Source of the DNA: an uncultured bacterium
GTDB taxonomy: Bacteria; Chloroflexota; UBA5177; JANWHV01
Direction of reading: 5' to 3'
Assembly (NCBI GenBank): GCA_963729625.1
Contig: CAVSOU010000017.1
Span: 64,001-128,000 of the forward strand
DNA: 64,000 bases
Shown: piece by piece, positions 1 to 64,000 of the stretch
How positions within the stretch are numbered: position 1 is the first letter of the stretch
Layout of the letters: every line of letters starts with the position of its first letter
Program-made: the position numbers and the translations under genes
The notes under the pieces: model-generated
The model's database searches: none
What the model saw: the letters and a program-made list of their open reading frames with translations, nothing else
Told to the model about the DNA's origin: nothing

Positions 1-105
1 ATTGATCCGCTGCAAGATCTCCAGCGTCGACAAGCGGTCGATATCGGCGGTGCTGGGGTTCACATCCTCGGTCGATTGGCCCCGCGCGGTTTCGTTCACC
101 AGCAC
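1..105 (-). CDS. murQ: N-acetylmuramic acid 6-phosphate etherase, 5' end (runs off window)
   Basis: Not in the ORF track. Minus strand from GTG at 105, with GAGGAG RBS at 111-116, reads VLVNETARGQSTEDVNPSTADIDRLSTLEILQRIN. This matches the MurQ N-terminal TExxNPxxxxIDxLSTxEILxxIN pattern. Confidence 0.8.
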   Translation of the reverse strand, partial: MLVNETARGQSTEDVNPSTADIDRLSTLEILQRIN

Positions 106-183
106 AATTGCTCCTCGCACTCTTGAGAATCCGCTGCCGGAGCGAGCGCCGTGCGACCCGCGGCACCGGCGCCACGCCCATGG

Positions 184-1470
184 CTAGCCCGCGAAAACAA
201 ACACTCCACAGCCCGTGGCCTTGGCAACGTACATGGCCTGGTCGGCGTAGCGAAGCAACGTCTCTGCATCAGTGCTGTGCTCGGGGTAGGACGAAATGCC
301 GAAGCTCGCGTCGATGGTGACGGTCTGGGTGTCCAGTTGGATGGGCTCGCGGACAGCATCGCGCAATTTCTGCGCTACCTCCGCGGCGTTTGCAGCGGTC
401 GTCGAAGGGAGAACCAAGACAAACTCGTCACCACCGGTCCGTGCCACCGTGTCCGACGCTCGCACCGTGGTGCTCATGCGCTCGCCGACGATCTTGAGGA
501 GCAGGTCACCCGCGTCATGTCCGTAGGTGTCGTTTATCGCTTTGAAGCCCGTAAGGTCGATCTGCGTTACCGCGAACGCCGCGCCTGTCCGCTTGGCTGC
601 CTCGCACGCCACCTTGAGGCGATCCGCCAGGAGCGTGCGGTTTGGCAAGCGGGTCAGAGGATCGTGCAGGGCAGCCTCCGCCAGGGCCTGCATGGCGCGC
701 TGGAGTTGTTGATCCAGCATCCTCTGAGCAGTGACGTCTTCCTTCACGGCGACAAAGTGCGAGATTGCACCATCTTGCCCGCTGATCGGCGAGATCGCCG
801 CTCGCTCCCAGTAGAGTGAGCCGTCTTTCCTGCGGTTGCAGAAGTCGCCTCGCCATTCGCGCCCATCGAGGAGCGTGCTCCACATCTCGCGATAGAATGC
901 ATCGTCCTGCACGCCCGACTTCAGAACTGATGGATTTCGCCCCATTACTTCCTCGCGCGCATAGCCCGTAAGGGCCGAGAACTTCTTGTTCACATACTGA
1001 ATGCAGCCTTCGCGATCGGTAATCACCACGGTGGCCGGGCTGCTTTCGACGGCGCGCCAGAGCATTCGCAATTGGACATCAATGCTGTCACCTTCCGAGA
1101 CCTCCCGGAAGTGCCAGACCCGCGCGACCGCGATTCCTCCGCGTTCCAGCAGCGGGCCTGAGCGGCTTTCCACCATGCGACCGTCCTTGAGACGGATGCT
1201 CTCCGCGCACTCCTCCATTGCATCAATCCCATCCTGACGAAGAAACGCGACGGAAGGGCTGCTCGTGTCACACTGGTCGAGCAGCAAGGAGAGAATCTCA
1301 ACCTCGTCGCTCACTGCATCGTCTGCCAGGCGCCAGATTTCCAGGAAGCGCCGATTGAACACCGACACGTGGCCGCGGGCATCGAGAACCAGGATGCCCT
1401 GCGAGGCAGCGTCAATCTGAGCCGTTATCCGCGCAGCGAGGCCGGAATCGGGAGCGCCAAGTGGTGACAT
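184..1470 (-). CDS. PAS-PAS/PAC diguanylate cyclase
   Basis: Two PAS domains (VITDREGCIQYVN, NRRKDGSLYW), then HDPLTRLPNR and an intact RTGGDEF. Confidence 0.92.
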   Translation of the reverse strand: MSPLGAPDSGLAARITAQIDAASQGILVLDARGHVSVFNRRFLEIWRLADDAVSDEVEILSLLLDQCDTSSPSVAFLRQDGIDAMEECAESIRLKDGRMVESRSGPLLERGGIAVARVWHFREVSEGDSIDVQLRMLWRAVESSPATVVITDREGCIQYVNKKFSALTGYAREEVMGRNPSVLKSGVQDDAFYREMWSTLLDGREWRGDFCNRRKDGSLYWERAAISPISGQDGAISHFVAVKEDVTAQRMLDQQLQRAMQALAEAALHDPLTRLPNRTLLADRLKVACEAAKRTGAAFAVTQIDLTGFKAINDTYGHDAGDLLLKIVGERMSTTVRASDTVARTGGDEFVLVLPSTTAANAAEVAQKLRDAVREPIQLDTQTVTIDASFGISSYPEHSTDAETLLRYADQAMYVAKATGCGVFVFAG

Positions 1471-1738
1471 GCTCTGCTAACCAGCCTTTGCTCGACCGTA
1501 CAGGCACTCGGGCACCGCTCATCATGGCACGGCAGCGAATCCCTCGTGACGAACGTGGCGATTTTAGCAGCAAGGCCGCCACATGGCAATTGGGGCCCAA
1601 AGCGTTCGGTATGCCGGGAGCGGCTCGTCTTGTCGTTATTGTCTACAATACCTATAGATCGGTGGCGGCGCCATCTGTGACGCAAACGTATGTCTGCGAA
1701 TCAATCGCAGTTTGGACCGCAGCAAGGCACGGTGAACC

Positions 1739-2983
1739 TTGTCCGCTCTCCGACCAAGCATTGGCCTGTGGATGGCCGCGATCGTTCGCCCCCTGAGCCA
1801 TCGCATCGCACTTCCCCGCCCCGCACTCTCGCTAGCGGCGGTCCTCCTGTGCCTCGGCGTGTTTGCAGTCGCCGTGAGACCACACATCGTTACCGGAGAG
1901 GTGCCGGGAGACGCGCCCGACGCGCTCGACTACGCCTATGGCGCGGCCGCCTTGCTCCACGGGAGTTACACCGTACAGTGGATCGGGCCTCCATCCATCG
2001 GCTCGGCCGATTCCAACGGAGTGGCACACATTCCACGCTATCCGCCCGGCTACTCCTTGCTGCTGCTTCCTGCCGTAGCGCTCGGCGGCGTAGCCGCGGC
2101 AGTGTGGGTGAATTATGCCTGCGCCCTGCTGCTGGGCGCGATCATCGCATGGCTGGCGGCGCGGCTTTGGGATATCAGGGCGGCGCCCGCGGCAGTGGCG
2201 CTCTGTCTGTGCTCGGTCGGCATGGTCACGTATGCGCACACGGTGATGAGCGATCTGCCAACAACGACTCTCGTCCTGCTGGAGCTTGCCATTTTGGTTG
2301 GTGGCCGCTCGCACAAGACTGCCCTTCTCGCCGGCCTTCTGGCTGGTGGCCTTGTGTGGATTCGCATCCCAAACCTCTTTCTGCTCGGCGCCGGGCTCGC
2401 AGCGCTGTCCGCCCTTCCCGAAGCGCGCCGCCGCGCGGTCCTGTACGTCGCAGGTGCATTGCCGCTCCTTGTGTTGCTCGGGCTGTGGCAAAACGTAACG
2501 TATGGCTCGCCATGGACCACGGGATATGCTGTTCTGCATACCGGGCCAACGGCGCATTCGGGAATCAGCTCGCTGTTTCGAATGCAGTATATGGTCGGCC
2601 AGCCGTTCGGACGATCGGGCCTCTCCTGGCGATTCCACTGGCCCAATGCGTTGCTCTACCTCCTTACATTCCTTGGCTTCAAGTTCTGGAGCGCACTGCC
2701 CGGAGCGTGCGCAGCAGGTTTGGGTTGCGCGATCTTGTCCATGCGCCGAACCGGCGCGCGCGGTGCGGTGAGCCGGTTCACCATTGTGGCACTTATCGCC
2801 ACGCTCGCTGTGTACCTGCCGTACTACTGGCAGGCCGTACGCTTTCTTCTCGTCCCCGCGACGCTGCTCAATCTCATGGCCGGCGTGGCGATGACGCAGT
2901 GGTTGGCACCTCGTGTATCACGGTGGGCGCACGGCCTCTTCGGCACGCCGAGATCCACCGACGCGGCATCTGATAGCGGATGA
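1739..2983 (+). CDS. Polytopic GT-C-fold glycosyltransferase (ArnT/PMT-like)
   Basis: PDALDY, RYPPGYSLLL and VMSDLP motifs with many TM segments. Start uncertain. Confidence 0.7.
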   Translation: MSALRPSIGLWMAAIVRPLSHRIALPRPALSLAAVLLCLGVFAVAVRPHIVTGEVPGDAPDALDYAYGAAALLHGSYTVQWIGPPSIGSADSNGVAHIPRYPPGYSLLLLPAVALGGVAAAVWVNYACALLLGAIIAWLAARLWDIRAAPAAVALCLCSVGMVTYAHTVMSDLPTTTLVLLELAILVGGRSHKTALLAGLLAGGLVWIRIPNLFLLGAGLAALSALPEARRRAVLYVAGALPLLVLLGLWQNVTYGSPWTTGYAVLHTGPTAHSGISSLFRMQYMVGQPFGRSGLSWRFHWPNALLYLLTFLGFKFWSALPGACAAGLGCAILSMRRTGARGAVSRFTIVALIATLAVYLPYYWQAVRFLLVPATLLNLMAGVAMTQWLAPRVSRWAHGLFGTPRSTDAASDSG

Positions 2984-3149
2984 CCTCCGGCGAGCCCCGC
3001 AGCACAAGCGGGCCGGTGCGTGCTGCGCAACGTCCGGTCCATCCATCGCACCAAGTGACATGCCATAGCATAGCAGCAGGAAGCAGCTGTGAGGACGTGT
3101 GTCACGATCTGCGCTGAGCTTGGAGCCCATTAGCCGACTGGAGGCCGTC

Positions 3150-3839
3150 ATGCCAACCAAGGACGCGACGACGATCCTGCGCCTGTCGTACATCATGCGC
3201 GAAGACGATCCCCTGCCGCCCGCGATTCCGCCGCTTCAGCGTGCTTCTATGATGAGTCTGGACCGTGGGGACGATGCAAACGTGTTCATACTCACGCTGG
3301 CCAACCATTCCGGCACCCATGTCGATGCGCCGCGCCACGTCGAGGCCGACGGGCTGCCGATCACGGCGTTCGAGCCGGCAGAATTTCACTTCACTCGGCC
3401 CCTGGTACTCGACTTGCCGCTGGCCGACGGAACTGTGGTCAGCCCAGAGAGCCTCGCCCCTTTTGCCTTGGCTATCGGCGGCGCGGATCTCGTGCTACTC
3501 CGCTTCGGCTATGGCAGGGTCCGCTCACACGAGCCCGCGCGATACCGCGACAGCTGCCCCGGCTTCGGCATTGAAGGAGCGGCGTATCTTCGTCAGCACT
3601 TTCCAGCTCTGCGTGCCCTTGGCATGGACGTACCGTCGCTCTCGTGCATCCGCTATCTGGACCAGACGATGCGCGCGCATAACGTCCTGCTGGGTGGCGC
3701 GGGGTGCCGGTTTCTGGTGATCGAGGACCTGAATCTGGACCAGGACCTCACCGGACTGGCAGAAGTGTGGGTCGCACCGCTGCTGGTCGAGGGCACCGAC
3801 AGTGCGCCGTGCACCGTATTCGGCGTGGTGCGGAGATGA
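3150..3839 (+). CDS. Cyclase-family metal hydrolase (kynurenine formamidase-like)
   Basis: HSGTHVDAPRH motif, LGMDVPS and IEDL. GGAGG RBS precedes ATG 3150. Confidence 0.88.
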   Translation: MPTKDATTILRLSYIMREDDPLPPAIPPLQRASMMSLDRGDDANVFILTLANHSGTHVDAPRHVEADGLPITAFEPAEFHFTRPLVLDLPLADGTVVSPESLAPFALAIGGADLVLLRFGYGRVRSHEPARYRDSCPGFGIEGAAYLRQHFPALRALGMDVPSLSCIRYLDQTMRAHNVLLGGAGCRFLVIEDLNLDQDLTGLAEVWVAPLLVEGTDSAPCTVFGVVRR

Positions 3840-4375
3840 GCGGCGAGACCTACGGCCACACCCCAATTGAGCGCATGTTCGCACTCCGAGATGTCTATGG
3901 TATTGGCTACGACGCGGAGCGAGGAACGCGGACTCCGGTACGGCTTGGCATGGCCGGCGCAGGTGGTGTATCTCAATCCAAGCACCTTCCGGCGATCGCG
4001 TCACTGAGAACGCTCTGGGAGCCGATTGTAGTAGCCGCCATCGCCGAGCCGGACGTTCGGCAAGGGCAGAAAGTCGCGACCCTGTATGGCTGCCGCCACT
4101 ACGCAAGCCTCGAGCAGATGCTCGCGGAGGAGAAGCTGGACGGCGTCGAGGTGCTCTCGCCGGACGCGTTGCACGTCGATCACGCGCTCGCCTGTATCGA
4201 ACGGAATCTCCCCGTACTCGTGGAAAAGCCATTGGCACCGACGTCGGACGCGGCGCGGCTGGTCTGCGAAGCAGCGGATCGCCGCAGCGTCCTGCTGATG
4301 ACCATGGCGAATAAGCGATATATCTGCCGTCAGCGAGGCGCGCCCTCGATGGTCCGTGACATGGCTTCCAGGTGA
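3836..4375 (+). pseudogene. Gfo/Idh/MocA oxidoreductase, C-terminal half missing
   Basis: ATGA overlap with the upstream gene; GAGGVS Rossmann motif and VLVEKPLA. Similarity stops at MANKRY (~4320), after which the frame runs antisense over the htpX 3' end. Confidence 0.75.
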
Positions 4376-5238
4376 GCCAGGCGGTGTGCCAGCGTGGGAT
4401 GGGTCTGGAACAGTTCGCCCAGCTTGTTCGTTCTGCCCGGAGGGACAATGAAGAAGGCGTTCATGGCCTGCGCGGTGCGCAGGTCTCTGGTGGGAATACG
4501 CTGCATGGAGCCGCTCACCTTGATCAGCGCCGAGCGCAGGGTGGCGGGCGCGCCGGTCAACAGCACCGCGCCGCGGTCCGCGGCATACTCGCGATAGCGC
4601 GAGAGTGCCCGCAGCAGGAAGAAGCTGACCACCCAGACCAGGGCGGAGACCAAGAAGACCATGGCGGCAGTGCTGTTCCGGCCACGACCACCGCGACCAC
4701 CGAAGCCAAGGCCGGTCCACATGCCGATCTGCACGATGAAAGAGGCGACACTGGCCAGCAGACTGGCGTAGGTGAGCACCTGCATGTCGCGGTTCGTGAT
4801 ATGGCTCAGCTCGTGCGCCAGGACGGCCTCCAACTCGGCCGGATCGAGCAGCTGCAGCAAGCCGCGGCTGACGGCGACGACCGCGTGCTTTGGACTGCGG
4901 CCAGTAGCGAAGGCGTTGGGCGCGCTGGTCTCCATGATCGCCAAGCGCGGCATGGGCAGGCCGGCCATCTGTGCCAGGCGCAGCACGACCCGGTGCAGGT
5001 CCGGCTCCTCCTGCTCGCCGATCATCCGTGCCCTTGTGGTGAGCAGCACCAGCTTGTCGGCGGCGTAGTAGTGAACGAGCAGCACGGCTGCGCCGGTCAG
5101 GACCAGCAGCACACCGCTCCCCGTGGCATACCAGAGCACGCCGAGGAACAGCGCATAGAGCAGCGCCAACAAGAAGAGCGTGAACCCCATGCGGAGTGCG
5201 AGCTGTGTGTCGCGGCCGTACCATCGTCTTGTCGCCAT
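4330..5238 (-). CDS. htpX: Zinc metalloprotease HtpX (M48)
   Basis: PNAFATGRSP, HELSH, SRYREYAADRGA and THP motifs. GGAGG RBS before ATG 5238. Confidence 0.93.
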   Translation of the reverse strand: MATRRWYGRDTQLALRMGFTLFLLALLYALFLGVLWYATGSGVLLVLTGAAVLLVHYYAADKLVLLTTRARMIGEQEEPDLHRVVLRLAQMAGLPMPRLAIMETSAPNAFATGRSPKHAVVAVSRGLLQLLDPAELEAVLAHELSHITNRDMQVLTYASLLASVASFIVQIGMWTGLGFGGRGGRGRNSTAAMVFLVSALVWVVSFFLLRALSRYREYAADRGAVLLTGAPATLRSALIKVSGSMQRIPTRDLRTAQAMNAFFIVPPGRTNKLGELFQTHPTLAHRLAHLEAMSRTIEGAPR

Positions 5239-5613
5239 CGTCGTTCCTCCTCGAATCCCTCCTGTACGTATCCGGCAGGGAAGCCAGCGACGGGCAGGGG
5301 ACCTGGACCGGGATGGCGCCAACTGCCGGGGACATGCCATCTCGATCCATAGTATGGTCCTGTTGACCGTAACGCCGCTAGGGTCGAAAGTCACTTGCGC
5401 GCAGGAGGCGTGATTGACCGGGCAATGCACAGGCTCTGTGTACAACTGGCGTCACCGCGCCGGCACTGCGCGCTACACTATGGGTGCGCAAGGCGCGCAG
5501 ACCCTGGGCGGTTGGATCGCTCGCACCAGACTGACTGGATCGAGCACCGCCCGGTTCATTCTGCGTGACCTCCACCGCCGGCGCACACCACCTGCCGGGG
5601 AAAGGTCGTAACC

Positions 5614-6030
5614 ATGGCCAACCATCAGGGCCCAAACGACGGCGACAGCGAAGGCGCATGCCGCGTATTCGGATACTACACGGGCTATTCCGAGGGACCA
5701 GTCCGCACGCTTGAGTGCGGCTTTCTCGGCGCCACCACGACGCTGCAGGACGCCGAGCTCCTCCTCCGCAAGGAGCACTATGCCTACGAGTTTTACGTGA
5801 TCGAGTACGTCGACGGTCGCCACCGAGCGACACGCTACTACGACGAGCACAAGGCGCCGAAATTCCATACCCAACGCGTTCGCGAGCGCCGTAGCCGCGA
5901 TCGCGCCACCGGCCAGCGCCGCCGTCATACGGATCACAGCCGGCCCATCGCAAACCCCGCTTCGCCCCAGCCTGCAAACCCAAGCCTAGCCTCAACCGAC
6001 ACGCTCATCCGCGCGGACTCACACGAGTAG
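5614..6030 (+). CDS. Hypothetical protein
   Basis: ATG with purine-rich RBS, gene-like codon usage, Tyr-rich globular N-terminal part. Divergent from htpX. Confidence 0.5.
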   Translation: MANHQGPNDGDSEGACRVFGYYTGYSEGPVRTLECGFLGATTTLQDAELLLRKEHYAYEFYVIEYVDGRHRATRYYDEHKAPKFHTQRVRERRSRDRATGQRRRHTDHSRPIANPASPQPANPSLASTDTLIRADSHE

Positions 6031-6189
6031 GCTGCCGCAAAGCGTCCGACTGATCCTGGGCCCGCCAGGCTTCGCATCCATGGTTCGGCGTGCTGCTTTC
6101 GGCTCGCCTGCCGGGGGCGCCACATCGGTCTGGCAGCTCACGCGCTTGCCAGGATTCAGGTAGCCCCGCTCGGGACCAGGCGGTCAGTA

Positions 6190-6290
6190 TCGACCTCACC
6201 GGGCGGCAGCCCAGCGTCGAAGCAGTAGTACTCAGCAACGCCCTCAAGTACTCCGATCCGGCGACAATGGTGGTGCTCGCACACGTGACC
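6190..6290 (+). pseudogene. Histidine kinase HATPase N-box fragment
   Basis: Isolated VVLSNALKYSDPATMVVL with no other kinase motifs around it. Confidence 0.4.
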
Positions 6291-6358
6291 TCTTCAACTG
6301 GCCAATGGCGTGGCGCCCGCCACGTGTGACCAGCACGCGGTTCATCGATGACGGCGTA

Positions 6359-7129
6359 TCAAAGGGCGAGGATGACCTCGATGCCGGCAGCACGAAACTG
6401 GTCGAGGCAGTCCGCCGGCGCCGCCGTGTCGGTGATGAGCGTCGAGATCACCTGGCATGGTGCAATGAGCGCCGTGGTAACCTTGCCGATCTTCGTGTGA
6501 TCTGCCACGACGACCACACGCTCCGCATGCTCGATGATCGCCCGGTTGGTGCGTGCCTCGATCATGTTGTATGTCGTCAGGCCGCGATGCAGCGAAAGCC
6601 CGTCCACGCCGACAAAAGCGGTATGCACGTGGAGATCGCGCATCGCCTGCTCGGTGAGGGGACCAGAGAGCTCGAGTGAGCGGCGCAGGGAGCCTCCTGT
6701 AACAGTCACCTCGATCCCGTGATCGGCCAGCTCCGCGGCGACGCCAACGGAGTTGGTCACGACGTGGAGGCCGGGGACACCGCGGATGGCACGCGCAACC
6801 TCCACCGACGTCGTGCCGCCGTTCAATGCCACAACATCTCCGGGAGCTACCAGCTGGGCCGCCGTACGGCCGATCGCGCGCTTCTCGGCTTCATGCAGCA
6901 CGGCTTTGTCCTGCGGTCTTGGCTCGTATTCAGCATAGCCGGATTCGACTACGGCTCCTCCATGCGTGCGGCGCAGGAGGCCCGTCGCCGCCAGACGATG
7001 CAGGTCACGGCGCAGCGTCGATTCTGAGTAGCCGAGGGTGCGGCTCAGGGCGGTGACGGTCACCGCGCCCTGCCGTGAGAGGGCGTGCAAGATCCGCTGC
7101 CGTCGTTCCTCGGCGAGCACAAGCACCAT
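6359..7129 (-). CDS. DeoR/GlpR-family transcriptional regulator
   Basis: SESTLRRDL...RRTHGGA HTH, EKRAIG, NGGTT and DHTKIG motifs. GAAGGA RBS. Confidence 0.93.
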   Translation of the reverse strand: MVLVLAEERRQRILHALSRQGAVTVTALSRTLGYSESTLRRDLHRLAATGLLRRTHGGAVVESGYAEYEPRPQDKAVLHEAEKRAIGRTAAQLVAPGDVVALNGGTTSVEVARAIRGVPGLHVVTNSVGVAAELADHGIEVTVTGGSLRRSLELSGPLTEQAMRDLHVHTAFVGVDGLSLHRGLTTYNMIEARTNRAIIEHAERVVVVADHTKIGKVTTALIAPCQVISTLITDTAAPADCLDQFRAAGIEVILAL

Positions 7130-7328
7130 TCCTTCTTGGTCGACCTGCGCCGTGCACGCGGTACGAGGCACGGCGAGGCTTGGCCCCGTCCCCGTGCAGT
7201 TCAACAATACGGCATCGCGCGGCGCGATGCAAGATCAGTCAGAAACTGCTCATTCCTGCATGAAATACGGACGGGTACACGGTGCCGGCGCTCGCCGCCG
7301 AATGAATTCAGAGAAGGGTAAAGTCATA

Positions 7329-7386
7329 GTGGGATCCGCAGGTGTGCCGGCCAACAAACGAGGGCGGGCAAGACGCCCGCGCCTCC
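7329..7386. repeat. Degenerate REP-like palindrome
   Basis: GCGGGC-AAGAC-GCCCGC hairpin (7364-7380) followed by GCCTCC, with a decayed inverted partner upstream. Resembles RAYT-type REP doublets. Confidence 0.35.
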
Positions 7387-7501
7387 ACGATCGTGTGCGT
7401 CAATGGAGATCTCGTGGACTCTTCACTTTGGGCTGCCTACACCAGCCAAGCTGAGGGGAACAGGGCGCATTCGCGATCGCGCAGGTTCGGTCAGCCGACG
7501 A

Positions 7502-7530
7502 TTGACAGCGCGTGTGCCTTGTGCTAGGCT
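7502..7530 (+). promoter_or_regulatory. Sigma70-type promoter of the sugar ABC operon
   Basis: TTGACA-17 bp-TAGGCT with extended TGn. Confidence 0.75.
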
Positions 7531-7674
7531 TCCCGATCGGAGAGCTCGACTGCGTGGTTCTCCAGCACGAGAGGAGGTGATTGCCGCCTACCGGATCCGT
7601 GACCACAGGCCAGCTTCATCAGGACTGCACGGTGCGTGCCAATCCACCGACTCACTGCCGACAGGGAGTAGGCT

Positions 7675-9171
7675 ATGTTGATGCTCAAGACTCGTGGACT
7701 GGAACATGGAGGCCCAGGGCAACCCGCCTGGCCTCTAGGCAGAAAACTCTTTGCATGGGTTGCCGCCCTTTTCCTCGTCACAACTCTCTTCTCTGGCACC
7801 GCCACCGCTCTACCGCGTGCCGCCGCGGCGGGAACGTCGATTACCGTGCTGACGGTGGGGGATCCGTTCGAATACCAGCTGGTCAAGCTTCTCCCGCAGT
7901 TCCAGAAAGCAACCGGGATCAGCGTGAAGCTGGAGTCCGTCTCCTACGACCAGATGCACGGGCAGCTGGTCAACGCGGCGATCACCCACTCCAGCACGTT
8001 TGACGTGGTGACGCCCGATGCGATGTGGATCTCGGAGTTCGTCGACAACGGCTGGATTCAGCAGCTCGACAGCTATATCAAAGCGAACAAGGCCGAAGTG
8101 CAGCCCGCCGACCTCATCCCCGCCGTCGTATGGAGCCTGGGCGAGTGGAAGGGGCACATGTACGCGCTGCCGATTGCGGCTTACGGACAGGATGTCCTGT
8201 ACCGCACGGACGTGTTCTCGGCCCTGCACCTGCAGGCCCCGCCCGCGGACGCGGCCAGCTGGTGGACCTGGGAGCAGTACCTGAAGGACGTGCAGGCGAT
8301 CAATGGAAAGACGGTCGCCGGGACCAAGCTCAACGGCACCGTGATTGCCGGTGCGCAGCCGGCGCCGATCGTCCACATGTACACGCAGCTCGCCGCGAGC
8401 TATGGCGCGCGGTGGTTCAAATCCTTCCCGAGCAGCCCGAAGTGGGATTTCACGGTAACCCTGAACTCCCCCGCCAATATCAAGGCGCTGTCCGTGTTTA
8501 CCGCGCTCTACCACAACTCGACGCCAGCGGCGGATGCCATGAACTGGTTCCAGGCCGGCACCGAGTTTGCGCAGGGCAAGGTCGGCATGATGTACTGGTG
8601 GACGCCATACAACTACCTGGTCGACAAGGCCGGGTACGAGGTTCCGCAAGCCGCGCCGATCGTCGGCAAGTACAGTGTGGGCGTGCTGCCTTCTGAGCCG
8701 GGTGTGCCGCAGACGGTCAGCGACGGTGGTTGGAGCCTCGCCGTCAGCTCGTTCTCGTCCAAGAAGGACGCTGCCTTCAAGTTCATCGCCTGGGCTACCA
8801 GTGCCAAGACGCAGCTGGCCATGGCCCTGCAGCCCGGCTACCAGTTCAGCGATTTCGCGCATCTGTCGAACTATACGGACGCTTCGGCGCAGGCGGCCTA
8901 CCCCTATCTGGGCGCCCAGCTGAAAGCGCTGCAAGCGGGAAATGGCAAGGCCGTGCGCCCGCCAATTCCGATCTACTCCGTGCTCGAGGGACTCTACGGT
9001 ACGGCGCTAAATGAAGCCATTCGTGGAGCGTCCTCGCCCGCGGACACGCTGGCCAGCGTGTCCAAGCAATTCAACAGCGTCCTCGGTGACGATGCATACG
9101 TTCCGTATCTCCAGCCGTCGTACAACGACACGCTGGCGAACACGGTAGCCCTGTTGAAGAGCCTCAGCTAG
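7675..9171 (+). CDS. Carbohydrate ABC transporter substrate-binding protein
   Basis: Signal-like N-terminus; FQKATGISVKLE, YRTDVF, GGWSLAV and AAFKFIAW motifs of CUT1 SBPs. Confidence 0.92.
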   Translation: MLMLKTRGLEHGGPGQPAWPLGRKLFAWVAALFLVTTLFSGTATALPRAAAAGTSITVLTVGDPFEYQLVKLLPQFQKATGISVKLESVSYDQMHGQLVNAAITHSSTFDVVTPDAMWISEFVDNGWIQQLDSYIKANKAEVQPADLIPAVVWSLGEWKGHMYALPIAAYGQDVLYRTDVFSALHLQAPPADAASWWTWEQYLKDVQAINGKTVAGTKLNGTVIAGAQPAPIVHMYTQLAASYGARWFKSFPSSPKWDFTVTLNSPANIKALSVFTALYHNSTPAADAMNWFQAGTEFAQGKVGMMYWWTPYNYLVDKAGYEVPQAAPIVGKYSVGVLPSEPGVPQTVSDGGWSLAVSSFSSKKDAAFKFIAWATSAKTQLAMALQPGYQFSDFAHLSNYTDASAQAAYPYLGAQLKALQAGNGKAVRPPIPIYSVLEGLYGTALNEAIRGASSPADTLASVSKQFNSVLGDDAYVPYLQPSYNDTLANTVALLKSLS

Positions 9172-9183
9172 CAAACACGGTCG

Positions 9184-9230
9184 ACCGGCGCAGGATGCCG
9201 CCCAGGCAACTGGCGGCATCCTGCGCCGGT
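9184..9230 (+). promoter_or_regulatory. Intercistronic 19-bp perfect stem-loop (mRNA stabiliser or attenuator)
   Basis: ACCGGCGCAGGATGCCGCC / GGCGGCATCCTGCGCCGGT between the SBP and permease genes. Confidence 0.8.
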
Positions 9231-9246
9231 TCGCGAGGGGAATGTC

Positions 9247-10152
9247 ATGGTCAACAGCAGTCTTTGGTCCCGGCGATGGCTTCGAAAGCTGGAGCCGCTC
9301 TGGTTTATCGGCCCCGCCGTGTTGCTGCTCATGGCGCTCGTCATCTACCCGCTGGTCTATTCGCTGCGCCACAGTCTGGAGCACTGGGACCTGGAACTTG
9401 CGCCCAATCCGCTCGGCTCGGTGGGCCTGCGAAACTATGATCGTATCCTCTCCGATTCTACCTTCTGGTCGGCCGCCCTGTTCACCGTCGAGTTTGTCGC
9501 CATCGCCGTCGGCGTCGAGCTGGTTCTGGGCACCGCGCTCGCTCTCCTGCTCGATCAGCGCCTGCCGGGGACCCAGCTCGCGCGCACGCTGATTATCATG
9601 CCCACCGCCGTGGCGCCGATCGTGGCGGGCTTCATGTTCCGCTACATGTACTTTCCCGGCAATGGCGTCATTGCCTACCTTGCCTCCCTTGTCGGTATTC
9701 CGGTTCCGGACACCGGCGTGCTGGGCTCGCCAAGCTGGGCGCCGCCGGGGCTGGAGATCACCGACATCTGGCAGTGGACGCCATTCGTCGCCCTGGTGGT
9801 GCTGGCAGGCATTCAGTCGGTGCCGCAAGAGATCATCGAGGCCGCGCGGGTTGACGGGGCCGGCGCGGTGAGCCTCTTCTGGCGCATCATCGTGCCGCAG
9901 CTGCGCTTCATCGTGGCCATCGTGCTGATCATCCGCATCATGCAGACCTTCAACGTGTTCGACGTCGTGTTCGCGGAGACCACCGGTGGTCCCGGCACGG
10001 CGACGACGTCGCTGAGCTACCTGCTGTACTTGCAAGGCATGCGCTACTACAACATCGGTTACGCCTTTGCCATGGCCTGGATCATCACGGGTCTGGCAGT
10101 CATCTTTGTGAACGTGTACATTTTGGTAGCCTTCCGGGGGATAGACGTATGA
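9247..10152 (+). CDS. Carbohydrate ABC permease (MalF/UgpA type)
   Basis: DIWQWTPF and EAARVDGA (EAA motif). Confidence 0.93.
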   Translation: MVNSSLWSRRWLRKLEPLWFIGPAVLLLMALVIYPLVYSLRHSLEHWDLELAPNPLGSVGLRNYDRILSDSTFWSAALFTVEFVAIAVGVELVLGTALALLLDQRLPGTQLARTLIIMPTAVAPIVAGFMFRYMYFPGNGVIAYLASLVGIPVPDTGVLGSPSWAPPGLEITDIWQWTPFVALVVLAGIQSVPQEIIEAARVDGAGAVSLFWRIIVPQLRFIVAIVLIIRIMQTFNVFDVVFAETTGGPGTATTSLSYLLYLQGMRYYNIGYAFAMAWIITGLAVIFVNVYILVAFRGIDV

Positions 10153-11015
10153 GCGAGCAGATGCCCCCAGCCCGCTTGTTGTCCCCGCGCCTTCGGCGCC
10201 TGCTCGGCCGGGCGGCGTTGATGATCGCCCTCATCGTGCTGCTGTTCCTGTTTCTTGGCCCGCTGCTCTGGTTCCTGGCTCTGTCACTTCGCCCGGTGAC
10301 CAGTGATTTCGATGTGCCCCCGAATCTGTCTTTCACACCGTCCCTCTGGGCCTTCCACGACACGTTTGTCTCGCCAGGCGGGAACCTGGCGAACCTCAAG
10401 GCGAGCCTAGTCGAGGCGGCCGGCACCCTGCTGATCACGGCGCCTTTGTCTATCCTGGCGGCCTACGGCTTCTCCCGCTATCAATTCCGAGGACGCCGTT
10501 TCATGCTGCTCTGGATGCTCACGTTGCTGCTCACGCCGCCGATCGGCATGCTCCTGCCGAACTACATCATTATGAACAACCTCGGTCTTATCGGCACGTA
10601 CCCGGTGCTTATGCTGATGTACCAGACGTTCACCTTGCCGTTGACGATCTGGCTACTGCGCGGCTTCATGAACGACATCCCGGTGGCTATTGAAGAGGCC
10701 GCGATCATCGACGGCGCCACCCGCCTGGAGGCGCTGCGCTATATCGTGATTCCGCTCTGCGCGCCCGGCATCCTGGTGGCGTTGATGTTCGCCTTTGTCT
10801 TCTCCTGGAACAACACCGTCTTTCCGCTGGCCATGTCCAACACGGATACGCAGCCGTTGCCTATCGGCACGCTCAACTATTTTGCCACCACGGGCGTGAC
10901 CTGGAATTATATCGGGGCAGATTCGATCGTCACCATTCTGCCGCCTGCCATACTGTTCTTCTTGTTCCGCCGCTACATCGTCAAGGGGCTCACGTTTGGC
11001 GCCGTCGCGGGTTGA
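10149..11015 (+). CDS. Carbohydrate ABC permease (MalG/UgpE type)
   Basis: EEAAIIDGA, FVFSWN and GLTFGAV. ATGA overlap with the upstream gene. Confidence 0.93.
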   Translation: MSEQMPPARLLSPRLRRLLGRAALMIALIVLLFLFLGPLLWFLALSLRPVTSDFDVPPNLSFTPSLWAFHDTFVSPGGNLANLKASLVEAAGTLLITAPLSILAAYGFSRYQFRGRRFMLLWMLTLLLTPPIGMLLPNYIIMNNLGLIGTYPVLMLMYQTFTLPLTIWLLRGFMNDIPVAIEEAAIIDGATRLEALRYIVIPLCAPGILVALMFAFVFSWNNTVFPLAMSNTDTQPLPIGTLNYFATTGVTWNYIGADSIVTILPPAILFFLFRRYIVKGLTFGAVAG

Positions 11016-11148
11016 GGACGTCCATGATCATGGAAGGGGAATTGGTACTGCACGATGTCGATGTGCCGGCGGTCGAAGCGGCCGCGCCAACGCTGTTGGG
11101 AGCTGGCGACGGTGAGCTGTATTGTTGTTACAGGAAAGAGGTTTTGAA

Positions 11149-12210
11149 GTGACGGATAAGGTACGGATGGCTGTCGTGGGCCTGGGCATGTGGGGCCAGA
11201 ATCATTGCCTGGCCTTTGGCGACTATCACAGAAGCGAGCTGGCCGCGGTGTGCGACGTCGACGCGAAGCGGGCCGCACAGTATGCCGCTACCTACACGTG
11301 CAAGGCCGTGCAGGACTACCACGAGATCGCCGCCGATCCCGCTATCGACGCTGTGAGCGTCGCGACACCCGACCCGAAGCACTTTGCGGTCGTGCTCGAG
11401 ATGCTACGGGCGGGCAAACACGTATTCGTGGAGAAGCCGCTCGTCACCAAGGTCGACGAAGCCGTTGCCCTGGTTGAAGCCGCCAGGGGGCGTCCCGTGA
11501 CGACGATGGTCGATTTCCACTCGCGTTGGATTCCTTCGTACATCGCGATCAAGGATGCCCTGGACAACGGCGAGCTTGGACGGCCCGTCATGGGCTACAT
11601 CCGGCTGAGCGACGCCATCGAAGTGGCCCTGCAGTGGCTGCCGTGGGCGGCCGATTCCGGGCCGCAGTGGTTCCTGTTCCCCCACATCGCCGATCTCATG
11701 TATTGGTACTTCGGTGCTGTTCCCGAGTCGGTGTATGCCGTCGGCAGCAAGGGCGTGCTGTCGTCGAAGGGCGTCGACACGTACGATACGATTCAGGCGC
11801 TTTTGCGCTTCCAGGGCGGTGGCTTCACCACGCTCGAATCGAGCTGGATCGTGCCGAACGGATCGGCAAACGTGATCGACTGCCAGATGGCCTTGTACGG
11901 CACCGAGGGCCGGGTCGAGCTCAATTATGACAACTACGGCCTCGAAATTACCAGGGAGAGAGTGCGATATCCGTTCATCTCGGGCGGGAAACCGAACCGG
12001 TACGGCCACCTGGATGGTTACGTGTTTGAACCGATGCGCACGTTCGTGGACTGCATTCTCGATGGGAAGGCGAGCCCGACTCCCCTCGAGACTGGCCTGG
12101 TGAATACGTCTATTATTGACGCCTGTTTGCGCTCCATCGCAAGCGGCGTGCCGGAGTCCTTGCACGGGTTGCACGCACTGGACGGAAAGCCCGAGACTGC
12201 TGCGCACTGA
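11149..12210 (+). CDS. Gfo/Idh/MocA oxidoreductase
   Basis: VVGLGMWG, VATPDPKH and HVFVEKPL; both domains present. Confidence 0.9.
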   Translation: MTDKVRMAVVGLGMWGQNHCLAFGDYHRSELAAVCDVDAKRAAQYAATYTCKAVQDYHEIAADPAIDAVSVATPDPKHFAVVLEMLRAGKHVFVEKPLVTKVDEAVALVEAARGRPVTTMVDFHSRWIPSYIAIKDALDNGELGRPVMGYIRLSDAIEVALQWLPWAADSGPQWFLFPHIADLMYWYFGAVPESVYAVGSKGVLSSKGVDTYDTIQALLRFQGGGFTTLESSWIVPNGSANVIDCQMALYGTEGRVELNYDNYGLEITRERVRYPFISGGKPNRYGHLDGYVFEPMRTFVDCILDGKASPTPLETGLVNTSIIDACLRSIASGVPESLHGLHALDGKPETAAH

Positions 12211-12523
12211 TCGTGTTCGAGGCGCCCGCGTTTCTCCCGGAGTGAAGATAGCAATGACCGGAATAATCGCGGATAGGGTACTTCGAGGAGCACAGTCCAG
12301 CATCGCAGTCAGGTGTCAGGGCTGTTCAGTTGTTGTTGACCAAGCTGGGAGACGCTGCCATCCGAGGTCGTGGGCACGTGATTTGCCAGACGGAGCGGGC
12401 AGGACACCCGCACGCGGGTCCCGGCGGTCCCAGGCCCGTCGACATGCCCCTGCTACGAGCATTGAACAGCCCTGGTCAGGTCCGATGACTAGTGAGCACG
12501 AGTACGCGAAGGTGGAACATACG

Positions 12524-13432
12524 ATGGCGATGGAAGAGCACATCCGTAGTATTCCCGCCATGCTGCGCGAGAGCCACGAGCGAGTAGCAGCATCTCGGGA
12601 CATCCTGGCGCCGCTGATTGACGGTCCCCTGGTCATTCTCGGCTGCGGCACATCCCATAGCGTCGCCCAGGCCGCGGCGTCGCTCTACGAGCAGGAGCGC
12701 CATGCGCCGGCCCAGGCGATCCTGCCGTCCGACTATGTGCCGCGCCGAGACTGGATGCACATCGCCATCAGCCGAACGGGCCAGACAACCGAAGTCGTCG
12801 AGGCCATGCAACGTGTGCGAGCAGCGGGCGCGCGATGCCTCCTGCTGGCTGGAGCCGTCGAGTCGCACGCTGCTCGCTATGCCGATCAGGTTCTCCTCCT
12901 GGAGTTTGCCGCCGAGGAGGGCGTCATCCAGACGCGCTTTATCGCCGTCGCTTTCGAGGCCTTGCGCAGCCTGATCTTGGGGGCAGCGGCTGCGGCGGAG
13001 CTCGACGATCTGCCGGCCCGTGTGGAGCGCGGTCTCACCGCGTTTGATGCAGGTCCGCTGATCGCCTACGACCATGTAGTGTTCTTGGGCCGCGGCTGGC
13101 GTCATGGACTGGCGCAGGCAGCCGCGCTCAACCTGCAGGAAACGACGCTGTTGGTTCCCGAGTCACATCAAACACTGGATTATCGGCACGGCCCTATTTC
13201 CGCCGCGGACGAACGCACGCTGGTGTGGTCCTTCGATGCCGAGGACGATGCCGAGAGCGCCTCGGTGCTGGCCGACGTGCGAAAGACCGGAGCAAAAATA
13301 TATGCCGTCTCAGATGATCCGCTGATCACCCTGGCCTGTGCGCAGATGACGGCTCTTGCCAAAGCGCGGGCGCGCGGCATCGATCCGAGCTCGCCCAGGC
13401 ACCTCGTGCGCGCTGTCGTCCTTGAACGATAG
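12524..13432 (+). CDS. SIS-domain phosphosugar isomerase/deaminase (AgaS/FrlB/GlmS-like)
   Basis: GCGTS, ISRTGQTTE, FLGRG, YRHGP and PRHLVRAVVL. Start could also be 12485. Confidence 0.85.
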   Translation: MAMEEHIRSIPAMLRESHERVAASRDILAPLIDGPLVILGCGTSHSVAQAAASLYEQERHAPAQAILPSDYVPRRDWMHIAISRTGQTTEVVEAMQRVRAAGARCLLLAGAVESHAARYADQVLLLEFAAEEGVIQTRFIAVAFEALRSLILGAAAAAELDDLPARVERGLTAFDAGPLIAYDHVVFLGRGWRHGLAQAAALNLQETTLLVPESHQTLDYRHGPISAADERTLVWSFDAEDDAESASVLADVRKTGAKIYAVSDDPLITLACAQMTALAKARARGIDPSSPRHLVRAVVLER

Positions 13433-13574
13433 CGGCATCTGCATCCAGGAGTACAGCGGTTGGTCGGGTGCGCAGGCTGGTCATTCTCGTCACGCGATCC
13501 GAGTCGCGCGCGGCTTGGCGGCAGGCCATCACGTGAGCTGAACGACGCGCACTGTGGAGAAATGGAGATGAGGG

Positions 13575-14663
13575 TTGCCGCCTGAATTACTGCTCGCCGA
13601 CTACGATCCCACGCCGGCCCTGGTGACGGAAAGCCATCACGTAGACAGAGCGAAGTTTCCTGCGATCGACGCACACAACCACCTCGGACGCTGGCTCACC
13701 GCGGATGGCTCGTGGGCGGCCAAGGACGTACCGGCCCTTCTGGACCTTATGGACGCCTGCAATCTCAGCGCCATCGTGAATCTGGACGGTATGTGGGAAG
13801 CGGAGCTTGAGGACAATCTGGCACGCTACGACCATGCTTACCCCGGGCGCTTCTACACGTTCGCTCAGTCCGACTGGAGCTTGGTCCAGCACTCTGACTT
13901 CGGCGCTCGCCTGGCCAACCAGCTCGTCGATAGCGTGCGGCGCGGCGCACGCGGCCTCAAGGCATGGAAAAAGCTGGGCCTGGAGTACCGCGACGCCGGC
14001 GGGGTGCTGCTACCGATCGATGATCGCCGGCTCGACGATCTCTGGGCCGCGGCCGGCGAGCTGCATGTGCCGGTGCTGATCCACATCGCGGACCCCGTGG
14101 CCTTCTTCCGACCGCTCGACGCGACGAATGAGCGCTGGGAAGAGCTGCACGCCCACCCAGACTGGCAGTTCCCGTCGCCGCCGTTCCCGTCCTTCGCCTC
14201 ACTGATGGACCAGTTCGAGGCGCTCATCGCGCGCCATCCGCTCACGACATTTATCGGAGCCCACGTCGGCTGCTACGCCGAGAACCTGCATTGGGTGGCC
14301 AGGATGCTGGACACGTACCCGAACTTCGCAGTGGACATGGCGGCGCGTCTCGGCGAGCTGGGCCGGCAGCCCTATGCCGCGAAGCGATTCTTTGAGCAGT
14401 ATGCCGGACGCATCACCTTTGGTCTCGATGTCTTTCCGCCGGCTCGTGAGGAGTATGCACCCTACTTTCGCTGGCTCGAGACTGCCGACGAGTACTTCAG
14501 CTACGGCACCACGCCGGTCGGAAGTCAGGGCCGCTGGCAGATATATGGCATAAACCTCAACGATGAGGCCTTGCGTGAAGTCTACGCGGGCACCGCTCAA
14601 CGTGTCATCGTCGAGCGGCAGCCACCGGCTGTCAGGACAGGGCCGGAGACTGTGAATCCGTAG
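13575..14663 (+). CDS. Amidohydrolase_2-family metallohydrolase
   Basis: IDAHNH, GARGLK, VLIHIADP, FIGAH and FGLD motifs. Confidence 0.88.
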   Translation: MPPELLLADYDPTPALVTESHHVDRAKFPAIDAHNHLGRWLTADGSWAAKDVPALLDLMDACNLSAIVNLDGMWEAELEDNLARYDHAYPGRFYTFAQSDWSLVQHSDFGARLANQLVDSVRRGARGLKAWKKLGLEYRDAGGVLLPIDDRRLDDLWAAAGELHVPVLIHIADPVAFFRPLDATNERWEELHAHPDWQFPSPPFPSFASLMDQFEALIARHPLTTFIGAHVGCYAENLHWVARMLDTYPNFAVDMAARLGELGRQPYAAKRFFEQYAGRITFGLDVFPPAREEYAPYFRWLETADEYFSYGTTPVGSQGRWQIYGINLNDEALREVYAGTAQRVIVERQPPAVRTGPETVNP

Positions 14664-14984
14664 TGCAGTGGTGATCGCGGTGAAACGGCGCCGCATGGTA
14701 GCCAATCGTCGGCAACGGTCCGGGCGCCTCGAGTCAGGCAAAGGTTGCGACCTTTGAGGCGGCAAGGACGCAAGGGAGAGAGCTAGTCACCTGGTGGAAG
14801 GAGCACACGGTGTGGTACTGACTATGGAGCTGGCGGATCGCATTGCAGCGATTCTCGACCAGGCGTTGCACGAGGTCGTGACGAGAATCTAGCCGCACGA
14901 GACTGGTACTGCCGGCGCCCGGTACCGTCGGGCGCCGGCAGGCGTGGCCTGTCGAATGCCTTGCAGGAACGAAAGGGAAGCGCT

Positions 14985-16745
14985 GTGCGCCAAACGGTCA
15001 GCATGCATATCGATCGGGACGTCCCGGTTCCCATGCGGGACGGCACGATTCTCTACGCCGATATTTACCGCCGAGATTCCAGCGAGCCGGCCCCCGTGCT
15101 CCTGGTTCGCACGCCATACAACAAGGAAGACGGTGCACACGCTCTGGTCTATATTGATGCGCTGCGCACGGTGGCGCACGGTTACACGATCGTCATTCAG
15201 GACGTGCGGGGACGGTTCAAGTCCGAGGGTGTCTTCAACCCGTACTTTCAGGAGATCGATGACGGGTACGACAGCGTTGAATGGTGCGCAACACAACTGT
15301 GGTCGACCGGTTCCGTGGGTATGTACGGCGGGTCCTACGTGGGCTCCGTGCAGTGGCTTGCCGCCATCGCCCAGCCGCCACACTTAACGTGCATCGTGCC
15401 CATGGTCACCTCGTCGGATCTCTATGAAGGCTGGACATATCAGGGGGGCGCCCTACAGTGGGGGTTCATGGTAACCTGGGTTCTCACCATGCTTGCGTCC
15501 GAGGGCCTGATCCGCAAGCGCCATGAAGACCCGAACTTCGAGGATCGGTATCGCGAGATGGTCGCGCTGGTCGACAACATGTCCCCGGGATTCAATGTGC
15601 TGCCTCCTGCCGATCTCCCCCTGGTGAAGGAGTTTGCTCCCTACTTCATAGACTGGCTGAGCCATGAGAGTCGAGACGACTTCTGGACGGCGATCAGCGT
15701 TCAAGACCGGCATTCCCTTGTGCGGGTACCGGCACTGAATTTTGGCGGCTGGTACGACATCTTTCAGGGCGGTACGCTCCGCAACTTCGCAGGGGTGCGC
15801 AAAGAAGGGGGCACGCCGGAAGCGCGGAATGGGACACGCCTTCTGATGGGTCCATGGCACCACCAGATCCCGACGACCAACGTGATCGGCAGCCACGATT
15901 TTGGCATTACGTCGAGTCGCAGCCTTTCGCCACTTGGCTACGACTCCGACGGAGAGGTTCTGCGATTCTTCGACTACTGGCTCAAGGGCATCGACGACGG
16001 ATTCGAGAAGGAGCCGCCCATCAAACTCTTTGTCATGGGCGAGAATCGATGGCAGCTTGAATCGGAATGGCCGCCGGCGCGTGCCCAGTACACCAGCTAC
16101 TTCCTGCATAGCGACGGCAACGCAAACTCGTCGGGCGGCACGGGGTCCCTTACGCCGGAGCTGCCGAAAGAGGAACCGTCGGATGTGTATCTCTACGATC
16201 CCCACCACCCGGTTCCCACACATGGCGGACAGTTGTGCTGTTACCCGCCGGCTCTACCGTACGGGGCCTTCGATCAGAGCCGCGTTGAAGAACGACAGGA
16301 CGTACTGGTCTTCAGCACTCCCCCGCTTGACCACGATCTTGCCGTGATTGGACCTGTGTCGCTCACACTCTGGGCTGCGACATCCGCTCCCGACACGGAC
16401 TTCACGGCGAAGCTGGTCGACGTATCTGCCGCCGGATACGCCCGCAATGTGACAGACGGGATCGTTCGGGCTCGTTACCGGGATGGAACGGACCGGCCTA
16501 GGCCGATCACGCCGGGCATGAGCCTACGGTACACCATTGACCTTGGGTCGACCTGCAACGTATTCAAGCAGGGGCACCGCATTCTCCTGGAAGTATCCAG
16601 CAGCAACTTCCCGCGTTTCGACCGCAACCCAAACACCGGGCGTGCCGTCCACGCGGACAGTGAATTGCGTCCCGCCAAACAGAGTATCTACCACGACGCG
16701 CAGCGCCCATCCTGCCTGATCCTGCCGATCGTCCACGACGTATAG
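14985..16745 (+). CDS. CocE/NonD-family serine hydrolase
   Basis: VPMRDG, RTPY, QDVRGR, GGSYVG nucleophile, GWYD, GPWHH and SSSNFPRFDRN. Confidence 0.93.
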   Translation: MRQTVSMHIDRDVPVPMRDGTILYADIYRRDSSEPAPVLLVRTPYNKEDGAHALVYIDALRTVAHGYTIVIQDVRGRFKSEGVFNPYFQEIDDGYDSVEWCATQLWSTGSVGMYGGSYVGSVQWLAAIAQPPHLTCIVPMVTSSDLYEGWTYQGGALQWGFMVTWVLTMLASEGLIRKRHEDPNFEDRYREMVALVDNMSPGFNVLPPADLPLVKEFAPYFIDWLSHESRDDFWTAISVQDRHSLVRVPALNFGGWYDIFQGGTLRNFAGVRKEGGTPEARNGTRLLMGPWHHQIPTTNVIGSHDFGITSSRSLSPLGYDSDGEVLRFFDYWLKGIDDGFEKEPPIKLFVMGENRWQLESEWPPARAQYTSYFLHSDGNANSSGGTGSLTPELPKEEPSDVYLYDPHHPVPTHGGQLCCYPPALPYGAFDQSRVEERQDVLVFSTPPLDHDLAVIGPVSLTLWAATSAPDTDFTAKLVDVSAAGYARNVTDGIVRARYRDGTDRPRPITPGMSLRYTIDLGSTCNVFKQGHRILLEVSSSNFPRFDRNPNTGRAVHADSELRPAKQSIYHDAQRPSCLILPIVHDV

Positions 16746-16896
16746 GGAACGGCTCGGGTCGACAAATAGTCGCCTGACTCGCCGGGGGCAAGCCGAGACG
16801 ACCGGGAACTGTATGCCCGACCCACGATGGACTGACGATCTCATCGTGGGTCGGGCCAGACTATGGATCAGCGCTCACGCGCGCATCCTCAGGTCA

Positions 16897-19218
16897 TCAG
16901 GCGCCGGCGCAATCGTAGAGTGACGATCCGCCGCCGCCCATAACGGTTGACGCGGCACTGCCGGCAGCAGTGGTGCTGCTCGTAGTGGTGCTCTGGACGC
17001 TGCTGGTGGAAACAGCCTTGCAGGTCGTCTGTACCCATTGCATGATGGATGAGCTGCTTCCCTGACCGCCGCCTCCGCCGCCAAGCACGAAGCGCACTTT
17101 ATCGCTCTTCACCAGTGCCTGGAACTGTGCCAGCGTGAGGATTGGGTCGTTGCCGCCGAAGCCGCCCAGCGACATCACGGGCTTGCCCGTGGTGATGATG
17201 TACGAGGCGGCGCTGTTAGAGCTCGCGGTCACGACCAGGTAATAGGTCGAGCCCTGGTTCTTCAGCAGGTACGTGAGCAGCTGGCTGTCGACGGTCGAGC
17301 CGCTGCCCATGCCGCCGGTACGCGCCTGCCCCATTGTGCTGTCCGTGGGCATCTGGCCGCCGGCAGGAGCCTGCCCCATCGTGCCACCCGTGGGCATCTG
17401 GCCGGCTGTGCCGCCGGTTAGTCCCTGGGCGGGCGTGCCACCCGTGGGACCCTGGCCAGCCGGTGGATTGCCCATCGTGCTGCTGGGTCCCGCACCGCGG
17501 CCGAAACCACCTGGGCCTGCTCCGCCTCCGAAACCACCTGGGCCTGCACCGCCTCCGAAGCCGCCGCTGCTCTGGGCACTGGGTCCGGCGGAAGGAATAC
17601 TGCTGCCGACCGTGCTGACCGTATTCGCCGCCCACACCGCCGGCGCCATCAGCAAGGCCAGAGAGCCAATTGCCAGGGCGAGCGGCGTCCAAATCGGCAG
17701 GCGACGGCGCGGACGGAATCGGGCCGCCACCAGCGCCACAGCGGGGATGATCGTGCTCGCCAGCACCAGCGGCGTCATCCAGCGGCTCCAGGCCGGATAC
17801 GCGCTCAGGATGTGGACCTGAGCGATAGCGGTCGCCGACAGCGCGATGGGAAGCATCCAACCGCGCCAGCTCAGCAGTGGCCGATGCTGGCGATAATCCT
17901 GCCAGAGTGTCACCAACCCGATGGCGGCCAGCGCTGCGATGGCGGGCGCCAGCGTCACCAGATAGTAGCTGTGGAAGAAGCCGGCCACGCTGAAGAATCC
18001 AGCCATGGTGAGCAGCCAGACACCCCACAGCAGCAATCCCTTTTGCTTGCGGTCGAGCGGGAAGCGCAGACGCCGGCTACCGGCCACCAACAATCCAAGC
18101 AAAGCCAGCGGGATGAGCCAGCCGGCCTGGCCACCCAGCTCCGAGTCGATCAGCCGGAGGGGGCCGGCCGTGCCATTATTGAACAGGCCGCCGCCTCCGC
18201 CACCATTGCCCTGGCGCGGCGCCGTTTGAGATTCGGCAGTCGAGGAAGCCGCGACGCTCGTCGTCGTGGTTGCCGCGGTCACGGCGGCCTTGTTCGCCGT
18301 GCTTGTCGTCGCGGTCGTATGCTGAGCCGGCGTGCCGCTCTGGCCGAGAAGCCGCTGCAGGCCGTTGTAGCCAATCGCCAGGTCGATTTCAGAATTGGTG
18401 GTAGTGGAATCCACCCAGGGTCGTTGGCTGGCCGGGGTCAGGTCCACGGCCACGGCCCAAGACAGCGAGATGGTCAGCATGAGGATCGATGCCAAGAACA
18501 GGTGTGCCAGGCGGGTACGCCAGCGAGCCTGCGCTCCCAGCAGATACACAAGCGCGAAGGCCGGAACCACGAGAAACGCTTCGAGCATTTTGATATTGAA
18601 GCCCAGCCCCACGAACACCGCGCACAGCAACAGCCACCGGAGGCCGGATGAGCGCGACGTGCCGTGTGAGCGCTGCTCCACGGCCCGAGAAACCGCCCAG
18701 GCGCCGAGCAGCATGAAGAGCACCAGGATGCTATCGATAGTATTGTTCCGATTGTCCGCCACGGCCACCGGCGTGATCGCCAGGCACAGCGCCGCCAGCA
18801 GGCCGGCTGCCTCGCCGAACACGCGCTTGACCAGGTGATAGAGCAGGGCGACCGAGAGAATGCCGGCAACGGCTTCGGGCAGCAGCAGACTTACCCCGTT
18901 GAAGCGAAACAGCTTGACGCTCGCCACCTGGAACCAGAACCCGAGTGGTGGCTTGTCGATCGTGACGAAGCCGCTCGGGTCAAACGCCGCGAAGAAGAAA
19001 TTGTGCCAGTTCATGGCCATGCTCTTGACTGCCGCCGCGTAGTACGCGTTGGCGTAGCCTTCGCGACTGAGCTGGAAGAGATTCAGGAACGCTGCCAACA
19101 ACAGGATTGCCCCCAGCGCGATGCGGCGCCACGGGAGCGTGAACGTTCGAGTCTGGTCACCGACACGCTCGCATGTTGCGGTCTTCAGTCCAACCCCAGG
19201 TATATCAATTGCACTCAT
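16897..19218 (-). CDS. GT39/ArnT-like glycosyltransferase (YkcB/YycA type)
   Basis: NAYYAAAVKSM, DKPPL, RNNTID, GFNIKML, GYNGLQRL, FFHSYY and GGFGGNDP. Gly/Gln/Thr-rich repeated loops. GAAGGA RBS. Confidence 0.9.
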   Translation of the reverse strand: MSAIDIPGVGLKTATCERVGDQTRTFTLPWRRIALGAILLLAAFLNLFQLSREGYANAYYAAAVKSMAMNWHNFFFAAFDPSGFVTIDKPPLGFWFQVASVKLFRFNGVSLLLPEAVAGILSVALLYHLVKRVFGEAAGLLAALCLAITPVAVADNRNNTIDSILVLFMLLGAWAVSRAVEQRSHGTSRSSGLRWLLLCAVFVGLGFNIKMLEAFLVVPAFALVYLLGAQARWRTRLAHLFLASILMLTISLSWAVAVDLTPASQRPWVDSTTTNSEIDLAIGYNGLQRLLGQSGTPAQHTTATTSTANKAAVTAATTTTSVAASSTAESQTAPRQGNGGGGGGLFNNGTAGPLRLIDSELGGQAGWLIPLALLGLLVAGSRRLRFPLDRKQKGLLLWGVWLLTMAGFFSVAGFFHSYYLVTLAPAIAALAAIGLVTLWQDYRQHRPLLSWRGWMLPIALSATAIAQVHILSAYPAWSRWMTPLVLASTIIPAVALVAARFRPRRRLPIWTPLALAIGSLALLMAPAVWAANTVSTVGSSIPSAGPSAQSSGGFGGGAGPGGFGGGAGPGGFGRGAGPSSTMGNPPAGQGPTGGTPAQGLTGGTAGQMPTGGTMGQAPAGGQMPTDSTMGQARTGGMGSGSTVDSQLLTYLLKNQGSTYYLVVTASSNSAASYIITTGKPVMSLGGFGGNDPILTLAQFQALVKSDKVRFVLGGGGGGQGSSSSIMQWVQTTCKAVSTSSVQSTTTSSTTAAGSAASTVMGGGGSSLYDCAGA
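17325..17560 (-). repeat. Intragenic tandem repeats
   Basis: 27-bp units encode GGFGGGAGP x3; 45-bp units encode GQMPTxxTMGQA x2. Confidence 0.75.
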
Positions 19219-19396
19219 CGTTGATCCTTCCCGGCGTATCCGCCGATTCCTGCTGACGATTCTTGTAACGTCTTGATGTGCGTCGTGCACCATTGCGTTG
19301 ACCGGGCCGCGTATCTCAGCGCACAAGCGACGATGCGTGTGGCGGGCGCCGTGTAGCAGACTTTCATCGCGTACAGCCTTATCCTGGGGTCCGCGG

Positions 19397-19457
19397 CTAA
19401 GTCTGGCGTGAGAGGCGGCTAAGCGAAAAGGAAGCGTATTCTGAGAGTTCGGCAAGA
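19397..19457 (-). promoter_or_regulatory. Six 11-bp-phased hexamers (OmpR/MprA-type operator array)
   Basis: Minus strand reads TCTTGC-N5-TCTCAG-N5-GCTTCC-N5-GCTTAG-N5-TCTCAC-N5-ACTTAG. Confidence 0.7.
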
Positions 19458-19559
19458 GCGGCGCAGCTCAGGAGTGCCGAACGCCGAGGGTGACCGCCTG
19501 CCTTTTGGGTGCAGCGGCGGACCGGTACACTACAGGAAGGAGCGCACGGGAGGACCGCC

Positions 19560-20231
19560 ATGCCAACCATCCTGGTTGCCGACGACGACCACAAGATCAC
19601 CGACATGCTGCGGCGGACCCTCATCTACGAGGGGTATAAGGTGCTCATAGCCAATGACGGGCAGGAGGCGCTGGATCAGGCCCAGGCGCACCGGCCGGAC
19701 CTGGTGATCCTGGACTGGATGATGCCCAAGCTGGACGGCCTGGAGGTCGCCCGCCGTCTGCGTGCCGCGGACGAGGTTCCGATCCTGATGCTCACCGCGC
19801 GCGATGCGGTTGAAGACCGTGTGGAGGGCCTGGATACCGGCGCTGACGACTACTTAGTCAAACCCTTCGCCCCCGCCGAGCTGCTGGCGCGGATCCGCTC
19901 GCTGCTACGGCGCACCACCACGGAGGGTGAGAAGCCGCTCCGCTATCTTGATCTGCAGATCGATCCCTCCACGCGCGAGGTTCAGCGTGGTGAGCGGGCC
20001 GTCGCCCTCAGCCCCAAGGAGTACGATCTCTTATTCTATCTGCTCCGCCATCCCCGGCAAGTGATGCCTCGCGGGCGCATCCTCGAGGAAGTGTGGGGTT
20101 ACGATTTCGGAGGCGAAGACAGCGTCCTCGACGTGTACATCGGCTACCTGCGGGCGAAAACGGAGGCCGCGGGCGAGGCGCGTCTGATCCAGACGGTGCG
20201 CGGCGTCGGCTACGTCCTGCGCGAGGGATAG
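19560..20231 (+). CDS. OmpR-family response regulator (MprA-like)
   Basis: [23 protein letters not shown] and [17 protein letters not shown]. Confidence 0.95.
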
Positions 20232-20294
20232 CCAAGGCGCCGGCTGAGGCTGCGACACTGTCATGTTGGCCCGCCATGCACTCGGGGGAGGCTC

Positions 20295-21791
20295 ATGTCG
20301 ATTCGTCTCCGCCTCACGCTGCTGTACAGCGCGATCCTCGCTCTGACGCTTGTCGCGCTGGGCATCGGCGTCTATGCCGGAGTCTCCAATGTCGCGTTTG
20401 GCGCTGCAAGCGACGCGGTGAACACCGAGCTGCACACCGTGGCCATCTCGCTCCAGCCCCACATGGGACCGCGTCCGGGCGGCTCCCCCGACGGGCGAGG
20501 TCCTCAGCCGCAGCCGAGCCCGGGAACAACCCGGGCGCCGGTCGAGGGCCAGGCATGGAATCTCGGCAGCTTCATCCCGCCGCCCGACGTTGCCGCCCAG
20601 AGCTCCATCCAGGTGCGCCAGTCGGATGGCACGGTTCTGTATCGCTCACAGGACTTGCAGGCAGCCAAGCTCACCTTGCCCTTGAGCACGGCGGCGCGGC
20701 AACACCTGCGGCCGGGTGTGGTGGCACAGACCACATTCTCGGTGTCAGGGCAGCGCCTGCTCCTTGACAGCACCCTGCTCGCCTCGGGCCGTAGCTCCGT
20801 GGGCATTCTCCAGATAGCCCGCTCGCTGCGCGACGTCGACCAGACGCTGACCAGCCTGTGGCGGATCTTGCTCGCCGGCGGCGCCCTGGCTACCCTGCTG
20901 GCCTGTGTGGCCGGATGGTGGCTGGCCGGCACGGCGCTGCGCCCGATCGACCGCATCACTCAGACCGCGCGGTCCATTGGGCAGGCGCGTGACTTCGGCC
21001 GGCGTGTGGCATACCATGGCCCGCGCGATGAGGTGGGACGCTTGGCGACGACGTTCAACACCATGCTGGCGGGGCTGCAGGAGTCCTATCAGACGCAGCG
21101 CCGCTTCGTGGCCGACGCCTCGCACGAGTTGCGCACGCCGCTTACCAGCATCCGTGGCAACGCCAGTCTGCTCAAGCGCGTCCCGCCGATCGCGGAGGCC
21201 GATCGCGTGGCGGTGGTTGACGATATCGTCTCCGAGACCGACCGCCTGGGCCGCCTGGTTGGCGACCTCCTGACGCTGGCACGTACCGACGCGGGCCGTC
21301 CGATGCGGCTGGAGCCAGTGCCCCTGCGACCGCTCCTGGCTGGGCTGCTACGGCAGCTTGCGGGGTCGCATCCCGAGCGGACGGTCCTCCAGGAGGGTCG
21401 TGCCGAGGTGAGCGTGCTGGGCGATCCCGACGCGCTCAAGCAAGTGCTGCTGATCCTGCTGGACAATGCACTCAAGTTCACCCCGGCCGAGGGCAAGGTA
21501 GCCGTGGTGGTCGCCACACAGGGGGACAAGGTATCGGTGACAGTGCGAGACACCGGGGCGGGCATCCCGGCCGAGGTGTTGCCGCGGATTTTCGACCGCT
21601 TCTACCAGGCCGACGCGAGCCGGGCAGAAGGGGGCAGCGGCCTGGGGCTGGCCATCGCCAAATCACTGGTGGACCGCCAGAACGGCACGATCGAGGTCGA
21701 GAGCATGGTCGGCAGCGGCAGCACCTTCACCATCACCCTGCCGCGCGCTGCCGCCAGCCGGACGGCCTCCCTGGTAAACGCGGCTACCTAG
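20295..21791 (+). CDS. HAMP sensor histidine kinase (MprB-like)
   Basis: 2 TM segments, HAMP, ADASHELRTPLT, DNALKF and GSGLGLAI. Confidence 0.95.
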   Translation: MSIRLRLTLLYSAILALTLVALGIGVYAGVSNVAFGAASDAVNTELHTVAISLQPHMGPRPGGSPDGRGPQPQPSPGTTRAPVEGQAWNLGSFIPPPDVAAQSSIQVRQSDGTVLYRSQDLQAAKLTLPLSTAARQHLRPGVVAQTTFSVSGQRLLLDSTLLASGRSSVGILQIARSLRDVDQTLTSLWRILLAGGALATLLACVAGWWLAGTALRPIDRITQTARSIGQARDFGRRVAYHGPRDEVGRLATTFNTMLAGLQESYQTQRRFVADASHELRTPLTSIRGNASLLKRVPPIAEADRVAVVDDIVSETDRLGRLVGDLLTLARTDAGRPMRLEPVPLRPLLAGLLRQLAGSHPERTVLQEGRAEVSVLGDPDALKQVLLILLDNALKFTPAEGKVAVVVATQGDKVSVTVRDTGAGIPAEVLPRIFDRFYQADASRAEGGSGLGLAIAKSLVDRQNGTIEVESMVGSGSTFTITLPRAAASRTASLVNAAT

Positions 21792-22021
21792 CACTGCCGA
21801 CCCATTCAACGGTACGTGCTTGGCCTCCGGCTGCGGCCTATGTCTTCCTGCAAGTCTTCAGGCGCGTCCCGGGCTCGACCGGCCTCGCGCTGTTGTTCGC
21901 CTAACGCGACACATCCGGCGCGACAGCCGCGAGCAGTCGGCGCGTAACAGCACCGTATGACCCGCGCCTGGCGGATTCGCAGGCAGCCGGTGACACACGC
22001 ATGAGCCCGGTGGTACGATAG

Positions 22022-22222
22022 GGCCGGTCCTCTGACTCGCTCGGCACCACCTGCGCTTCTAGCAGTACCTGTCTAGCCGTGGACGGCAGCGGCGGTATCT
22101 ACGTGGCGGATTATGGGAACAACCGGGTGCCGCACTTCCCTGCCTCCGGTGCGGCACAGGCCGAGCACAGCTATGGAGGGCGATATCGGGAGGCAGGTAG
22201 GGGAACCAGGTCCGCTGGATGA
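22022..22222 (+). pseudogene. NHL-repeat remnant
   Basis: Frame from 22073 reads LAVDGSGGIYVADYGNNRVPHFPASGAAQAEHSYG. It is bounded by stops at 22019 and 22220, with no start upstream of the repeat. Confidence 0.65.
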
Positions 22223-22308
22223 GCGCGCCATCAGCCGCGCGGGTCGACGATATAGGGTATCGGGCCCGAGGAGCACGCCGAGCAGGCAGCAAGACGAGGA
22301 GGCAAGCG

Positions 22309-25300
22309 ATGAAGGTGCGTCACTGGCTTCGCACGGCGCTGTGCGCGCTGGCAATCTGTATGACATGGCCGAGTTACGCAGCGCACGGTGCCCCCCGCGC
22401 CACCGCTGCTGCCGCGCCCTCGCCAGCTGGCGTACCGGCCGGCTGGCTCTCCACGTCGGCCCTCGGGACCACGCCGGCAGATGTGTTGCCCCAAGCATTC
22501 GTGGCGTCCGCTGCCCAATGGCGCGCGCTGCCGCTGCAGATCGCCGAACAGGCCGCACCGGCATTTCAGGACGCGGCGGGCGGCGGCGGCGCCGCGGCCG
22601 CCCTGCTGGCGCAGACGTTGCTCGGCCAGAATATCGTCACCCCTGACCCACGCGCGCTGGCGCAGAATCGCCTCAGCGCGGTCCTGGGCCCACTCGCGCA
22701 AACGCTCGGCGTGGCGACGTCTGCGGCGTCGACCACCTCGGGCTCGTCTGGGCTGGCCGCCGATCTGGTCGATCCGGCCAGCGGCGTCCTGCACGTCACC
22801 TATCAGGACTTCTCAGTTCCCGCGCGCGGCCAGCCGATGGCCCTGCAGCGCACCTTTGTCTCGGGTAACACTGCCGCGAGCGCCATGGGCAACGGCTGGG
22901 CCTTCACCTATGGCATCCACCTCGCCTACGATGCCAGCGGCAATCCGCTCATCGAGGAAGCGGCCGGCGGCGTCACCCACTTTGCGTTCTGGCAGGCCCC
23001 CTCCACCTACATTGCCCTGGACGCGCCGGGATGGGAGGTCCTTTGGCTACACCCCGGCGGTGCCACCCAGTTGATGGCTGACGGCAGCAGCCATCAATTC
23101 GATGCTCTCGGCCGGCTCGTGCGGCTCCAGGATCGCGACGGCATTGGGCTGACCATCAACTACAGGGGCGCCAATCTGGCGTCCGTAGTGGATGCGGCCG
23201 GCCGCAGCCTCCGCTTCACCGAGAATAGCGCCGGCCTGATCAGCACGATCACCGATCCTATGGGTGCCGTCATCCGTTATGGGCATGATGGCGCCGGTAA
23301 TCTGATCAGCGTGACCACTGCCGCCGGCGCCACTACCCGCTACGCCTACAGCACTCCCACGAGCGATAGTTACGACACCGCGCGCCTCACCGGCATCACC
23401 CTCCCTCGCGGCGGCACAATCCACTTCAGCTACGACAGCGGGGCCCGTGTCTCGCGCGTTGCCGGGCCCGGCACCATGAACACTGCGATCACCTACGCGG
23501 ACAACGCCGCTCCAGGCACGGTACGCACCGATCTCGTCGATGCGACCGGCGCGCACACGGAGATCGACACGTTCAACACTTCGCCCCTGACGACCGGCGT
23601 GCAACTGCCTGTCGTCACGCGTCTCGTGGATGCCACCGGGAGAACCACGACCGTTACAAGCGGACCTTCAGGTGTCACCATCGAGGACGGCGAGGGCAGG
23701 ATGAAGCCGGTGGCTAGCAACGCGGGTGGACCGGCGAGCACGATCCAGGCGCCACAGACCGGCGCCAACCGCTTGGGTTATGATCAGGCCACCTCCACGC
23801 TGTCCATGCTGACCGGCATTTCCGGACGGCCCACCACACTGGTGTACGATGCGGCAGGCCATCTGGCCGGCATCCGTGACGCTACCGGCGCGCTGACCAA
23901 AGTCGAGCAGATCGCCCCGCTCACGTTCCACGTGGTCAGCCCCAATAGTGGAGTCGCCATCCTGCAGTTCGACGCTGCAGGAAACGTCATCGCGCTGACC
24001 GACGCCATGGGTCGCAAGACCACGTTCCTCTGGGATCCTGACGGCCGGCTGACCGGCATCTCCGACCCGGCCCATGGCCGGCTTACCTTTCGGTATGGCC
24101 CGTCAGGCGCCCTGCTGGCCCGCACAGATGCGCTCGGAGCGGTGACCAGCTACAGCTACGACGCCGACGGCGATCTCACCTCGATGCGGGATGCCCTGGG
24201 CGACACCTGGCGCTTCACCTATGACGCCTTCGACCTGCCGGTGAGCGTGGTCGATCCGCTGGGCGACACGGATCGTCTCAGTTACGACGACGCTGGCAGG
24301 CTGACGATGGTCACCGACCCACTTGGGGCAGTCACCCGGGCGGGCTATGACGGCGCCGGCCGCGTGGCCTCCGTCACCGATCCGCTCGGCCATACCACGC
24401 GCTACCGCTACGGAGCCGCCGGCGAGCTCGTCGCGGCGACGAGCCCTGCCGGGCGCACCACGCGGTATAGCTACGATGCCGCCGGCCAGCCGGTCGTCGT
24501 GACGGACGCCGATGGCAGCAGCACAACGCTGATGTACGACGACGCCGGGCGGTTAACCGCCAGTCGCGCCGGCGCCGGTCCCACGACCGAGTACCGGTAC
24601 GACGCAGTGGGACGGCTGACGCAGCGTACCGTACCCGATGAGTCGGGGGCCTCGTACACCTACGATGCTGCGGGCTACCTGGTGAGCGCCGGCAACGGGA
24701 GCGGCACCATCCGCGACGCGTACGACGCAGCCGGCGATCTCACCTCGACGGTGGACACGAGCGGCCACACGATCCGCTACAGCTACGATGCGGCGGGCCG
24801 GCGGGCGACCATGACCTCTGCCACCGGCACGGTTACCCGCTACGCGTATGACGCGGCCGGCCACATCAGCGCGATCGATGATCCCCTGGGCAGCTCGACC
24901 TTCCGCTACGACGTGCGGGGAGAACGCGTTGCCGCGACGCTGCCGGGCGGCATCGCCGTCTCGTATCTCTACGATAAAGCGGACCGGCTCACGGCACTCA
25001 CCTACAAGCACGGCGCCACCGTGGTGGCCCGTTTCGTCTACGGCTACGACCGAGACGGCAACGTGGTGCAGGAGCAGGCCCTGGGCGACACCCTGCGCTA
25101 CCGCTACGACGCAGCAAACCGGCTCACTGCCATGCAGGGCAGCACCCGGAGCGACGACGCCAGCTACGCCTACGACGCCGATGGCAATCTCCTCTCCTCG
25201 GCCAGTCGTGGCGCCTTGCGCTACGACGCGGCCGGACGGCTGCTCACAGCTGGGAGCGCGAGCATGGCCTACGATCCTGCCGGCAGGGCGATGACCGGCC

Positions 25301-28300
25301 TGGCAGGTGCCATCTATGGCTATGACCAGAGCGGCAATCTGCTGGCGGCGCACACCAGCGGTGCCGACGTCATGTACGGCGAGGATGCGCTGGGCAGGAT
25401 CGTCACGCGCTTGGAGGCCGGCAACACGACGCTGACGGTCTATGACGGCAGTGATCCGGTCGCCGCATTCGGCCCGATCCCGTCGGTGGTCGCCCGCAAC
25501 GTCTATGGCCCCTGGATCGACGAGCCGCTCGCCTTTTCGGCGAACGGACAGACGTACACCTACGTCGTGGATCGGCTTGGCTCCGTGCGCATGGTGCTGG
25601 ACGGCGCGGGCACGCCCGTCGCCACGCTGCGCTACGACGCATACGGCAGGCTGCTCGGAAAGACGGGGTCCGGGCCAACGACGCTCGGCTTCGCCGGTCG
25701 TCCCTACGACCCGGCCACGGGCCTGATCGATCTGCGCGACCGCCTCTACGATCCAGCGCTGGCCCGCTTCCTTTCCCCCGACCCCCTGGCCCGTCCCGGC
25801 GCGGCGGACTATCCCTACGCGGCAGACAGCCCCGCGACGCGGAGCGATCCCCTCGGCCTGTGTGCGGAGTCCTCGGGGGAGGGGCCCAGCAACTCGACGC
25901 TCGGGGTGTTTGCAGCCGAGTCAAGCGGCCTGCCGGAACTCCTGGGGGAGACTTTCGGGCAGGCGTTCAGTGGCTACGGGGCCTGGCACCAAATCGAGCA
26001 GTTCAACGCGGCGAACGCGGCGTTTGGTGACGGCTGTAAGGGCGTGAACAACACGGATCCCACCTTCATCGACGCCGCCGGCGTTGCCGCTACCGACCGC
26101 GGCAGCGAGGCAGGTAACTCAACGCTGGCGCTCACCAGGGGCGCGTCTGGCGGATCCGTCGAAGCGCTGTTCCCCGTTGCAGCGGCCGGCACGGTGACCA
26201 TAGGCGTGTACGACGCGCATGGCCACCTCACGCGCGCGCTGGCGGCGCAACCCGCCTCACCGCCTGTCCTGGATATCACATGGGACGGGCGCGATACGGC
26301 CGGGCACGAGGTTGCCGACGGCACCTACTATATGCTGGAGACTGAACAACCCGCTGCTGCGGGCGCGCAGGCGACGTGTGCGCTGCGCACTATCGCGGTG
26401 ACGGCAGGGGCTTCCGGGCCCTTCGTCGTGCCCGTGCTGTCGGTCCCACCGGCGACCTCCAGCGTATCAGCGAAGATCGTCACGCCGGTCAGTGGCGCCC
26501 TGGTTCGCGGCCTCGTGCCCATCGACGGTGTGGCGTCGGGGTCGGACTTCGATCATTATCAGCTCGACTACGGCCCGGGCACTAGTCCCACCCGCTGGAC
26601 CGGCATCCGGGCCACAGTCTCGGGCACGGCAGGCGTGCCCGACAAAGGGCCCGTGACGCTCGCCCTGCTGCACACCCTTTCGGGCAACCTTGGTTCCCTG
26701 GATACCGGGCTCTCGGACTACTTCTACTATCGATCGAGCGGCGCCCAGGGCCTGAGCGGACTCTACACCATACGCCTGCGCGTGTTCGGTCGCCACGGTG
26801 AAGTAGCCCAGGCACTCGCCTGGATCGTCGTTGGACGCGTGGCCACCTACGTGCAGGACGCGACCATCGCCAGCCCGTCCGGGCTGGCAAGCCTGGCCGT
26901 GCCCAGTATGGCCATCCACGACATCGCCCAGGTGTTTGCTGTGCTGCCTCTGACCTCAACGGAGCCGATCCCCGCGCAGCTGCGGCCTCTATCTCGGGTC
27001 TACGCGCTGCATCCTTCCGGCTACGTGTTCAGCATCCCGGCGACCTTGAGCATGCACATCTCCACGACCGCGCCTGGCGCGGCGATCTATGCCTGGGACG
27101 CCGGTACCAATAGGTGGCAGCCACTACGGACGTCGGTTGCAGGCGCGAAGCACGGCACGACGCTCAGCACGCCCGTCGCGCGCCTCAACCAGGCGCCGGC
27201 CCTCTACGCCGTGTTTGCGCCCATTGCCGCCCCCGCGCCGCCGCTGCTCTTCCCGCTCGGGGCTGCACCCAGCGGTGCCACCACAGTCACTCTCGCCGCA
27301 GCTACCCGACCTGGGCTGCTCGTACAGGTTCTCTCGGCTGGGCGGCCCACTGGCGTGCCCGTTGTCGCTGGTGCCGACGGCCTGGCCGTGATTCCAGGCA
27401 TCCACCTCCAATCGGGGCAAAATCGTTTCACCGCCGTGGCACGCGATAGCGCTGGGCACATCAGTGCCCCCTCACAAGCGATCAGTGTCACCGCCGCGCC
27501 GAAGACACTGGAACTCCTGGATCCCGCTACAACTCTGCCGGCGAAGGTCACTGACCTCGCGGCCGTGCCACGTCCTGCGCAGGCCGGCCCGCCGCCGCCG
27601 GTCGTCAATTCGCCCACGCTGCATGCCGTGCTGGCAGCGGAGTTCCACCGGCCGCAGGACCTCTGGCCGGGGCGAACGGCGCCGCTCGGCGCCAGCACCA
27701 CGGTGGTGACCGACGGGGGTCACACCGCGCTCGAGATCACGGCAGGTGGCACGGGCGATCTGACCACCGGTGTGCCCGTTTCGTCCTTCAATCTCGCCAC
27801 GCACCCCTTGATCACGTTCTCCTATAAGGTGCCCCCGACTGTATCGGTTGACCTTGCCATACACGCAAACGGCACCTGGTGGGTGGCGCCATTGAGCGAC
27901 CCTCCTCCAACGGCCAACGATTTCGCGCGCGTCTACTTCTTTCCACTGGGCGACTACCCATCGCTTAAGTTGGTTCGCGATAATCGTTGGCACGACATCA
28001 CGCTCAATCTCTACCAACTGATTCGGGATCAGCAGCCAACAGGACCGGTCGTCGTGGACCGCATGGCCTTCGGCGATTGGGAGCCCAGCGGCTGGCTCGG
28101 CGTTCGACCGTCAAGCGCAAACGCACCTGCCACTAGCTTCCTGCTCGACCACGTGGCCCTGCCGGCGGTGAGCCGGATATCGACCGCGTCCTTTTCCTGG
28201 TCTGAACCTGCCGGCCAGGGCATTTCCGCGTACAGCTACCTGCTCGATCAGAAGCCCAGTACCGTGCCGCCCGCCCGCTCGATGGGGCTCGCCCCCGCGA

Positions 28301-31014
28301 CCACGGTTGGCCCGTTGCCAACCGGCGGCTATTGGCTGCATGTGCGCGCACGCGGCCGGACCGGCGTCTGGGGGGCGGCAGCCAACTACCCCTTCGTGAT
28401 CGACACGCTGCCCCTACGGGTTGGCACGCCGCAGCCGGGACCGGGCGGAACGGGAACCGCCTTCGTCACGGTGCCGATCAGTGACCCGGGCGCGAGCGGG
28501 GTCGACGCCTCCACCATTCGCCTCCAGGTGTTCGGCAAGACCTACGGTCCCGGAAGCGACATCGTCAGCTACGATCTCTCCGCAGGGGCGGCTACCCTCA
28601 ACATTGGCTACATTCAGCCTGCCCCCCAAAACTTGTTCCCTGGTGGGAAGGTGCCTGTCGTCCTGCTCGCGGCATCTGATGCCGCAGGCAACAGCATTGT
28701 CCGACCGATAGCCTGGACGTATACGCTTGATATTCCCACTGCGCTGCCAGGTGGCGCCCAGCTGCTGACCACCCGTGGCGGAGACTCGCCAACCTTCTCT
28801 CCCGACGGCACGCGAGTTGCCTTCATTTCCCACCGCATCGGAGCAGCGCATGTGTGGACTATCGACGCCGGCGACCTGGGAGAGAAGCACGGCACCGCCC
28901 GCCAGATTGTCAGCGGACCGGGGGTCGATGCCGATCCGGCATGGTCGCCCACCGGCGATGTGATCGCCTTCGACTCGACCCGTAATGGTAGTCGCCAGCT
29001 CTACCTCGTGCAGCCCAACGGCGCTGGTTTGCGGCAGATTTCGAGCAGCGCCGGCGGAGCTATGCAGCCGACCTGGTCGCCGGACGGCAAACAGATCGCC
29101 TTCGTGAGCGACGGCAACCTCATGGTGGTCAATCGGGACGGCAGCGGCCTGCGTACCGTGATCGCCGACGGGGAGCACGCTGTGCGCGATCCGTCCTGGT
29201 CGCCGGACGGCAGGGTGATTGCCTTTCGCCATAGCCTGTACGTCGACCAGATCTGGACCGTGCGCCCGGACGGCACACACGACGGCATCTTGACGTCGCT
29301 GGCGAGCGGTGAATCACAGTCCTCGCCGGCCTGGCTGGCGGACGGTCGCGTGGCCTACGTCTCACTGCGCGAGAAGGTGTCCGCCCTGTACGCGGTCGAG
29401 CCCGACGGCACTGAGCAGAACACCTTGGCCGGCCAACCGCCCGCGCAGTTGTTCACGCCAGCGGCCTCGCGCGACGGCTCGACCATCGCCTTCGTTTCCA
29501 CCCTGGCTGGCGGACACAACATCTTCGTCAGCCGACAATTCCGCATCGAGCCACTGGACGTAAGTGCCGAGAGCTTCGACCCAACCGCCGGCCACGCGGT
29601 GGCCATCCGCTACGGCCTCACCTCGTCGGCCACGGTCTCCATCGGGATCACCGACAGCAACGAGCACACGGTACGCACGCTTGTCGTGCACAAGTTGCTG
29701 CCCGCCGGCGTGCGGCAGCTGACCTGGGATGGCAGGGACGATCGGGGCCGTCTGCTGGGCGAGGGTGTGTACTCCGTCCAGGTGGCCGGGCAAGCACCGG
29801 GCCTGCCTGTGCTCAAGCGCGGGTTGGGCGTGACGATCGACGACGTGAGCCAGCACGGTACATTGGTCATCGCAGTGACCGACAAAGGGCGACCTGCGGG
29901 TGGCGCCGCGCTCACGGTGCTACGGGCCGGCACGCAGTCCTACGTCGAACAGGACATGACCGGCAGGACAGGCTCGAGCACGATCAGCCTCAGTCCGGGC
30001 ATCTACGACGTGCTTGCGCAGGCGGATAACGGCGACCAGGGCGTGGCAAGCAATCTCGTCGTGCGTCGACACGGCGCGCTGAGCCACGCGATCAAGCTCG
30101 CCGTGCCCGCAGTGCCGTCGCCCGGCGCGTCAGCCACGGCCCCTGTTTCCAGCCCAGCCGTCCAGAAGTCGGCGACGCCGATCGGCAGTGCGACTGCGGC
30201 CAGTACGCCAACAGCCACTACCGCTGCGGCCGCCGGAACACCTGCGGCCAGTGCCACGTCCCCGGCGAGCAAGGGAAATACGGGCACGCTGGTCGTGTCC
30301 GTGCAGACGTCGCCCGGCCATTCGGCGATTGACGCCGGAGTTGATGTCTACCTGGGGAGCCGGCTGATTAGTTACGGTGGCACCGACAGCACTGGTGTGA
30401 TCACGTTCACCGTTAGCCCGGGCACCTACTCCATCCAGATCCGGCTGGCTGCCGCGACCGCTACGATCAGCACCGTGAAAGTCTCTCTCGGTAGGGTCAC
30501 CCGGCAAACAGTGACCCTCGGTTCCGGCACGCTGAAGGTGCAGGTGGACCTGGTAGCAGGCAGGCCGGCGGTTGACGCCGATGTCGAGGTCTATCGCGGG
30601 AGCACACTGGTTAGCTACGGCGGCACGGACAGCACCGGCAGGATCACATTCACCCTCAACGCCGGCAGCTATGCCATACAGGCGAGCCTCGGGAAAGCAA
30701 CGGGGCCTGTGGTCACCGCGACGGTCGAGGGCGGCGCGGTGGCGCTGAGCACGGTGGTGCTGAACGCCGGCCAGCTTGTCGTGAAAGTGCTCACGAAGTC
30801 GGGAGCACCGGCGGTTGGTGCCGAGGTGGATATTTCTCAGGGGGGCACACTTCTCGCTTACGACGACACCGACAGCACCGGTGCGGTCACGTTCACGCTC
30901 AACGCGGGCACCTACACCGTGCAGGCGAGCCTCGGCGGCGCCACGAACAAGTCGCTCTCGGTGCACGTGAGCGCGGGTGGCACCAGCAGCTACACTACCA
31001 CGTTGGGAAGATAG
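22309..31014 (+). CDS. Secreted RHS/YD-repeat protein (2901 aa) with multi-domain adhesin-like C-terminus
   Basis: GAGGAGG RBS and Sec signal peptide. DUF6531-like start (GNGWAFTY), dozens of YD repeats, and core end RFLSPDP...DPLGL at 25846-25860. Then FlgD-Ig, Ig, ZU5-like, CBM-like, FN3-like, TolB/PD40 (PxWSPDG), FlgD-Ig and four carboxypeptidase-regulatory-like repeats. Confidence 0.92.
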   Translation: MKVRHWLRTALCALAICMTWPSYAAHGAPRATAAAAPSPAGVPAGWLSTSALGTTPADVLPQAFVASAAQWRALPLQIAEQAAPAFQDAAGGGGAAAALLAQTLLGQNIVTPDPRALAQNRLSAVLGPLAQTLGVATSAASTTSGSSGLAADLVDPASGVLHVTYQDFSVPARGQPMALQRTFVSGNTAASAMGNGWAFTYGIHLAYDASGNPLIEEAAGGVTHFAFWQAPSTYIALDAPGWEVLWLHPGGATQLMADGSSHQFDALGRLVRLQDRDGIGLTINYRGANLASVVDAAGRSLRFTENSAGLISTITDPMGAVIRYGHDGAGNLISVTTAAGATTRYAYSTPTSDSYDTARLTGITLPRGGTIHFSYDSGARVSRVAGPGTMNTAITYADNAAPGTVRTDLVDATGAHTEIDTFNTSPLTTGVQLPVVTRLVDATGRTTTVTSGPSGVTIEDGEGRMKPVASNAGGPASTIQAPQTGANRLGYDQATSTLSMLTGISGRPTTLVYDAAGHLAGIRDATGALTKVEQIAPLTFHVVSPNSGVAILQFDAAGNVIALTDAMGRKTTFLWDPDGRLTGISDPAHGRLTFRYGPSGALLARTDALGAVTSYSYDADGDLTSMRDALGDTWRFTYDAFDLPVSVVDPLGDTDRLSYDDAGRLTMVTDPLGAVTRAGYDGAGRVASVTDPLGHTTRYRYGAAGELVAATSPAGRTTRYSYDAAGQPVVVTDADGSSTTLMYDDAGRLTASRAGAGPTTEYRYDAVGRLTQRTVPDESGASYTYDAAGYLVSAGNGSGTIRDAYDAAGDLTSTVDTSGHTIRYSYDAAGRRATMTSATGTVTRYAYDAAGHISAIDDPLGSSTFRYDVRGERVAATLPGGIAVSYLYDKADRLTALTYKHGATVVARFVYGYDRDGNVVQEQALGDTLRYRYDAANRLTAMQGSTRSDDASYAYDADGNLLSSASRGALRYDAAGRLLTAGSASMAYDPAGRAMTGLAGAIYGYDQSGNLLAAHTSGADVMYGEDALGRIVTRLEAGNTTLTVYDGSDPVAAFGPIPSVVARNVYGPWIDEPLAFSANGQTYTYVVDRLGSVRMVLDGAGTPVATLRYDAYGRLLGKTGSGPTTLGFAGRPYDPATGLIDLRDRLYDPALARFLSPDPLARPGAADYPYAADSPATRSDPLGLCAESSGEGPSNSTLGVFAAESSGLPELLGETFGQAFSGYGAWHQIEQFNAANAAFGDGCKGVNNTDPTFIDAAGVAATDRGSEAGNSTLALTRGASGGSVEALFPVAAAGTVTIGVYDAHGHLTRALAAQPASPPVLDITWDGRDTAGHEVADGTYYMLETEQPAAAGAQATCALRTIAVTAGASGPFVVPVLSVPPATSSVSAKIVTPVSGALVRGLVPIDGVASGSDFDHYQLDYGPGTSPTRWTGIRATVSGTAGVPDKGPVTLALLHTLSGNLGSLDTGLSDYFYYRSSGAQGLSGLYTIRLRVFGRHGEVAQALAWIVVGRVATYVQDATIASPSGLASLAVPSMAIHDIAQVFAVLPLTSTEPIPAQLRPLSRVYALHPSGYVFSIPATLSMHISTTAPGAAIYAWDAGTNRWQPLRTSVAGAKHGTTLSTPVARLNQAPALYAVFAPIAAPAPPLLFPLGAAPSGATTVTLAAATRPGLLVQVLSAGRPTGVPVVAGADGLAVIPGIHLQSGQNRFTAVARDSAGHISAPSQAISVTAAPKTLELLDPATTLPAKVTDLAAVPRPAQAGPPPPVVNSPTLHAVLAAEFHRPQDLWPGRTAPLGASTTVVTDGGHTALEITAGGTGDLTTGVPVSSFNLATHPLITFSYKVPPTVSVDLAIHANGTWWVAPLSDPPPTANDFARVYFFPLGDYPSLKLVRDNRWHDITLNLYQLIRDQQPTGPVVVDRMAFGDWEPSGWLGVRPSSANAPATSFLLDHVALPAVSRISTASFSWSEPAGQGISAYSYLLDQKPSTVPPARSMGLAPATTVGPLPTGGYWLHVRARGRTGVWGAAANYPFVIDTLPLRVGTPQPGPGGTGTAFVTVPISDPGASGVDASTIRLQVFGKTYGPGSDIVSYDLSAGAATLNIGYIQPAPQNLFPGGKVPVVLLAASDAAGNSIVRPIAWTYTLDIPTALPGGAQLLTTRGGDSPTFSPDGTRVAFISHRIGAAHVWTIDAGDLGEKHGTARQIVSGPGVDADPAWSPTGDVIAFDSTRNGSRQLYLVQPNGAGLRQISSSAGGAMQPTWSPDGKQIAFVSDGNLMVVNRDGSGLRTVIADGEHAVRDPSWSPDGRVIAFRHSLYVDQIWTVRPDGTHDGILTSLASGESQSSPAWLADGRVAYVSLREKVSALYAVEPDGTEQNTLAGQPPAQLFTPAASRDGSTIAFVSTLAGGHNIFVSRQFRIEPLDVSAESFDPTAGHAVAIRYGLTSSATVSIGITDSNEHTVRTLVVHKLLPAGVRQLTWDGRDDRGRLLGEGVYSVQVAGQAPGLPVLKRGLGVTIDDVSQHGTLVIAVTDKGRPAGGAALTVLRAGTQSYVEQDMTGRTGSSTISLSPGIYDVLAQADNGDQGVASNLVVRRHGALSHAIKLAVPAVPSPGASATAPVSSPAVQKSATPIGSATAASTPTATTAAAAGTPAASATSPASKGNTGTLVVSVQTSPGHSAIDAGVDVYLGSRLISYGGTDSTGVITFTVSPGTYSIQIRLAAATATISTVKVSLGRVTRQTVTLGSGTLKVQVDLVAGRPAVDADVEVYRGSTLVSYGGTDSTGRITFTLNAGSYAIQASLGKATGPVVTATVEGGAVALSTVVLNAGQLVVKVLTKSGAPAVGAEVDISQGGTLLAYDDTDSTGAVTFTLNAGTYTVQASLGGATNKSLSVHVSAGGTSSYTTTLGR

Positions 31015-31080
31015 GCGTGAACGGTACGCATGGCATCGCTCTAGCAAAGGGACTGGAACTCAATCCCAGCCTCGGTATTG

Positions 31081-31104
31081 CGGTGCACGAGGCGTCGTGC
31101 ACCG
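31081..31104 (+). terminator. Perfect 10-bp hairpin after the RHS gene
   Basis: CGGTGCACGA-GGCG-TCGTGCACCG; no U-tract. Confidence 0.5.
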
Positions 31105-31124
31105 GTGAAGACCAATAGACCGAG

Positions 31125-31294
31125 CCTGGATTATTCAGGAACCCTGACGGAAACGAGCTTAGCAAGGATGCTGGGAGGCTCGTGATGGCGCGCGTCGCCA
31201 GCTCAGAGCGAGTGCTCGGTCCACCAGCGCATACTGATTCTCGCGACTGGCGGGATGCTCCCGCACTTGCTGCGGGGTCGATTGTCGGACGTAG
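31125..31294 (-). mobile_element. Left 170-bp inverted repeat (serine-recombinase fragment plus IS-like end)
   Basis: Reverse complement of 46757-46926 with 7 mismatches. Encodes YVRQSTPQQVREHPASRENQYALVDRALALSW. Confidence 0.9.
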
Positions 31295-31980
31295 CCCCTG
31301 GACGCGTTGCGTGGGTCAAGCAGACTGCCCCGATCAAGATAGGGCTGCAGGCCGACGGCGCTGAACGGCAACGACGCTGCGTCGAGATGGCGGAGCATGG
31401 CGCCGAGGTAGCTGGTACCGCTGCTCCCTGCATCCAGATTGCCGCCGATGTTGTGGCAGAACACCCCACCCAGCAGGATCCGAATGTCTCCGCGTGCGGC
31501 GGCGAACGCTTGACTGACCGCGCGCAAGAGCGCCGCATACGTGGATGGGTAGATGAAGGCCGAGCCAGCATACACGGTTGGGGAGGGATACTGATTCCAT
31601 GCATTCGGCTCGTTCCAGAGTTCCTACAGTCGTAAGGAGGGAAAGGCCGTGGCAAGACGGACTGCCGCGGCGACGAACTGCTCCCTAAACTCATCGTGGC
31701 CATCCGTGGTGCCGCCATTCTCCTCGTTCGTCGCGTTCCAGGCGCCCTGATTTGCGCGCGGCACGATCTGGTGGGACAACAGCCCGATCACGTCGACACC
31801 GGCGCGGTCGAGGTCGTCGACGATGCCCGCGTACCGCGCGACGAGCGCCAGATCCCAGCCGGCCTGTGGACCGACGCGGAACTCGAAGCGCGCGACCTGC
31901 GCACCACACGTCCGCAATGCTTCGAGGTCGTGCGCGCCGAACAGCCGGATTTGCACGTCGTTACTCAACATCTGGCCCAA
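31295..31980 (-). pseudogene. Clan GH-A glycoside hydrolase pseudogene
   Basis: One frame reads ...FPSLRL*ELWNEPNAW... with an in-frame TAG at 31624-31626 where W is expected. It continues to AVGLQPYLD, then is cut by the inverted repeat. Confidence 0.75.
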
Positions 31981-32109
31981 GGCGAGTCCTTTTTTTATGC
32001 CAGCTTCCAGTCACGTCGTGCCAACTCCGTTACTTTCCACGGTGCCTCCGGCTAAGCTAGGGTGCGTCCAGCTGGAGGTCGCAGCGCCATGCGTCGGTCA
32101 GCGTGGCTC

Positions 32110-32240
32110 CTCCTCGACCAGACTGAGCCCAGCCCAGGAGCCGAGCCACCGTGGCGAAGGGCACATCCTGCGCCAACAGGCATGCCCACTCCTGCAAGCC
32201 GCGGGTAATGAGCATGCCCCAGTGAGCCGTTGCCAGCTCG
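32110..32240 (-). pseudogene. Transposase-like fragment
   Basis: HWGMLITRGLQEWACLLAQDVPFATVARLLGW resembles the N-terminal region of UPF0236/ISLre2-like transposases (recognised from memory). Confidence 0.45.
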
Positions 32241-32826
32241 CCCAACGCCCGGAGCTGGTCGACGGTCGGCATCGCTTCCAGCACCTTGATACGCCGCATG
32301 AAATGCTCGGCCGACTGCACGTCGCGATAGAGTCCATACCTGCGGCTGACCTTGATGTCGGCATCCGAGAGCGGCAGGGCAGGATCGGCAAGCGCAGGGA
32401 TCTGGCTCAGTAGCCCAGGCCAGAGCGATTCGCTCGCGGAGGCTATGGCGGCTTCGTTGGCATGCATGACTACGTCCAGATACTTTACGCCCGTGAGCGG
32501 TTAGGTGCGTGCTCGCTGAGAAAGACGGACTCCCGCGTGTTGCTGGCGTCCGCGCCATTCGGTGTTATCAGTATGTGGAAACGCTGGGTACCTTGGCTGT
32601 GATCTCGGTCACACCGCAGCTCCCGATCGGTGTGATGAAAGTCACAGTCACGCCGCTGCCACACGGTCTATTCAGGCCTACGCCGCAAGCGCGCCAGTCG
32701 CCGTCCGGCAGCCAACCATCCTTCGCGCCGGCAGTTCCTGCACTGAACGCCGCGACCCATCCAGAAATGTGAGGGACACCCCTGGCGGACACGCGGACCA
32801 TGCCATGAACGATGTGCATCTAAATG

Positions 32827-32835
32827 TGGTAGAAT
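32827..32835 (+). promoter_or_regulatory. Extended -10 promoter of the csp gene
   Basis: TGG-TAGAAT followed by an ~80-nt leader. Confidence 0.5.
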
Positions 32836-32922
32836 AAAGAGTCATCACAGGAGCTTCTTGATCGAATTGGTATGTGACCAATCCTCTCTCCGATCCCCCT
32901 CGCATGGCAGAAAGAGCGCACA

Positions 32923-33135
32923 GTGGCACAAGGTACAATTGCACGCGTCACCGACCGCGGTTTTGGCTTCATCAGCCAAGAGCAGGGCGGAGAAGATTTG
33001 TTCTTTCACACGTCGGCACTGGTCGGCGTTACGTTCGACGAATTGCAGCGCAACGACGTTGTGCAGTACGATTCGGAGCCGGATACGCGAGGTCGCGGCA
33101 ATCGCGCGGTGAACGTTCACAGGATCAACCGTTAA
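32923..33135 (+). CDS. Cold-shock protein (CspA family)
   Basis: RNP1 RGFGFI, RNP2 LFFH and AVNV motifs. Confidence 0.93.
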   Translation: MAQGTIARVTDRGFGFISQEQGGEDLFFHTSALVGVTFDELQRNDVVQYDSEPDTRGRGNRAVNVHRINR

Positions 33136-33504
33136 CGGCTCTGGCATTCCTCTAGAAGGTGGCGCGACATACCCGACAGAAGGTGCTTCACCATATGAAG
33201 CGCCTTCTCTTTTTGCGGTCGAAGTCACTGCCAGGGAAGGGCCGAGCATCAGTGCGGCAAGCATAGGCTTCGCTAGTCGCGCATGCAACAGGATGCCGTT
33301 CGATGCGCGGCCTGTTCCGCTGACCCGCAATGTCCCTGCTGACGAGCAGGGGTGGTGTTACGTAAGCCGCGGCCAGCCGCCATCGAGAGGCAGATCGGGA
33401 AGCGGTTGATCACACTGTTGCAGGGGTGTTACGTCCGAACGTGCAGTTTACAACGCTAAGCGTTGTGCTGGCGTAGCAGGTCTGCTTCGCGGGACGCGCG
33501 GCCG

Positions 33505-33660
33505 TCGTTCGACGGCTTGCTCGACATCATCGTCTGCGAGCCGTTCCACCCCTTCATGGATCCGTGGTGGCCGGCGGGGCACATTCTTGGCTGGGAGCAC
33601 GCCGACATCAATATGTTCTACCATTTCCTGCGGTGCGTGGGCGAAGATCGTCCGGACAAC
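33505..33660 (+). pseudogene. Gfo/Idh/MocA C-terminal fragment
   Basis: IIVCEPFHPFMDPWWPAGHILGWEH matches the HPxxxxWWPxGHxxGWEH motif of this family. Confidence 0.6.
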
Positions 33661-34021
33661 ATCCCTCTGCCTCTTGCCTCAGCCAAGCCGATGATGTCGT
33701 CGGTATGCACCCGCTGTCGCGCCGCGATCAAGGCGCCGATGACTTGCATTCTGGCCGCCGGCGCGGTGCAAGCAGCATCAGTCGCAAGATCGCCGTCATC
33801 CCCGGTCTTGTCAGACCGAAGCGGATGGCTGTGCGCGGTGCTGACCAAGTGCCGCCACCGTCGATCCGCTCACGTGGTGGCCCGACGCGAGTCACAGCGG
33901 GGGTATCGTTCGTGGCAGAAGGAATGCCTCAGGTAGAAGCGGGAGTTATGAGCGGTGCCCTGCTGGCGCGATCGCTCTCGCGCGCAGACAGGCTGGCGCC
34001 GAGGGCATTCAAGCTCGTTGC

Positions 34022-34050
34022 TTGACACTGGCCATTTCCTGCGCTATTGT
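34022..34050 (+). promoter_or_regulatory. Sigma70-type promoter
   Basis: TTGACA-17 bp-TATTGT upstream of the ABC exporter. Confidence 0.6.
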
Positions 34051-34201
34051 GATGGCCGAGAATGCTCCGGCAGAGACTGGTATGCTGAGTTCCGACAGGA
34101 TCCGGCGGGACGAGAGCAATGACCAGCCCGCTGCGCGTGGCCCTCGTGTCTTGCTTATTGGCGGGACTGCTCGGTGCGAGGGATGGTGGGATGATGGCAG
34201 C

Positions 34202-35125
34202 GTGACGCCGGCGATCTCCACTGCTGGTCTTGTAAAGACCTTCGGATCGACGCGCGCGCTCGATGGTCTCGACTTATCGGTCGAGACCGGTGCGGTCCAC
34301 GGTTTTCTCGGGCCGAACGGCTCGGGCAAGACAACGACCCTCCGTGTGTTGCTCGGGCTGCTGCGGGCCGACGCAGGGGAGGTCGTCCTGCTGGGGAAGG
34401 ACCCGTGGCACGACGCCGTCGCGTTGCATCGCCGGTTGGCGTATGTGCCCGGGGAGGTCAGTCTGTGGCCGAACCTGACCGGTGGGGAGGTGATCGACCT
34501 ATTCGGCCGGCTGCGGGGCGACCTCAACCCGCGCCGCCGGGACGAGCTTCTCGAACGCTTCCAACTTGACCCGAGCAAGAAGACCCGCACGTACTCAAAA
34601 GGCAACCGGCAAAAGGTGGCATTGGTCGCGGCCCTCGCGTCTGACGCCGAGTTGCTCTTGCTGGACGAGCCGACGTCGGGACTCGACCCGCTGATGGAGG
34701 CAGTCTTCCAGGACTACATTCGCGAGCTAAAGACCGAAGGGCGGACGGTGGTGCTCTCCAGTCACCTCCTGGCGGAGGTCGAAGCCCTCTGCGACCGGTT
34801 GAGCATCATCAGGCTGGGGAGGGTAGTGGAAGGGGGCACGCTCGCTGAGCTCAGGCACCTCACGCGAACGTCGATCACAGCGGAGACCGAACGTCCGGCG
34901 CGGAGTCTGGCCAACCTGGAGGGTCTACACAACCTGGAGATCGATGGCGCCCATGTGCATTTTGACGTCGATACCGATCACCTCGACCTTGCGGTGCGCC
35001 GGCTCGGCGAGCTTGGGGTCCGCAGCCTAGTCAGCCATCCACCCACACTCGAGGAGCTGTTCCTGCGGCACTATGGCGATGAACTGGCGAAGGAACCCGA
35101 ACGGTCGATCCAGGGCGCGACATGA
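34202..35125 (+). CDS. ABC-2 exporter ATP-binding protein
   Basis: [24 protein letters not shown] and SSH. Start taken at GTG 34202. Confidence 0.92.
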
Positions 35126-35141
35126 CAGTGTCGGCACATTG

Positions 35142-36731
35142 ATGACCTCACTCACGGGAAGCACCGCGCTGACCCACTTCATTCTGCGCCGCGACCGCAT
35201 CCGGATCCTCGTCTGGATCGCGGCCATCGTGGTGCTGGCGGCGCTTACCGCAGTTGGCATCAAGGGTCTGTACCCGACCCAGGCTGCCCTGGATCAAACG
35301 GCTGCCGCCACGCAACACAACGCCGCCGCAATCGCCTTCAACGGACCTGCCCAGGGTCTGAACACCGTCGGCGGGCAGGTGGCGTTTCAGTTCGGCGCCG
35401 GGGGCATGGTGTTGGTTGCCCTCATGAGCATCTTCATGCTTGGCAGGCTCACGCGGGGCGAGGAGGAGGCCGGCCGCCTCGAACTCGTGCGCTCACTCCC
35501 GGTCGGCGTCCACGCAAACACGTTCGCCGCGGCGCTCACGGTGGCTGCGATGAACGTGGCCGTGGGCGCGCTCACAACTGCTGTCCTGCTGGAACAGGGC
35601 CTGCCCGCGGTCGGGTCGATCGTGTTCGGCGTGGCGTTCATCCTTGTCGGGCTCGTCTTCGGCGGCATCGCCCTTCTCGTGGCCCAGGTCACCGAAAACA
35701 CCCGAGTCGTTTATGGCGTCGCCGGCGCAGTGCTCGGGGCGGCGTACGTGCTGCGCGCCGTGGGTGACATCGGCGATGGAACAGCCTCCTGGTTCTCCCC
35801 GATTGGGGTGGCCCAGAAGGCGCGACCGTTCGCAGGCGAGCGGTGGTGGCCTTTCCTGATCTTGGCCGGTGTGACTGTGCTCCTGGTCGGCTTGGCCGCG
35901 ACCATGGCCGCTCGGCGCGACCTCGGGGCGGGGCTCGTGGCGCCCCGGCCAGGCAGGCCAACGGCCGCGCCGAGTCTCGGGCACGCGCTCGGGCTGGCTG
36001 TGCGCCTGCAGCGCGCATCGCTCTTCGGGTGGGCCGCGGGCGTTCTCGTCACAGGCATCGCGTACGGCTGGATCGGCCCCACGGTCGACACGTTCATCGG
36101 CCAGAACAAGGCCCTTGCCGAAGTGCTGACCAGCGCCGGAGGTGGGAGCCTTACTGACTCCTATTTCGCTGCCTCCTTCCGTATCATGGCGCTTCTGGCC
36201 ACTGGCTTCGCCATCCAGTCCGCGCTGCGCGTGCGGAGCGAGGAGACGTCGATGCGGGCCGATTTGGTGCTTGCAACGCCCGTCTCGCGCTGGCGTTTCG
36301 CGCGGAGCCACCTCACGGTGGCTTTCGCAGGCAGCGTCTTGTTGCTGGCGGTGGCTGGTCTGGCAACCAGTCTTGCCTATGGCCTGGCAGGCGGCGGCAT
36401 GCAGAGCGTTCCGCGCTTGGTCGGAGCCGCCCTCGTCTACGCGCCGCCTATGTGGATCATGGTCGGACTCGCGATCGCCCTCGACGGTCTACTGCCGCGT
36501 TGGGTCGGCGCGTCATGGGCGATCCTTGCGGCATGCGTCGTTGTCGCGTTCCTCGGCGCGGTCCTCCATCTGCCACTCTGGCTTCAGGACCTCTCTCCGT
36601 TCGAACGCGTGCCCCAGCTACCTGCTGCGAGCTTTACACTCGGGCCGCTGTTCGTGCTCTCGGCCATTGCGGCCGGCCTCACCCTCGCCGGGCTGTGCGG
36701 GCTCCGGCGGCGCGACTTCGGCCGGATCTGA
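35142..36731 (+). CDS. ABC-2 exporter permease (TnrB3-like, ionophore/antibiotic export type)
   Basis: LRRDR, TRGEEEAGRLE and RRDLGAG motifs with a duplicated 6-TM architecture. Confidence 0.9.
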   Translation: MTSLTGSTALTHFILRRDRIRILVWIAAIVVLAALTAVGIKGLYPTQAALDQTAAATQHNAAAIAFNGPAQGLNTVGGQVAFQFGAGGMVLVALMSIFMLGRLTRGEEEAGRLELVRSLPVGVHANTFAAALTVAAMNVAVGALTTAVLLEQGLPAVGSIVFGVAFILVGLVFGGIALLVAQVTENTRVVYGVAGAVLGAAYVLRAVGDIGDGTASWFSPIGVAQKARPFAGERWWPFLILAGVTVLLVGLAATMAARRDLGAGLVAPRPGRPTAAPSLGHALGLAVRLQRASLFGWAAGVLVTGIAYGWIGPTVDTFIGQNKALAEVLTSAGGGSLTDSYFAASFRIMALLATGFAIQSALRVRSEETSMRADLVLATPVSRWRFARSHLTVAFAGSVLLLAVAGLATSLAYGLAGGGMQSVPRLVGAALVYAPPMWIMVGLAIALDGLLPRWVGASWAILAACVVVAFLGAVLHLPLWLQDLSPFERVPQLPAASFTLGPLFVLSAIAAGLTLAGLCGLRRRDFGRI

Positions 36732-36988
36732 CCGGTCCTACGCTCTTCCATTTACCGGCAGTGAGAGCAAATCTATCCAGAGGATGGGGTACTCATTCCG
36801 GGCGTAGTCCTGACAAACGTGGTGCTCTCCAGGATAGGCAGCGACCCCCAGGGTGCTCCGGCCCGTTGAAGTACTTAACTGAAGCGACTCGGGTATGGCA
36901 TGCATCAACGGAGGATGCGGCGCCTCGCCCAAGAACCGCGAGTCAAGCTGCAGTCACCTAGCCGCCAGGCACTCGTGCAGATCGCTTT

Positions 36989-39841
36989 CTAGGCGCACCC
37001 GTGCAGGCGCATGACCAGGCGCACCGGCTCCGCCGCCAGGAAGGTCCGGCGTAGATCTGCCTCGGGCAGTGCCCCTGCGATACGGTCCACCGCGGCGCGG
37101 GCCTCCGCCAGGAGCGTGTCATTCCCGGCGATGGCGAGCAGGGCGCCTGCGGCGCGGAGGAACATCGCCGGGTCTCCGGTCCCGCGCGCCCGCGCTGCTG
37201 CGGACTGCAAATAGTCAAGGGTCTCGCGGGTACGTCCCTGCGCGGCCAGGACCTGGGCGCAGACCTGCAATCCGGCGACCTCGTACTTGATGCGCCCCAC
37301 CGCTCGACTGCGTGCAATGCTCTCCATGGCATATTGCCACGCCTGCTCATGGTGGCCGCTCGCCAAGGCTATCTCCGCCTGCGCTTGGGCGAAGCGGAGC
37401 TTCCAGAGCCAGCCGTGCGAGCCCTGGGCGCTGGCCACGCGTGCGGCCACCTCATCTACGAGCCCTTCCGTGCGGCCCAGATCGCCGCGCCGGGCGAAGA
37501 TCAGGAGCAGGTCAATGCCTCCGCTCACCTGGGGATGGCTGACGCGCCGCACGGAGCGACTCAGCCCGCACGCCTCCTGGGCCAGCGCCTCGGCGCCGCC
37601 AAAGTCGAACAGCTCGAGGTGCAGGCATCCGCGCATCAAGGTCGTGCGGGCGAGCCAATCGACGGCACCCTGCTCGCGGCTCTCTGCCTGCCCTTCGGTG
37701 AATACCTGCAACGCCTCGGCGTAGCGGCCGCTGCCCATCAGGGCACACCCAAGGTCGCCCTGCGCACGCGCTACGGTCGAGGTGTCGTAAGCCGTTCGGC
37801 CCAGCGCCACTGCCTCGCGGGAGAGCTGGATCGCCGCATTGAAGTCAGCCAGCCAGTAGTGCATGAGCCCGGCGAACTGGGCCCCGATAGCCAAACTGCC
37901 GGTATGGCGGCCCCCGGCCCGCGTGGCCGCCCGACGGTAGCGGTCCATGCCGGCGCGCAGCTGGCCGTCGGCACTCTCGGCAATGACGAGGCAACTCAGC
38001 GCGCCGACGGCCAAATCCTCGCGCCCGGCCTCCTCGGCCAGGGCGAGAGCTTCCTCTGCGCAACCGCGGATGATGGCTGCGTCGGAGAAGTCCCAGTTGG
38101 CAGTCTTCGCCATGGCGATCAGGAGTTCCGCGCGCAAGTCGCCGCGCTCAGGCGGCACGCGTGCCAGGGCAGCTTGCAGCTCTTCACGCGCCTCCGTCCA
38201 GCGCGTCATGTGGTACAATGCCGCTCCGCGTCGTGCGTGCAGGTCTCCGAGGAGGTCATCCTGCCCGACTCGTTCCGCCAGCGTGACCGCCTGAGCGAGC
38301 ACGGCTGCTGCGTCCTGGTGGGCCGCAGCCATAGTAGCGCGTGCCGCAGCGCGTTCCAGATAAGGCAGCGCCCGCTCCACCTGGTCGCTGCGCGCATAGT
38401 GGTAAGCCAGCTCCTCAATGGGTGGTGGTCCCGTGCGCTCCTCCATCGCCCGGGCGATGTCCCGATGCAACAGCATGCGCCGCGCCGAGCCGAGACCTGC
38501 CTCGACCACCTCGCGGATGACATCGTGGCTGAAGCGATAGACCGCGTCGCCTGCTTCCTCCAGCAAATGGGCGTGGCAGGCGGCATCCAGCGCGTCGAGC
38601 ACCTCCTGCTCGGGTCGGGCTGCCACACCCTGCAGAAGTTCATATGGTGCCGTGCGGCCGATCACGGCGGCAATGCCCAGCACAAGCCGCGCCGGCTCAG
38701 GCAAGGTAGTAACCCGTTGGCGGACACTCTGCTGCACGTCCCAGGGTACGGCTTCGCGCGTGCCGTCCTCTGTATCCTGGCGCAAGCCCTCCGCGCAGCT
38801 CACCAGGAAGAACGGAACCCCGCCCGCGCGCCGGAGCACCTGTTCGCGCAGATCCGGAGCTACCGCTTCGCCGGTGAGCAGCTCGCCTAGCAACTGCGCC
38901 GCTTCCGCCGTTGACAGCGGGTTGATCCGTCGCCGCGTCGCCAGCCGCGCGTTGATCAGGTCGGCCAGCGTGGCGGCGAGGGGTGCCTCGGGTGGCACCT
39001 CCGTGTCGCGGTATGCACCCAGGATGCGCAACGGGATCGCGGCAGTGCTGCGCGTCAGCGCAGCCAATAAATCAAGGGCATCTGCACCCGCCCATTGCAG
39101 GTCGTCGAGTACCAGCAGCGTACCCGCCGGGCCGGCCACGTTGGTCAGGAAACGGCTCACCGCGGCGAACACCAACCGTCGCTCATGCTCGGCCGGGATG
39201 GTACCAGCGGGCAGCGGCTCGATGACGCCGCCCGCAAGCTCCGGCAACAGACGAACCAGCCACGCGCAGCCGCGCAGATCTGCGCGGAGCTGCCCCGGCC
39301 TTTGATGCTGCAGGTGACGTTGGAAGGCAGCCATGAAGGGGGCATAAGGCTCCTGGCCGCCCCGCTGCTGGCAACCGCCTTCGAGCACGCGCAGGCCGGC
39401 ACCGGCTGCGCGCGGGACGGCCGCATGCAAGAGGCGGGATTTGCCGATGCCCGGCTCGCCGGCGAGTAGCAGCAAGGGGGCGCCTTCACCTCCCACGTGG
39501 CGTTCCACCAACGCCAGCACGCCCGCCCGCCCGACGAACGGCACCGCGTCTCGTGCGGCCGACAGCGCACCGTGATCGCCGGAGCCGCCTGTTCCTGCGC
39601 GGCGCCCTGCCGTGAGGAAGGCGGCGCGCTCATCGCCCGCCAGGGCAAGGGCCGCGGCGAGCAGCTCCAGGCTCTCCCGGCGGGGCGTATGGGCCGCTCC
39701 CTGTTCCATGGCCGCGATGCTGCGCCGGCTCAGGCGCGCACGTTCTGCCAGCTCCTCCTGCGTGAGCCCAGCCGCCAAGCGGTAGCGGCGCAGCAGGGTC
39801 GCGAAGCCACGCCGGGCCACGTCCTCGGCCCTGCTCTCCAT
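36989..39841 (-). CDS. XRE-HTH / AAA_16 ATPase / TPR regulator
   Basis: LTQEELAERA HTH, GEPGIGKSRL, LDDLQWA, GGVPFF, YRFSHD and TPR-like helices. Confidence 0.9.
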   Translation of the reverse strand: MESRAEDVARRGFATLLRRYRLAAGLTQEELAERARLSRRSIAAMEQGAAHTPRRESLELLAAALALAGDERAAFLTAGRRAGTGGSGDHGALSAARDAVPFVGRAGVLALVERHVGGEGAPLLLLAGEPGIGKSRLLHAAVPRAAGAGLRVLEGGCQQRGGQEPYAPFMAAFQRHLQHQRPGQLRADLRGCAWLVRLLPELAGGVIEPLPAGTIPAEHERRLVFAAVSRFLTNVAGPAGTLLVLDDLQWAGADALDLLAALTRSTAAIPLRILGAYRDTEVPPEAPLAATLADLINARLATRRRINPLSTAEAAQLLGELLTGEAVAPDLREQVLRRAGGVPFFLVSCAEGLRQDTEDGTREAVPWDVQQSVRQRVTTLPEPARLVLGIAAVIGRTAPYELLQGVAARPEQEVLDALDAACHAHLLEEAGDAVYRFSHDVIREVVEAGLGSARRMLLHRDIARAMEERTGPPPIEELAYHYARSDQVERALPYLERAAARATMAAAHQDAAAVLAQAVTLAERVGQDDLLGDLHARRGAALYHMTRWTEAREELQAALARVPPERGDLRAELLIAMAKTANWDFSDAAIIRGCAEEALALAEEAGREDLAVGALSCLVIAESADGQLRAGMDRYRRAATRAGGRHTGSLAIGAQFAGLMHYWLADFNAAIQLSREAVALGRTAYDTSTVARAQGDLGCALMGSGRYAEALQVFTEGQAESREQGAVDWLARTTLMRGCLHLELFDFGGAEALAQEACGLSRSVRRVSHPQVSGGIDLLLIFARRGDLGRTEGLVDEVAARVASAQGSHGWLWKLRFAQAQAEIALASGHHEQAWQYAMESIARSRAVGRIKYEVAGLQVCAQVLAAQGRTRETLDYLQSAAARARGTGDPAMFLRAAGALLAIAGNDTLLAEARAAVDRIAGALPEADLRRTFLAAEPVRLVMRLHGCA

Positions 39842-40087
39842 CCCGCTGGTTCGTCCTTCCGTTTCGGTGCATCACTGCGGAGTAGCCGGACCGGCTGCTT
39901 CTTGCTGAGATCGTACCAGCGGCCAGCATATGCGGTGGCGGCTGGTTTCCCTCGTGGCCTGCAACCATATTGCACATGAAGATGCACCGGACGTTGCGTA
40001 TTTTGCCTGGGCGACTGCTGCTGCCTGGCCTAGAGTGGCAGGTACGGCGGTCCCGCCGGAATAAACGCACAGAAGGTATGCAAGCAG

Positions 40088-40912
40088 ATGGGATCGGCGA
40101 TCTTGCAGGGGCATCTATGGGGTGGGGCAGCGTACACCTGGGCGGAGCTGCAGGAGCCGGTTTCCGGCCCGCTGTGGCAAGCCATGCTGGACGCCGCTGG
40201 CGTGGATCAGGGCACCCATCTGCTGGACGCCGGCTGCGGAGCCGGGGGCGCCAGCGTGCTCGCTGGCCAGCGGGGAGCACTCGTGAACGGGCTGGACGCC
40301 TCCGAGGCCCTGCTGGCCATCGCCCGACGACGCGTGCCGGACGGCGACTTCCGATTGGGTGACCTGGAGTTCTTGCCCTACGCTGGGCACACCTTCGATG
40401 CGGTGATTGCCGCCGATGTCCTGCCCTACGTGGCAGAGCCCGCCGTGGCCCTACGTGAGCTGACGCGCGTCAGCCGGCACGGGGCTGCGGTGGTGGCAGC
40501 CGTCGGGGCCATGCCCCCTGACCCCGTCTGGCAGGCTATCGCGCGGGCCTTGGGCGAGTTGCTGCCCACTGCCGTCGGGCAAGAGCCATTCGCACTCTCA
40601 GCACCAGGGGTGCTCGACGCGCTGTTCGCCAAGGCCGGGCTTCAGGCACTGACCGAGGGCGAGGTCATCTGCCCTTGGGAGTACGCCGATCCCGAGACAA
40701 CCTGGGAGGCCCATGCGTCGACAGGCCCGTTGCAGGCGGCGATGCGCCTGCTCGGGCAGCCGCCCGTGCGCGCGGCGACGCTGCAGGCGCTGCAGGCGCT
40801 GGCGCACCATACCACGGCGGTAGGCACGGTGCGGCTGGTCAAGCGCTTCCGCTACATCGTGGCGACGCCGTGTGAGCAGGAGACGCAGGAGAAAGGGGTG
40901 CACGAGCGGTAA
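40088..40912 (+). CDS. Class I SAM-dependent methyltransferase
   Basis: LLDAGCGAG, GLDAS and LPYAGHTFDAV. Confidence 0.9.
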   Translation: MGSAILQGHLWGGAAYTWAELQEPVSGPLWQAMLDAAGVDQGTHLLDAGCGAGGASVLAGQRGALVNGLDASEALLAIARRRVPDGDFRLGDLEFLPYAGHTFDAVIAADVLPYVAEPAVALRELTRVSRHGAAVVAAVGAMPPDPVWQAIARALGELLPTAVGQEPFALSAPGVLDALFAKAGLQALTEGEVICPWEYADPETTWEAHASTGPLQAAMRLLGQPPVRAATLQALQALAHHTTAVGTVRLVKRFRYIVATPCEQETQEKGVHER

Positions 40913-40980
40913 GAGGGCACAACGTCGCCTGGTCCTGACCAGCTGCGAGAACGACGCAAGGATAAAAGGAGAACACAGTG

Positions 40981-42708
40981 ATGGAGACCACGGTGCTACG
41001 CAATCAGAAGAGCACGCCACAGCATCCCGACGGCGAGACCGGCCAGCACGCGCCGGCGTACCTCAGCCGCCACAGCTTCTTGGGACGAGCCGCGGGCGTC
41101 GCTGTGGTAACGGCTTCAGCGGGAGTCCTGGGCCGATTGCCGCTGGGCGTAACAGCCACGGGCGACCGAGCGATGGCGGACACCCTGCCGCCGGGTGCGA
41201 CGGCGCGTGCCGAGCGCGCCTACACCGTCCGGGTGAGCGCCGCGCACGACGAGCGGACACACCCGTTGCCTGCCCACCCCACTAATGGCGACGAGGCGCG
41301 CTACGGGAGCACTCACCTCGGCAACTACTCAAAAGGGTTACCCCACAACGCTCTGGGTGAAGTCGACCCCGCCGCATACGCCGCGCTGCTCAGCGCGCTC
41401 GAGAGCGGGCGGCCAGCCGACTTTGAAGCGATCCCGCTGGGTGGCCAGGCCAAGCTCGCCGGTCCCCAGAGCGCGTTTGCCTTCTTGCTGGAGGGCGCCG
41501 ATAGCGGCAGTCTGGCCACACCGCCGCCGCCCGCGTTCAGCAGCGCCGAGATGGCCGGGGAGATGGCCGAGATGTACTGGTACGCGCTCGCCCGTGACGT
41601 GCCTTTCGCCCGCTACGCCACCGATCCCCTTATCGGGCAGGCCGCCGCCGATCTCTCGCGGCTCTCCGACTTTCGTGGGCCCAAAGCAGCCGGAGCAGTC
41701 ACCTCCGGCTCGATCTTCCGGCTCGGTTTAGCTGGGGAGATGAGCGGCCCCTATGTCTCACAGTTCCAGTGGCTCCCCGTCCCATACGGCGCGTTCTCGA
41801 TGGACCAGCGTTATCCTGTCTCGCCGCCCGCGGAGTTCATGACGACCTATGACGCCTGGTTAACCGTGCAGAATGGCATCGTCACGGCGCCACCGCCCGC
41901 CAAGGCGCCAATCAAGCCAGTGCCGTCCCGCTACATCGTCACCGGCCGCGATATGGCCATCTGGCTCATCGACGATTTCTCCTACCAGGGCTATCTCAAC
42001 GCGATGCTGATCCTGAACGCCATGGGCGCACCGGTGGACAAAGGCAATCCGTACACGCAGTCCAAGACACAGGTCGGCGTCGCCACTTTCGGCACCGCGT
42101 TCCATGGACTGGATCTCGTGGCGAAGGTGGCCAACACAGCGCTGAAGGCCGTCCATTATCAGAAGTGGCTTGTCCATCGCCGCGTGCGCCCCGAGGAGTT
42201 CGGTGGCCGTGTCCACAACCAGATGACCAAGGCCGCGCAGTATCCGATCCACACCGATCTCCTGTCCACATCGACAGTACTGGCGGCGATCTTCCAGAAG
42301 CACGGCACCTACCTGTTACCCATGCCCGTGCCGCGCGGCTGCCCAATGCACCCTTCGTACGCGGCGGCGCACTCGGCAATTACCGGGGCCTGCATCACGG
42401 TGCTCAAGGCATGGTTCGATGAGTCATACGTGCTGCCCGCCCCGGTAGTGGCCAGCGCCGACGGAGCTAGCCTGCTGCCCTATACTGGAGCATCGCTTAC
42501 CGTGGGCAGCGAGCTGGATAAGCTGGCAGGGAACCACTGCGTGGGACGAAGTTTCGGCGGCTTTCACCCGCGCTCGGATATTGCGGCAGGGCTGCTCTTG
42601 GGTGAAGCGGTAGCGATCAGCGTGCTGGCCGATGAACGCGGCACGTTCAACGAGATGTTCAAGGGCTTCTCGCTGACCAAGTTCGACGGCACGACGATCA
42701 GCGTCTGA
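40981..42708 (+). CDS. Vanadium-dependent haloperoxidase family protein with Tat-like signal
   Basis: YSKGLPH, QKWLVHRRVRPE, HPSYAAAH and GRSFGGFHPRSD. N-terminal SRHSFLG. Confidence 0.88.
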   Translation: METTVLRNQKSTPQHPDGETGQHAPAYLSRHSFLGRAAGVAVVTASAGVLGRLPLGVTATGDRAMADTLPPGATARAERAYTVRVSAAHDERTHPLPAHPTNGDEARYGSTHLGNYSKGLPHNALGEVDPAAYAALLSALESGRPADFEAIPLGGQAKLAGPQSAFAFLLEGADSGSLATPPPPAFSSAEMAGEMAEMYWYALARDVPFARYATDPLIGQAAADLSRLSDFRGPKAAGAVTSGSIFRLGLAGEMSGPYVSQFQWLPVPYGAFSMDQRYPVSPPAEFMTTYDAWLTVQNGIVTAPPPAKAPIKPVPSRYIVTGRDMAIWLIDDFSYQGYLNAMLILNAMGAPVDKGNPYTQSKTQVGVATFGTAFHGLDLVAKVANTALKAVHYQKWLVHRRVRPEEFGGRVHNQMTKAAQYPIHTDLLSTSTVLAAIFQKHGTYLLPMPVPRGCPMHPSYAAAHSAITGACITVLKAWFDESYVLPAPVVASADGASLLPYTGASLTVGSELDKLAGNHCVGRSFGGFHPRSDIAAGLLLGEAVAISVLADERGTFNEMFKGFSLTKFDGTTISV

Positions 42709-42764
42709 CCGCACGAGTGTCGGTCAGTGCGCGCGCTCTCCGGTAGACGGCGGCTCGCTCGCCG

Positions 42765-43766
42765 TCACGTGCTGAGCGACATAACGGAGCGTACCAATCC
42801 GGCAATGAAACCTGTGGCGTGCGCCCGCCCGCGGTGGCCCCATTCGGTGTCGTCAACCATGTGCGGGACATGATCGTCGATGATAAACCCGGAGAATCCG
42901 ACCTCTTGGAGCGCCCGGACGGCCGCCACCACGTCGACATTACCTTCATCCACGAAACATTCGTTGAATCGCGGCACTATTCCCTGCACGTCGCGAAAGT
43001 GGACGTAGACGATCTGGCCACGCGCGCCGAAATGTTGGATCGCCGGGATCACGCCCGGACTGGCGTCCTGAGCCATCTCCGACCACGTTCCCATGCAGAA
43101 GTCGAGCCCGTGGTTGGGGCTCGGAAACATCGTCATAGCGCGCTCGAACCCGGCGAAGGTATGGAAGAGCCGCGCCACGCCGCCCAGCGACGGAACCGGC
43201 GGATCGTCGGGGTGGAGGGCGAGCGTGACCCCGGCCTCCGCAGCGACAGGCAGTACGCCGTGAAGAAAGTATGCGTAGTTGGTCCACATCTCCTCGGCAC
43301 CGATCTCACGGTCTCCGAGCAGCGGATGACGTCGTAAGCCCCACGGCAAGGGACCCGACTCCGCTTCCGCGGCGTCGAAGGTGCTTACCAGGGCACCGCC
43401 GCGACCCGGCGTAGTGGCTGAGGTTCGCCACACCTCGAGTGGCATCCAGTGATAGCCGAGAACAGGAATCCCTGCACGGCCAATCGCGCGAATCGTCTCC
43501 TGATAGTTGGCAATCTGTTCGTCACGACCGTCGAGGCCCAGCATTGCCCGGTCGTAGAAATCCACCGGCACATTCTCGACCGCTTCCAGGCGCAAGCCAT
43601 GCCGCTCGCAGCGCACGCGCAGCCAGCGGAGATCTTCCTCATGCCAGCGGCCGTCACCGGGCAGCAGCGGCGTGTTCAGCTGCACGCCCGCAACGCCCAG
43701 CTGGCGGGCAAAGCGCAGGGTCTCCTCGGACAACTCGGCCACTTGCCCCAAGGCGATTCGCATCAT
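42765..43766 (-). CDS. uxuA: Mannonate dehydratase
   Basis: ALHPDDPP, HFRDVQG, DEGNVD and DDHVP motifs. Confidence 0.85.
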   Translation of the reverse strand: MMRIALGQVAELSEETLRFARQLGVAGVQLNTPLLPGDGRWHEEDLRWLRVRCERHGLRLEAVENVPVDFYDRAMLGLDGRDEQIANYQETIRAIGRAGIPVLGYHWMPLEVWRTSATTPGRGGALVSTFDAAEAESGPLPWGLRRHPLLGDREIGAEEMWTNYAYFLHGVLPVAAEAGVTLALHPDDPPVPSLGGVARLFHTFAGFERAMTMFPSPNHGLDFCMGTWSEMAQDASPGVIPAIQHFGARGQIVYVHFRDVQGIVPRFNECFVDEGNVDVVAAVRALQEVGFSGFIIDDHVPHMVDDTEWGHRGRAHATGFIAGLVRSVMSLST

Positions 43767-44569
43767 CAGTTTCTTCTCGCATTCACGAGGTACTCCAGCG
43801 CATCGATGAGACCCAGGATAGCAGCATGCTGTCGCTCATAGCCGTCCTCCGAACTGGGGGGTGCAAGAATCTCCGTCACTCTTTCCTCGAATCGCGCGGG
43901 CTGCACAGAAAAGTGTCTCGCATAGTCAAGGTTATTGCCGTCACCGACATAGTACATGTCATTCAACGCGAAGAGGACCTGCATGATGTCATGCACTAGT
44001 CTCGACGTGAGGCCAGCGAGAAAGACCACATCCTTCCGGGCCACTTTGTTGGCGTAATGGTAGTCCTGTCGCCAGTAGCGCAGTGAGCCCATGTGCGTCG
44101 CCAAAATAGTCTCGCGCAAGGCATCCGGGTACGGTGTGAGTCGCTGCTTCCATCCCGCCACTATCCCGTGCGGATCTTTGACGCTCATCTGGTACAACAG
44201 GTCGCATGGCAGATGGTAGCCCCAGAGCGACCAGACACGCGGCTCAGGCCGTCCCCGCCCGGCTAGCCAGGCGTCCAGTTGTTCGTCCACCTGCGCGATT
44301 GTGCGTCGCCACACCCCATCGATCTCGACCCCATTTGCACGCCACCTATCCATCAAGGTGGTGAGACGAGCGAAGTGCGCGTCGAATCTTTCGTTGCCAG
44401 GCAGCAATATCTCGTCGGCATAGAGGCGGAAATCCACGTCAGAGCGACTGTCGCTCAGCCCTTTCCCGTGCGAGCCTCCAATCGTCACGGCCCAGCGGCC
44501 GAAGCCGAATGCGAGAATGACAGGAAGCGTCTCTTCGATGATCTGATTCAGCGTTGCCGCATCTGCCAT
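43766..44569 (-). CDS. Nucleotidyltransferase-fold / DUF4037-like protein
   Basis: GGSHGKGLSDSRSDVDF, DPHG, PYPDALR and LFALN. TGATG overlap with uxuA. Confidence 0.75.
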   Translation of the reverse strand: MADAATLNQIIEETLPVILAFGFGRWAVTIGGSHGKGLSDSRSDVDFRLYADEILLPGNERFDAHFARLTTLMDRWRANGVEIDGVWRRTIAQVDEQLDAWLAGRGRPEPRVWSLWGYHLPCDLLYQMSVKDPHGIVAGWKQRLTPYPDALRETILATHMGSLRYWRQDYHYANKVARKDVVFLAGLTSRLVHDIMQVLFALNDMYYVGDGNNLDYARHFSVQPARFEERVTEILAPPSSEDGYERQHAAILGLIDALEYLVNARRN

Positions 44570-44938
44570 CTGCCTGTCTCCATTCGTGTGTGAACTGAGC
44601 TCAGCATATTGCATGGCGCAGGGCCTGCCAAAGGCACCGGTTCCTGCGGCCAGCGGGCACTGGTCCTATGGAGCGCGCGAGGAATGCAATCCAGCCCCTC
44701 TTACAGGCCCATCTCCACACGGGAGTCCCATCCGCGGAGCCCGCTACGCATTGCTCGACGATCCCGGTACCGTGTGCCCCAGCTTCGCCGCACAGGCGAT
44801 CGGCCCGGGCGCGCTACCTTCGGTCTCGCATGACATGGACTGCCGCTCTGCCATATGCTGAAGGCGACGGCAGGCTGTGCCGTTCATCCTCTGGCCGGAC
44901 GGCGATGCAGCCTCGGCCGCTCTGGAAAGCGTAGACGC

Positions 44939-46216
44939 ATGCCCGTGCGACCAAGCGCGGTGCTCCCCGAGAGCGCATATCGGTGGAACTTCGTTACCCT
45001 CGGCGCTGACATCACCCTGTTCTCCTTGGCGCTGACGTTCGCCTCTGTCTACGGCGTGCTGCCCCTGTTCGTCCACCACCTCACAGCGTCGGACGTCGCC
45101 CTGGGCCTGATTCCTTCTGTTGCCTCGATTGGCTTCCTCTTGCCGCCGATTCTCCTGGCGGGCGTCGTGCAACGGCTGGTGCGGCGAAAGCCGTTCATCA
45201 TGGTGTGCACGACAGTTGAGCGGTTGCCATTCCCGATCCTCGCGGTCCTGACGTGGGTGTTGGCGCGCGAGCACGCTACCGCGCTACTCGTGTGTTTCTT
45301 CGTGCTCTACGCCGTCAACACGCTGGCTGGCGGCGCCAGCTACGCGGCATGGCTGAACTTCATCGCCCGCGTCATGCCGCCGAACTGGCGCGGCCGGTTC
45401 TTCGGACTCTGGTCCGCTCTCGGCATGCTGCTCGGAATCGGCGGCGGCGTCGCCAGCGCTGCCATGCTCGGCGAGCACAGCTGGCCCGGGGGCTTCTCGC
45501 TCTGCTTCACGTGCGCCACGGTCTGCCTCGCGATCTCCTATCTCTTCCTAGCGTCCTCGCGAGAAACGTTGGCTCCGTGGCATGAGACCAGCGCCGCAGC
45601 GCGGCGGCTGGGCTATGCCGAGATTCTGCGGAGCGATCGCAATTTCGCGGCGTATCTCGGCGTGAACAGCCTCGTGACGCTTGCCGGCATGGCGACAGCG
45701 TTCTACACAGTCGATGCCAAGCACGTGCTCGCGCTATCCGACGGTGGAGCGGGACTCTACGCCGCCGTCCTCATGGGCGGGTCGCTGGCCGGGAATCTGC
45801 TCTGGGGCTATGTTGGCGATCACCTTGGCCACACGCGCCTTGTCGAGGGCGGGGCGCTGGCCATCGCCGCCGCCGCCGCGTTCGCCCTCTGCGGACACAC
45901 CGTCGGGAACGGGTTCGCCGCGTTCGCGCTCTATGCCGCCGCGTTCGCCGCGGTCGGCATCGGCACCAGTGGCACGCAACTGGCCGCCAGCGCCCTCCTC
46001 CTCGATTTCGGCCAGGACTCCTCCCGGTCCGCGTACATCGGTCTGGCCTCGCTAGCCCAACTCCCGTTCGCGTGCCTCGGACCCATCGCCGGCGGGCTAC
46101 TGGCGGACAGGCTCGGGATCGCTGCCGTGTTCGTGGTGAGTCTCACCACGGGCCTGGCAGGCGCGGCGGCCGTCGGCCGTTTCGTGCGCGATCCGAGGGT
46201 CACCAGACGCAGATGA
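44939..46216 (+). CDS. MFS transporter
   Basis: About 12 TM segments; WRGRFFG, WGYVGDHLG and GGLLADRLG. Confidence 0.88.
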   Translation: MPVRPSAVLPESAYRWNFVTLGADITLFSLALTFASVYGVLPLFVHHLTASDVALGLIPSVASIGFLLPPILLAGVVQRLVRRKPFIMVCTTVERLPFPILAVLTWVLAREHATALLVCFFVLYAVNTLAGGASYAAWLNFIARVMPPNWRGRFFGLWSALGMLLGIGGGVASAAMLGEHSWPGGFSLCFTCATVCLAISYLFLASSRETLAPWHETSAAARRLGYAEILRSDRNFAAYLGVNSLVTLAGMATAFYTVDAKHVLALSDGGAGLYAAVLMGGSLAGNLLWGYVGDHLGHTRLVEGGALAIAAAAAFALCGHTVGNGFAAFALYAAAFAAVGIGTSGTQLAASALLLDFGQDSSRSAYIGLASLAQLPFACLGPIAGGLLADRLGIAAVFVVSLTTGLAGAAAVGRFVRDPRVTRRR

Positions 46217-46725
46217 GCATGACGGTCCCGCTCGCGGAACAGATTCGCGTGGTAGACCCGGCGCATCCCCTCTATGGTCTGACGTTGCCCTGCCTGGAGA
46301 TTACGACCAAGGCGGTACTTGGCCGCGTGTGCGTGGTCGGCCTTGAGCCGGGCGTCGTGCGCCTAGTCCCCGTGAGCGCGACCGACCGGGGTGGACTGCG
46401 GGCAGAACCCTCGTCCTGCCGCGTCTCCGTGGAGGGACTTCGCCATCTGGTAGCCGTGCTACGGTCTGTGGAGGAGGCACTCGTGGACCAGCCCGTCGAG
46501 GAGGCGACCCATGCCCATCCCGCAGTCCATGCCGCAGAATCTGCCCCGTCAGCGTGCCCTGCCGTTCCGCCTGCCGCCGGCGGGTGTCGACGGCGAGAGT
46601 TGGCGCATCAGTCCAGTGCGTCTCCTGGCGACCCTCACGCCGGAGGAACAGCAACTGTGTCGTCAGCGGCTGCTTGCGGTGCTCGTGGAGGTGGTGCACG
46701 ATCGCGCTCGCCTCTGAGAAGGTGA
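46213..46725 (+). CDS. Recombinase-element accessory protein (DUF5372/Y4bD-like)
   Basis: IRVVDPAHPLYG...LVPVSATD...VSVEGLRHL lies upstream of a YVRQST recombinase. The C-terminal half is probably read-through. Confidence 0.5.
   Translation: MSMTVPLAEQIRVVDPAHPLYGLTLPCLEITTKAVLGRVCVVGLEPGVVRLVPVSATDRGGLRAEPSSCRVSVEGLRHLVAVLRSVEEALVDQPVEEATHAHPAVHAAESAPSACPAVPPAAGGCRRRELAHQSSASPGDPHAGGTATVSSAAACGARGGGARSRSPLRR
46511..46717 (+). CDS. Small helical accessory protein of the recombinase element
   Basis: GGAGG RBS; LTPEEQQLCRQRLLAVLVEVVHD overlaps the recombinase start. Confidence 0.55.
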   Translation: MPIPQSMPQNLPRQRALPFRLPPAGVDGESWRISPVRLLATLTPEEQQLCRQRLLAVLVEVVHDRARL

Positions 46726-46892
46726 CGGCCCTGCACTGGCAGCGGCTCGCCTACGTCTACGTCCGGCAATCGACCCTGCAGCAAGCGCGGGAGCATCCCG
46801 CCAGTCGCGAGAATCAGTATGCGCTGGTGGACCGAGCACTCGCTCTGGGCTGGCGGCGCGCGCCATCACGGGCCTCCCAGCATCCTTGCTAA
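46698..46892 (+). pseudogene. Large serine recombinase, N-terminal remnant
   Basis: SEKVTALHWQRLAYVYVRQSTLQQAREHPASRENQYALVDRALALGW, then truncated. ACG sits at the RBS-defined start position. Confidence 0.85.
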
Positions 46893-46926
46893 GCTCGTTT
46901 CCGTCAGGGTTCCTGAATGATCCAGG
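46757..46926 (+). mobile_element. Right 170-bp inverted repeat
   Basis: Matches 31125-31294 inverted. Ends GGGTTCCTGAATGATCCAGG, followed by CGAG. Confidence 0.9.
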
Positions 46927-47030
46927 CGAGAACGCCACCATATTGTCTTGTCACGCCAGGCTGGACAGCACAAAGTCGGCCGCGACCGTTTGGGCGGTGC
47001 TTGGGCCTGCGGCTGCAGGCACGGGGGAGC

Positions 47031-47249
47031 ATGGACCTGCCCACCGGCACCCGGCAAGAGGGTGAAGCCTGGCCGGCGACCGTACCTGACGCCGAACGGT
47101 TGTGGCAGTGCGCCGTTACCGGTGAGGACCGCTTCGCGTTGTATCTGGTATACGGGGACCGCGCTCTGGTCCGAGTAAGCAGCCGGCCGCGGCCGGCGCG
47201 CGGTTGCATCTGGGCCGCCGTGGATGCGGCTAAAGGGTGCCCGATCTGA
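47031..47249 (+). CDS. Small hypothetical protein
   Basis: GGGGAG RBS plus ATG; stops just before the RBS of the next gene. Confidence 0.3.
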   Translation: MDLPTGTRQEGEAWPATVPDAERLWQCAVTGEDRFALYLVYGDRALVRVSSRPRPARGCIWAAVDAAKGCPI

Positions 47250-47263
47250 GAGGAGAACACGTG

Positions 47264-47977
47264 ATGGGCAGGCTAGGGATCGTTGCGGTGGGTCTGGTGA
47301 GCACATTGATGTTGAGCGCGGCAGTGCCGCGGGCTGTTGCGGCCGGAGCATCGACGCAGAGCCAGACCAGCATTACGGTCAGCGCGGAGGGCTCGACGAC
47401 GGTTGCGCCCGATGTAGCCTTTGTCACGGTAGGCGTGCAGCAGTCCGATCTGCAGGCCGAAAAGGCGCAAAGCGAGGCAAACGCGATCATCGCAGCCGCG
47501 ATCACGCGTATCAAGGCGCTGGGCATCCCGGATCACGACATCCAGACGGCGAGCATCTCGCTGGATCCGCAGTATGACGACCGCGGCATCGTCACCGGCT
47601 TCCAGGCTACCGACACACTCTCCATTACCGTGGAACAGCTGCGCAAGACAGGATCGGTGATCGACGCGGGCGTGGGAGCGGGCGCCAACCGGAACGTGAG
47701 CGTGAGCTTCGGCCTGAAGGACGACAGTCTGGCACGTACCGCGGCGTTGCGAGCAGCAGTCGCAGTGGCACAGCGAAAGGCGTCCGCCGTAGCCGCACAA
47801 TTGGGGATCTCGCTCACCGGCGCCAAAGTGCAGGTAACCGAGAATCTGGCACAGGCGCCGACACCCATGCCATATGCCGTGACCGGCGCTGTGCAAAGCA
47901 CTACTCGCGTACCCACACCCGTACAGACAGGATCGCTAATCATCCAGGATAGCGTGACGGTGACGTACACGTTGTAG
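47264..47977 (+). CDS. SIMPL (DUF541) secreted protein
   Basis: Signal peptide; ITVSAEGSTTVAPDVA, DIQTASISLDPQYD and IDAGVGAGAN. Confidence 0.9.
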   Translation: MGRLGIVAVGLVSTLMLSAAVPRAVAAGASTQSQTSITVSAEGSTTVAPDVAFVTVGVQQSDLQAEKAQSEANAIIAAAITRIKALGIPDHDIQTASISLDPQYDDRGIVTGFQATDTLSITVEQLRKTGSVIDAGVGAGANRNVSVSFGLKDDSLARTAALRAAVAVAQRKASAVAAQLGISLTGAKVQVTENLAQAPTPMPYAVTGAVQSTTRVPTPVQTGSLIIQDSVTVTYTL

Positions 47978-48058
47978 GCGACAGATTCACCGCTGGAACT
48001 GCCACCGCACGGCCTGTCAGGGCGTGCCTGTGTCCTCCTGGTGAAAAGCTCGTATGGC

Positions 48059-50521
48059 TCAGCCCGACTTGGACGCGCTCGCATGTGCCACGGCAGCCAA
48101 CGCGGTGTACGCGCCATGCGACTTATCTTGTCCTATCGTCGTCAGGGACAATTCGGCCGGCTTGCGTTCCGAGGCAGGATCGCGACTGACCCACTCGAGG
48201 TAATTCGAGATGGATACGTTCACCGGCTGTGAGGCAAGGAGAGATAGTGTTCCATCCGCGACTGCCCGCTCGAACGCTGCAACCGCGCCTGGGTGGAACT
48301 GGGTCGCGGTACCCTCGAGGATGCGTGCGCGCGCCTCTTCCCAGCATAGCGCGGGACGATACGTGCGGCTGCTCGTTATGGCGTCGAGCGCGTCTGCGAC
48401 TCCCAGCACTGCCGCATCCAGCGGGATGATGTCGCCGCTCAGACCGTCAGGGTAGCCGCTTCCGTCCCATCGCTCGTGATGGTAACGCACGGCAGGTAGC
48501 ACGTCCTGCAGAAAGGGCACCGAGGCGAGCATGCGTTCGCCGATGAGTGAGTGGTGCTTGATCGTCGAGTATTCCTGAACCGTGAGCGGCGATGGCTTTG
48601 CCAGTATGGCGTCGGGCACGCCAATCTTGCCCACGTCGTGTAACAGGCCGGCAAGCTCAATGCGGGCAACGACGTCGTCTGAGAGCTGCATGGCGCGGGC
48701 AATGATGCCCGCGTAGGCGCTGACCCGCTGTGAGTGGCCCTGCGTGTATGGGTCCTTCGCGTCGACGGCGGCCGCGAGGGCGGTGACCGTGGCGAGATTG
48801 GCGTGCTGCAACTGGGCGGCCAAGGCCGTCGGATCATAGTCGAGGCTGGCTTCCGCATCCTCGGGTCGCGCAACGCACCCCTTTCCGGCATGCTTCGCGG
48901 CGTACGCAGCCTTGTCGGCCGCCCGGATCAGACCCTCGCGCGTCTGGGCATGATCGGGCAGCGCGGCCACGCCGATACTGGCCCGCACGGAGACGGTGGC
49001 TCCGTTCTCGATCACCAGGAGCGAGGCAATTGCCTCGCGTGCGCGCTCGGCCAACATTGTTGCTCCATCAATATCGGTTTCCGGCAAGATGACGACGAAC
49101 TCGTCGCCTCCGTAGCGAGCCGCAATGTCCCCTGTACGGATGCTCCTGAGAAAGGCCTTCGCTATTGCCGCCAGGACCGCGTCGCCGACCTGATGGCCGA
49201 AGCTGTTGTTCACCGTGCCAAAGTCATCGACATCGATCATCATGAGCGCGAGTGGGTGGCCGCCCCGTTTGGCGCGGGCAATCTCCTCCTCAAGTCGCGT
49301 TTGGAAGGCCCGGTGATTGAGGAGGCCGGTGAGCCCATCCTGAGAGGCGAGTGCAACCGCGCGCTCATGGAGCCGCGCGTTCTGCAGCGCGATTGCTGCT
49401 TGGTTCGCCAGGATGGCTAACGAATCGCGATCGTCGTCGGTCAGCGTCAACGTCCCACCAGAGAGGAGCAGCAGCCCCGAGGAGCCCTGGCCGTCCGGAT
49501 CAAGCAGCACCGGCAGCACGCGACCGATACCGTCGAGGTCGACCTCGCGCATGTTCGTCTCGGGGCTGGGCACGGGCAGCCACATCGGCGTCAACCTGGG
49601 CGCATCGTCCGGTGTGAACACGACTCGTCTGAGCAGCGAAGGATCGTGATCGTCGCACAGGTATCCTGTGACCACCCCAGACCCGATGATGGCGTGCGCC
49701 GCTTCCGCCAGGGGCCGGAGCAGGTCGGCGCGCGTATGCTGCAGACGTAATCCCTGGCTCGCGGTGAGGACGGCTTCGAGCTGTTTGTTGCGCCGCAGAG
49801 CCTGGCTGCGCTCTTCCGCCTGGGCGACGGCATAGAAGGCGACCCGCAGGGCCACAACCGGGAGGACTGCCAGGGCAAGCGCCAGGGGATCGAAGCGCCA
49901 CAATATTGTAGCGGCAATGCCAATCGAGCTGGCGGCGAGCTCGGGCAAGAGCGCGTGGCGGTATTCCTGCCACCACAAGGTGAATGGAGACCTTCGCTGC
50001 ATCAGAGCGAAGACCCCCAGCATCATGGCAACGTCGAGGACATAGAAGAGCGTGATGAGCAGCACCAAGCTGGGAAGAGCAGGCGCCAGATCGGCGGGAC
50101 GCAGCAAGTGCGTGGGCGAGGCGACAGGCGAGAACAACGCGGTGGTGAGGCCCACTGCCAGCGTGGGGTGGCTGGTATTGAACGCGCGTTTATAGATCGG
50201 CGTGTGACGGCGGAGGGCCACCGAGACGACAGAGGAGACAAACGTCAGCAGCAGCGGAAACGGCGCTGGAAAGAGCAGAATCGCGGCCACGTGCACCGGC
50301 GTCGCGAGATCCTGTACGACGGTACGGCTGACTTGCAGCACCGTATAGTGGGCGGCCAGAGCCAGCAGCAGGAAAGCGCCGAGAGCCAGAAGGCGGTCGT
50401 GCGGTTCGCGCGCCAAGCTGCCATGTACGATGAGAGGGCCGGCTTGCACGAGCACTACGCCAACGCACGCCAGGTTCAGCGCCCAGAGGTAGCATCGAAG
50501 TGGCCATGGCATCGGTTGCAC
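48059..50521 (-). CDS. Membrane sensor (MASE9-like)-GAF-GGDEF-HD-GYP c-di-GMP enzyme
   Basis: About 7 N-terminal TM segments with KRAFN, then a GAF-like region ending AIALQNARL. RTGD I-site plus RYGGDEF. DAKDPYTQGHS, HDVGK and HHERWDGSGYP. Confidence 0.93.
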   Translation of the reverse strand: MQPMPWPLRCYLWALNLACVGVVLVQAGPLIVHGSLAREPHDRLLALGAFLLLALAAHYTVLQVSRTVVQDLATPVHVAAILLFPAPFPLLLTFVSSVVSVALRRHTPIYKRAFNTSHPTLAVGLTTALFSPVASPTHLLRPADLAPALPSLVLLITLFYVLDVAMMLGVFALMQRRSPFTLWWQEYRHALLPELAASSIGIAATILWRFDPLALALAVLPVVALRVAFYAVAQAEERSQALRRNKQLEAVLTASQGLRLQHTRADLLRPLAEAAHAIIGSGVVTGYLCDDHDPSLLRRVVFTPDDAPRLTPMWLPVPSPETNMREVDLDGIGRVLPVLLDPDGQGSSGLLLLSGGTLTLTDDDRDSLAILANQAAIALQNARLHERAVALASQDGLTGLLNHRAFQTRLEEEIARAKRGGHPLALMMIDVDDFGTVNNSFGHQVGDAVLAAIAKAFLRSIRTGDIAARYGGDEFVVILPETDIDGATMLAERAREAIASLLVIENGATVSVRASIGVAALPDHAQTREGLIRAADKAAYAAKHAGKGCVARPEDAEASLDYDPTALAAQLQHANLATVTALAAAVDAKDPYTQGHSQRVSAYAGIIARAMQLSDDVVARIELAGLLHDVGKIGVPDAILAKPSPLTVQEYSTIKHHSLIGERMLASVPFLQDVLPAVRYHHERWDGSGYPDGLSGDIIPLDAAVLGVADALDAITSSRTYRPALCWEEARARILEGTATQFHPGAVAAFERAVADGTLSLLASQPVNVSISNYLEWVSRDPASERKPAELSLTTIGQDKSHGAYTALAAVAHASASKSG

Positions 50522-50566
50522 GGTGTCCTCACTTGCAGGGCGTGCGCCCTTGTTGGCCAGTCGAGC

Positions 50567-51160
50567 TCAGCGCGAAGCCTCCATGCACCGTTGAGGCTCG
50601 GGCCTGAAAGGCCTTCGGACAGCGCCGTAGGCCGCCGTGGCCGCGCCGAAGGTGAGCAAGGCGTCGCCCACGCTGAAGACGTTGCCGTAACCTTGAGCAA
50701 ACCGGACTGGGATGACGTCGCCGAGAACAGCCAGCTTGCTCGAGGACGTCGAGAGCCCCGTGTTGTTATAGACGTGCTGTCCGGAGATCTCCTGCACCTT
50801 GGCCTGGCCTTTCACGGCGGCCATTGCCGCGGCATCAACCGGCATATGGCCGCCGTTCAAGGCGATAACGGTCACGTTGAGTGTCAGCCCGAGCAGCGCT
50901 ATGCGTACGGCCGGTCCGAGGCGCCAGTTTCGCAAGGCGCCGATGGTGACCATGCCGAGCGCACCGGCATAGATCTCGCCACTGTGATGCAGAACGAGGC
51001 CCGAGCCGCGTACCCCCGGCGCGTAGAGCAGCAACTGGATGGCAAGAGAGCCGATCAGAAAACCGCTGCCTCGAATGGGCAGCGCTGCAAGATTGCTGAG
51101 CGAGCCGCCGCGCAGGAGCGCAAGAAACACCGCTACGAGTACCGGTATCACAAGAAGCAT
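50567..51160 (-). CDS. DUF5317-family membrane protein
   Basis: RGGSLSNL, NGGHMPV, LGDVIP and VFSVGD motifs. GGAGG RBS before ATG 51160. Confidence 0.85.
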   Translation of the reverse strand: MLLVIPVLVAVFLALLRGGSLSNLAALPIRGSGFLIGSLAIQLLLYAPGVRGSGLVLHHSGEIYAGALGMVTIGALRNWRLGPAVRIALLGLTLNVTVIALNGGHMPVDAAAMAAVKGQAKVQEISGQHVYNNTGLSTSSSKLAVLGDVIPVRFAQGYGNVFSVGDALLTFGAATAAYGAVRRPFRPEPQRCMEASR

Positions 51161-51318
51161 GCAACCTCCAGCGGGATCTGACTGCCTGGGATCTCCGCAG
51201 ACGACTCGGGTCTCGGGAATGAGTCCGCGATGGTGGGTTCCCGGGGTGCCTATTGAGCTGGCAGGGCGAGGATCATGGCATCCGCGCCCTGCACGCCCAA
51301 GCACCGAACGCTAGAACG

Positions 51319-51450
51319 CTAGAACCACTGGGTGCCGGCGCCTGATGCCGCCACAAAGGCGACGACCGAGCCGAGAGCAAGCGCGGCGCGCTGGATGACC
51401 TGCATGTTCCATACGTGGCCGTGTCGAATGCCGAGAGTAATTCGCTTCAT
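51319..51450 (-). CDS. 43-aa signal-peptide-like precursor peptide
   Basis: GAAGGA RBS; sequence MKRITLGIRHGHVWNMQVIQRAALALGSVVAFVAASGAGTQWF. First gene after a promoter-like site. Alternative in-frame starts at 51501 and 51405. Confidence 0.7.
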   Translation of the reverse strand: MKRITLGIRHGHVWNMQVIQRAALALGSVVAFVAASGAGTQWF

Positions 51451-51510
51451 CGGTTGGCAATCCTTCTGCAAAATCTTCGTTCCACAAGAACCTGTTGCCA
51501 TGGCTCCTAA

Positions 51511-51538
51511 ACTATACAATACGAAATGACTCGGTCTA
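51511..51538 (-). promoter_or_regulatory. Putative promoter of the peptide operon
   Basis: Minus-strand TAGACC-16 bp-TATAGT in an AT-rich patch. Confidence 0.5.
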
Positions 51539-51699
51539 GTACCCATTTGGACCATGCACGATCGGCTTACCTCGCGGTCTCATCCGGTGGCTGAACACTG
51601 CTGATGCGGGCACTCGGCGCCTTTTCTGGGAGTGACCCGATGGCCTCGGGTTGAGGAATCGAGCAGCCTATCCTCGCGCATCCGAGGCCTCGATCCTGG

Positions 51700-51906
51700 T
51701 CAGCGCGGATCCGGAGCGGCGCGCATCGCCGTAGGCGTTGCCCAAAATTGATTCAAGAGGAGAGCGTTCTCTTCCACCGCCGCGCGCAGCACAGCGTCGT
51801 CGGTGATTCCAGGTTCTGACTCTGCAATGTACAGCACAACGTTGCCTTCGCTTCTCAGCCGCTCAACGGTGTGCCGATCCACGCCTTCGTCAGCGACGAG
51901 TCTCAC
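51700..51906 (-). pseudogene. DUF5615 PIN-like toxin, truncated
   Basis: VRLVADEGVD...PGITDDAVL...ENALLL, then the expected TxDKDFG is lost. GTGA overlap with DUF433. Confidence 0.75.
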
Positions 51907-52169
51907 GACGCAATGCCAGCGAATGGATAGACAACGTCGGCCCGTAGCGCCTGAGCGGCGAAACGCAACGCCGCGGCGACGCCTTCTCTTGTCAGCCTGG
52001 GGTGAGCGTCCAGGAGTTGATCGACGGTCTCCCCTGCAGCCAAGCTGACTAGGATTGACTCGACGGTGATTCTCGTTCCGGTGATGATTGGCTTCCCCAT
52101 CATGACGGCGGGACTTGAAGTGATGAGCGCCGAGGCCGCGGTAGAACCCAGGTCGTTCGTGTCGTCCAT
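51903..52169 (-). CDS. DUF433 antitoxin-like protein
   Basis: PAVMMGKPIITGTRITVESIL...HPRLTREGVAAAL. Confidence 0.9.
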   Translation of the reverse strand: MDDTNDLGSTAASALITSSPAVMMGKPIITGTRITVESILVSLAAGETVDQLLDAHPRLTREGVAAALRFAAQALRADVVYPFAGIAS

Positions 52170-52451
52170 CTAAAGCCATGCGTCTCATTGTTGACGTGCC
52201 TCTAAAAGACCCACAGCTTACAAGTCAGTGTAGATCGTGAGACTGCGCGCGCACGAGTTACTTAAGCTCCGCCAAGTCGCGTGGGAGCCAGTCCAGTGGC
52301 GTACGAGCGGGACGGAACGGAGATGAACCTCGGCATCATCAGGTGATGGCAGCGCGGTTCAGGTCGTACTGGGCAGTGACCCCGGCATTTCATGCTCCTT
52401 ATGATGCTTTACTATGACATTAGTGCCCGGTCCAATTGGAGATTCATCTCG

Positions 52452-52670
52452 ATGGCAAGAACAACGGTCTACCTCGACGATGGCCTGCGCGAGCGATTGC
52501 AGCAGGTTGTCCCGCCCCGTAAGTTGAACCGCTTCATCAATGAGGCCGTGGTCGAGAAGGTCGCGGCGCTGGAGCAACGCCAGCTCGAATAGGCGATGAA
52601 GGAGGGATATCTCGCCAACAGCGATGGCCGTGCGGTCTTGAATCAAACTGGGCTTGGCGTGGAGGGCGAC
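52452..52670 (+). pseudogene. RHH antitoxin (MazE/EndoAI-like) pseudogene
   Basis: MARTTVYLDD...NRFINEAV...QLE*AMKEGYLA...LNQ with an in-frame TAG at 52590-52592. No toxin follows. Confidence 0.65.
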
Positions 52671-53654
52671 ATGCGCTATTTCCTGACCGGTGCGACCGGC
52701 TTTATCGGCGGATCCGTAACGAGGCAGCTGATCGGGGCCGGCCACGACGTCGTAGCCGTGGTACGCGACCCGGCAAGGGCGCGCAACCTAGCCGATCTCG
52801 GCGTAAAGCTGTACGTGGGCGACGTGACCGACAAGGCAAGCATGCGCGAGGCGATGACCGGGGTCGACGGTGTCTTTCACATCGCCGGCTGGTACAAGAT
52901 CGGCGTGAAGGATAAGCGCGACGGCGCCCGGGTCAATATCGAGGGCACGCGCAACACGCTGGAGCTGATGCGGGATCTCGGGATCCCCAAAGGTGTCTAC
53001 ACCAGTACCCTGGCCGTGAACTCCGATACACATGGGCAGCTCGTCGACGAGAGCTATCGCTACATGGGGCCACACATCTCGGAATATGAGCGGACCAAGT
53101 GGGTCGCGCACTACGAGGTGGCGGAGCCGATGATCGCAGCCGGCTTGCCGCTGGTGATCGTGGAGCCGGGCCTGGTGTATGGACCCGGTGATGCCAGCGT
53201 GACAGGCGCCGTGCTGAAGCAATACCTGCGGAGGAAGCTGCCGATAGTCCCCAAGCGCGCGGCGTACTGCTGGGGCCACGTAGACGACATCGCTCATGGC
53301 CACGTGCTGGCCATGGAGAAAGGCGTGCCGGGCGAATCCTACATGCTGGCGGGACCGGCCTGCACTCTCGTCGAAGCCCTGCACATCGCCGAACAGATTA
53401 CCGGCATCGCAGCGCCGCGGCGCCGAATTGGACCAGGGCTGTTGCAGGCCGCGGCCGTCATCATGGCCGGGCTCGAGAAAGTCGCGCCGGTGCCGGACGG
53501 CTACAGCGCCGAGTATCTGCGTGTCAGTGCAGGCGTCACGTATCTCGGGAACAATGCCAGGGCAAAGCGCGAGCTGGGCTTCAGCCCGCGTCCCCTACGC
53601 GAGGGTCTGGAGGAGACGCTCCGTCACGAGATGCGAGTGCTCGGAATCGTATAG
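52671..53654 (+). CDS. NAD-dependent epimerase/dehydratase (HpnA/DFR-like SDR)
   Basis: TGATGFIG, VFHIAG and YERTK. GGAGG RBS. Confidence 0.92.
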   Translation: MRYFLTGATGFIGGSVTRQLIGAGHDVVAVVRDPARARNLADLGVKLYVGDVTDKASMREAMTGVDGVFHIAGWYKIGVKDKRDGARVNIEGTRNTLELMRDLGIPKGVYTSTLAVNSDTHGQLVDESYRYMGPHISEYERTKWVAHYEVAEPMIAAGLPLVIVEPGLVYGPGDASVTGAVLKQYLRRKLPIVPKRAAYCWGHVDDIAHGHVLAMEKGVPGESYMLAGPACTLVEALHIAEQITGIAAPRRRIGPGLLQAAAVIMAGLEKVAPVPDGYSAEYLRVSAGVTYLGNNARAKRELGFSPRPLREGLEETLRHEMRVLGIV

Positions 53655-53894
53655 ACTCGGCCTGACGCCCGTCCGCGTGCATGGTACGGTTGGGCCTAAC
53701 GGATCGCGATAGAGATGATCTCCAGTCTGCCCGGCCTTTGGGCGCGGCGACAGCGCGGTATAAAGGGCTGGGAACCTTCGTACCATGTACCTGGCCGTGG
53801 AACTCTGTACACTTCAGGGCAGGCAGATGAACGACCCTGGCCGCTTCTGCTCGATTTTCGACAAGAGCGGTCGACGAGATGAGGAGGCTCTGCA

Positions 53895-54323
53895 ATGTCG
53901 AGTCCATTGCCTGATCCCAACACGCCGTTCGGCCAGCGAGTGCGACAGCGTTTGCGCGACGACAACGTGATCTGGCTGATTGCCACGGATGCCGCCGGTA
54001 CTCCACAGCCTAACCCTGTCTGGTTCTATTGGGATGGCGAAGCGCTGCTGGTATACAACCGCCCCGACGCCAAGCGCCTCCGGCACATCCAGCGTAACTC
54101 CTCGGTCGCGATCCACTTTAACTCCGGCGAGCAGGGCGACGACATCGTCGTGCTCACCGGCAAGGCTCAGGTCGCGAGCGACTGGCCGTCTGCCGCCGCC
54201 GCGGCTGCCTACCTGGCGAAGTACAGTGCGTATATCCCCGCGATTGGCCACACGCCGGAGTCCCTGGCAGCAGAATACTCGGTAGCGTTGCGTATTGTGA
54301 TCGGTAGAGTACGGGGCATGTGA
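53895..54323 (+). CDS. PPOX-class F420-dependent oxidoreductase
   Basis: WLIAT, GTPQPNPVWF, KRLRHIQRN, YLAKY and EYSVALRI. Confidence 0.85.
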   Translation: MSSPLPDPNTPFGQRVRQRLRDDNVIWLIATDAAGTPQPNPVWFYWDGEALLVYNRPDAKRLRHIQRNSSVAIHFNSGEQGDDIVVLTGKAQVASDWPSAAAAAAYLAKYSAYIPAIGHTPESLAAEYSVALRIVIGRVRGM

Positions 54324-54401
54324 CCGCCAGGCATTGACTGCTTGACTGCTTTCCGGTGGCGCGCCGGAAGACCGGAAGGGGTGTACCTCATAGTACCGGC
54401 T

Positions 54402-54692
54402 CTACACCACATTGCAGAGGTCGAAGGCTTCACGCAGCGCTTCCGCCGGTTTCCCTTCGGGCACAAACTCCTGGCCGACGTAGCCCTCGTATCCCGTCGC
54501 CGCGATGGCACGCATGATGGCGGGATAGTGAAGCTCCTGCCTCGGGCCGATCTCGTTCCTGCCCGGATTCCCGGCCGTGTGGTAATGCGCGAAGAACGGG
54601 GCGTGCGTGCGTATGGTACGGATGACGTCGCCCTCCATGATCTGCATATGGTAAATGTCATAGAGCAACCTGACGCGCAGTGAATCTACCAT
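54402..54692 (-). pseudogene. hyi: Hydroxypyruvate isomerase (Hyi), C-terminal fragment
   Basis: LLYDIYHMQIMEGDVIRTI, HTAGNPGRNE and GYVGQEF. The N-terminal ~60% is absent. Confidence 0.75.
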
Positions 54693-54990
54693 CGTGTCAG
54701 ACCGGTCTCGTCGTAGCACCACCACGATACTGATTGCATCATCGCCTTCACCTCTCAACCTCCGTGCAGTCGCGCAAGGACCATATCCCGTGAAGAAGGC
54801 CCGCGCTCCCCGGCAAACCGCGGATCGCTCCCGGACCTTGACATTGCGGGTCGACAGTACAAGCGCCGCGAGCTGCTCGGAAACTCTCGGACCACGATTC
54901 CAGCGGATCCGCGATCTCGTGCCTAGTGTAGCGCGGCGGGCGGGCGGATCGGGCTCCGTCTGCCGCGAGCTGCGAGGGTGAGGCCGGCGC

Positions 54991-55698
54991 TCAGCCGATC
55001 AACCGGCGCTGACGCGCGATCGTGACTGCTTGCGTTCGGTTGCCGGCGTTCAGCTTATCCATGATCAGGCTGATGTGGTTCTTCACGGTGCCCTCCGCCA
55101 AATGCAGCCGCCGGGCAATCTGCAGATTGCTGGCTCCTTCGGCCACCAACTGGAGCACCTGCCGCTCGCGCTCGGTCAGGGTTTCTCCTCCGGACGGAGG
55201 AGAACTCGGGCTCCAGGCATCGGATGGAATCGCTATCGGCCCGATCGCGGGCGTGGTCCCCTGGAAGGCAGCCAGCAGCTTGGCGGCCACGGCCGGCTGC
55301 AGCAGGGACTCACCACGTCGAGCCAGGTGAATGGCGCGAATCATTTCGTCGGCCGGATCGTCCTTGAGCAGGTATCCCATCGCGCCGGCCCGAATCGCCT
55401 CTAGCACCAGGCTATCGTGATCGTAGGTGGTGAGGATGACGACGCGCGTCTCCGGCCTGGCGCCAAGAATGCGACGCGTTGCCTCGACGCCGTCCATCAC
55501 CGGCATCTTGAGATCCATCAACACGACGTCGGGCGCCAACACCGCGGCGACGTCGACCGCGACCTGGCCGTTCTCCGCCTCGCCCACTACCTCGATATCT
55601 GCCTCCAGGTCGAGTATCGTGCGTAATCCTTCCCGCAGAATACGTTGATCCTCGACCAGCAGCACGCGAATCGGCGGGTTCTCGGCCGGCGCCATCAT
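54991..55698 (-). CDS. NarL/LuxR-family response regulator
   Basis: VLMDLKMP, GYLLKD and LTERERQVL...GTVKNH. Confidence 0.95.
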   Translation of the reverse strand: MMAPAENPPIRVLLVEDQRILREGLRTILDLEADIEVVGEAENGQVAVDVAAVLAPDVVLMDLKMPVMDGVEATRRILGARPETRVVILTTYDHDSLVLEAIRAGAMGYLLKDDPADEMIRAIHLARRGESLLQPAVAAKLLAAFQGTTPAIGPIAIPSDAWSPSSPPSGGETLTERERQVLQLVAEGASNLQIARRLHLAEGTVKNHISLIMDKLNAGNRTQAVTIARQRRLIG

Positions 55699-57129
55699 TC
55701 ACTCCTTTGGCTCTGCGAGGCCCGAGCCGATGGCCATGGAGTACGGCTCCGGCGGCGTGCCCTGTTCCGAACCGCGAGGATCACCTTCGGCATGCTGGGC
55801 TCCAGCGGCACTCTCGGCGCCGCCCGACCGCACTCCCTCCGCCAGCGGGATAGTGACGAGAACGCGTGTGCCCTCGCCGCGCTTGCTGCTGAACACCAGC
55901 CGGCCGCCAAGGTGTTCGACGCGCTCACGCATACCGCGCAAGCCGAAACCCGTCAGGGTCGAACCGGAGGGCCCGGCGCCCACGCCATTGTCCTCTACGG
56001 CGAGCACGATGCATCCTTCCGCCGTGCGCATCGTGACCGTCACCTGCGAAGCATGTGCATGCCGCGACACATTGGTAAGCGACTCCTGGATAACGCGGAA
56101 GAGGCACATTTCCAGCGCCGGGTCATGCTCCTTGGGGAGCGGCGCGAACTCATGCGCGATCCGCAATCCCGTTTCTCCCGCGAAACCTTCTACGAACTGC
56201 CCCATTGCCTCGTGCCAGATGCCGGCTGCCGCCGCGGCATCCCGGAGACCAGCCACCGAACGCCGCACTTCCGCCAGGCCGTCCCGGGACACTTCCTGCA
56301 GACGATCCAACTCTCCTCGCGCGCGCGCAGGGTCGGTGGGGATCAGGCGTTTCGCTGCCTCCGCCTTAATCACCACTGTAGCCAGCGTGTATCCGAGAAT
56401 GTCGTGCAGATCGCGAGCGAGACGGTTTCGCTCATTCGCCACCGCAAGCTGCTCGACCGTGCCGGCGTACACTTGAAGCTGATAGTTGGCCTCCTCCAGC
56501 GATGCCTTGGACTGCTCCAGCTCGGTCAGCAAGGTCAGGCGCGCACGGTGCTCCAGCTCCTGCGTGCGTTGCAGCCAGGCGCCAATAGCGGCAGCGGCAA
56601 GCCCGGCGTCGAGCGGCAGGAACTCGGTGGTCCCCTGCAGCCAAGATCCCGTCGGAACGGTCAGCAGCACTGAAGCGTGGGTCAGCGCGACACAGCAGAG
56701 AAACAGCAACGTGAGTGCGCGCGCGGTCCGCACGTGCCTCCCCTCGGCCAGCACGACGAAGTACATGATGTTGAACCAGAGGCTCTGGGAGTGTGTGGCC
56801 GGCGCCGCCGCGAGCACCATGGCGCATACCAGCAGGGCGCTGAGCACCATGTAGAGCCAGGGCTCCAGGCGAAGATCGCCACCGTGGATCCCGCGAGTGC
56901 CGTATTGCCAGAAGGCGAGACCGGCGTATGCCGCGATGACCAGAATGAGCAAAGGGATGCCGGGCCACAGCTCGTTGGGTCGCAGAGTGAACATCACGCC
57001 GGCGGTGATCGCGCCCAGTGTGATCCAGCGCATCATCATGTACCGTCGCCACATCTCCGGACTGAACGGCGGCGGCGCGAGATCGATGGTCTCCGGCTGC
57101 GGTCTCTGGAGCAGTGCCTGAAGCCTCAC
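55699..57129 (-). CDS. HisKA_3 (DesK-like) membrane sensor kinase
   Basis: 5-6 TM segments; ERNRLARDLHD, QESLTNVSRHA, DNGVG and GFGLRGMRERV. Confidence 0.93.
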   Translation of the reverse strand: MRLQALLQRPQPETIDLAPPPFSPEMWRRYMMMRWITLGAITAGVMFTLRPNELWPGIPLLILVIAAYAGLAFWQYGTRGIHGGDLRLEPWLYMVLSALLVCAMVLAAAPATHSQSLWFNIMYFVVLAEGRHVRTARALTLLFLCCVALTHASVLLTVPTGSWLQGTTEFLPLDAGLAAAAIGAWLQRTQELEHRARLTLLTELEQSKASLEEANYQLQVYAGTVEQLAVANERNRLARDLHDILGYTLATVVIKAEAAKRLIPTDPARARGELDRLQEVSRDGLAEVRRSVAGLRDAAAAAGIWHEAMGQFVEGFAGETGLRIAHEFAPLPKEHDPALEMCLFRVIQESLTNVSRHAHASQVTVTMRTAEGCIVLAVEDNGVGAGPSGSTLTGFGLRGMRERVEHLGGRLVFSSKRGEGTRVLVTIPLAEGVRSGGAESAAGAQHAEGDPRGSEQGTPPEPYSMAIGSGLAEPKE

Positions 57130-57171
57130 CCCGGAATTGTAGCATCGAGTGCGCGAGACGCAGCCGGATTC

Positions 57172-57232
57172 TCTCAGGAATCTCTTGGTTTCGTCTTGGG
57201 CTTCTCTTACCTGCGACTGAGGGTGGTCTTAA
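57172..57232 (+). promoter_or_regulatory. Six 11-bp-phased hexamers (OmpR/MprA-type operator array)
   Basis: TCTCAG-N5-TCTTGG-N5-TCTTGG-N5-TCTTAC-N5-ACTGAG-N5-TCTTAA upstream of gtrA. Confidence 0.72.
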
Positions 57233-57290
57233 CCGTGGCACGTAGCATGGAACTGTACAAGAGAACCGGCACAAGAAGAGAGGATTCCCA

Positions 57291-57785
57291 ATGATTCATC
57301 CGTATCATGGCCTGCACAGAGCCGGCGCGAGCTGGGGTACGCCCGACGCGCGGATCAGCTCACACAGGCGGATCGCTCGTTTTGCCATCACGGGCGGGCT
57401 GGCAGGCCTGCTGCAGATCACGCTGCTCAAGCTGATGCTCGACGGCGGACTGCGCCCGCTGCCCGCCAACGCGAGTGCCTTCCTGCTTGCCGCCCAGTTC
57501 AACTTCTTCATGAGCACGCTCTTCACATGGCGCGACCGCCGCCCCGAGCGGGCGCTCGGCCGCCGCTGGGTGGCATTTCACGGATCGATCGCCGGCATGG
57601 CCGTGGTCAACCTCCTGGTATTCGGAGCCACGCGTCTCGTACTCCCCGATCTGGCGGCCTCCGCGGCGGGCATTGCCGCGGGTGCGTGCGGCAACTACAT
57701 GCTTGGTGACCGCCTTGTCTTCCGGTCGCCACGGCTCGAAGTCTCGCAGCGAGAAGGCGAAGCACAGCGGATGCCCGCAGCGTGA
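57291..57785 (+). CDS. GtrA-family lipid-linked sugar flippase
   Basis: RFAITGG, NFFMSTLFTWRDR and NY...LVF; 4 TM segments. Confidence 0.88.
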   Translation: MIHPYHGLHRAGASWGTPDARISSHRRIARFAITGGLAGLLQITLLKLMLDGGLRPLPANASAFLLAAQFNFFMSTLFTWRDRRPERALGRRWVAFHGSIAGMAVVNLLVFGATRLVLPDLAASAAGIAAGACGNYMLGDRLVFRSPRLEVSQREGEAQRMPAA

Positions 57786-57807
57786 TGTAGGTCGGATAGG
57801 GTGTTCT

Positions 57808-59232
57808 GTGTCGATCCGTTTTCGCCTGACACTCCTCTACAGCGCTATTGTCGCTCTGACAATCGTTGCCTTTGGCATCACGCTGTACCTGGCCGTCTCG
57901 CACATCACCTTTGATCTCGCCAGCAGGTCACTTACCTCGGAGACGGCGAGCCTTGCCTCGACGTTTGGGTCCCAGCCCGATAGGCACGGAGGCGGACCTT
58001 CTTCCCTGTCACTGCCGCCGAATTTCGCGCCGCCCGAAGCATACGCCCAGCTCATCCAGCCCGATGGGGCTGTTGTCTATCAATCTCCCGCGCTGCAGGG
58101 CGCGAACCTGGTGCTCCCTCTGGCCGCCCAAACGCGGCAGCAGATCAGCTCGGATTCCGGCTTAGGCATGGTGGAGACAACGATCGTACTGAGCGGCACT
58201 CGCTATCTGTTGTGCGCGGTGCCCGTCGTCTCCCAATTCCAAGACACGCCCCTCGGCATCCTGGAACTGGCGCGCCCCCTGCAGGACGTCGATCAGACGC
58301 TCAACGCGCTGCGGAACAGCCTCTTGCTGGGCGGTCTCCTCGTGACGATCATCGCGTTCGGCGCCGGCTGGGTACTCTCGGGCGCAGCTCTCCGACCGAT
58401 CAACCGTATCGCTCGCACGGCGCGGGCTATCGGCATCACGCAGGATTTTGACCGGCGAGTCGACTACGACGGGCCCCAAGACGAGGTAGGAAGGCTTGCG
58501 ACGACGTTCAACACCATGCTCAGCCGCCTGCAGGCTGCCTTCCAGGCGCAGAAGCGCTTCGTCGCCGATGCCTCGCATGAGCTGCGTACGCCACTGACGA
58601 GCATCCGCGGCAACCTGGGACTCCTGCAGCGAGATCCACCGATAGATGAGCCCGATCGCACTGCCGTGATCGGCGACCTGGTCTCGGAGAGCGAGCGGCT
58701 CAGCCGCCTGGTGAGCGATCTGCTCACCCTGGCTCGCAGCGACGCCGGACGGCCATTGCGGAGCGAACCGGTAGTACTCATTCCACTCGTAGAAGATGTC
58801 ATACGCAAACTGGCGGTGCTGCATCCTGACAGGCTGATCCGCGAGGAGACGGAGGCCAATCCCGTTGCTATCGGCGATCGAGACGCTATCACGCAGGTAC
58901 TGTTCATTCTGCTGGACAACGCGCTCAAGTTCACGCCGGCCGACGGAAGCGTTGCCGTCTCCGTGCTCGCGCGCGGCACGAGCGCGACACTGGTAGTGAA
59001 GGATAGCGGCGCGGGCATCCCGCGGGCAGCGCTGCCGCACATCTTCGAGCGCTTCTACCAGGGCGACACGGCACGTGCCGGCACTGGATCCGGGCTCGGC
59101 TTGGCGATTGCCAAGGCGCTGGTGGATGGCCAGCATGGCACTATTTGCGTGGAGAGCCAGGAGGGACGCGGAACGACGTTCGCGATCACCCTGCCAAGCC
59201 CGGTCGATTCCGCAAGAGGGCCAGGCCGGTAG
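57808..59232 (+). CDS. Orphan HAMP sensor kinase, paralog of 20295-21791
   Basis: SIRFRLTLLYSAI, DEVGRLATTFNTML and ADASHELRTPLTSIRGN are shared with the upstream kinase. Confidence 0.93.
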   Translation: MSIRFRLTLLYSAIVALTIVAFGITLYLAVSHITFDLASRSLTSETASLASTFGSQPDRHGGGPSSLSLPPNFAPPEAYAQLIQPDGAVVYQSPALQGANLVLPLAAQTRQQISSDSGLGMVETTIVLSGTRYLLCAVPVVSQFQDTPLGILELARPLQDVDQTLNALRNSLLLGGLLVTIIAFGAGWVLSGAALRPINRIARTARAIGITQDFDRRVDYDGPQDEVGRLATTFNTMLSRLQAAFQAQKRFVADASHELRTPLTSIRGNLGLLQRDPPIDEPDRTAVIGDLVSESERLSRLVSDLLTLARSDAGRPLRSEPVVLIPLVEDVIRKLAVLHPDRLIREETEANPVAIGDRDAITQVLFILLDNALKFTPADGSVAVSVLARGTSATLVVKDSGAGIPRAALPHIFERFYQGDTARAGTGSGLGLAIAKALVDGQHGTICVESQEGRGTTFAITLPSPVDSARGPGR

Positions 59233-59333
59233 CGGGTCTCACCGCGAAGCATTTCCGTGAAGCGAACCTTGTCGTGTGCAGACCTTGAAGCACGCCGCCG
59301 TATGATACTATAGCCAATTGGAGGCACCGCCAC

Positions 59334-59897
59334 ATGGTAGCTCAACAGTCTGGTCCGCTGTGGACTGTCGAGGCATACATCGAGCTCGAGCGCTACAGCA
59401 CGGTCAAGCATGAGTATCACGATGGTTACGTGTATGCCATGTCAGGCGGCTCGCAGGCGCACAGCCAGATTGCGGGCAACGTGTACGCGTTGCTGCGAGC
59501 AGGCGTACGCGGGACCGGTTGCCGCGCCCTCAATCCGGACATGAAGATCCGGCAATCGCCAACTGACTACGTGTACGCCGACGCAGTAGTAACATGCGAC
59601 CCGCGCGACAATGTGCCCGGTCAGGATTGGATCGATTACCCAACGCTGATCGTCGAAGTGCGCTCGCCCTCTACCGAACGCCACGATAGGGCTGATAAGT
59701 TCGAGGGCTACAAGGGCATCCCGTCCCTGCGCGAGTACGTACTCGTCGAGTACAGACGACAGGAGGTGGAGGTGTGGCGGCGAGAGGAGAAGGACGTTTG
59801 GTCGGCGCAGGTCTACGGGGCCGGTGATGCCGTGGTCCTCCTCAGTCATGCTCTTACCCTACCGATTGAGCTGATCTACGAGGACAGCGGCGTCTGA
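59334..59897 (+). CDS. Uma2/DUF820 restriction-like endonuclease
   Basis: KHEYHDG...AMSGGS..H, PTLIVEVRSPSTE and IPSLREYVLV. Confidence 0.9.
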   Translation: MVAQQSGPLWTVEAYIELERYSTVKHEYHDGYVYAMSGGSQAHSQIAGNVYALLRAGVRGTGCRALNPDMKIRQSPTDYVYADAVVTCDPRDNVPGQDWIDYPTLIVEVRSPSTERHDRADKFEGYKGIPSLREYVLVEYRRQEVEVWRREEKDVWSAQVYGAGDAVVLLSHALTLPIELIYEDSGV

Positions 59898-60025
59898 TCG
59901 TGCCTGCCAGGGCAGGCAGTCCAGCCCTCGCGCGCAAGAACGCCACAAGCACTACGATCATCGAATCGAGCCATCAGGTTATGACAGGCGCCGCGAGCAG
60001 GGCACGTTTGCCGCCCAACCGCGCA

Positions 60026-60100
60026 AGAAGGAGCGCCCAGTGCCCAAGCCGGCCAAAGTCGACAAGCTGAGGAGGCTTAAGGATCGCACGGTCACGCCGG
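60026..60100 (+). repeat. 75-bp direct repeat, copy 1 (RBS plus first 20 codons of the downstream gene)
   Basis: Matches 60755-60829 with 2 mismatches. Confidence 0.92.
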
Positions 60101-60134
60101 CGGGCCTGCCTTGACCACGCTACTTTCTACGTAG

Positions 60135-60155
60135 CATACTATGATTCATAGTATG
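60135..60155. promoter_or_regulatory. TA operator palindrome
   Basis: CATACTATGA-T-TCATAGTATG downstream of TTGACC (60111). Confidence 0.75.
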
Positions 60156-60165
60156 GGAGGCGGCA

Positions 60166-60456
60166 ATGAATGCGGTAACCACGAGTATCAGAATGCCGAG
60201 GGAGATCCGGGATCAGTATGAGACACTTGCCCAGGCTACGGGTCGTACGCGCAATGATCTGATGGTCGACGCCCTCCGCGTCGTAGCAGAACACCAATTG
60301 CTCGAGATTGCCATGATCCAGGAAGGCGTCGAGCAGGCCCGCACGGGCCGTACCGTAGCGATCGAGGATGTCGTGGCGGAGTTCAAGCGGGACGGTATCT
60401 TGCCGGCGAGCTTCGATCTTGGAAACGATGACGACGAAGGACAGGAGACCGCGTGA
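60166..60456 (+). CDS. CopG/RHH antitoxin
   Basis: TSIRMP...LAQATGRTRN...IQEGVEQARTG; GTGA overlap with the toxin. Confidence 0.85.
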   Translation: MNAVTTSIRMPREIRDQYETLAQATGRTRNDLMVDALRVVAEHQLLEIAMIQEGVEQARTGRTVAIEDVVAEFKRDGILPASFDLGNDDDEGQETA

Positions 60457-60728
60457 CGCTCCGGCTGACGGAAGCGGCTTGCGATGACCTGCGTTCAATC
60501 TATGGATACCATTCACAACGCTCCCCAGCCGGTGCCGACCGCGTCGTAGGCGCGATCCTCAGGGCGGCCAACGGACTTACCCAATACCCTCTTCTGGGCA
60601 AGCACGGCGCCATTGAAGGGACACGAGAACGCCTGCTGACACGCTTTCCATACCGCATCGTTTATCAGGTGGAAGAGAACCCCATTGTCGTGCTCCGCGT
60701 CATACACACGGCGCGTCAATGGCCTTAG
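60453..60728 (+). CDS. RelE/ParE-family toxin
   Basis: LTEAACDDL, YPLLG...GTRE and PYRIVYQV...VLRVIHTARQWP. Confidence 0.9.
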   Translation: MTLRLTEAACDDLRSIYGYHSQRSPAGADRVVGAILRAANGLTQYPLLGKHGAIEGTRERLLTRFPYRIVYQVEENPIVVLRVIHTARQWP

Positions 60729-60754
60729 CACGGGACCGCCAGTTTCAGCCCGCC

Positions 60755-60829
60755 AGAAGGAGCGCCCAGTGCCCAAGCCGGCCAAAGTCGACAAGCTGAG
60801 GAGGCTTAAGGATCTCACGGCCACGCCGG
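60755..60829 (+). repeat. 75-bp direct repeat, copy 2
   Basis: Matches 60026-60100. Confidence 0.92.
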
Positions 60830-61656
60830 AAGCCCAGCTCGACTACGCCCTGGCACTGCTCGCTACCGAATTCCGCCAGGATCTCATTGACGAGGCGCTT
60901 GCCGTGCTCGCGACGGCGCCCGAGGACGCGCGCGCGCGCGCCGCACTGCTGGAAGCTTACGCTCGTTTCGAGGGCGCCTCCAGCCGTGGTGACCAGGGTT
61001 GCTATGGGCGCATGGCGTTGCTGCGCGCCCTCAGGCCGCTGGCCCGGCGCGAAGACGCCGCGCTCCTCGCTCATGCCGCCTCCACCTATGAGTTCCTGCC
61101 GCCGGGGCGTTCGGAGGTGGCGGCAGGCCTGCGCTCCACGGCCCTGGTGGTGCTCAACGACGTCGACGAGCAGCTTGCCGCCTATCACGCCGTGCGCTTG
61201 CTGACCGACCAGCACACGTCGCCGCTCTCCGGCGAGCCCGCGATCACCGCGGCACAAACGCTGGCGGCGCAGGGACAGTACTTGCCGCTCTACGCGTATG
61301 CGGTGCGCACAGATGCCACGACGCCGGAGATCGTAGCCGAGTGCCTGCGCAACCTCAGAGGCGTGCCGCTCTCCGTGTTGCGGCCCCTGGTTGACCGCTA
61401 CGTTACTTCACCGCACGAAATCGTCGTGCTCGGCCTCTTCGACCTCCTGCTGGAGCATCCCGAGCGGCAGGCTTTCTTGCCGCTGATCGTCGAGTTCTTG
61501 CGCGAGACCAAGCTGATCGACCTCTATCGCTGGCTGGTCAGCACCGCGCTGACCGGCAGGGAGCCGAAGCTGATCGCGGCGATCAAGGCCCTGGAGCGCG
61601 AGGAGAACGATCCGCGCAAGCTGGCGATCCTGCACGACGCGCTATCCTTGAGATGA
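60769..61656 (+). CDS. HEAT-repeat-like all-helical hypothetical protein
   Basis: AGGAG RBS plus GTG; Leu/Ala-rich helical repeats; DQGC motif. Confidence 0.7.
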   Translation: MPKPAKVDKLRRLKDLTATPEAQLDYALALLATEFRQDLIDEALAVLATAPEDARARAALLEAYARFEGASSRGDQGCYGRMALLRALRPLARREDAALLAHAASTYEFLPPGRSEVAAGLRSTALVVLNDVDEQLAAYHAVRLLTDQHTSPLSGEPAITAAQTLAAQGQYLPLYAYAVRTDATTPEIVAECLRNLRGVPLSVLRPLVDRYVTSPHEIVVLGLFDLLLEHPERQAFLPLIVEFLRETKLIDLYRWLVSTALTGREPKLIAAIKALEREENDPRKLAILHDALSLR

Positions 61657-61762
61657 ACGTCGCGATCCCATCGTTTGCGCACCATTGACAGGACCGTAAC
61701 GGGGGCGAGCAGCATGACGTTCCACGTGCGCACGACGACGAAGTGGAACCTGTTTCCGGCGC

Positions 61763-62278
61763 TCATGAACCGGCGATGAGCCGTTTGATTGTGGCCATTG
61801 GCAGGAAGAGCCGGTCTGGGTCGTCCACGAAGGCGGTGAAGCCGAATTGCTCGTACCACTGCCGAGCACGCTCATGTTTCGCCTCCACCACGACCGCCAC
61901 CGCAGCGACTTGATCGGTGGCCAACAGGCTCCGCTCCAGCGCGTTCATCAGCAGGCGCGTGCCCAGACCGCGGCCCGCGAAGCGCGTATCCACTGCGAGG
62001 CGTCCAATGAGCGCTGCCGGCAACCGGTCATAGCGCGGCTGCTTGCGAGCGAACGCTTCGGGCAGCTCGGCAGGCGCAATGGAATACATACTCAAGGTAA
62101 AGAACCCGGCGATCATCCCTTTCGTTGTCTCGTGCAGGATGAACACCGCTGCCACCTTGCGGCGCTGTTCTTGGCCGGCGCGCTGTTGTAGATAGGCGTC
62201 GAGCGCCGATTCGCCGCACGAGAAATCCGCTCGAGTATGACGGGCATCAAGCGGCTCAATGACAAAGTGATCTGTCAC
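61763..62278 (-). CDS. GNAT acetyltransferase toxin (TacT/AtaT-like)
   Basis: FSCGESALDAYL, IGRLAVD..FAGRGLG and WYEQFGF. Confidence 0.9.
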   Translation of the reverse strand: MTDHFVIEPLDARHTRADFSCGESALDAYLQQRAGQEQRRKVAAVFILHETTKGMIAGFFTLSMYSIAPAELPEAFARKQPRYDRLPAALIGRLAVDTRFAGRGLGTRLLMNALERSLLATDQVAAVAVVVEAKHERARQWYEQFGFTAFVDDPDRLFLPMATIKRLIAGS

Positions 62279-62593
62279 CTACACCTGGCCGTCCCGTGAC
62301 TCCTCGTAGTCGCTCCACGCAGCGCGGAGTCGCGCGTTCGGCTCAGGCGGATTGAGCAACGCATCGACGAATCGCACGCTATCGCGTACGGAGAGCGCGA
62401 TGACCTGGTGCCTCTGGATTGCTTGCTCTGCCGCGGGCTGCACGTGAGTCAGCACATATTCGGAGACGGAGCGTCCCTCGAGTGCTGCTGCCCGATCGAT
62501 CAGCGCTTTCTGCGCTACACTGGCCCGGATGTCCAGGCGCGTGCGCTTTCGCTCCTCAGCGAGCCCACGCCGTGTCCCTTGCGCACGTACCAT
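62279..62593 (-). CDS. DUF1778 antitoxin (TacA-like)
   Basis: RLDIRAS..QKALIDRAAALEGRSVSEYV...FVDALLNPPEPNARL. Confidence 0.92.
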   Translation of the reverse strand: MVRAQGTRRGLAEERKRTRLDIRASVAQKALIDRAAALEGRSVSEYVLTHVQPAAEQAIQRHQVIALSVRDSVRFVDALLNPPEPNARLRAAWSDYEESRDGQV

Positions 62594-62617
62594 GAAACTG
62601 AACCCCCTTGACGAATA

Positions 62618-62640
62618 GTGTACACCATTCTGGTGTACAC
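62618..62640. promoter_or_regulatory. TA operator palindrome overlapping the -10 box
   Basis: GTGTACACCA-TTC-TGGTGTACAC; minus-strand TACACT. Confidence 0.78.
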
Positions 62641-62773
62641 CACAACGATGCTCCGTGCCATGTGCATGTCGCCAGGGGTTCTGTGGGAACGGCAAATTCT
62701 CGGATACGACGGAACGCCGGTCCGGGCGCGCTCGCCGGCACGACGCCGGTGTCGAAAGGAGCTAGCCGTTGAC

Positions 62774-63844
62774 TCACGCGACGGGCATCGTCCAGCCGAA
62801 GGGGTCTAGAGTACGGCCGTACTGAATGCCGGTGATAGCATCGTACAGTCGATGCGTCAGGTCGCCGATGCGGCGATCGTTGATCACGATGCTCTCGCCC
62901 TTGTAGCACAGCTCGCCAACCGGTGAGATCACCGCCGCCGTGCCTGTACCCCACATCTCGACCAATCGCCCAGCGTGAGCAGCGTCGTAGACCTCGTCGA
63001 TACCGATCTGCCGCTCGGACACGGCGATACCCCAGTCTCGCAAGAGGGTCAGCGCGGAATCACGGGTCACGCCGGGGAGAATCGTGCCGCTCAGGGGCGG
63101 CGTGATCACCTCGTCGCCGATACGCACCATGATGTTCATGGTGCCGACCTCGTCGATGTAGCGGCGGTGCACGCCGTCGAGCCACAGCACCTGCGAGAAG
63201 CCGGCACGATGCGCTTCCTCGCCGGCCAGCAGGCTGGCGGCGTAGTTCCCGGCTGTCTTGGCGGCTCCCGTCCCGCCTTCCACGGCGCGGACGTATTGGT
63301 CCGCGACGAGGATGCGCACAGGGTTCATGCCCTCGGCGTAGTAGGCGCCGACAGGGGAAAGAATGATGTAGAGCAGGTACGTCCTGGCGGGCCGGACGCC
63401 CAAGAATGGCTCGGTGGCAATGATCACGGGACGGATATAGAGGGACGTGCCGAACGCGCTCGGCACCCAGTCGCGCTCAAGGTCCACCAGCGCCAGCAGG
63501 GTCTCCAGCACGCGTTCGGTGTCGATTGCAGGAATGCAGAGGCGAGCAGCGGAGGACTGCAGCCGATCGAGGTGCTTGCGCGGGCGGAAGAGGCGGATCA
63601 CGCCGTCGACGCCGCGGAACGCTTTGGCGCCGTCGAAGATAGCCTGCGCATAGTGCAGCACGCACGCGGCAGGATCCAGACTGAGAGGGCCGTACGGCAC
63701 GATGGCCGCGGCGGCCCAGCCGTGCGCATCGTCGTATGTCATCGTTGCCATGTGGTCGGTGAAGACGGTGCCGAACTGAAGCGTGCTGTCTTCCGGCTTC
63801 GCTTTCGGCGCGGCAGTTCGCGTCACGTCGATTGTCGTCTGCAT
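62774..63844 (-). CDS. ilvE: Branched-chain amino acid aminotransferase
   Basis: FTDHM, LHYAQ, SLYIRP, AKTAGNYA, EVGTMN, ILPGVTR and GTAAVISPV. Confidence 0.95.
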   Translation of the reverse strand: MQTTIDVTRTAAPKAKPEDSTLQFGTVFTDHMATMTYDDAHGWAAAAIVPYGPLSLDPAACVLHYAQAIFDGAKAFRGVDGVIRLFRPRKHLDRLQSSAARLCIPAIDTERVLETLLALVDLERDWVPSAFGTSLYIRPVIIATEPFLGVRPARTYLLYIILSPVGAYYAEGMNPVRILVADQYVRAVEGGTGAAKTAGNYAASLLAGEEAHRAGFSQVLWLDGVHRRYIDEVGTMNIMVRIGDEVITPPLSGTILPGVTRDSALTLLRDWGIAVSERQIGIDEVYDAAHAGRLVEMWGTGTAAVISPVGELCYKGESIVINDRRIGDLTHRLYDAITGIQYGRTLDPFGWTMPVA

Positions 63845-64000
63845 AGCAAGTCCTTTCAAGGCAGGTGCACGAGATGATTACGGCTCATCCAGGCAGTGTA
63901 CCACCGCGAACGCGGGCCAATCACGGGCAGGCACGACACACCTCTACGTCGAGCCGACGTGCCACGGAACGTGCTACGATTGCTCGCGGTGCGGATGTGA

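Follow-up and report, generated by a model that had tools for sequence, protein, structure and literature searches.

A conserved micro-protein and its DUF5317 partner beside a MASE9-like GGDEF/HD-GYP enzyme: a proposed, undescribed membrane signalling unit in Chloroflexota

MgrB and SafA are small bitopic regulators of PhoQ. In the agr system, the gene of a small hydrophobic precursor (AgrD) adjoins that of a polytopic membrane protein (AgrB), and LspA and Eep release the enterococcal pheromones from the signal peptides of lipoproteins. A polytopic membrane sensor is fused to HD-GYP in the MASE9-HD-GYP phosphodiesterases (Thermotoga maritima TM1467 type; Streptomyces venezuelae HdgA). Galperin and Chou describe the input of MASE9 as unknown and argue that its ligand is bound within the membrane (bioRxiv 10.1101/2021.11.05.467447); their preprint mentions DUF5317 0 times and no small upstream gene. 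Neither is mentioned in the passages on relevant terms of the S. venezuelae paper (PMC6205966), and a literature search returned no paper on a module of micro-protein, DUF5317 and c-di-GMP.

The window analysed here is a 64,000-nucleotide stretch of DNA from an uncultured Chloroflexota bacterium. As the sequence-only reading had noticed, three co-oriented genes stand behind a promoter-like site on its minus strand. They encode a 43-residue signal-peptide-like ORF (the micro-protein), a DUF5317 protein and a MASE9-like GGDEF/HD-GYP enzyme (the receptor), and this trio is a genuine, conserved module with the following features:

51511 to 51538, minus strand: promoter-like site TAGACC-16 nt-TATAGT, found by motif search; the closest orthologue, L042, has TATAGT too
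51319 to 51450, minus strand: micro-protein gene, 43 codons and stop; basic N-terminus, one TM helix, S-G-A-G junction, tail TQWF
51259 to 51293, minus strand: hairpin just past the micro-protein stop; 13 pairs, 3 compensatory relative to L042
51162 to 51208, minus strand: predicted helix pairing with the DUF5317 Shine-Dalgarno sequence (GGAGG, 51165-51169); 14 pairs, 4 compensatory relative to L042, from two sequences only
50567 to 51160, minus strand: gene of the DUF5317 membrane protein, 197 aa; PF17248 at 87.1 bits; AF2 model with pLDDT 92.9
48059 to 50521, minus strand: whole receptor gene, 820 aa; start GTG 50521 (or ATG 50512), 45 nt past the DUF5317 stop
49805 to 50512, minus strand: MASE9-like polytopic membrane domain, aa 4-239, by hhalign against MASE9-positive DUF5317 neighbours
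48881 to 49348, minus strand: GGDEF domain, aa 392-547; PF00990 at 158.3 bits; GGDEF and RxxD I-site
48314 to 48775, minus strand: HD-GYP domain, aa 583-736; PF13487 at 125.9 bits, PF01966 at 73.9 bits

The micro-protein (MKRITLGIRHGHVWNMQVIQRAALALGSVVAFVAASGAGTQWF, 43 aa) carries 4 K/R within its first 21 residues and a hydrophobic core, AALALGSVVAFVAA, followed by SGA and GTQWF. The initial description of an ORF that is nearly all signal peptide with this tail is accurate, and the plan is conserved across genera and four phyla. The enclosing stop-to-stop frame (51319..51555) spans 78 aa, and the start giving 43 aa is best supported: AAGGA lies 10 nt 5' of it in the window, and L042 has TTG at the same start codon with GAGG 6 nt 5' of the TTG. 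An alternative in-frame ATG at 51501 would add 17 residues; this extension is not conserved as protein, and in the aligned DNA of the region the reading frames differ between the two genomes. Between window and L042 the ORF is identical at 96 of 132 nt without a gap, against 86 of 155 in the spacer, and its differences fall 10/6/20 on the three codon positions. With their third-position excess, and without indels while the flanks have them, the substitutions look coding. The 43-codon gene is real, judged by its conservation, and an RNA-library contig spanning 51192-51433 gives evidence of presence only. The micro-protein had no match among Pfam or NCBIfam families.

The micro-protein belongs to an unnamed, widespread family. 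A paralogue is present at a second locus of the same genome, the same-genus genome G190 has the micro-protein in 3 loci, and it recurs in many other Chloroflexota and, outside this phylum, in Meiothermus luteus, a Thermoleophilia MAG and a Bacillota MAG (four phyla in all). Members share a layout in which a basic N-terminus leads into a single TM helix, followed by the near-invariant G-A and a short tail that in most cases contains Trp. In the family alignment (A2, n=32) A38 is invariant and G37 is found in at least 90%; the cytoplasmic N-terminal segment is also conserved, both there and between window and L042. The family profile matches 341 database proteins at E<=0.01. Paralogous modules carry the tails GTQWF and GCGWW in the genome of the window and GTHWF, GSQWF and TTMWGGR in G190, and tandem copies occur at two loci (L088, L104). 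Small residues stand at -3 and -1 of the junction, and many members have Pro at +1, which blocks signal peptidase I. Most members are without a lipobox Cys, and A2 has no conserved Cys. In several lineages the stop codon of the micro-protein either overlaps the start of DUF5317 or adjoins it (gap -1 to +25 nt). The K+R bias puts the N-terminus inside, and the micro-protein is predicted to be bitopic, with its N-terminus cytoplasmic and its C-terminus outside.

In these properties the micro-protein resembles MgrB and SafA, which likewise have 30-50 residues, an N-terminus inside, a single pass and a gene beside, or co-regulated with, that of a membrane signalling protein. It differs from them in that its partner is an uncharacterised membrane protein, the output is c-di-GMP turnover and not a histidine kinase, and family and partner are conserved together across phyla. 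The module shares with agr and with pheromones derived from signal peptides a small hydrophobic precursor gene adjoining that of a polytopic membrane protein, and a possible signal from a signal-peptide-like sequence. Unlike agr, its three proteins show no AgrB family match, no conserved thiolactone Cys and no kinase or RRNPP receptor, and the plan of its tail holds across phyla and is not strain-specific as in agr-type pheromones. Agr-type quorum sensing was rejected as a candidate, AgrB, the AgrC histidine kinase and a Cys-containing AIP core all being absent (Pfam, three proteins; A2). The agr/com analogy drawn at the outset is a poor one: the G-A-x-x-x-W plan recurs across phyla and does not diversify, and the cytoplasmic N-terminus is conserved too.

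The search for the micro-protein at further loci, hand-picked from a list and not a random sample, led us to conclude that it tracks DUF5317 and not MASE9 in gene neighbourhoods. A small ORF with a hydrophobic core ending in G-A and a short, often aromatic tail had been anticipated upstream of DUF5317 homologues, and one of the strict pattern was found for 28 of the 44 DUF5317 genes of these hand-picked loci (within 2.5 kb, same strand). Strict-pattern ORFs are scarce (31 in 486,200 nt, both strands), and since 28 of the 31 lie <=2.5 kb from a same-strand DUF5317 gene, the pattern appears specific to DUF5317 loci. Among the 16/44 genes without it, L047, L096 and L097 carry variants that the pattern misses. 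The strict-pattern peptide was absent at 15/15 MASE9 genes lacking DUF5317, and the micro-protein also stands beside cytoplasmic PAS-HD-GYP partners (L045, L046, L048) and, in L042, without an adjacent c-di-GMP gene; these loci do not support, in its original form, the proposal that the peptide binds the TM domain of the receptor.

An HD-GYP gene lies <=500 nt from 24 and <=3 kb from 29 of the 44 DUF5317 genes, and two further DUF5317 genes flank a GGDEF-EAL gene. No HD-GYP occurs within 3 kb of the other 15, including the closest orthologue of the DUF5317 of the window, so the c-di-GMP link is frequent, not obligatory; it could also run in reverse, DUF5317 being an output. The co-occurrence with MASE9-type c-di-GMP enzymes suggested earlier is borne out at the genome level, DUF5317 being present in 31 of 42 MASE9-positive genomes versus 92 of 301 overall, and 21 of 49 MASE9 matches lie <=3 kb from a DUF5317 match (two place lists compared by hand). 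In other lineages DUF5317 is joined to MFS transporters: of 11 long or atypical DUF5317 forms scanned, 6 are fusions with MFS_1/MFS_3, and at other loci the DUF5317 gene comes directly after an MFS gene.

The sequence-only reading of the receptor stands in part. GGDEF and HD-GYP are intact as described: RYGGDEF is preceded five residues upstream by RTGD (RTGD-IAARY-GGDEF), the HD_5 motifs are HDVGK and HHERWDGSGYP, and the receptor could both make and break c-di-GMP. Pfam recovers no GAF in the receptor at E<=0.1; GAF_2/GAF_3 reach E about 1e-4, below the cut-off, in the orthologues L043 and L044, and a related protein (L050) lies over it. Pfam MASE9 (PF20972, gathering score 24.3 bits) had no match at E<=0.1 in the receptor and none in the whole genome, and the TM domain is MASE9-like only via profile comparison with MASE9-positive DUF5317 neighbours. 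In this hhalign comparison, 4 own-genus TM domains matched those of 8 DUF5317 neighbours (4 over the MASE9 cut-off, 3 sub-threshold and 1 without match) with a probability of 98.5% and E 2.2e-15 over 230 columns. DUF5317 neighbours over the cut-off are L038, L035, L036 and L014, and the Meiothermus protein (L102) reaches 70.6 bits. Like the MASE9-HD-GYP phosphodiesterases, the receptor joins a polytopic membrane sensor to HD-GYP; it differs from them in its order of MASE9-like domain, GAF-like region, GGDEF and HD-GYP.

The identity of the second gene was correctly read. Its product passes the gathering score of PF17248 (87.1 bits, cut-off 25, profile positions 3-148 of 151), and the paralogue in the genome reaches 100.5 bits. 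ATG 51160, which follows the GGAGG at 51165-51169, is the probable start, and the gene ends at 50567. The protein is predicted to have 5 TM helices and an extracytoplasmic subdomain (residues 102-163), with its N-terminus outside and its C-terminus inside. By K+R density, the C-terminus and the loops 17-31 and 77-82 are inside, and D148 and D166 are outside. These two Asp, 18 residues apart, are conserved and recur in 43 of 44 further genes. The Pfam scan of DUF5317 detected no c-di-GMP-binding domain.

Both DUF5317 and LspA (MEROPS A8) are small membrane proteins whose two Asp fall in the last third of the chain, close to the outer leaflet, their local motifs are alike (LGDVIP and VFSVGD in DUF5317; VVDFVY and VFNLAD in the genome's own canonical LspA, C10:215332-215727), and the presumed substrate is signal-peptide-like in both cases. 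They differ in that LspA has four helices and DUF5317 five, Peptidase_A8 (PF01252) is not among the Pfam matches of DUF5317 at E<=0.1, and most of the peptides are without a lipobox Cys. Hhalign against LspA aligned both Asp motifs (P 0.0097 across 116 columns and, with a larger profile, P 0.0054 across 45), with an observed score of 22.1 against 11.6 +/- 2.0 (maximum 17.1) for 30 column-shuffled profiles; the same profile test against the unrelated MASE9 membrane domain gave P 0.022. In a structure search with the DUF5317 model, 5dir_A, which we take to be LspA, ranked 19 of 48,161 chains (Z 5.2, inside the stated noise band of the search tool; rmsd 3.0, 94 aligned residues), and its 20% identity was the highest among the best 50 of the 48,161 chains. 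Foldseek and PDB sequence searches with DUF5317 gave no match. The likeness to signal peptidase II is local and inconclusive, fold and profile matches being within noise. For the earlier claim that DUF5317 cleaves the precursor, this leaves a weak case, in which the two conserved outward Asp and the local LspA-like motif stand against an unrelated membrane domain that scores about as well.

We propose, at about even odds, that micro-protein and DUF5317 jointly serve the c-di-GMP enzyme as an input device in the membrane. DUF5317 would be the obligate partner of the micro-protein, its outward D148 and D166 lying on the side where the G-A junction and the Trp-containing tail are predicted to emerge, and it would engage this end of the micro-protein. 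We infer that such engagement is slightly more probably stable binding than cleavage at G-A. The state of the pair might be passed to the enzyme through the in-membrane MASE9 domain, with the cytoplasmic N-terminus of the micro-protein as a possible second route, and would shift the balance of the receptor between c-di-GMP synthesis and hydrolysis; both physical contact and this direction of signalling are presumed. The module would be an undescribed membrane signalling unit, not a proven pheromone system, and a strain-specific diffusible pheromone is unlikely. It seems rather doubtful that DUF5317 founds a new family of aspartyl peptidases that face outward from the membrane, each cutting its own dedicated signal-peptide-like micro-protein at G-A, with the product as MASE9 ligand. 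If true, this would be the first peptide-to-c-di-GMP pathway, in at least four bacterial phyla, and would supply MASE9-type sensors with the ligand long sought for them in or next to the membrane.

Dedicated processing in the producing cell, where DUF5317 as a juxtamembrane aspartyl peptidase would cut at G-A and the tail or stub would act on the same cell (autocrine or regulated proteolysis), maybe via an MFS module, is a somewhat unlikely alternative. It draws on the two conserved outer-face Asp 18 residues apart, their alignment with the two LspA aspartate motifs above shuffled controls, the 5dir_A hit, and the small -3/-1 residues, as at a signal-peptidase site, with Pro at +1 in many members. 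MFS fusion or adjacency, tandem peptide genes and the hairpin-bearing spacer of this genus are also more in keeping with a processed or exported product than with a fixed subunit. The result with the unrelated MASE9 domain, the noise-band Z score and the searches without Foldseek, PDB or Peptidase_A8 match speak against it, as do the stop/start overlaps of several lineages, which suggest equimolar partners, and the conserved cytoplasmic N-terminus, needless for a mere leader. It is quite improbable that the (A)GTQWF tail, once released, diffuses as a quorum-type pheromone and is sensed by the receptor through its MASE9 domain. Pentapeptide signals are known in the Phr peptides of Bacillus, the gene order is that of precursor, membrane protein and membrane receptor, and paralogous modules of one genome differ in their tails; however, the tail plan recurs in four phyla without diversification, the peptide is found beside cytoplasmic PAS-HD-GYP proteins or no adjacent c-di-GMP gene and, by the strict pattern, is missing at all 15 MASE9 loci lacking DUF5317, and the window ORFs scanned include neither a histidine kinase nor an RRNPP regulator nor an AgrB-like gene.

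The pair might instead be an output or serve a separate envelope or transport function, with the micro-protein as an accessory subunit in a transporter or enzyme formed by DUF5317 or DUF5317-MFS, and the c-di-GMP enzyme regulating it or merely co-expressed. Small transporter subunits are common (KdpF, AcrZ), and the MFS fusions and adjacencies, together with the 15/44 pairs without a c-di-GMP gene within 3 kb, point in this direction; we consider it unlikely, as HD-GYP is the dominant neighbour in four phyla whatever the sensor (MASE9, PAS, GAF) and the Pfam scan showed no domain in DUF5317 for binding c-di-GMP. An untranslated ORF, conserved as RNA leader or promoter element, could account for the nucleotide-level conservation and the predicted helices in 5' region and spacer, but is extremely unlikely given the same protein plan in four phyla with unrelated DNA, the third-position excess in an ORF free of the indels of its flanks (L042 comparison), the 341 profile matches and the lack of an Rfam family match.

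The Rfam scan of 47500-53000 at permissive thresholds returned only M23 sRNA (E 0.14) and no c-di-GMP-I or c-di-GMP-II riboswitch. The hairpin at 51259..51293, for which two sequences only were compared, has no T-run after it, and the fold of the whole spacer between micro-protein and DUF5317 gave z = -2.39. The promoter-like site, found once in 4.5 kb versus 0.7 expected by chance, is weak and not significant alone; the same-genus orthologue L042 shares its TATAGT as well as a box upstream of it, CCAAATGGGTACT (about 51538-51550).

The module consists of three genes on the minus strand, coding for a 43-aa micro-protein, a DUF5317 (PF17248) membrane protein and an 820-aa receptor, arranged as follows:

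51538-51511, minus strand: promoter-like site TAGACC-16-TATAGT, upstream of the module
51450 to 51319, minus strand: small ORF, sequence MKRITLGIRHGHVWNMQVIQRAALALGSVVAFVAASGAGTQWF
158 nt, minus strand: spacer between the small ORF and DUF5317
51160 to 50567, minus strand: DUF5317 gene, ATG start behind GGAGG, Pfam score 87.1 bits (cut-off 25)
50521-48059, minus strand: gene of the 820-aa receptor, beginning 45 nt past DUF5317

The GGDEF domain with RxxD and the HD-GYP domain ascribed to the receptor in the sequence-only reading were borne out both by Pfam (GGDEF, 158.3 bits; HD_5/HD, 125.9 and 73.9 bits) and by the motifs read directly in the translation. The GAF domain claimed with them was not recovered, Pfam giving neither GAF nor MASE9 in the receptor at E<=0.1. 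The proposed promoter-like site is present, but its count (1 found, 0.7 expected) is no more than chance. The module is flanked by unrelated genes, a DUF433/DUF5615 pair upstream and a convergent SIMPL/DUF541 gene downstream. The upstream pair (51700-52169, minus strand), an 88-aa DUF433 protein and a DUF5615 fragment, looks like a toxin-antitoxin type.

Judged by its conservation at the sequence level, the small ORF is a real gene. Compared with the closest orthologue locus, which belongs to the same genus (L042), 96 of its 132 nt are identical without gaps, the differences falling on codon positions 1, 2 and 3 in the numbers 10, 6 and 20, and a Shine-Dalgarno-like site precedes the same start codon in both; the spacer is identical at 86 of 155 positions, with gaps. 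Versions of 60 and 78 aa were rejected. Starting instead at the in-frame ATG at 51501 would lengthen the protein by 17 residues; we kept the 43-aa call because these lack conservation and the DNA aligned there in the orthologue is read in different frames. In one metatranscriptome library a 243-nt contig matches 51192-51433 at 99% or more, and a contig of a second RNA library covers 50876-51082; this is evidence of presence in such libraries, not of transcription. None of the sequencing runs searched contained as much as half of the sampled words. A further RNA run (X12) gave no contig here, and a lack of cover elsewhere in the stretch is uninformative. The spacer (51162-51293, minus strand) folds better than its shuffles (z -2.39) and contains two predicted helices in which 3 and 4 pairs, respectively, show compensatory changes in the two sequences compared (the window and L042), the second predicted from the same comparison to cover the Shine-Dalgarno of DUF5317. 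An Rfam search of the locus returned no riboswitch and no leader family.

A conserved small ORF upstream of DUF5317 homologs had been set as a check on the module, and it is present in the paralogue, the genus, the phylum sample and other phyla. The second copy in this genome lies as follows:

C10:838194-838805: second DUF5317 gene of genome G000, within the module locus C10:834356-841182

The ORF about 200 nt upstream of this paralogous DUF5317, which codes for the 38-aa peptide of the locus (...ASGAGCGWW), ends ...LVMASGAGCGWW, and a 786-aa GGDEF/HD-GYP paralogue is convergent to the DUF5317 gene. A large SARP-type regulator (BTAD-AAA_16-TPR, 1068 aa) is encoded divergently upstream, a neighbour that the window module lacks. 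Another genome of the genus (G190) carries three such loci, with the tails GTHWF, GSQWF and TTMWGGR. Stand-alone DUF5317 genes in the phylum sample have an ORF of the same kind directly upstream, and its stop codon often overlaps the DUF5317 start. Beyond it, the culturable Meiothermus luteus (KCTC 52599) has a row of MKKLAFKILTLVAALVALAMAAGADASWQ, MASE9 (70.6 bits)-HD-GYP and DUF5317, a Thermoleophilia MAG has tandem peptides ending ...GSGAGYKWW and ...AAGAGQKWTK, and a Bacillota MAG has a peptide ending ...LSSGACWSFVGK; a further Chloroflexota MAG has ...AGGAGFRW. A search for related loci with a single protein gave 5 loci.

The 32 distinct micro-proteins that we aligned, in a family ranging from 24 to 48 residues, share the consensus MK..R....L..LA.L.LA.GA...W, in which Ala38 is invariant and Gly37 occurs in at least 90%. 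The small ORF of the window had no family match in Pfam or NCBIfam, and all 32 members searched against both gave no family, with single chance matches only (E>=0.019). A profile of the family matches 341 database proteins at E<=0.01; among the 120 matches listed every named protein is 'hypothetical', and most are of a 47-aa type with a GAP ending followed by [EDST]DGG and a few more residues. A lipoprotein reading was discarded, a Cys after G-A being found only in the paralogue of this genome and in one other locus (L105). An apparent fusion of peptide and DUF5317 in L051 was likewise dismissed, as the frames differ. Tandem micro-protein genes were seen in G077, with two identical 31-aa copies (L088:8604-8696 and a copy about 60 nt upstream), and in the Thermoleophilia MAG, where the two copies differ (L104, 0-based 3595-3867).

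The receptor and the whole genome G000 are without a match to the Pfam MASE9 model. We call the membrane domain of the receptor MASE9-like, by profile comparison, because a profile of four such domains from its own genus aligns to the membrane domains of HD-GYP proteins adjacent to DUF5317 with 98.5% probability (E 2.2e-15, 230 columns) and four of the eight neighbour proteins compared exceed the MASE9 cut-off.

DUF5317 is present in 92 of the 301 sampled genomes of the phylum, a tally that takes in the unpublished genome G226, and MASE9 in 42 of them. The proposed co-occurrence of the two was upheld: 31 of the 42 MASE9 genomes have DUF5317, and a comparison of the place lists by hand puts 21 of 49 MASE9 matches no more than 3 kb from one to DUF5317. 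A strict pattern (hydrophobic window, G/A-rich junction, tail of 3-18 residues, start codon with K/R) was scanned over both strands of 42 long loci (486,200 nt), hand-picked from the DUF5317 list and thus non-random. It yielded 31 candidates; in these hand-picked loci, 28 of 44 DUF5317 genes have one on the same strand within 2.5 kb. Of the same 44 genes, 24 have HD-GYP no more than 500 nt away and 29 no more than 3 kb away. Among the 16 DUF5317 genes without a strict-pattern peptide, at least three reflect failures of the pattern, variants being visible at L047, L096 and L097. In the reverse direction, 15 loci with MASE9-type c-di-GMP genes and no DUF5317 in the fetched stretch (145,258 nt) gave no strict-pattern peptide near the gene (0/15), the single candidate lying at a locus end and being unlike the family. 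A looser look at the 600 nt upstream of the same MASE9 genes found small hydrophobic ORFs in several loci, of which L116 and L119 alone are noteworthy and only L116 resembles the family. The peptide also accompanies cytoplasmic PAS(-GAF)-HD-GYP partners (L045, L046, L048) and occurs without an adjacent c-di-GMP gene, for example in L042, where the neighbouring genes code for an aminotransferase, an MgtE_N-CBS protein and Nramp. Since the reverse test gave 0/15 and the peptide occurs without a MASE9 partner, the constant pair is the micro-protein and DUF5317, the c-di-GMP enzyme being its usual, not obligatory, companion.

The AF2 model of DUF5317 (pLDDT 92.9) has five helices and a partly beta subdomain (residues 102-163). 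Eleven residues are invariant in 35 homologs, among them D148 and D166, and of 44 further genes, including MFS fusions, 43 retain both aspartates, the exception being a split gene. K+R per residue amounts to 0.19 in loop 17-31, 0.26 in loop 77-82 and 0.16 in the C-terminus, against about 0.06 in loop 46-53 and the subdomain; DUF5317 is therefore predicted to be N-out and C-in with both aspartates outside. The micro-proteins carry 2.6 K/R ahead of the helix and 0.5 after G-A, which would accordingly leave their N-termini inside and place the G-A-tail on the outer face, where the Asp pair also lies.

A likeness of DUF5317 to signal peptidase II was noted prior to any search. A wide structure search (VIA) placed 5dir_A, which we take to be LspA, at rank 19 of 48,161 chains with a Z of 5.2 (94 residues, 20% identity), inside the noise band stated for the tool. 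Aligned by hhalign with 35 LspA sequences, one of them from the unpublished genome G038 (locus L068), DUF5317 matches at both Asp pairs (P 0.0097; 0.0054 with a larger profile). Against the observed score of 22.1, reversed controls gave 13-14 and 30 column-shuffled ones at most 17.1; an unrelated MASE9 domain reached 21.6 (P 0.022) in the same test. The best matches of the wide structure search were to helix fragments (Z up to 6.1), with no clear fold relative; Foldseek against the PDB gave nothing at E<=0.001, a PDB sequence search with the DUF5317 profile chance-level matches only (best, carbamate kinase, E 0.081), and the ESM Atlas, with named PF17248 clusters skipped, no usable match. The genome has a canonical LspA of its own besides DUF5317. 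On these mixed results DUF5317 carries an LspA-like motif, the likeness being local only; homology or peptidase activity does not follow from the tests.

We propose that the micro-protein and DUF5317 would together act in the membrane as an input device that serves the c-di-GMP enzyme, to which we give about an even chance. Stable binding of the two is slightly preferred over cleavage of the micro-protein, and the overlap of peptide stop and DUF5317 start seen in other lineages suggests equimolar partners. Cleavage would fit the signal-peptidase-like residues at -3/-1 with Pro often at +1, the tandem peptide copies, the DUF5317-MFS fusions and, in this genus, the conserved hairpin after the peptide stop (51259-51293) with a predicted helix over the DUF5317 ribosome site. 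A strain-specific version of the originally proposed diffusible pheromone, released by DUF5317 and sensed by the receptor, is unlikely, since the tail plan recurs across phyla and the cytoplasmic N-terminus of the micro-protein is conserved (ITLGIRHGHVW compared with VTSGVRYGHIW here; the 47-aa type has KINRQHIQL, another group MKW). Besides the pheromone, the rivals to the input device are that the micro-protein is cleaved in cis, that the pair has an output or transport role and that the small ORF is non-translated.

To our knowledge, the inputs of most membrane-anchored c-di-GMP enzymes are unknown. A compact conserved partner set, consisting of the micro-protein and a membrane protein of 190 residues in which two aspartates are conserved, brings the MASE9 input question within direct experimental reach, three small genes and a c-di-GMP reporter being the material required. 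DUF5317 would gain its first function and bacterial gene catalogues a widespread, mostly unannotated micro-protein family. DUF5317 and MASE9 also match in Thermus thermophilus and Thermotoga maritima, used as search controls, so that tractable hosts exist. The passages on MASE9 in the preprint that defined it suggest ligand binding within the membrane, with no known ligand and with HdgA as the sole studied member, and name no small gene; the word DUF5317 is absent from the preprint (Galperin and Chou, 10.1101/2021.11.05.467447). In the portion of the S. venezuelae article consulted, the hdgA-hdgB operon is the only one mentioned (PMC6205966). Searches of the literature library found no paper naming DUF5317 or PF17248 and nothing relevant linking HD-GYP to a small membrane protein or c-di-GMP to a micropeptide.

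Some loci showed further arrangements. Six (L032, L034, L035, L037, L038, L039) have DUF5317 fused N-terminally to a transporter of the MFS_1/MFS_3 type (623-741 aa), with a MASE9-HD-GYP gene immediately before the fusion, and in most of these the peptide gene precedes the HD-GYP gene. In L050 (G284:C7) a single 898-aa GAF-GGDEF-EAL gene has a DUF5317 gene on either side, these two being additional to the 29 with HD-GYP nearby, and the strict-pattern peptide was not found. The MASE9-HD-GYP gene of L116 (G108:C117) is preceded at 106 nt by the small ORF MSRISNIIGRIALVLGAFATIAPGAVDLFNITWH, DUF5317 being absent from the fetched stretch and from a search of genome G108. In L086 (G064:C12) the DUF5317 gene is broken into overlapping frames of 138 and 164 aa, probably by a frameshift or an assembly error. 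Just 5' of the -10 element of the window module, a box ATGG.CC.AATGGGTACT (51538-51560, minus strand) is near-identical in L042 while the surrounding DNA is not; it could serve as an operator or as an atypical -35 region.
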